Assembly (NCBI GenBank): GCA_964016885.1
Contig: OZ024761.1
Location: 30,008,001 to 30,072,000, forward strand
Reading direction: 5' to 3'
Source of the DNA: Eledone cirrhosa
Taxonomy: Eukaryota
Length of the DNA: 64,000 nucleotides
In this document: positions 1 through 64,000 of the stretch, piece after piece
Layout of the letters: each line of letters begins with the position of its first letter
How positions within the stretch are numbered: position 1 is the stretch's first letter
The notes under the pieces: generated by a model
Database searches by the model: none
Seen by the model: only the letters and a program-made list of their open reading frames with translations
Told to the model about the DNA's origin: nothing
Program-made: the position numbers and the translations under genes

Positions 1-149
1 TATATATTTATATATATGTTTGTGTGTAGACTTAGTTGTTCAAAGGGGAGAAAGAAAACTCAATACCTGTAAAGAGTGATGTATAAATAGTCTAACTGTG
101 AACTTATACCACAGTGACTCGAGGACCAGGAGTTTTTGGGCATTAAAAG

Positions 150-337
150 GGCGGTGAATTGGCAGTATCGGTAGAAGGTTGGAAGCCATTCTTTCTAGCA
201 TAGTTACGTCCCTTTACGGTCTGAGTTCAAATCCCGGCGAGCTTAACTTTGGCCTTTCATCCTTATGGAGTCGATAAAAGAAAGTGCCATTAATGCACTG
301 GGATAATTGCTGGCCTTGTGCCAATAGTAGAAACAAT
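150..337 (+). mobile_element. tRNA-derived SINE (main family in the window)
   Basis: Head GGCGGTGAATTGGCAGTATCGGTAG, B-box GAGTTCAAATC, body GCCTTTCATCC..GTCGATAAAA, (ATT)-type tail. More than a dozen related copies occur in the window. Confidence 0.85.
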
Positions 338-410
338 TATACATATATATATATATATATAATATTAAGGATACTATTTATGGTTATGTATATACTAAAA
401 CTTTTTATAG

Positions 411-487
<77 letters not shown>

Positions 488-1016
488 ACAAAGATAAAAC
501 ATTAGCACAGATTTAGCAAAATATGTTTTTCACACGGGGGGAATGGCTTATATATATATATATATATATATGAAAACAGGGGGAAAGAGACGATTATGAG
601 GAAAATTATTTTTTTCCTTTTTTTATCTCTCCCTCTCTCTTTTCTGGGTTAGAAAATGATTAAAACGAAATGTTTTACTTTGTGTGAAGTGTTAAGGTAT
701 TAGTTGATTTATTTATTATTTAACAATGGTATTTATTTATCTATTTATATATTTAATTATTGTCTATTACCGGTTTCTGCATTTATATGCATTATCAAAT
801 GATAGTGAAATGTATTAGTGTGGTGTCGCACATATAGGTATGTATGCATTATTGTGTAGCTATGTAAGAAATATCCCAACTGTTCTCTCATCCTGTGTAA
901 AATGTTTGTAATATAGAAAGATTAATTACTTTACATACAAGATTAAAAAACTCTTTATATATATATATATATATATATAATATAAAATCAAAAGATGGTT
1001 AAAAGAGTTCCAAGTA

Positions 1017-1083
1017 TTTTATTATGCGCATTTCAAAAACAAATATCATCATTGGATCATATCTGCGTTCTCATAAGATAAAA
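1017..1083 (-). ncRNA. degenerate hammerhead copy (family B), core reads CTTATGA
   Basis: Reverse complement aligns with 2714-2780, including GAAA-TGCGCA-TA; one core substitution. Confidence 0.55.
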
Positions 1084-1369
1084 TAAGGAGACATGATATG
1101 AAGCTTAAAAAACACTTGTGAGTAGTGAAATTTTAAATCATCATATGATATGTTGATTTAAAACTTCACTATTCACAAGTGTTTTTAAGCTTCATATCAT
1201 GTCTGCCTGCTTTTGACAACCACTCATTATCAAATACACATACATATATACACACACTCATAGACTCAATATTAAGATATTAAGATAGTAGAAAGACCAT
1301 GTACATCCATAAAAAACACTTATTATCAATGCATACCCTTTTCAAAGACCTCCCTGTATAGATAATAAA

Positions 1370-1738
1370 TGTATAATCTGTAAATTAAGCCTACATATTA
1401 ACTGTAAAACTAGAAATGTAGTGTATAGCATAAGATGTACTGAAGGACAATGTAGAGATAAGAATATAGTGTACATAGGTGAGACAGCTCGTAGTATAGG
1501 GGAACGGATAAATGAACACTGGCGACAGCTTCAAGATAGTAAAGAATCATCTCTACTCCACCAACATGCTAAAATAGAATATAAGGCTAAATTAGAGAAC
1601 ATAGAAATAAAAATAGAATCTACACACAGAAAAGACGCAATGTTTAGACAAATCACAGAAGCAATAAACATAAATGAACTCCAACCAAAATTAAATAGAA
1701 AACATGAATGGAACAGCAACATCACAACTTACAATTAA
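1370..1738 (+). mobile_element. Penelope-like element remnant, C-terminal GIY-YIG endonuclease
   Basis: Translation CIIC..NCKTRNVVYSIRC...VYIGETARSIGERINEH...FRQITEAININELQPKLN matches the PLE GIY-YIG pattern. No RT domain upstream (5'-truncated). Followed by a pLTR-like tail that ends in (TA)n at ~2128. Confidence 0.85.
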
Positions 1739-1936
1739 GGACAAAATGAAAACACACACACACATAGAACAACCAACCAACCAGTAACATGTAAATAAAC
1801 AAACAAATAAACAAATATAAACACACACAGACACCCGGATGTAACACATGCGCAAACTAAGCACACAACACACACAAAAACAAGATGGTGTAGGGCAGAA
1901 CAAAGGAGAGGCACAAAAATAAAGAAAAGAATCCCA

Positions 1937-1979
1937 GTCACTGAAGAGGACACAGAATGTGTGACGAAAGAACTTTGAC
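1937..1979 (+). ncRNA. minimal type I hammerhead ribozyme (family A) in Penelope pLTR
   Basis: gtca-CTGAAGA-g.acaca/tgtgt..c-GAAA-g aa c-TT-tgac: stem I gtca/tgac, both core boxes, very short stem III. Confidence 0.7.
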
Positions 1980-2123
1980 AATATAGGAACAATCGTCTGG
2001 TTGTGGAACCAACCAACCGGAAATTTATAAATTCCTAAATTTATAAATTTAATTTATAATAAATTGAAGTGAAAGCAACTGGTGCGTGTGTTTCTTATTG
2101 GCAACATGACCCTCCCAAAGCAT

Positions 2124-2218
<95 letters not shown>

Positions 2219-2517
2219 TATGTATGTATATGACATACATTGTGGTGTACCTTACATTACACTATAAAGACTTTAGATGTAAACACACACATACACAAAC
2301 ACATATAGACACTCACATATACACGCATACACATACATATCTTGACATATACACACGCACCAGCACACACATACATATACACACATTGACACACACATAT
2401 ACATGCATACACACACGCATACATATATACACATCCACATACATAGGCATGTCAATGCACATAATACACACAAACAGGCACATAGATAAGTTCACCACAT
2501 ACAAACACACAACCACG

Positions 2518-2582
<65 letters not shown>

Positions 2583-2713
2583 TTGTGTTTTCATCAGATA
2601 AAACAGGAGAACATGATATGAAGGCTAAAAAACACTTGTGGATAGTGCAGTTTTAAATCAACATAACTGCACTATCCACAAGTGTTTTTTAGCCTTCATA
2701 TCATGTTCTCCTG

Positions 2714-2780
2714 TTTTATCTGATGAAAACACAAATATTATTGCATGATGATGTTTGTTTTTGAAATGCGCATAATAAAA
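2714..2780 (+). ncRNA. type I hammerhead ribozyme (family B)
   Basis: ttttat-CTGATGA-long hairpin (aaacacaaatattatt/gatgatgtttgtttt)-GAAA-TGCGCA-TA-ataaaa: stem I ttttat/ataaaa, palindromic stem III. Confidence 0.75.
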
Positions 2781-3033
2781 TACGTGGAACTCCTTTAACC
2801 ATCTTTTGATCTTATATTATGTATACTCCAGTCCTACAAACTGTAGAGTGCTTCTTATCCGATATCTGCATTGCTTTATTGTACTACAATAAAACTCACC
2901 TCCTACATTATATATATTTATATATATATATATATACATATATATTCATATATTCACACACACACACACACACACTGATAAACACACACACTGATGCACA
3001 CACACTGATACAGACACACACACACACACGCAT

Positions 3034-3119
<86 letters not shown>

Positions 3120-3302
3120 CCACTTAGATAGGATCATCACATATAATATATATATTTCACATACTTACGTGTGTGGAGTGTCTTATGTTACACATAAATA
3201 AAGGTTTTAAATATAAACACTATTTATATACGCTCTCCCTACCCTTCTCTTTAGCTATAAAAGCCTTTCTCTCTCCCTAACTCTATTGCTCCCATTATCT
3301 CT

Positions 3303-3411
<109 letters not shown>

Positions 3412-3479
3412 GTGTGTGTGAGTGTGAGTGTGAGTGTGTGTGTGGGTGTGAGTGTGTGTGTGTATATAGACACACACAT

Positions 3480-3554
<75 letters not shown>

Positions 3555-3603
3555 CATATATACATACACACACACACGCATATATATAAATATATACATA
3601 CAT

Positions 3604-3684
<81 letters not shown>

Positions 3685-3718
3685 CATATATATATGTATG
3701 TATACATCTATATGTATG

Positions 3719-3785
<67 letters not shown>

Positions 3786-3949
3786 GCCACAAGATAGACA
3801 GACAGACAGACTGACTGACAGGTAGATAGACAGACAGACAGACAGACAGATGACAAAGGGTCACACGACATTAAGAGCAAAACTGCGCACGCGCGCTTGT
3901 GTAATAACAGGTAGATGGATGTGTATGTGTAAGAACATAACTAATTTGT

Positions 3950-4812
3950 ATGGCGGTGGTGGTGGTTGTAGTAGTGGTGGTGATGGTGGTGGTGGTGGTG
4001 GTGTAGTTGTAGTTGTAGTTGTTGCTGTTGGTTGTGGTGGTGGTAGTAGTGGTGTTGTTGTTGTCTTGGTGGTGGTGGTGGTGGTGATGGTGGTGGTGGT
4101 GGTGGTGGTGGTGTAGTTGTAGTTGTTGCTGTTGGTTGTGGTGGTGGTAGTAGTGGTGTTGTTGTTGTCTTGGTGGTGGTGGTGGTGGTGGTGTAGTTGT
4201 AGTTGTAGTTGTTGCTGTGTGGTTGTGGTGGTGGTAGTAGTGGTGTTGTTGTTGTCTTGGTGGTGGTGGTGGTGGTGATGGTGGTGGTGGTGGTGGTGGT
4301 GGTGTAGTTGTAGTTGTTGCTGTTGGTTGTGGTGGTGGTAGTAGTGGTGTTGTTGTTGTCTTGGTGGTGGTGGTACTGGTGCGGTGTCGCTGTAGTTGTA
4401 GTTGGTGTTAGTGGTAGTGTTGGTAGTAGTTGTGGTGTTGGTAGTGGTCTGGTTGTTGTAGTTGTTAATGTTAGTGTTGTAGTTGTCGTTAGTGGTGGTG
4501 GTGTTGGTGTAGTTGTAGTTGTTGCTGTTGGTTGTGGTGGTGGTAGTAGTGGTGTTGTTGTTGTTGTGGTGGTGGTGGTGGTGGTATTGGTGGTGGTGGT
4601 GGTGATGGTGGTAGTGGTGGTACTGGTGCGGTGTGGCTGTAGTTGTAGTTGGTGTTAGTGGTAGTGTTGGTAGTAGTTGTGGTGTTGGTAGTGGTCTGGT
4701 TGTTGTAGTTGTTAGTTGTCGTTAGTGGCGGTGGTGTTGGTGTAGTTGTAGTTGTTTGCTGTTGGTTGTGGTGGTGGTAGTAGTGGTGTTGTGGTGGTGG
4801 CGGTGGTGGTGT
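3950..4812. repeat. (GGT/GTT/GTA)n trinucleotide low-complexity array with higher-order repeats
   Basis: Directly visible. Confidence 0.9.
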
Positions 4813-4887
4813 TAAGACGTGGCTTCGTAGCAGACGTATAGATTTACATCTGAACAGATCTTACAGATCTCTCTATCTCTCCCCCCA

Positions 4888-4931
<44 letters not shown>

Positions 4932-5338
4932 TATACATATATATATATATATATATAACTTTGATAAGTTTGAAAAAAGTTATATATATATATATATATA
5001 CAAACATATATATATATATATATGATGGCTGCCCCCTCGTTATCGAGTATGGCCATTGCATGATATACCATTATTAATAATTATTAATTAATTCTATCGT
5101 GCAATGCCTGTGCATGAAGATATGTTTTAAAGTGAGGAAAGACTGTGCACTGAACCAATCCCACTCTCTGAACGACAGTAGCTATAACCTGATAAGAAGA
5201 AAAGATCAACATCATCGGTAACTACTGAACCGCAGGTTTTATATCGGAGTCGTCCCATATATATAAATGAAAATATAGAAATTATTGTGAGCGTGAAGCC
5301 AACAGTATTTCATAATATATAAAAAAGTTGAAAAAAGT

Positions 5339-5394
<56 letters not shown>

Positions 5395-5752
5395 ACGAAG
5401 GAAATGTGGTAAGGAACCAGGTGGACCATAACGCAACAAAGTACTCAATACTTGAGGTAGTAGAGTGGGTAATAGGAACCAGTAAGACCCCGACAGCTGA
5501 GCTCAAGCCGTTTCGACGGCTAATTCTGGACGGCTAATTCTGTCCAGAATTAGCCGTCGATACGGCTTGAGCTCAGCTGTCGGGGTCTTACTGGTTCCTA
5601 TATATATATATATATATATATGCAAAAGTTCTATTTAAAATTATTGGGATACAACAAGTAAATATTTTATAACTGATATAAAGCAGTCGACAAGTTTTTG
5701 GAGTAGATATACGATATTAAATAAATGGAAACTATATTTATAAAACCATATT

Positions 5753-5817
5753 TATTTCATTATACATATTTCAGGGATACCAAATTAAAATATGGTATGC
5801 CTTCATCAGACAAAATA
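5753..5817 (-). ncRNA. type I hammerhead ribozyme (family C)
   Basis: Minus strand: tattttgt-CTGATGA-aggcatacca...tggtatccct-GAAA-tatgta-TA-atgaaata. Confidence 0.65.
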
Positions 5818-5900
5818 CAATATATATATATATGTATATATAAATGAAAGGTATAGAAAATATTGTACCAAAAAGCCAACAGTATTCCATAATATATATG

Positions 5901-5943
<43 letters not shown>

Positions 5944-5965
5944 CTTTTTTCAAACTTATCAAAGT

Positions 5966-6025
<60 letters not shown>

Positions 6026-6110
6026 CATGCATATATAATTCTTATATATATATATATATATACATATATAATTCTTATATATATATATATACATACATGC
6101 ATATATAATT

Positions 6111-6150
<40 letters not shown>

Positions 6151-6199
6151 TAATTCTTATATATATATATATATGTATATATATAGATACATATATAAT

Positions 6200-6279
<80 letters not shown>

Positions 6280-6353
6280 ATTGTTCTAATTGAATGCCAT
6301 AACTACTCCATATTTTCTTTTATTTTCTTGCCTGTGTATTTTCTTCATTCTCG

Positions 6354-6467
6354 CATGCTCCGAAGATCTGACTGGTTATAATTCTGTATTGACGATCGAG
6401 TGACGCAAAATTAGGCGGATAGCGATCTCTAGACATACCAGTTCAGTGAAACAAATGTAAGCTATGT
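6354..6467 (+). ncRNA. hammerhead-like motif with extended stem II (core CCGAAGA)
   Basis: gct-CCGAAGA-tctgactggt...accagttcagt-GAAA-caaatg-TA-agc; one core mismatch. Confidence 0.5.
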
Positions 6468-6514
6468 GAATAAAAACTTTTTTGTATAGCAAACCATGTA
6501 AACCTTCTTTCCTG

Positions 6515-6685
<171 letters not shown>

Positions 6686-7084
6686 GCGGTGTTGTTAGTG
6701 GTTATAGTATTGGTGGTGGTGGTGATACTGGTAGTGGTGGTGATAGTGGTTATAGTGGAAGTGGTAGTAATGGTGGTGATGCTGGCGATGGTGGCGATGG
6801 TGGTGATAGTGGTGGAAGTATTGGTATCTCGTTTTTCATTACACACAACACGCCCACAAACACACATACATATATATATATGTATATACATAATAGAGAG
6901 AGAGAGAGGGAGTGGGAGAAAGAGACAGAGAAAGAGAGAGTGTGTGAAAGATGGCTGTATGGCTAAAGAAGTTAACTTGTTAAACACGTGGTTGCGAGTT
7001 CAATACCTACTCAAGATATTTAAGCAGAATCACAGCGTGTGTGCGTGTGTCTCTCTCCCTATATATATATGTATATATATAATA

Positions 7085-7460
7085 ATGAAAAATAATGATG
7101 AAATTATTGTGTACAGTGCTCAGGTGCACTACAACTCATCAAATGTGCATGTATAGTACATAGAGTAATGTACAAATGTCAGGAAAGTGAACAGTGTATG
7201 AGTCATGATAATAATAATAATGAAATTATTGTGTACAGTGCTCAGGTGCACTACAACTCATCAAAGGTGCATGTATAGTACATAGAATAATGTACAAATG
7301 TCAGGAAAATGAACAGTGTACGAGTCATGATATAATAACAATAACAATAATGAAATATTGTGTACAGTGCCCAGGTGCACCACAACTCATCAAAAAAGTG
7401 CATGTACAGTACATAGGGCAATGCACAAACATCAGTAAAATGAACAGTGCACGTGTCATG
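7085..7460 (-). repeat. three tandem ~125-bp copies of a probable LINE 3' end with (ATT)n tail
   Basis: Unit ataatgaaattattgtgtacagtgctcaggtgcactacaactcatc... Further copies at ~7676-7760 and ~14270-14720. Confidence 0.65.
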
Positions 7461-7767
7461 ATACACACATGTGTGCATGTGTGCATGTGTATGGAAGGGG
7501 TATATATAGTATTAAGGATACTATTTATGGTTATGCAAATACAAAAACCTTTTGTAGTTATATATATTTTTACAAACCCTAAATAGTGATAGGCAGTAAT
7601 ATATTACTACCTTATTACCAGTAAGTTAAATAGCTCAATGTAATAACATCAGATGTTTTACAGAGCAGTTATATAATAATGAAATTATTGTGGAAAGTGC
7701 TCAGGTGCACTACAACTCGTCAATATAGTACATAGAATAATACACAAATGTCAGGGAAGTACAAATC

Positions 7768-7823
7768 AGTTCAAATCACTTATATGCATATAAATGATTT
7801 GAACTGAACTTTGATTCTTATAA

Positions 7824-7893
<70 letters not shown>

Positions 7894-8062
7894 TTATAAG
7901 AATCAAAGTTCAGTTCAAATCATTTATATGCATATAAATGATTTGAACTGAACTTTGATTCTTATAACTTATATATATATATATATATATATAAGTTATA
8001 AGAATCAAAGTTCAGTTCAAATCATTTATATGCATATAAATGATTTGAACTGAACTTTGATT

Positions 8063-8067
<5 letters not shown>
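7768..8067. repeat. array of an 80-bp perfect palindrome separated by (TA)n
   Basis: 7891-7970 is its own reverse complement (centre tatatg|catata); repeated at ~7993-8067 and partially at 7768-7828. Confidence 0.9.
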
Positions 8068-8114
<47 letters not shown>

Positions 8115-8139
8115 TGTAATAAACAACATAAAGCAATTA

Positions 8140-8200
8140 TTTCATTTACCAGTGGTTTCTTGAAAGCAAACAAATTTTGCTTTCAATCATCAGAATGAAA
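8140..8200 (-). ncRNA. intact type I hammerhead ribozyme (family E)
   Basis: Minus strand: tttcatt-CTGATGA-ttgaaagca/tgctttcaa-GAAA-cca c tgg-TA-aatgaaa. Perfect 7-bp stem I, 9-bp stem II, GUA cleavage triplet. Confidence 0.85.
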
Positions 8201-8267
8201 ACATAGAGCACTCTTTTTTCCTGGACCTTTCCGACAGAATTACTTCATTCACACACACACACACACG

Positions 8268-8401
<134 letters not shown>

Positions 8402-9115
8402 CACACACACACATATACACGCATACGCATACATACGTACATACATAATGAAAACAGGTGAAAGAATGTATGTATATGTGTGTGTATGTATGCATGCAAG
8501 TATGTATGTATGTATGTATGTAAGTACAGTATATATATATAATAACATTCACATGTACAGCTGTTTGACCAAGTATTTACCTGGTGTCGTCCCAAAGGTG
8601 TTCCAGTTGCTGTTTGTCTCTACAGACATGTAATAATTTTGATGGTCATTTCGTTTTTTTTGTTATTCAATTTTCTTCTCTTCTATTTAGTGTCGTCTGC
8701 CAAGTATAGACAAGATACATGATGGTGGGTGGGGGGGCGGGGGGTGTAAAATAAAATAAGATGAGAAAGAATAAAAAAGATAATAAAATGAATAAAGCTA
8801 ACGAAAAGATGCACAACTAAAACTATTGTTTGCGATGGTGGTGGCTGTGGCAGGTAGTTAGACAAGCAGTTATGAGAACTAACGAACCAGCCAGCCAGCG
8901 AGCCAGCCAACCAACCCATCCATTCTTCCTTCATCCTCCATCCATCGTTGTAACTCGTCAAAAAAGTTATCTCTTTTATTATTTCGTTACTGCATATATT
9001 TATATTATTACATATTATGAGGACCAGCACTACCATTAGACAGGCTTCGCAGCCCGTCAATGGCGCACGACCATTGAAACATATTTCTATCTATCTACCT
9101 ATCTGCCTTTTCAGG

Positions 9116-9201
<86 letters not shown>

Positions 9202-9315
9202 TCTCTCTCTATCTATCTATCTATTTATCAACGCCGTTGTGGCAAATAAAGAAAGATATCTATCTGCCTATCTATTCATCTTGCCCTCAATTTCTCTGGC
9301 TTTCAGTCAGTTTTT

Positions 9316-9374
<59 letters not shown>

Positions 9375-9378
9375 TCTC

Positions 9379-9446
<68 letters not shown>

Positions 9447-9874
9447 TCCCTCTTAGTCTTTAACAATGTATCTGTCTATCTATCTAACCCCCCTTTCCTT
9501 CCATCACTTACACCTGCGCTTCTACCCACCTATCTATCGTCTGCTATTTCATGTCCAATTTATTAAATATGTCAACACCATTTCACAACATAATTCGCTT
9601 CAAAGAATAAATTGAGTTTTTATTCTTTCCTTTAAGAAAATAAAAATAAAATGAAATAAAAAAAGACAGCGACAATGCAAGCTCTCACCTATCCCATAAA
9701 ATGTTAAAATATTCAAAACATCACATTGTAAATTTTGAATATATAAGACTAGAGGTAGTAGAAGAAGAAAGTTATTCTGACAAGTTGATTGGCACAGAAT
9801 ACACCAGTAGTCTTTCATTCTATTGCGGGTGTTTCGGTCATGAGACGTACGGTTACGATAATACACACACACGA

Positions 9875-9924
<50 letters not shown>

Positions 9925-9967
9925 GTATGTGTATATATACGTATATAAATATATGTATGTATATATA

Positions 9968-10002
<35 letters not shown>

Positions 10003-10060
10003 ATACTTTGGGAGGGTCATGTTGCCTGATAAAGAATCTTACTAAACAAATTCAGAAACG

Positions 10061-10099
<39 letters not shown>

Positions 10100-10468
10100 T
10101 ATATATACATACATATATGTATATACGTGTATATACACATACATATATATATAGACACAATATATATAGAAAGAGACACACAATATATATATATATATAC
10201 AAGTAATACAAGTAAATATAAACTTGTATTATACGGCTCAGAAATATTTCTTTCTTTGAGCTATTTCATTGTAAAGGAATGCTTGAGTTTTGAACTCAAT
10301 ACACTTAATATATATATATATATACATTCATACACACACATATATATATACACATTCATATATACATATATATATATATATATATGAATATATATACATA
10401 CATATATTTATATACGTATATATACACATACATATATATATAGACACAATATATATAGAAAGAGACAC

Positions 10469-10507
<39 letters not shown>

Positions 10508-10536
10508 TCATACACACACACATATATATATACACA

Positions 10537-10577
<41 letters not shown>

Positions 10578-10588
10578 ATAGACAAATT

Positions 10589-10775
10589 AATTGTTTCTAC
10601 TTTAGGCACAAGGCCAGCAATTACCCAGTGCATTACTGGTACTTTATTTTATCGACCCCGTAAGGATGAAAGGCAAAGTCAACCTCGGCGGGATTTGAAC
10701 TCAGATCGTAAAGGGACATAACTATGCTGGAAAGCATGGCGTCCGACCCTCTACCGATACTGCCAATCCACCGCC
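10589..10775 (-). mobile_element. tRNA-derived SINE, full length
   Basis: Reverse complement of the family at 150; flanked by an aatagacaaat direct repeat (likely TSD). Confidence 0.85.
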
Positions 10776-11172
10776 TAATAGACAAATAGACAAATTAATG
10801 TGAGCAAGAAGCCAACAGTAATTTATCCACAGAAATTTTATCCACAGATTTTGTGTAATCCAGGGAAAAAGCCAATAGAATTTTAACTCAGAATAAAATT
10901 AAGAGTAAATACTTATCCTTCAATTTGGAAAAAAATCTACAAATGTTCTATATAGTCTTAAAAAGACTATTTCACGAAACTTTTCAGTGGGGTTAGTCAC
11001 GGTATATATATATATATAGAGAGAGAGAGAGGGGGGGGGGGTGGTGGAGACACATACACCCGAAAACACATAAATATACAATCACACATACTGACAGTAG
11101 ACGTATGAAAGGTAAAGTTAACTAACTTCTAAGGGAAAAAAAACATTATTAAAACAGGAAAAAATAATAAAA

Positions 11173-11212
<40 letters not shown>

Positions 11213-11419
11213 CAAAAGGGATATTCAATTTGTTGGTAATTCAACAAATATAAATGTTTATGACTGATTTAAATCACTCGACAAGTTTTCTGGAGTATAA
11301 TATTCAATGATATTAAAGAAGAACTTAACGGCTCAACTTTTTCCTGGATAGTCAGAAAAAACTTGAACCGTTAAGTTCTTCTTTCCTGGATATGTCAATA
11401 TTTATAAAACAAACTTTGT

Positions 11420-11480
11420 ATTTTATCTGATCAGGGCGTAACCAAAGTTTTAGTACCCTTGAAATATATATAATAGAATA
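11420..11480 (+). ncRNA. hammerhead copy (family C), core CTGATCA
   Basis: tattttat-CTGATCA-gggcgt...accctt-GAAA-tatata-TA-atagaata; homologous to 5753-5817. Confidence 0.55.
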
Positions 11481-11519
11481 AATATGGTTTTATAAATATA
11501 ATTTCCATTTATTTAATAT

Positions 11520-11579
<60 letters not shown>

Positions 11580-12165
11580 TGTTATGTGTGTAGTTATATA
11601 TATATAATGTAGTTATATATATCTACATATATATATATATAATGTTATGTGTGTAGTTATGTAACACACATATATATATATATAGACGATATATGTGTGT
11701 TACATAACTACACATATATATTTATACATATGTTTGTTTACATATATGTTATGTGTTACATAATAATACACACACACATGTATATATATATATATATATG
11801 GTGGGAGTAGTGATGGCGGTTGGTTCTCTGGATTATTCGATACCTTGTGGTGTTAGTTCAGACTCTTTATCTTCTAACGTCTTTGATAGACTGGTAGATT
11901 TAATCCTTAGACTTTAACAGCAACAACAATAGCATGAAAGAGCCTCACCCCACATCAGTCAGAACTGAACAAGGGATGACACAGAGGCAGGCTGACCATA
12001 TGGACATTTAAGCAAGGATCGGTGTCCCGTTGTGTAAAAGTTAAACAAAAACAAAACAGCAGAAACACATTAAAAAAATACAAGAAATGTAAGACACGCA
12101 TCTAAGTAAAGTGATTTGTCTTTGGTGTAGGGTAGAACAAAGGAGAGACAAAAAGTAACAAATCA

Positions 12166-12208
12166 GTCACTGAGGAGTTCACAGAATGTGTGACGAAAGA
12201 GCTTTGAC
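12166..12208 (+). ncRNA. hammerhead ribozyme (family A) in a solo Penelope pLTR-like copy (~12060-12330)
   Basis: gtca-CTGAGGA-gttcaca gaa tgtgtgac-GAAA-gagc-TT-tgac; flanks align with 1880-2128. Confidence 0.7.
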
Positions 12209-12339
12209 GATATATAAACAACCATCCGGTTATTGAACCAACCAAGCGGAAATTTGTGATAAATTGAATTGAAAATCAACAGGTGCGTGTGTTTTTATTG
12301 GCAGCATGACTCTCCCACAGTATAACAACACACACACAC

Positions 12340-12381
<42 letters not shown>

Positions 12382-12869
12382 TGTTATACTGTGGGAGGGT
12401 CATGCTGCCAATAAAAACACACGCACCTGTTGGTATATATATATGTATGGTATATATATATATATATATATACCATACACACTATATATGCTGTCCACAG
12501 GAAAGACAAAGGCCGATACAGATTGGTGCCAATGACGCCACAACTAATTTGTTTTTTTCAGCTGAGGGGAATCGAACTCACGACTTTACAATCGTAAGCC
12601 TACCAACCTAATCGTTTAGCATCGCGCCTTTACATCAACAAAGCCAAAAAACAATAAGACCTGCTTGCGCTAATTTTCAAGGGCAATAACTAAAGACAAT
12701 CAAGGGAGATGACTTTTGTATCACTTTAAAATATTTTTTTCTTAGCTGCTGGTACCTTCCCCCTACTTCCAACTGAGCCGACTGGAACAATGTGAATTCT
12801 AACTGTCTTCATGGACATATAACACCCCAATCCTGTCATGGGAAAAAAGTCTAAAGTCAGTCTCAAACG

Positions 12870-13157
12870 CGGGGGCTCATCAGGTGGGTGCTCGTTCTGT
12901 TTTCCGTCATGTTAAGCGACTGAGAGTACAAGTCTCTCCACTGAACATAACGCTAGTCCGTTGTAGGGTTAAAGGGTTTATTTAAAGCCACATGCTCATC
13001 AGGCTGGTGCTTATCCTGGTTTCCATGGCCTTAAGCAACTGAGAGTATAAGACTTCTTCACCGACAGGACGCCAGTCAATTACAGGGTTAAACCTCCATT
13101 TACTGTTCGTATTTATTTTCAGTTGAGTATACTGGAGCAACGGGAAATTAAATGTTT
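12870..13157 (-). mobile_element. second SINE family (CORE-like body), two tandem partial copies
   Basis: Homologous to 22826-23050 (+) and 33465-33705 (-): cttgagcaa..ttgctccagt.cactca.ctgaaaatga core. Confidence 0.6.
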
Positions 13158-13158
13158 T

Positions 13159-13576
13159 ATAATAATTGTTTCTACTTTTGGCACAAGGCCAGCAATTACC
13201 CAGTGTATTACTGGTACTTTATTTTATCGACCCCGTAAGGATGAAAGGCAAGTTAACCTCGGCGGGATTTGAACTCAGAATGGCAAGGGCCGTAACTCTA
13301 GGCGTCAAAGCATGGCGTCCGACCCTCTACCGATACTGCCAATCCATCGCCCTAATAATGATTTCTTATATAGGCACAAGGCCAGCAATTTGGGGGGAGG
13401 GGTAAGTCGATTAAATCGACCCCAGTTCGTGACTGGTACTTTATTTTATCGACCCCCGTAAGGATGAAAGGCAAAGTTAACCTCGGCGGGATTTGAACTC
13501 AGATCATAAAAGGCCGTAACTCTATGCAGCAAAGCATGGCGTCTGACCCTCTACCGATACTGCCAATCCATCGCCC
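13159..13576 (-). mobile_element. two tandem copies of the main SINE
   Basis: Two head-to-tail copies, each ending in tcgccc. Confidence 0.85.
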
Positions 13577-13588
13577 TAATAATAATAA

Positions 13589-14134
13589 CTAGCTGGACCC
13601 GTGGAAAAATTCACGGATAATTTTTAAAATTTAAATATTGTCCATTGAATATTTATCAGTTAATCAAAGCTGTTTGATTTGCAGTATTTTGGTGAATAAA
13701 CAATTATATTTTCCTTTATTTTATGAATAATAATTGTTTCTACTTTAGGCACAAGGCCAGCAATTACCCAGTGCATTACTGGTATTTTATGTATAATAAT
13801 ATAAGTTTATTTTAAATTAATTTCATAAAAGTACACATAAAAAACATCCTTTAAAGCACTTCCCTATATACAATGTTTCTATTAAAGGTCATTCCCCTTC
13901 TGCAGCCATGGGTGGATTTGTTTTGAGGTATTACTTTAACTCTCACACTGTTCATCGCCCTATGGCATTTCGTCGCTGTTCAACTCTGTTTCTCATATTC
14001 TCTAGATAAATTACTGAAAGCGTGATACACACGGTCGGACGTATGGTACGTAGGTATAAGCGTATTAATATATAGATTACTGAAAGCATGACATGCACGG
14101 TCGACCGTACGATTTAAGCCTATTAATATATAGA
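13589..14134 (-). mobile_element. short non-autonomous Helitron
   Basis: Minus strand begins A|TCTATATATTAA (14134) and ends with a CCGTG..CACGG hairpin followed by CTAG|T (13589); no TSD. Confidence 0.65.
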
Positions 14135-14139
14135 TGATA

Positions 14140-15660
14140 ATAATAATTGTTTCTACTTTTGGCACCAGGCCAGCAATTACCCAGTGCATTACTGGTACTT
14201 TATTTTATCGACCCCGTAAGGATGAAAGGCAAAGTTAACTTCGGCGGGATTTGAACTCAGAATGGCAATAATAATAATGAAATTATTGTGTACAGTGCTC
14301 AGGTGCACTACAACTCATCAAAGGTGCATGTATAGTACATAGAATAATTGTTTCTACTTTAGGCACAAGGCCAGCAATTACTGGTACTTTATTTTATCGA
14401 CCCCGTAAGGATGAAAGGCAAAGTCAACCTCGGCGGGATTTGAACTCAGATCGTAAAGGGACGTAACTATGCTGGAAAGCATGGCGTCTGACCCTCTACC
14501 GATACTGCCAATCCACCGCCTGTACATAGAATAATGTACACATGTCAGGAAAATGAAGAGTGTATGAATCATGATATACATGTGTGCGTGTGTATGGAGC
14601 GGAATATCAGGTGTAGTGTTGGCGAATCTCAGGAAGCGTGGAGGTTTTAAAGGATGCAGTGTCTCGACAGCTAATAACTGATGTTCAAGAACACAGAACA
14701 CAACCCAATAAGACATTATGATCGTAAGTTCAAAACACCATGATGGTCACATACAAAGGCAATGTGAAATAAAGCATCCTGTGCTTCCCAGTGTAGAAAT
14801 CGGACTCACAATTATCATATCACAGTTTAACGTTTATTTCCCCCCGCTTGGATGGGTTAGTCGGGTCGTCCACGTTATGAGACAAGTCTGATCAGTTGGC
14901 TGAGCCGTACCTTGTTCAAAGAGAACAGCATTTTGGCTTTTATTTTTATTTTACAGCTGGATGCCCTTCATAACACCAACCACGTTTACAGTGTGGAACA
15001 GGAGTCTGGTCAGTTGGCCATGCTGTATTTTCTCTTAGCAGAACCATATTTTGGGAGCTGGGTGGTCGTGTTATGAGGAAGGTCTAGCCAGTTGGCCGCG
15101 CCCTACTTTGCTTAGAGCAGGACCGTGTTTCGATTGGGCTTTTAGTTACATGGCCACATCAAACAAATAATAGTTTCTAATTTAGGCACAACACGGTGTC
15201 TGATGCTCTACCGATAATGCCAAACTACTGCCCTAAAATAATGATTTCTACTATAGGCACAAGGCCAGCAATTTTGGGGGAGAGGAAAGTCGATGAAATC
15301 GACACTAGTGCATTACTGGTACTTTATTTTATCGACCCTATAAGGATGAAAAGCTAAGTTCACCTCAGCTGGATTTAAACTCAGAACATAAAGGGCAATA
15401 ACTTTATGTTGCAAATCATGGTGTCTGATGCTCTACCAATACTGCCAAACCACCGCTCTAAGATAATAATAATTGTTTCTACTTTAGGCACAAGGCCAGC
15501 AATTATCCAGTACATTACTGGTACTTTATTTTATCGACCCCATAAGGATGAAAGGCAAAATTAACCTTGGTGGGAGTTGAACTCAAACTGTAAAGGGCCA
15601 TAAATCTATGCTGCAAAGCAAGGCGTCCGACCCTCAACAGATACTGCCAATCCAACGCCT
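14140..15660 (-). mobile_element. cluster of nested/tandem SINEs and a LINE 3' fragment
   Basis: Main SINE at ~14140-14268, 14349-14520 (TSD gtacatagaataat), 15234-15457 and 15463-15659; third family (ggatgcccttc..accaaccac) at ~14820-15000. Confidence 0.8.
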
Positions 15661-15661
15661 T

Positions 15662-15695
<34 letters not shown>

Positions 15696-16110
15696 TAAAA
15701 CAAACAAAATAAACACAAAAATCGAAAATAATGAAAACATTTTCTCTTTATTAATTTACTCTCATCCCAACCATGAAAACAAAACATTTTTAATTTGTCA
15801 TTAATTATTACTTTTTTTTTGTCAAAAGAGGTATTTAAAATAAAAAAAAAAATGGAACTATTCAAAATTGTATGTGTAGTAGAGTGTTTTCAATCTTAGT
15901 TCCATATCGAGAATCTTGTGAAAATTATTTATGAAAGAACAATATGTTTTTTAAAAATGTTATGAAATACTGTTTTTTAAAACAGTATTTTGGTATGTCT
16001 AGCAGGAAAATATAAATATATATCATATGAAACAATATGCATCCATATATATATACATCATGCACATATAATATATATATATACATATATGTAAATATAT
16101 ATATGTGTAA

Positions 16111-16154
<44 letters not shown>

Positions 16155-16160
16155 AAATAC

Positions 16161-16198
<38 letters not shown>

Positions 16199-16271
16199 AC
16201 ACACACACATATATATATATATGTGTGTGTAAATACATGCGTGTATATATATACATATATATAATATATAT

Positions 16272-16310
<39 letters not shown>

Positions 16311-16739
16311 CACACACATATATATATATATACTCAGACATATAAATACATGTATGCATACACATACAAATGTATACATATATACATATACACATTACAT
16401 ATTAAGGTTCTGGAATGTATGAAATTTTATCATGATTATGATCATCATTGTCATTATTATCATCAATATATATATAAATCAATCAATAAATAAAAGCCTA
16501 ATCATTAAAGTTCAATACACATAACCCACACACTCCACTGTATTTTTTTGTCTTTTTGCTTTTCTTTTTTTTTTTAAATACTGATTATTCAAATTTATTC
16601 ATTTCATCTAGAAAGTCAATGACAACAACAAATTAAACAAAACTAACAATAACAAAAAAAAAAAAATAATAAAACAAGAAAATTAATTGAAATTAAAACT
16701 TTTCGTAAAACAGAACACCCATCATTTAAATAAATGTAC

Positions 16740-20000
<3,261 letters not shown>

Positions 20001-20195
20001 TACAGTGAAATGAAGCTATCGAAGAATGAATCTTTTTCCAGGGCAGCCATGTTTAAGGAATGAGAGAAGGGGTAAGATGGGTAGCAAGTATGAAGTCATG
20101 GGTGTATGAAATGTAGGACAGGGTTTGGCAGGGTGAAGTGAGGGTAACAAGAGTTGGAAGTAAGTGATCAGTGATAATGACGATAATTACAATAA

Positions 20196-20679
20196 CAGGC
20201 TGTCCCCCCAAAATTTGACCTCCTTTTGTAGTCTAATAACATACTCGCCCAAATGATCCCAAAGCATAACAAAATGTGTAAAAACTAACCATGTTTATAA
20301 GGTTAAAGGTTTTCTTTCTACCAGGGAGATGGCTCTGGTGCACCAGTGATAAAGACTATATGCTGTTGAAATGGCCATCGCGTTCACCTGACTTGACGCC
20401 TTGTGAATTTTTTTCTATGGGCCAAGAGGAACTGAAGCAGAGAATCACTGAGGCACTGGAGACTGTTATGCAAGATAAGCTACAGCATGTTTGGCAGGAG
20501 CTGGACTACCAGCTTGACACGTGTCGTGTCTCAGGCAGTGAGCATGTTGAACATTTGTGATGCTTTGTGAAATCGGTTATAAAATCTACAGCCCTCAGAA
20601 TTTCTTGTTTGAATTTTGATAAATAAAGCCTTGGAGTTATTCACATCTCAAATGATGTCAATTTTTAGGGGACACCCTG
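20196..20679 (+). mobile_element. internally deleted Tc1/mariner element
   Basis: TIRs CAGGCTGTCCCCCCAAAATTTGAC / GTCAATTTTTAGGGGACACCCTG+TA. Internal WPSRSPDLTP..ELKQRITEA..GSEHVEHL is the transposase C-terminus. Confidence 0.85.
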
Positions 20680-21155
20680 TATATAAATCCTTTTTTAGGT
20701 GAAACACGTGTCCTCAAGTATGGTTTGTTAATTGTGGAATTAACTCTCTATATAGAAATGACTTTTACAGGACTAGAAGTATTTCATTCATACAAATAAA
20801 ACATTTCCAGCCCTGTAGAAGTCATTTCTATATATAAATAAGATGCATATACTCTACAAATGTATTGAGTACCTTTTTTAATTGTGGTTACCCCCTGATA
20901 CCACTCTGGAACCTATATATATATATATATATACATTGTTATCATTTAATGTCTGTTTTCCCTGCTAGCAAGGGTAGGATGATATATATATATATATTAA
21001 CATCATCATTTAACATCCCTTTTCCCTGATATATTGAATTTGTACTGAAGACTTGGTCTTTGGACTGAACAGAATTGGTCAAGATCTCTCAATATCCACT
21101 GGCCCACCTCCACCCCAACCTCATTGTAAACCCCCTACAAGAAATGCCGACTGGG

Positions 21156-22119
21156 TCAAAGGATCGTTTGGTAGTTGAGGGACATGAAATATCTTCCAAA
21201 AATATGTCTAACAGTAGAGGAATCGGCATCTACGGAATAGATGTCTGTGTCTAGGCGTTCGTTTGGTTGGTTCAGGTATTGTGACCCCCGGTAATCATAG
21301 AGCCACTCCTCCAGAAACTGCTCCTTGTTCAGCTCGCAAATGTTGTGCAGCACACAGCACGCTTCGACAATGAGGGCAGCATTGTCGGTCTTGAGAATCT
21401 GCTTCTTCAAGAGACACTGCCAGCGTCCCTTCAACCGACGGAAACTGGTCTCTATCACGGAGTTGGCGTTGTCCAGTCTGTTGTTGAATGTGTGTTGCAT
21501 GACTGTCAATCTCCCACCACCACCACTACTGTTACTACTGCTACTGCTGTTACTCTCATCTTCAAAGGGAACCATAAGCCAATTCAACAAAGGGTAATGC
21601 ATATCCCCGAGCAGTACAATCGGCACTTCCTTGTCACCCATCAGCCGGTATTTGGGAACAAACAGCTTGCTCTTTCTCCCATGTTCATAAACTTTGGAAT
21701 TTGAGAACACATGTATGTTGTGTAAACGTCCCGGCCACCCTGTACTGATGCTTGTAAAGCAGAACTCATCATCTGCGACAGCTTGCAGGACTATCGATGC
21801 CCACCCACAGCTGTTGTAGTAGTCGGAGCTGTTCTCCTGTGGTGTGAGGATGGGGATATGTGTGGCATTGATGACACCCGCGCAGTTCGGGAAGCCCCAC
21901 CGACTCTCAAAGCTCTCGATCACACTCTCAAGTTGCCGGCCTCGTGGAATGTAGATGTATTTCTTACTGAGTACCTTCACTATAGACTGACACACTGATC
22001 TCAGTATTGAGTATGCACTTGATATTGCGATACCAAACATGTTCTCAGCAATCCGATAATCACAGCCTGAAGACAGGATATAGACTGTTACTGCAACCCA
22101 TTTTTCAATCGGAAGATTC
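21156..22119 (-). CDS. HARBI1/ALP1-like Harbinger-transposase-derived protein (DDE_Tnp_4 fold), exon 2 of 2
   Basis: Acceptor ttttttcAG-type site at 22121-22120; motifs GFPNCAGVINATHIPI, GWPGRLHN, LLGDMHYPL, IETSFRRLKGRWQCL, ACCVLHN; stop at 21156. Join 24335..23977,22119..21156 = 440 aa. Confidence 0.92.
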
Positions 22120-22457
22120 CTGAAAAACAAAAACAAAATAAAATTTAATATACTATTATAAACTCATATTAAGGTGTGTAGCTTAGTTCAGCAGTCGCCC
22201 TGACCACCAGGCCACACAGAAAGAATAAAACCTTATGCTGAGATGAGTCTGCATAACGGTGAGTTAGTCTCATTTATAGTAAAAAATGTAATAATTAAAT
22301 TATATAATATGCACTTTATAAATGTTTTGCTATGTGTGTGACTGACATCGAGCCCCCATCACAACCACCCCTTGGTCTGTGGAGAAATTGTCTGGTCCTT
22401 GGTGCAAAAGGTTTGGAGACGTCTGGCTTAGGGGTTAGGGCAAGGTGTTGGATTTAC

Positions 22458-23050
22458 AATAATAATTATTTCTATTTTTGGCACAAGGCCAGTAATTATC
22501 CCAGTGCATTACTGGTGCTTTATTTTATCAACCCAGTAAGGATGAAAGGCAAAGTTAACCTTGGCGGGATTTGAACTCAAACCGTAAAGGGGAGTAACTC
22601 TATGCTGCAAAGCACGGTGTCCGACCCTCTACTGATACTGCCAAATCCACCGCCCTTGGATTTACAATAATAATTGTTTCTACTTTAGGCACAAGGCCAG
22701 CAATTACCCAGTGCATTACTGGTACTTTATTTTATCGACCCCGTAAGGATGAAAGGCAAAGTCAACCTCGGCGGGATTTGAACTCAGATCGTAAAGGGAC
22801 GTAACTATGCTGGAAAGCATGGCGTAATGTCGTAGGTTCAGTTACTAGTTGTCTGTTGTGTTCTTCTTGAGCAAAACAGTTCATTTCATTTTGCTCCAGT
22901 ACACTCAACTGAAAATGAATACAAGCAGTAGCTAAGAGTTAACCCTGTGATGGACTCGCATACTGTCCAGGGGTAGAAATTTTATACTCTCAGTTGCTTA
23001 ATGCTGAGGAAACCAGGATAAGCACCAGCTTGATGAGCATTTGGACTTGG
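22458..23050. mobile_element. two main-family SINEs (-) and a CORE-like SINE (+) in the HARBI1-like intron
   Basis: Copies at ~22458-22655 (flanked by a ttggatttacaataataat direct repeat), 22666-22825 and 22826-23050. Confidence 0.8.
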
Positions 23051-23976
23051 GACAGACATTTAATGGATTTCAGTGGGTTGAAGGTAAAGAATTATTTTGT
23101 ATGGGGAACTTTATTATATTTTCAATATTTATTCTAAACATAGATACTCACAGTATAGCAAAAATACTCAGCTGTGAATTCAGGAAGTATTTGCTATAAG
23201 ACAGATGCAGCTACAGAGACGGAAATGGAATGTTAATATGTGATAACCTATTGACCTATTCAGGGGTAGTTTTATCTCACATCCGCTTCTTGCCATCATA
23301 TGGGTGCTAAATATATATATGTGTGTGTGTGTGTGTGTGTAGCTTAAGTCCCATTTTATCGTATCTTTTAAAATGAAAGTAAAACTTTGTAGACAGAATT
23401 TAGAAAAAAAATAGAAACGGAACCAACGAAATGAAATGTGCTTAGGTGCTGGGGGTATCATTGCTAATAGACCTCGAAATTAGAACATGAAAATATCTCG
23501 TTTGTCCAACTCACCAGATCATTTTACATGATCTGGCCACATATATATATATATATCATTTCCTTTTGTATGGTTCGGACGGGTCTTTCCAGCACAATGA
23601 GGTATATGTACATTTAATCCCAACCATGCAAAAGAAAATGATTATATATATATATATATGGAATCACTGACAATATATCTCATTTGAAGAAATATAAAAT
23701 TCATCGGATTCATTCTGTACATAAATGAGGGTTTGTTAGGGTTGGATAGTGTTTGTGTGTGTGTGTGTGGGGGGGGGGGGGGGGTATGTAAAATGAATCC
23801 GGTGAATCGGGCGAGAAATTTTCATTCTCTTTAAAGTATATTTATACACACACACATATATCTGTGTATATCCTTACACACACACACATATATATAATCA
23901 CACCTGTGCCTTACGTATAAAAGGTGTGTTATGCTTCATTATTTTTCTTTTACGTATAAAGGTTCTTCTTTCTTAC

Positions 23977-24335
23977 CTGGGCATATCTGTAATGGAATGT
24001 TCGATATCAGATCTAATGCAGTTACATAGATATTCGAAAGTCTGTTTAGACATTCTGAAATTCTCAATCCAGTCCTGAGAAGAGAAGGTGTTCTGTACAA
24101 TATGATCCCACCAATAAGAATAACGATCCTTCGTCCAAGAGATTCTATTAGCCGAAGGTTCCAATAACAAAGTCGGCAATAAATTAAACACGAAATACAT
24201 TCTTTGGTTCGACTGAAACCTGGAAAAGGCTCGGATTCGTCTGAAGTGTCGTTTTTTCATGTGGTAACATCTTTTGTCGGCTTCTAATCTCCTCTTTCTG
24301 ATCATAGCAAACACAAATGCCAGCAGTTCAGCCAT
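23977..24335 (-). CDS. HARBI1/ALP1-like protein, exon 1 of 2
   Basis: ATG at 24335; W..R...WWD.IV....QDWIENFRMSKQTFEYLC is the typical Harbinger N-terminal motif; donor AG|GTAAGA, phase 2, joins in frame to exon 2. Confidence 0.9.
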
Positions 24336-24339
24336 TTTG

Positions 24340-24430
24340 TATTTAAATAAAAATAAATAAATAAATAAATTTACCCGAAAACCGGATGTAAACAGCTAAT
24401 GGTTGCTACCGGGCTAAATTGTTGGGTATT
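24340..24430. promoter_or_regulatory. candidate bidirectional promoter core (ETS site, X-box half-site)
   Basis: ACCGGATGT at 24381-24389 and GTTGCTA at 24402-24408, between divergent ATGs 679 bp apart. Confidence 0.45.
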
Positions 24431-25013
24431 TTTATTTTTATTTTTGTGATTTTTCGTTCATAAACGACATCTGCATTAAATTTATTAAAACATATTTAAG
24501 TTGAGTTATTTTTTTATTCTTACAATGGCTATGTTTCGTTGTTGATACGTTGATATTGAAATGACGACAATTAATGCCAGCACTTTAGTTTCGTATTATA
24601 AATTAAAAATTACTTTCACCGCCGAAGTTAACTTTGCCTTTCATCCTTCCGGGGTCGATAGAATAAAGTACCAGTAATGCATTGGGTATTTGCTAGCCTT
24701 GTGCCAAAAGTAGAAACAATTATTATTTTTCACCTATTTTTTTCTAATGAATTTTAATATGTGTATTAATGTATCTATGTATATACATGAGTGTATATCC
24801 CCCTTTGTCACGAGACAGGCGAAATAAAGTACTCAAGAATATTACGCACAACTCGGTCCAAGAATCGAACCCGCAATATTATGATCACCAGTGCAACACC
24901 AACCACTGGATCTCACGTGATAATACAAAAATAACAATTTAAAAAAAAAAAAAGAAAGTGAAGATACGGCTTTTAATTAGTTGCTATCTTTACTTGAATA
25001 TAAACAAAAAAAA

Positions 25014-25140
25014 ATGTCGGACGAAGCTTTTCGGAAAGCTGGACTTAATATCGATGAATTGAATAACATTCGGTTATTAGATCCTGATATATTTCAACAG
25101 AGCTCTGAACTGAAGGATGCCTGCAAAGACTTTACAGATA
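25014..25140 (+). CDS. IFT20: intraflagellar transport protein 20, coding exon 1 of 4
   Basis: MSDEAFRKAGLNIDELNNIRLLDPDIFQQSSELKDACKDFTD resembles the IFT20 N-terminus; donor GTAAGT. Join 25014..25140,26982..27067,27427..27530,27955..28036 = 132 aa. Confidence 0.95.
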
Positions 25141-26649
25141 GTAAGTTTACTGTATTTGTCTGTTGATAGTTGGTAATAATATCTTTGAAAGACAGACTCT
25201 GAGAGAGAGCTAATTAGAAAGTTGTTTGTTGGTAACTAAGGAAGACAACAATGGAGTTACACAGGATAAAATCAATATATATATATATAGACAGACAAAG
25301 AAAGATATATATATAGTTTAGCTTGTTTAATATATATATATTATATGAATATATATTAACTTGGCGCTTTCGCGCTGTTACCCCACATTTCAAATAGAAA
25401 CAAACGTTATTATATAACGCTAACTCCAAACGTAACCTCTAAACCCTTACCTTGTACTCTAAACCTTACTTTAACCCCTAACTCCAACCCTATCTTTAGC
25501 CCAAACACAACATTACTCCTAACTTTACTCTAACCCCTAATTCTAGCTCTAACCTTATATAATGTTTATTTCAATTTGAAGTCAAAGTAATAACGAAGAA
25601 GTACTGAAATTTATTATAAATATTATATTGCGAATACTAAAATAGCCAATGAGTAGGGCTCTTTTGGCGGCACACACGCATATATATTCATATACACACA
25701 TCCATACAAATTTATATATGCACACACGTATAAGTATCATCATCGATTAACGTCTATCTTCCACGCTAGCATGGGTTAGACGGGAATTGTCCCACTTGAG
25801 GCAAGATTGGTCGGGTGACCGTGTCTCGCTCGTATAGGACTATCTGGCAGGTTTTCTACGGCTGGATGCCCTTCCTAACACCAACCACGTTTACAGTGTG
25901 GACTGGGAGCTTTTTACCGTGTTACATACACGACCACATTACAGCATGGACTGTGTTTTTTTGTCGACCTCATTATTTTGTACTGGATGTTGTGGTACCA
26001 ACATAACTTTACAGAGAAAGGGTGGTGTTGGTGGGAGTGGGAGGATGGAGTAGGGGTAGTGGGTTGGGGTGTATATTTGGTTAAGAGGTGCCTACTGACT
26101 AGGTTTTGTTTTGTACATAGGCAAGGCGGGTCTTCTGTATTACTGCGTGGCGCCAAAGTATATATATATATTTATACATACACACAGACATATATATATA
26201 TACTCACACACACATATAACTGAACTCGGTAGAGCTTGATCCACCGAAAGAACGTTTATGTAGTCGATTGATGTGCTTGTGCTAGAAATAGTAACCAAAT
26301 ATCCCTCAGATTACAGTCTGAGATCATGTGGCTCTGGGTTCCCTGTGATTTGTTGAACTGTTGCTTATTGCATGACAAACATTTACAAATGTAAGGAGCA
26401 ATCTACCCTTTAAGCCTAGGCCTTGTTAGCTGCCTCACTGGAAGTGCCTTCTCCACTGACCAATTCAATAACAAGTCTGCAGTAAAGGTTCTTCATCAAC
26501 AGTTTGTCTTTTCTGAGCTTGCAGGCAATACTCTATGTGGGACAGTCGTGGCTTGAGTAGTTCTGATCATAGATCTAGTATGCACCATCTTCACCGCCAC
26601 CATACACCTCCCATGTCCTAATGCACGCCACAATCCCCACCAAAGACTC

Positions 26650-26895
26650 TAGCCCATACTGTAAAGTGGTCGTGTTGGTGACATGACAGAAAGCGTCCAG
26701 CCCACACTAAAGTGGTCCTGTAGGTGTCACGACAAAAAGCATCCAGTACATACTGTAAATGTGCTTGGTGTTAGAAAGGGCATCCAACCATAGAAACCAA
26801 ACCAGAATCAGTTCTGTATGAGCGAGACATTGTCATCTGACCTCACTTGCCTAACCCATGTGAGTGTGGAAAAATGAATGTTAAATGGTGATGAT
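26650..26895 (+). mobile_element. third SINE family (ggtgttaggaagggcatc...gttaaatg.tgatga tail) with ~40-bp internal tandem repeats
   Basis: Related copies at ~25740-25920 (-), 27620-27800, 28430-28760 and 32690-32810. Confidence 0.65.
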
Positions 26896-26981
26896 TATAG
26901 ATGTTTTATAGTGATAATAGATCTGTTACTTATTGATTATATATTTGTTATTCAGTGAAAATATCCTGTTTGTTATTTCAG

Positions 26982-27067
26982 AAATCGAGTCTTTCCATAA
27001 AATTGTAGTGTCTGTCATCGCAGTTGTTGACAATGTGGCAAAAGAAGTAGAAAAAGAAAAAATGAAG
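26982..27067 (+). CDS. IFT20: IFT20 coding exon 2
   Basis: tttcAG|..(K)IESFHKIVVSVIAVVDNVAKEVEKEKMK|GTAAAT. Confidence 0.95.
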
Positions 27068-27426
27068 GTAAATCTATGTTGATATATTCAACAGCAGCAG
27101 AAACACTTGTCATCACTACTGCTGTTTTAAATCCTGCCGATGTCAAAGTTGCCTTTCATTCTTCCAGTGATTCATAGAAAGCTTGCCAAACAAAGGGTTG
27201 GGAGGACTCACCAGTTTTGTCAAAGATATGGCAGCCTACTGTGTTGGTGCTACGATAGAATGTAAACTAGATGCGAACCCCCAGTCTCTCTGGGAGGTTA
27301 GTAGTCCCTGCTCAGTGAAGACCTGCCCAACCCTTTTGTAGCAGGGAGAGTGGATATTAAATGATGACGACGACGACGACGACGACACATGGCATATTTT
27401 TATGGTTGATATTTTCCCTTCCTTAG

Positions 27427-27530
27427 GCAATTGGTTCAAGAAACATGCTGAAGTCCATCACCAAACAGAGAGAAGCAGAACAGATGCAGCTGTTGGCACT
27501 AATCACAGAGAAGACAATGCAGCTAGAGAG
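27427..27530 (+). CDS. IFT20: IFT20 coding exon 3
   Basis: ccttAG|[34 protein letters not shown](R)|GTCAGA. Confidence 0.95.
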
Positions 27531-27954
27531 GTCAGAGGTCATTTTTTGATAAATATCTTCCCTTTCTAGTATTTTCTCATATTGCTTTGATTGAACTGAG
27601 GCTGAGTAGCTATGATAAAGTGCACTGCCAAGTGGTAGTGTCGCAATAAAATACACCCAGTACTCTGTAAAGTGATAGTGCTGGTGCCATGATAAAATAG
27701 ACCTAGTACATTCTGTAAAGTGGTAGCATGATAAACTACTACATCCAGGGCACTATGTAAAGTGATCGCGTTGGTATCACAAAATAAACAACCTACAGGT
27801 ACTTCTCAGACAGTATTTTTTTTTTTTAAATGTTTACATGTGTATATCCATCTAACCCATTCTTCTGAAATTATAGAAGAGCTAGCTTCAGGTGTTACAT
27901 ACCCAGGTGTTGGCTTTGCTGCTACTACTATTAGTATTTTTGTTTTATTTCTAG

Positions 27955-28036
27955 ATTACGTATTCAACATGAAGCTCTGTTAAAACAAGAGAGAGACCAG
28001 AATGAATTCATTGAACAGTTGATGCTAGAGAAATAG
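27955..28036 (+). CDS. IFT20: IFT20 coding exon 4
   Basis: ttctAG|LRIQHEALLKQERDQNEFIEQLMLEK-stop. Confidence 0.95.
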
Positions 28037-28130
28037 ACACAATTTCCTTGCACAAAGTTCTAGCAAAAATAATAATTATGTGGTAAAAAAATTATTTAAT
28101 TTAATATCAATTTCCGTCCTCATGTTTGAA

Positions 28131-28136
28131 AATAAA
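28131..28136 (+). terminator. candidate polyadenylation signal of IFT20
   Basis: AATAAA 95 nt after the stop codon, followed by T-rich sequence. Confidence 0.5.
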
Positions 28137-29020
28137 GATGAATATATTTTTTATTAAAGTTCTATGTATACTCTATTACATGTTCCAGCCGACAGGCTGA
28201 GGCCACGCTGGGGCATTGCATCGCATGTATTTTTTTTTTTCTTAACATTAATATCACCACCAATTCTAAGTGTTTTGCTGTGCTGCAGTGTCAAGTGGGT
28301 TGCCTGCAATAAAGCTTTTAGAGTCTATATTTCCTTTATATGCTTCATAACTGGGATTAATAAGTAACACTAACATAGCATGATTCATGTGTGTGTTTAT
28401 GTATATTTTTATATATATATATATATATAGTAAAGTGGTTCTGTTGGTGTCAAGACAAAAAGTAACCAGCCCACATTTAAGTGATTGTGTTGGTATCATG
28501 ACAAAAAGCGACCAGCCCAGTGCCGTGCTCATGTAGGTGACACGACAAAAAGCACCCAGTACACTGTAAAAGTGGTCATGTAGATGTCAACAAAAAGCGC
28601 CCAGCCCACATTGTAAACGTGGTTGGTGTTAGGAAGGGCATCTGGCCATAGAAACCAAGCCCAAGTCAGTTCTTTATGAGCAAGACACTCAAGTGATCTG
28701 GATTGTTTCTCAACAGGACAACTTGTCTAAGCCATGGAAAAATGGATGTTAAATGGTGATATACACACATATCACCTACACAAAAGAAAAACAAAACCTT
28801 GAAACTTCTCAATTTTTCTTTTCCTTTTTTTTGTTTTATTGTTTAAAATCCTTCACCTTTCGCTCCATTTTATTGTAAAATCAACTCTTTTTCATTCAGT
28901 CTATATTCTCGGGGCTTTTTAATATAACTTTTTTTCAGTCTGTGTTTGTCCACCTCTGTCTCTATGTCTTCTCGTCCCAATCAATTTGATGTAGTATATG
29001 TTAGTGGGTCAGGCCAGGCC

Positions 29021-29203
29021 CTATTTCTTCCGAAGCCTATGCCTGTCCAGCCTTTCTTCCAAATCATCATCACTGTGATAGACTGTGGCTATTGACCCAC
29101 TCCGTGATGGCATTACAAAATCTTTGTCAGGTTTGATATCTACATTTTCATAACACAGAACGTTCAGGGTTTCCTCAAAGATCCTGGCTTCTGGATAGTC
29201 AAC
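29021..29203 (-). CDS. KCTD10: BTB/POZ CUL3 adaptor (KCTD10/KCTD13/TNFAIP1 family), exon 5 of 5
   Basis: cttcAG|VDYPEARIFEETLNVLCYE...HSDDDLEERLDRHRLRKK-stop. Confidence 0.92.
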   Translation of the reverse strand, partial: VDYPEARIFEETLNVLCYENVDIKPDKDFVMPSRSGSIATVYHSDDDLEERLDRHRLRKK

Positions 29204-29372
29204 CTGAAGGAGAGAAGTAGAGGGGGTGGTCAGTGTGGAAAGGGAAAAAACAAAGAAAAATATTAGAACAAATAGGGGTTACATTCAACCACCATCCCAC
29301 AGGCATCATCAACCTTTTTGTAAGGGCCCACTTTAGATTTATTTTCGTTATGTCCATGGTCCACAACATATA

Positions 29373-29558
29373 CAAAGGTCAGTTGAAAAGTTCATAGTCT
29401 GATTAAGATACTCTCATGGAATGACCAAATGAGGTTTATTTTTCAACCTGGAAAGAATCAATGCAGTTATTAATAAGAGTTGAAATTAATGCCTGCAAGA
29501 TTTCACTGCACTAGTATCACTTCTTTAGTGAGTCTATGAACTTTGCAACTGACCCTCA
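29373..29558. mobile_element. mariner-type MITE
   Basis: TA-caaaggtcagttgaaaagttcatag ... ctatgaactttgcaactgaccctca-TA. Confidence 0.75.
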
Positions 29559-29659
29559 TATTATTCCATATATCTTACATATGAAAAGGCCTGAGGTCCA
29601 CAAATGGTGCACTTTGTGTGAGAAAAGAGAGAAAAATTTATATATAAAGTCTCCATGCT

Positions 29660-29890
29660 TCGGTGTATGTGCAATAGTAATATACGCGAACTGCGAGAAA
29701 AATTATGCATAAGAGGGATCAGATGTATGGACATGTGATGTGTATGAAGGATGACAACTGTATAAAAAGATGCAGAACGCTCAAAGTTGACAGAAGCCAT
29801 GGAGTGGGCAGGCCTAGGAAGACTTAGGATGAAGTGATGAAAGCTGACTTTGCACAATTACACCTTTGTAAGGTGAGAGAGAGACTAAGA
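29660..29890 (+). mobile_element. RTE-type LINE 3' ORF remnant
   Basis: Degenerate YGHVMCMKDDNCIKRCRTLKVD...GRPRKT*DEVMKAD. Confidence 0.6.
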
Positions 29891-29912
29891 AGTTATAGTA
29901 GAATGTTGTTAC

Positions 29913-30111
29913 CTTGGTGTGTTTTTTGTCAGTGCCATAGACTATGGACGTACAACAGACTTCCCCAACTTTCTGGGAGCGACTGTAGAAATACCAGCAA
30001 CATATCTCAACTGTGCCAATGACATCCTTAATTAGCAACAAACGGTTGCTGAACTGGAGTGACAGTTTGTCAAATAGCTCAATGTTCTTTAGAAAATTGT
30101 CATCGGAATTA
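29913..30111 (-). CDS. KCTD10: KCTD10-family exon 4
   Basis: ttgcAG|[18 protein letters not shown]...[16 protein letters not shown]...[17 protein letters not shown]|GTAAC. Confidence 0.95.
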
Positions 30112-30232
30112 CTGCAAAAGAGAGAATATTTAAATATTTGTTTTACAAGTTTCTTAAGAAATCATGTTAAAACAGGTATGTTTTGCCAATGAAATCACAA
30201 AGTCATTATTTGACTTTTGGTTATTGATCATT

Positions 30233-30485
30233 TTGTCAAAGTTCTTTCATCACACATTATGTGACCTCCTTATTCTGTTTACTCTGACCTCCTTATTCTG
30301 TTTACTCTATCTTGTCTTTCTCAAAAAAAATAAGACCAGGAAGAAGAACAAATAGTCATTGATGAGGTCACAGTGTGTTACGAAAGAGCTTTGACAAAAT
30401 AACCAATAATAATAAAGCTGAAGTGAAAGTCAATTAGGGCATGTATGTTTTTATTGGCAAAATGACCATCCCCAAATATAACAAT
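30233..30485. mobile_element. inverted pair of Penelope pLTR fragments with family A hammerhead (30355-30395 +, core TTGATGA)
   Basis: gtca-TTGATGA-ggtcaca..tac-GAAA-gagc-TT-tgac, with an inverted partial copy at ~30233-30272; the tail matches 2065-2128. Confidence 0.6.
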
Positions 30486-30665
30486 AGACGATATTTAGAT
30501 ATATCCAGGTTTAAGGGGGATACAGACTCCTAGGCCTGACTGGGAGGTCTGTAGCCACGCTTCAGTACAGACTTGGTCTATGTAGACCAGTCCAACCCTT
30601 GTTAACGGAAAGCAGACGTTAAATAATGGAGAGAGAGACTGGCAATTATATATATATGGACTTAC

Positions 30666-30718
30666 TTTGTATATGAATACTTGTTATTGTGGCGATTACA
30701 GCTGAGCTTGATCACAGG
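30666..30718 (-). CDS. KCTD10: KCTD10-family exon 3 (53 nt)
   Basis: ccacAG|PVIKLSCNRHNNKYSYT|GTAAGT; missed by the ORF track; phases fit both neighbours. Confidence 0.92.
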
Positions 30719-31018
30719 CTGTGGATGATAATAATAATATTAATAAACCAAGACTATACATATGTACGCAACATTCACAGAATAGCACTAATGAGCACTG
30801 TACATATACCGAGTGCCTCAAGATTTACATATATATATACACAACATACAGACAATAGCACTAGTAGGTATTGCACATAGAGAAACTTCAGTAAAATAGA
30901 ATAATAAACCTTGACAGGACTTGAACTCAGAACATAAAGGGCTGTAACTATGTTACAAAGCTTGTCCGACGCTCAACTGATTATGCTAATCCACTGCCCT
31001 ATTATAATAATTATTTAC

Positions 31019-31275
31019 CTTGTGTGTATTGGCAAACAGGTTCTGTTCCTCTTCTGTTGAAGTGAGCAACGGGACCTGGCAACTTGGCTGCACCTCTCTC
31101 TTCTTCTTCAGAGCTGGTTCTATGATGTTAACGAGGTCCTGTACAATGTAGTAACGAGCTTCTGCCTCTAATTCCATTAACCCAACCTCTGTGTCTGGCA
31201 GTATTGTGTGGTTGTCCCGTAGGAAGTTCAAAATCGTGTCAAAATGTTTTCCACTGCGATCTATCAGGATCCAAC
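31019..31275 (-). CDS. KCTD10: KCTD10-family exon 2
   Basis: ttttcAG|GWILIDRSGKHFDTILNFLRD...EAEARYYIVQDLV...CQVPLLTSTEEEQNLFANTHK|GTAAAT. Confidence 0.95.
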
Positions 31276-31365
31276 CTGAAAAACAAAAATACAAAACCTC
31301 TTTAACTCTTTTGATACCAAACAACCTGAAACTGCTCCTGGTTTCATGGGACAAAGCTATTTTAA

Positions 31366-31560
31366 CCCTTTAGCATTTAAACTGTCAGAATTCTCTCACC
31401 TCTTTCTGTTTAAACTGGCCGTAACCGGCCACTAATACTTATGTTAAGATATTGTTCTCAACATAAATAATATCAAAATGTCAGATTCAATATTATGTGA
31501 GGTAAAGCCTTTACCATGAAAATACAACAGTATATATAGAGTAATGTAAATGCTAAAGAG
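31366..31560. mobile_element. piggyBac-type MITE, nested in an older TTAA-ended element (~31302-31758)
   Basis: TTAA-CCCTTTAGCATTTA ... TAAATGCTAAAGAG-TTAA; TIR nearly identical to that of the element at 57224. Confidence 0.8.
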
Positions 31561-31991
31561 TTAAAGTGTTTGTATTTATCTAAAACCCTTCCATTCTAAT
31601 TCAATGCAAGAACCTTTAAGTTATGTTACAAACACCAACTTAATAATGAGAAAGTTAGTTATATGACCAAATTCCTTCAAATTCTTGATTATTTAAAAAA
31701 TTACTTGAAAATCTTAGGCAGTATCTTTCATTAGAAATATGGTGATGGGAGGGTTAATGACACAGACAGTCTTTCATTAGAAATATGGTAATAAAATGAT
31801 TAACTGAAATGAATCCAGTTTGTTCCATTGTTAGTGTACATGAAAGAAGGAACAAAGTTGAGAGAATATAATAGTGTCAATATATATCAGTTACTATCAG
31901 CTAGTAGCTACTATATAAATATATATATCAGTTGATAGTTACTATACAATAGTCTATATATATATATATATCAGCTGGTAGTTACTATATA

Positions 31992-32270
31992 CAGTAGAAC
32001 CTTGGCTCACAAACTTAATATCTGAAGGCTATTTGTCACCTGAAATGTTTGTAAACCAAAACTATTTTCCCCATATGAAATGTTGAAAGAAAGACTGTGA
32101 GTGAAAGACAGATATATATCACCATAGTAGTAACTAACTACACAGCGAGTGATGCTTGTGGGCAACCATTGTTGCTGGCTTGCGCATTCATTACTCGAGA
32201 CACTGTTTGTCAACTGAGACGTTTTATGTTGGGAAAAATTGCTCATCGTTCATGAATTGAGGTTTCACTG
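31992..32270. mobile_element. pogo/Tigger-type MITE
   Basis: TA-cagtagaaccttg ... tgaggtttcactg-TA. Confidence 0.65.
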
Positions 32271-33734
32271 TATGTGTGTGTATATATATTTTGTCACATT
32301 GCCAGTCTGAAGAGCAGATTGATAATGGGGTTGGGTCCATAACTCCTATGGATGACCCTGAGCCAATCCTCTGCGAAATGCTCAACAGGTTGATACACAA
32401 TAAAAATCTAAATACATGTAAACTTCATCAGTTTTTGTAATATATATATATATATCAAGTTAGCATCAGCTGGTAGCTACTATACAGTAGTGTAAATCCT
32501 ACTTGTTCCACTGTTAGTGTACATGAAAGAGGAAAGCCAGAGTATAAAACTGACAATAAGAGGAATTCTAAGACAGCAAATTGGCGAAGTTGTTAGATTG
32601 CTAGAATGTTTTGAGGTATTTGTTTCAGCCTTCTGTGCTCTGAGTTCAAATCTCACTAAGGTTTGAATTTAGACAAGCACTGGGTAGCACAATAAAATGT
32701 ACCCAGTGCACTCTGTAAAGTGGTTGCCCATAGGAAGGACATTCTGTCATAGAAATGATGCTAAAATAGAATGCATGAGGGCATGAAAAACAGACATTAA
32801 ATGATGAAGAACTCTTTAAAATGAACAGTTTTATCACAGAACCAGAGATAGTTTCAAGCAGGTTGATATAAAACATGTTAAAACACAGAAAACCTCTCAT
32901 AAAATGCACTTCCTTATAGGAGGTCATCTTGGCTAAAGCTGGTCACGTGTGAGCCATAACTACACAGGTGACTCAAATGAACAGGTACAATATAGGAAGC
33001 CAGTTTGGTGAAAACTGGTCAGGTGTGAGCCATAACGACACAGGTGACTCAAGTGAACAGGTACAATGGTCTGACTGATTACAGGTGTGTAAGTGGTGGT
33101 GGTGAGACAAGCTTAGGTGTCAGCTGTGGGCTGTAAGGTATGCTAATAGATAGAGAGAGAGATTAATTGGGAGGGAGGGGGCAGTTAGAGTGAGTCACAA
33201 TTAAGTTTAGACTCTTGTTAGAGAGGGACAGGGCAAAGGTGAAAGAGATCAAGAAGGTAAGAAAGTGTGAATGAAAGAAAAAGAAACGAGGAGGGTAAGA
33301 GTGAGAATGATAGGTGGGGTGGGTGTGAAAGATAGTTGAGGGAGGGGTATGAGAGAAGGATAACGTTAAGTTGAGATGAACAATTACAAGTTCAAATCCT
33401 GCCATGAGCACTTGTTTTAGTGCCAGGTCACACCTGATCATGTTAAAATCTGTTCCAACCCCAGATACTCATCAGTCTGGTCCTAACCCTGGTTTCCTCA
33501 GTGTTAAGTGACAAAAAGTACAACACCCCAGTATTGGATGCCAGTCCATCACAGGGGTTAACCAAGAGCTATTGCTGGTACTCATTTTCAGCTAAGTGTA
33601 TTGGAGCAACATGAAATGAAGTGTTTTGTTCAAGAACACAACAGACCACTTGGTCCAGGAATCAAACCCATGACATTATGTTCCTCAGTTCAACACCCTA
33701 ACCATCATCTTTTCCGCTAATTCCTTCCATAATC

Positions 33735-34200
33735 ATACTCATCACTCCTCTCCCCCAGTCACTTTCATCGTTCCTCAACACATAACCCAGCCATCTCACT
33801 CCATTTCTCTTCACAACATTCACCATTTTTTATTCCTCTCACTCAGTCACTTTCATTCTTTCTCAACATATGATCCAGCCATCTCCATTTCTCTTCACAA
33901 CATTCATCACAGGCTCTATTCCTCTTACTTTGTTACTTTCATTCTTCCTCAACACATGACCCAGCTATCTCACTCCATTTCTCTTCACAATTATTACCGG
34001 TTCTATTCCCATCACTCCTCTCACCCAGTCACTTTTATCCTTCCTCAACACATGACCCAGCTATCTCACTCCATTTCTCTTCACTGGTTCTATTCCCAAC
34101 ACTCCTCTCACCCAGTCACTTTCATCCTTCCTCAACACATGACCCAGCCAACTCACTCCATTTCTCTTCACAACAATTATCACTGGTTCTATACCCATTC
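33735..34200 (-). repeat. tandem ~60-80-bp minisatellite derived from an RTE LINE ORF fragment
   Basis: Unit cccagtcactttcatccttcctcaacacatgacccagctatctcactccatttctcttcac; the minus strand reads like R.LGHVLRKDESDWV. Confidence 0.65.
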
Positions 34201-34282
34201 CCACCATCCACTGCAATTCATTCATAAGTGATTAAAGAAAGACGTCAACACCAACAACAACAGTAGCAATAACAATAGTTAC

Positions 34283-34451
34283 CATCAGAGTCTGTAAGAA
34301 CTTCCATTCTGCCAGAGAACATAGCCCGTAGCATCGTATCATGTTTGGTTAGTGTTTCTATTGTGGTCAGAAATAATTTACCTCCGACATTCAGCTTCAC
34401 GTATTTTGAGCTGTTTGTCTTTTGTATAACAGTCTTGTGTTCCCCCGACAT
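34283..34451 (-). CDS. KCTD10: KCTD10-family coding exon 1 (BTB N-terminus)
   Basis: [48 protein letters not shown]|GTAACT. Join 34451..34283,31275..31019,30718..30666,30111..29913,29203..29021 = 286 aa; probably co-orthologous to KCTD10/KCTD13/TNFAIP1. Confidence 0.95.
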
Positions 34452-35024
34452 GGATATACAGCGATGCCTGCTGGCTGACCAACTGGTTGTCCAACTTACT
34501 AGCTGCTTGTTTATCCAACTGACTGACTTTGTTTGTTTGTTTGTTTGACCAACTGGCTAGCTAGCTCTTTAGTTACATGTGTTACTTACTGGTAATGAAT
34601 ACTGTTAGTGATTGGTCGGAATACTGAGTAGAGTTGTAGGGTGTGGGATGGATGTTTGGCGGATAGAAAAAATATGGAAGGGACTGAAGAAATATCACAA
34701 AAATAAAAACCTAACAGTAACAATAACAACTTGTGTGAGTTTTAATGCTCACAGTATGAAGGATGGTTTTTGTGTTTTATACCGCAATATATAACAGAAA
34801 ACTATTTAATATACAAGAATATTAATTCTATTAACATCAGTGTATATGATAAAATTTAATTTAAATAATTAACTTATTTAAATTATTTTAAAAAAGGTTT
34901 AATTTATTCTTAAATAAGTAATATTAAAAATTTTTAAATGAAATTAATATCTGTTGTTTTGGGCACTGCCAGTGGATGGTAAAGGGGTGGAAAAGTAGGT
35001 TGTGGTGGAGAGGGAGACCAACAA

Positions 35025-35037
35025 GTTGCTAGGTAAC
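35025..35037. promoter_or_regulatory. RFX X-box-like motif
   Basis: GTTGCTAGGTAAC, near-palindromic X-box, ~575 bp upstream of the KCTD ATG. Confidence 0.55.
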
Positions 35038-35736
35038 AGTGGCCAGTTGTTTCAGTAATTTTAAGTTATATATATCCACAAAATATCTGGGGTAGAGATG
35101 GATGCCTGCTCAACTGAGTGCTACTTTCCAAAAGTGTTGCTGGGTTTTTAAAAAAAAGAGACTAATTTCAGTTGCGTGTGTGTGTCTCTCTGTTTGTATC
35201 AGGGTTCCTTGCTTGTTTTTCCCCCCCTTTTTCTGGTGCCGCTTACATCAGATGTCCAATACTCTGGAAGAGAAGGAGAAATAGGATTAGAAACTTTGCT
35301 GGGATAGGAAAATAGAGCTTTAGAGAAGGTGAGAAAGTGAAAGAAGGTGGAAGAGAGGGAAAGAGAACTTCACAGAGGTGGGGAGAGTGAAAAAGCGCTT
35401 CAGAGGGGGTGAGAGAGAGTTCCAGATAGAATGTGGGAGTGAAAGAGCAGTTTAAAGAGGGTAAGTTCCAACAACAGCTGATGGCTAACCTTGCAATGTG
35501 GAATACTCAGCCATTTTTACATTTGTAATGGCGTCATGTCAAGTGGAGAGTCTTGTACTCTCTCAAGTGCTCATCATGAAACCGGTCTGATGAGCTTTCA
35601 GGCTTGGGACATACTTTAACTTTTTAACCTAGTCACATTCACAAACCTGCCAACCTCTAAAAACCCAAATGGGGAGTATAATGAAAAAAAGTGCCCCCAA
35701 ACGGGGAGAAATGAGGCAAAATGGGAAGATTTTACA

Positions 35737-35925
35737 TAATTGTTTCTACTTTAGGCACAAGGCCAGCAATTACCCAGTACATTACTGGTACTTTATTTTA
35801 TCGACCCCGTAAGGATGAAAGGCAAAGTTAACCTCGGCGGGATTTGAACTCAGACTGTAAAGGGACGTAAGGGACGTAACTATGCTAGAAAACATGGCGT
35901 CCAACCCTCTACCGACACTGCCAAT
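35737..35925 (-). mobile_element. main-family SINE, inside a possible TIR element (~35642-36024)
   Basis: The SINE body is clear; the flanking imperfect inverted ends caaacctgccaacctct / agagttgacgggtctg are weaker evidence. Confidence 0.7.
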
Positions 35926-37334
35926 AATGAAAGCTATACCCATTTTCACAAGAGAAGACATCTCTCACCCATCTCAAAGTGGGTGGGAGATCTCCCCGTC
36001 GGACAGTGAGAGTTGACGGGTCTGCACTCAGTGTTAACAAAGTAGCAGTGTGAAATACTCCAACGTTTGTCAAACTTTTTCATTTATTGTGACCAACATC
36101 AAGAGTTGCATTTTGTATTGCGATTATTTGTTGTAAAATGTTGCTTACTTTTCCCACTTCCGCTGGCACTACTTCCGGTTGTTGTTTTAACCCTAGGTCA
36201 ACAGTGAATGAGTAAGTTAACCCTACGGTCAAAACACATTCCAAGACCAATGCCCCTCTCCCACCCAGCCTATCTTTATGGGGATGAATATATCTTAGAA
36301 TAAAGTGTCGAAAGTGTTCTGTCTTGTAGTTGTTGTTTAGACCTAACTCAGCTCTGATCGAGCTGATACACACACACACACACATATATATGGTCAAAGA
36401 CGTTCCAGCCATGATCGTCCCGTCTTAGTATCTAGGACTAAATTGTTTAATTTGATTGATAGATAGAGACGTAGTAGTACTTTTATTTTCGTAAACATAC
36501 ACACACACAAATACATGTAGATACACCTATAAACAGACACACGTATAAACATACATATACGTAGACACAGACATACATGTAGACACAATCACTACAATCA
36601 TCATCGTCACAACGAGTGAAGAAGAAGCGGAAATCGTTATTACTCATACTAAGTGGTGTTGATTGTCACAATCGAAGGAGTGTAATAATGAAATATAAAC
36701 AAATACATACATATACATTATATATATATATGTGTGTGTGTGTGAAGGGAAGGTACTATGTATGTTATATAAAATGTGTTTACAGCGTGTTTAACAATCA
36801 TTACGCATGATTCACATATCTCATATATATGATAAAACAATATATGTGATTGTTTGTATATTGCTTTACTGTTTTATAATAAATATATTTGCTTAATATT
36901 GACATACTCTAAACAAGAGAAAACTCCAAAATCACCATTAAACAGAGGGTGTATAACCACACACACATAAGAGAAAACCATGAAGTTTCGTTTACATGTA
37001 TTTATGCTTTTATTGAGTATATATAAATATATATATATATATAATCGGTATAATTATAGAACACCAAACTCGATTTAAGTGGGGAACAATTTTTTTCATG
37101 CTTTTTTTTTTCGTGTTTTAATCTAACCCCCACAAATGCTGGCAATCAAATTTCCCCCAATCAAGTAGGGTGGGTCCCCGCTCGGATGATATATACAATA
37201 TTCATCTATTAGTGGAAATAGGTGTAAACATTGTCAAATAGAAATCACTCAATACAGGACGTCTCTGAAGCGAAAGTGACATTCAGTTTATACTAAAAAA
37301 AAATCCTCTTACATACACACACATATTTTACCTG

Positions 37335-37368
<34 letters not shown>

Positions 37369-37969
37369 AATGTGTGTGTAGATATATATATATATATATA
37401 TACCAATGTGTGTGTAGATATATATACTTACAGAGGAAACGGTTATTTAGAAAGGCATGATAATAGAATAGAGGTTTAATATTTCGTTTGTCATAAACCT
37501 TGTTAGTTAATGTTTATCATTATTTGATGATAATAATCAAGTTTTTCTTTAATTCGCCACAGTAGACTATATATATATACATAAACTTTATCAAACAACA
37601 CAACAATAACGGATGTTATATATATATCTGCATAAATGTGTGTGTATGTATGTATATATATATTTATATGTATATATAAATAAATATAATGATATCGATG
37701 ATGTCCTGAAATAAACAAATGTTTTGACATTTAAATTACAATATATATATAGAGAGAGAGAGATAGATGGAAAGATAGAAATCTTACTTTTTGTTTGTTA
37801 TTGTTTTCGTTTTTTAAAAAAGAAGGAGATCTAATTAAAAAAAAATAAAGAAATCTTCTGAAATAATATAGTATAATATATCATACGAATGGAAAAAAAA
37901 TCCGGCACCAAAACACTCTGAAGAAGCAGGAAAACTTTACACAAGACTGCGAGATGCTTTTAAAGAGAG

Positions 37970-38135
37970 AGGAGCGCCATTAGCCGATGACGTCACCGCT
38001 GACGTTTTGATAAAAACAACTGTGACGTCAGCATCTTGGGATGAGAGGGGAGGGGAGAAGGAGAAGATGATGACGACGGGGGAGAGGAAGTAAGAAAGAA
38101 CCCGGTCTCATACCGGAAATCGGGGTATGAAACCG
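37970..38135. promoter_or_regulatory. promoter/enhancer with two perfect CRE palindromes
   Basis: TGACGTCA at 37988-37995 and 38023-38030, half-site TGACG at 38000, ETS-like ACCGGAAAT at ~38112; locally CpG-rich. Confidence 0.6.
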
Positions 38136-38279
38136 GCTTGTGCTGGACAGACGGTTGAATGCCTGAAATGTACGAATATACACCACCACCACATCGTTAT
38201 AAAAAAAAAAGAAAAAACTTCAAAGAGATAAAGAAGGAGGCTAGATGGTCACGGCTGGAGTGCTGTTGATCAAACATCT

Positions 38280-38612
38280 GGTCAGCTTTAGAAGGTTAGT
38301 TGGTCAGAATTGGATCGTTGAAGACCGTACATCTTGTCAGCTTGGTATTGGCTTGGCTGACCTAGGGCTAAACAACATAAGACGACAGGATGGTCACAAC
38401 TGGAACGCTGAAGACCATACATCTGGTCAGCTTGTTATTGGCTTGGCTGACCTGGGGATAAACATTATAAGAAGGCTGGATGATCACAACTGGAACTCCA
38501 AGGGTCATATGTCTGGTGGCTTGGCTGATCTGGTGGTAAGCAACATAAGAAGGTTGGGTGGTCGCAACTGGAATGTCGAAGATCATACCTCTGGTCAGCT
38601 TGTTCTAGGCTT
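38280..38612 (+). repeat. 90-bp tandem repeat within a 130-codon open frame (38245-38637)
   Basis: Unit starts at 38335, 38425, 38515 and 38593 (spacing 90, 90, 78); peptide unit GQLVIGLADLGINIIRRLDDHNWN.EDHTS. Confidence 0.8.
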
Positions 38613-38659
38613 AGGGAATAAACTCCAAATCATCTAAGTAAATTACAGCCTGTGATAGC

Positions 38660-39205
38660 TTAGTGTCCTACCCAGGGGGCAAGTTTATCACGTATCACAG
38701 TATATCTGCGACAGGGCACTCTGGTCTACATTGACTCAGTTCGCTGGGCTGTTTTAGGAGACACCGGGTACTCATTGATACTGGCAAGAAGACCAGTGTC
38801 TTATCCAGGAGACAGGTTTATCTCTCATCACAGTAACTCTGTGACATTGCCTCAGTTCACTGGGATGTTAGAAGGACCACACCATATCCTAATTATTGCT
38901 GCTGACAAGAAGACAAGTGTCTCATCCAGGGGACAGGTTGATCTCTCATCCCAGTACCTCTCTGAGATTGTCACAGTTCACTAGGCTGTTAGAAGGACCA
39001 CGCCATATCATCATTATTGCTCCTGACAAGTAAGACCAGTGTCTCATCAAGGGGGCAGGTTTATCTCTCATCATAGTACCTCTGTGAGATTGTGTCACAG
39101 TTCACTAGGCCGTTAGGAGGACCACACCGGATCCTCATTATTGCTACTGGAAAGAAGACCAGGGTTTTATTCAGGAATAAATTTATCTCTCAACATAGTA
39201 CCCCT
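38660..39205 (+). repeat. ~120-bp tandem repeat, 4-5 diverged units
   Basis: Recurring aagaagaccagtgtctcatccagggg.caggtttatctctcatca.agtacctctgtgagattgtcacagttcactaggctgttagaaggaccac. Confidence 0.85.
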
Positions 39206-39534
39206 AGTTTGGAACACTATACTCTACCCCCCCCCCCCCCCCCCCCTATGTTCACTCAGAAGCAATTGGTAGCATCTAAGTAGAGAGAACTAGAGAGAGA
39301 GGCAGACAGTAGTAAAATGAGAGAAAGGGAGAGACAGAAATATAATAATGTAATAGAAAGGGAGAGAGGGACAGAGACATAGAGAAGTATTGTTGGAGAA
39401 AGAGAGGCAGAAGTACAAGGAGAAGGAGAAAGTGGTAGTGGTGGTGGGGAAACGTTGAATATTTAAAAAAAAGTGACTAATGAAAACGGTTTATTTGAGT
39501 AAGAGAGGGAGGAGGGTGAGATGTTGGTATAGTT

Positions 39535-39676
39535 GCATACGTCATCATAAGCCCCGCCCACCCAGTCTCCAGTGCTACTCCCTTTCTATTTAACATCTCA
39601 TACCGTTACTCATCTTTACTTCTCCCTACCACCCTGATAGGTTAGTGCGCAGTCGCAATCAAGGTTCCATACCAAC
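39535..39676 (+). promoter_or_regulatory. proximal promoter/5'UTR of the FET-family gene
   Basis: CRE-like tacgtca (~39538), GC box gccccgccca (39551-39560), YY1-like caacATGGC over the start codon. Confidence 0.55.
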
Positions 39677-39689
39677 ATGGCTGACCCAC
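39677..39689 (+). CDS. FET-family RNA-binding protein (FUS/EWSR1/TAF15/cabeza-like), coding exon 1 (13 nt)
   Basis: aacATGGCTGACCCAC|GTAAGT: good Kozak context, perfect donor, phase 1 fits the next exon. Join 39677..39689,43802..43838,44467..44542,45200..45341,47257..47355,55563..55883,56699..56807 is open; the gene continues past the window. Confidence 0.75.
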
Positions 39690-40221
39690 GTAAGTAGACT
39701 CATTCTTGTTTTTCTGCGACCCAAAATTTTTTTCGCCTTAAATTTTCGCGATTATTCTTAACGCAAACATTGTTCAAATTTCCGTAGTAAGATACTACGA
39801 TCTCTGATCTATATTTTCTACATATTTTTTGTACCGTTCTCCACTTGTAATGCCGTTTAAAATATTTATAAATATTCACCCCTCTTCTTCCGGCTTGGTT
39901 ATATTTTCTGGTTTACAACCACAAAGAAGGAAGAAGTGTGAGCTAAAATGGCTGACATACTTTCTTTTTCTACACATTTTTTCATATATTTCGTCCATTG
40001 TTTTGTTTTTTTGTTACTTTTTGTATTTTTCTCATCAGCATTAAAAACATGTAATGTAATCTAGTTATTAGTTAGTAGATTCATGGATGGCTTTTCATTT
40101 AATATATGTAGACATATTTGGTGTTAGAAGACGGTAGCGTTAATTTTATATATATATATATATATACACAGATTTAATAAATGTGTGTGTGTATATATAT
40201 TCACATTTATCATTTATGAAA

Positions 40222-40263
<42 letters not shown>

Positions 40264-40281
40264 CATTTATCATTTATGAAA

Positions 40282-40312
<31 letters not shown>

Positions 40313-64000: not shown

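What the first reader, a model, noticed from the sequence alone, without database searches (positions are those of the whole stretch)
21156..24335. Domesticated, probably nuclease-dead Harbinger transposase gene
Seen: an intact 440-codon two-exon gene with a canonical 1.86-kb intron that has accumulated SINEs while the exons stayed clean. I see no TIRs, no TAA/TTA-flanked ends and no Myb/SANT partner ORF nearby. Two normally invariant acidic residues are Asn (IDGTH>INATH; GS.HD>GRLHN), while GD..Y and IE..F are kept, and there is a Ser/Gly loop insertion. Known: HARBI1 (vertebrates) and ALP1/HDP1 (plants) are domesticated Harbinger transposases, and the plant proteins act in chromatin complexes. 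Inference: an independent lineage-specific domestication serving as a scaffold or chromatin factor.
Basis: partly seen in the sequence, partly recalled or inferred. Interest (0 to 1): 0.75.

Follow-up and report, generated by a model that had tools for sequence, protein, structure and literature searches.

The report
Octopus tamed transposase and likely partner
Octopuses keep a single-copy, spliced gene made from a jumping gene's cutting enzyme that has lost key cutting residues, and it likely works as a binding partner of a second tamed gene of matching type, whose two alternative DNA-binding heads would steer the pair to different DNA sites.

Summary
In detail: a 440-codon, two-exon Harbinger (DDE_Tnp_4) gene whose 1,857-nt intron is skipped exactly by one contig of a public run. 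It is single-copy. Orthologues exist in Octopus bimaculoides, O. sinensis and, in two fragments, Argonauta. Its substitutions are more conservative than neutral. The first triad Asp is Asn, and 7 of 12 conserved charged sites are lost against 4 of 43 others, so the fold is kept but cutting is likely gone. New here: a conserved Myb/SANT gene on another contig matches the partner type carried by the nearest Harbinger elements (18 of 18 loci concordant). It has two alternative DNA-binding first exons on one shared tail. All 4 DDE_Tnp_4 matches in this genome are stop-free and degenerate. Binding, chromatin role, dN/dS and synteny are untested. An independent origin is likely but not shown, because the trees are unresolved.

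The parts
23977..24335 (-). Coding exon 1 (residues 1-120): long N-terminal helix and start of the helical domain
   Evidence: single copy as DNA
24156..24335 (-). Residues 1-60, the most conserved stretch among octopods; likely partner-binding helix
   Evidence: 54/60 identical to Argonauta against 196/262 elsewhere (p 0.01), 14/57 to a close intact transposase; one helix, residues 2-57
22120..23976 (-). GT-AG intron, 1,857 nt, phase 2
   Evidence: skipped exactly by contig 20 of run X3
22447..22620 (.). High-copy interspersed repeat, copy 1 in the intron
22655..22825 (.). High-copy interspersed repeat, copy 2 in the intron; 18 BLAST pieces in the window, self included
21156..22119 (-). Coding exon 2 (residues 121-440): helix-turn-helix region and RNase H-like DDE domain
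21867..21869 (-). N204: first triad Asp changed to Asn (Gly in Argonauta)
21717..21719 (-). N254: conserved accessory Asp of the GS.HD motif changed to Asn
21603..21605 (-). D292: second triad Asp, kept
21450..21452 (-). E343: triad Glu, kept (Asp in the Argonauta fragment)
21510..21563 (-). Ser/Gly loop insertion, length-variable in frame
24619..24727 (.). Inverted copy of the same repeat upstream; it explains the long inverted-repeat hit, and one arm lies inside the intron, so it is not a TIR
25014..25140 (+). First coding exon of IFT20, head to head, 678 nt between start codons

Best explanation
This is a single-copy, spliced, octopod-conserved host gene derived from a Harbinger transposase that has likely lost DNA cutting and likely works as the protein-binding half of a pair with a tamed Myb/SANT protein encoded on contig C24. 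Shown: gene model, splicing in one run, single copy, orthologues, conservative substitutions, loss of the first triad Asp and five conserved basic residues, and a predicted intact DDE fold. Also shown: the C24 gene is the Myb type found beside the nearest Harbinger transposases and has two alternative Myb first exons on one shared tail. Inferred from Ping, HDP1/HDP2 and HARBI1/NAIF1: the transposase's N-terminal part binds the Myb protein's C-terminal helix, which brings it into the nucleus and onto DNA. Inferred more weakly, from the plant complexes: the dead transposase then bridges to a chromatin or transcription complex, and the choice of Myb exon changes the target sites. Odds by step: domesticated 0.92; nuclease-dead 0.85; binds the C24 Myb protein 0.55; chromatin or transcription role 0.45.
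For: Single copy: 3 matches to exon 2, the other two at 34% and 29%; an intact transposase query found only the same loci. Splicing. Orthologues at 401/437 and 394/436 identity; Argonauta 173/210 and 77/112. The 29 substitutions against O. bimaculoides outside the loop have mean BLOSUM62 +0.79, against -0.38 to -0.50 (sd 0.3) in neutral simulation, reached in 0 of 3000 runs for each of three settings. Of 55 columns conserved in 60 intact transposases, 11 differ: 7 of 12 charged, 4 of 43 others, p 0.0009. Model of the O. bimaculoides orthologue: pLDDT 89; best matches piggyBac Z 9.8 (rmsd 4.9, 244 aligned) and Tn5 Z 9.1 (rmsd 5.9, 263 aligned). Partner type: 18 of 80 metagenome loci had a Myb match. 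In all 8 whose transposase is nearer this gene, the Myb is nearer the C24 exons; in all 10 nearer the other two octopus genes, it is nearer the C6/C17 Mybs. The Myb ORF beside the closest transposase (L037) hits the two C24 exons best in the genome and aligns with the Octopus protein over 237 residues. Literature passages: the N-terminal transposase part binds the C-terminal Myb part in HDP1/HDP2 (PMC5339849) and Ping (PMC7282668); the Myb protein imports the transposase (PMC9392472).
Against: There is no test of binding, localisation or nuclease activity. The two genes are on different contigs, whereas insect co-domesticated pairs mostly lie side by side (PMC9710019, passages); that paper also reports transposase-only domestications. 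The 18 loci fall into two subfamilies with near-duplicates, so the match is a classification, not 18 independent tests. It says 'same type', not 'same element'. The excess conservation of residues 1-60 is significant against Argonauta but not against O. bimaculoides (p 0.2). D292 and E343 are kept in Octopus. The Argonauta orthologue is in two gene models with the middle missing and a low-complexity end, which may be annotation error or decay. Expression rests on one run of unrecorded kind. For ALP1, neither half alone bound ALP2 (PMC7282668), so the N-terminal interface is not universal.
Confidence: 0.52

Rival explanations
1. The gene is domesticated and dead but works without the C24 Myb protein, with another Myb/SANT protein or an unrelated host protein.
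For: The genome holds many Myb/SANT matches: 9 to PF13837, 6 to PF13873, 4 to PF10545. Transposase-only domestications are reported in insects (PMC9710019). HDP1 binds IDM1 directly (PMC5339849).
Against: Only the C24 gene matches the partner type of this transposase subfamily. Its tail is about 92% identical between this genome and O. bimaculoides over 76 residues.
Confidence: 0.25
2. It is the octopod member of an older gene shared with other animals (amphibian, bird or HARBI1-type), not a separate domestication.
For: The same subfamily holds many full-length degenerate proteins: caecilian, frog, birds (103-member cluster), fish, dogwhelk, crinoid. The bird protein loses the same charged sites, including D254N and R354Q. 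AU did not reject union with the amphibian, bird, plant or HARBI1-type rows.
Against: No protein between 46% and 79% identity among the best 150 representatives. Fish P0021 has an intact transposase as sister (100/99); Nucella groups with P0147 (99/98), which keeps all four acids. HARBI1-type rows are cut off by a 100/100 branch. HARBI1 is reported only in jawed vertebrates (PMC9392472). Across 126 representatives, a broken triad goes with loss of the basic sites (2.2 against 4.1 of 5 kept), so shared losses may be convergent.
Confidence: 0.1
3. It keeps some nuclease or DNA-end-binding activity.
For: The fold, D292, E343, H207, H253 and the LKGR motif are kept.
Against: The first Asp is Asn in Octopus and Gly in Argonauta, E343 is Asp in Argonauta, and five basic residues are lost. 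One triad change cut Ping excision about 150-fold (PMC2836001, passage; which Asp was not checked).
Confidence: 0.08
4. It is a fossil transposon copy, transcribed from the IFT20 promoter region, with no selected function.
For: It lies head to head with IFT20, 678 nt apart; the Argonauta copy is fragmented.
Against: Open frame in three octopodid genomes with in-frame indels only; conservative substitutions, 0 of 3000; 90% identity with Argonauta over residues 1-60.
Confidence: 0.04

Closest known systems
Arabidopsis HDP1/HDP2 (PMC5339849, passages) and ALP1/ALP2 (PMC4671723, PMC7282668, passages)
   Same: Harbinger transposase-derived host gene with a broken triad; a Myb-derived partner is present in the genome; binding runs through the partner's C-terminal part.
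   Different: Plant complexes (IDM acetyltransferase, PRC2) are shown by experiment, while nothing is shown here. The residues lost differ (ALP1 is DGA; this is N-D-E). The octopus candidate partner has two alternative Myb exons.
Vertebrate HARBI1/NAIF1 (as described in PMC9392472 and PMC9710019, passages; Sinzelle 2008 not held)
   Same: Animal transposase-derived gene with a separately encoded Myb-like partner that imports it to the nucleus.
   Different: Reported only in jawed vertebrates. Invertebrate rows auto-named HARBI1 sit in another transposase subfamily. True vertebrate HARBI1 was not in my set.
Insect DPLG/APLG/LPLG/BPLG genes with MADF partners (PMC9710019, first of 6 parts and passages)
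   Same: Lineage-limited, single-copy, often two-exon Harbinger-derived genes without TIRs.
   Different: Partners there are MADF genes, usually adjacent. Here the candidate is a trihelix-type Myb (PF13837) on another contig. dN/dS and synteny were shown there, not here.
Undescribed degenerate relatives in the same subfamily: caecilian XP_030042759, bird XP_041321230 cluster, fish XP_076026160, Nucella KAL8607070
   Same: Full-length, triad or accessory acids lost, basic sites often lost.
   Different: 33-40% identical to the octopod protein, no nearer than intact transposases; common origin rejected for fish and Nucella, undecided for amphibian and bird.

Membership tests
PIF/Harbinger transposase-derived protein | DDE_Tnp_4 domain and RNase H-like transposase fold | tested here: met
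   Pfam E 5e-29; model and fold search; Atlas hits
Active Harbinger transposon | Intact DDE triad | tested here: not met
   N204
Active Harbinger transposon | Adjacent Myb/SANT ORF | tested here: not met
   No PF13837, PF13873 or PF10545 match near C22:30.03 Mb (only the best candidates are scored)
Active Harbinger transposon | TIRs with TWA target duplication | tested here: inconclusive
   None credible, but the scan found a TIR in only 1 of 13 control loci
Active Harbinger transposon | Several related copies | tested here: not met
   One copy by protein and DNA search; counts are lower bounds
Domesticated transposase gene | Intact orthologues in related species | tested here: met
   O. bimaculoides and O. 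sinensis full length; Argonauta in two fragments
Domesticated transposase gene | Purifying selection (dN/dS below 1) | tested here: inconclusive
   No orthologous DNA; a protein-level proxy supports constraint, 0 of 3000
Domesticated transposase gene | Conserved synteny | not testable with these tools
   No related genomes held
Domesticated transposase gene | Transcribed and spliced | tested here: met
   One contig in one run, kind not on record
HARBI1 orthologue | Groups with vertebrate HARBI1 | tested here: inconclusive
   Only auto-named invertebrate proxies; separated by 100/100, AU p 0.055
Co-domesticated transposase/Myb pair | A cognate-type Myb host gene exists | tested here: met
Co-domesticated transposase/Myb pair | The two proteins bind | not tested
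   No complex prediction was obtained; no experiment
Co-domesticated transposase/Myb pair | Part of a chromatin complex | not testable with these tools
   Needs proteomics

The most novel reading that the evidence does not exclude
Octopods lost active Harbinger elements but kept a toolkit made of them: several dead transposases, each paired with a Myb protein of its own subfamily. This one is retargeted by alternative splicing, because its Myb partner swaps between two DNA-binding heads on one transposase-binding tail. That would be a switchable chromatin-targeting module, and one case of a much wider, undescribed wave of dead Harbinger genes across animals.
Probability: 0.3. Interest if true: 0.75.

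Novelty: new member of a known kind. Interest (0 to 1): 0.52.

Why it matters
Harbinger proteins have been tamed again and again, but their function is known mainly in plants. This gene extends the pattern to molluscs, as far as my searches show. It gives a test of the co-domestication model where the two genes are unlinked, and it names a specific candidate partner with two alternative DNA-binding exons. The pattern of loss (charged active-site residues gone, fold and N-terminal helix kept) points to the surfaces that matter in these proteins, and it recurs in undescribed bird, amphibian, fish and snail genes.

Tried and rejected
PDB sequence search: no match at E up to 1. Foldseek: nothing at E up to 0.001, weak transposase and integrase rows only; no Harbinger structure was listed, which excludes nothing. 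Run search: no RNA holder listed; the three runs come from one study. Expression of the Myb gene was not obtained. The 109-nt inverted repeat was rejected as a TIR: it is a dispersed repeat with one arm in the intron. An alternative acceptor giving 451 aa was rejected: the X3 contig and the orthologues use the 440-aa form. My first idea that L010 and L011 are two genes was dropped: Octopus isoforms join either exon to the same downstream exons. A sister relation to P0002/P0004/P0005 appeared in the quick tree (93), was unsupported in the careful tree (94/41) and was absent with more rows, so I do not claim it. The weak cluster of long branches (93/81) may be an artefact. Trees used LG+G4 without the mixture model (except), on 44 of 92 rows and 63 rows picked from both searches; L007 was left out. 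No squid, cuttlefish or nautilus orthologue appeared, but such proteins could be missing from the databases or hidden in a 50% cluster, so absence is not shown. ARAGORN found no tRNA in 20000-26000. Paper searches; listings only, except the passages cited. None listed this gene. Supplements were not read and could list it; most subscription journals are not held. Three papers were not held (two of these look-ups were for the same paper).

Full report
Observation. The gene is real as described. Exon 1 (24335-23977) and exon 2 (22119-21156) on the minus strand give 440 codons across a 1,857-nt GT-AG intron. Exon 2 matches Pfam DDE_Tnp_4 at E 5e-29. A 556-nt contig of run X3 joins the two exons exactly at this junction, while a contig of run X1 continues into the intron. 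The kind of X3 is not on record and it is one sample. The intron holds two copies of a very high-copy repeat, and a third, inverted copy lies upstream. A scan for TWA-flanked TIRs gave one 11-nt pair, but found a TIR in only 1 of 13 control loci, so the absence is weak evidence. The gene lies head to head with IFT20, 678 nt between start codons.

Copy number and conservation. In the 3.0-Gb genome, exon 2 matches itself and two distant loci (34% and 29%). An intact transposase, a HARBI1-type protein and exon 1 DNA found nothing more; these counts are lower bounds. Orthologues are O. bimaculoides XP_014775530 (401/437 identical), O. sinensis XP_029651090 (394/436) and two Argonauta hians fragments, GAB1608209 and GAB1608207 (173/210 and 77/112). 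The window is therefore likely from an octopod. Among the best 150 of 1.84 billion representatives, the Argonauta fragment is first at 79%; the other rows are at most 46% identical. dN/dS could not be computed. As a proxy, the 29 differences from O. bimaculoides outside the loop are far more conservative than simulated neutral change (0 of 3000 runs in each of three settings).

Active site. The model of the O. bimaculoides orthologue (pLDDT 89) puts N204 on the first core strand, D292 just after a later strand and E343 on the long helix. These are the usual triad positions; the assignment is partly recalled. The triad is thus N-D-E, and N254 is a further conserved acid. Argonauta has Gly at 204 and Asp at 343. 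Of 55 columns conserved in at least 75% of 60 intact transposases, 11 differ: D204, D254, R223, K224, R256, R339, R354 and four small residues. That is 7 of 12 charged against 4 of 43 other columns (p 0.0009). The fold matches piggyBac and Tn5 transposases (Z 9.8 and 9.1). The N-terminal 60 residues form one long helix and are 54/60 identical to Argonauta, against 196/262 elsewhere, but only 14/57 to a close intact transposase. Against O. bimaculoides this excess is not significant. The protein looks like a kept scaffold with a stripped active site.

A candidate partner. No Myb/SANT match lies near the gene, but several lie elsewhere. I fetched 80 metagenome loci with related transposases; 18 had a Myb match. 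In the 8 whose transposase is nearer this gene, the Myb is nearer two exons on C24. In the 10 nearer the other two octopus genes, it is nearer Mybs on C6 and C17. Six of those 10 are near-duplicates in two groups, and the loci form two subfamilies, so this is a type assignment. The Myb ORF next to the closest transposase finds the two C24 exons best in the whole genome. These exons, 35 kb apart, are alternative first coding exons of one gene: Octopus isoforms XP_014773862 and XP_014773864 join either to the same downstream exons, in O. bimaculoides, O. sinensis and O. vulgaris records. In this genome both end in AG before a GT donor, in the same phase as the shared acceptor. The shared tail aligns with the transposon ORFs' C-terminal charged stretch. 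Neither binding nor expression of this gene was tested.

Origin. The four octopod rows form one clade (100/100) on a long stem, inside a subfamily separated by 100/100 from HARBI1-type rows and from the other two octopus genes. Its place within the subfamily is unresolved. That subfamily holds many other degenerate full-length proteins, from caecilian, frog, birds, fish, dogwhelk and crinoid. AU tests rejected union with the other octopus genes, the fish gene and the dogwhelk gene (p 1.6e-5, 0.031, 0.040). They did not reject union with HARBI1-type, bird, plant or amphibian rows (0.055, 0.136, 0.39, 0.42). Loss of the basic sites goes with loss of the triad across 126 representatives, so shared losses may be convergent. 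A separate domestication before the split of argonauts and octopodids is the likeliest reading, not a proven one.

Mechanism. In Harbinger elements the Myb protein binds the transposase's N-terminal end, imports it and brings it to DNA (PMC9392472, passage). The N-terminal transposase and C-terminal Myb parts mediate this in HDP1/HDP2 and Ping (PMC5339849, PMC7282668, passages). Both matching parts are strongly conserved here. I infer that the octopod protein binds the C24 Myb tail, and that the pair recruits a chromatin or transcription complex to sites chosen by either Myb head. The first step is about even odds; the second rests on analogy with plants.

Comparison and verdict. It works like ALP1/HDP1 and the insect PIF-like genes, and it fails the tests for an active element. 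HARBI1 orthology is unlikely but was tested only with proxies. Searches listed no paper on this gene or on a mollusc Harbinger domestication. PMC10027918 covers other transposon-derived octopus factors (passages read). The scan had no look-alike, but two notes describe other genes in this genome with swappable transposon-derived heads, which I did not check. It is a real, new member of a known and recurrent kind, with a specific, testable partner. Interest 0.52.

Noticed in passing
L027:6517-6742 and L031:1172-1400 (G000:C24, about 25.93 and 25.96 Mb), shared exons in L031 and L032: Harbinger-type Myb/SANT host gene with two alternative DNA-binding first exons on one shared tail, also in O. 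bimaculoides, O. sinensis and O. vulgaris records.
   Followed up: partly
L002 (G000:C6:26.42 Mb) with an upstream exon at L033:6447-6914: A second stop-free Harbinger-derived gene, apparently two exons, with all three triad residues lost (A-A-Q). Orthologues not sought.
   Followed up: partly
L003 (G000:C2:80.36 Mb): A third stop-free Harbinger-derived frame, with the triad Glu lost, from another subfamily.
   Followed up: partly
L007 (G000:C6:20.47 Mb): A stop-free 423-aa frame with a degenerate DDE_Tnp_4 domain behind what looks like a THAP domain (THAP recognised by eye, not scanned).
   Followed up: no
L008, L009 (C6), L012 (C17); L017-L022: Further long-frame Myb/SANT genes. L008 and L009 match the partner type of L002/L003-like elements; six PF13873 genes were not examined.
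   Followed up: partly
P0148 cluster (birds), P0135 and P0140 (amphibians), P0021 and P0149 (fish), P0136 (Nucella), P0185 (crinoid): Full-length degenerate Harbinger-derived proteins that look like further, undescribed domestications; the bird cluster has 103 members.
   Followed up: partly
window 24336-25013: Short spacer between this gene and IFT20 with an ETS-like site at 24382 and an X-box-like half site at 24402 (motifs recalled); possibly a shared promoter.
   Followed up: no
window 20749-20834: High-copy 86-nt hairpin with TA-rich ends just downstream of the gene, MITE-like.
   Followed up: no
window 30986-34556: Exons of a BTB/POZ (KCTD-like) gene on the minus strand.
   Followed up: no
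L027:4638-5315: A 226-aa frame on the minus strand next to the first Myb exon that looks by eye like a death-effector and death-domain adaptor (FADD-like; not scanned).
   Followed up: no
window 1313-1738 and 57444-57989: GIY-YIG fragment and DDE_Tnp_1_7 (piggyBac-like) fragment, likely element remnants.
   Followed up: no
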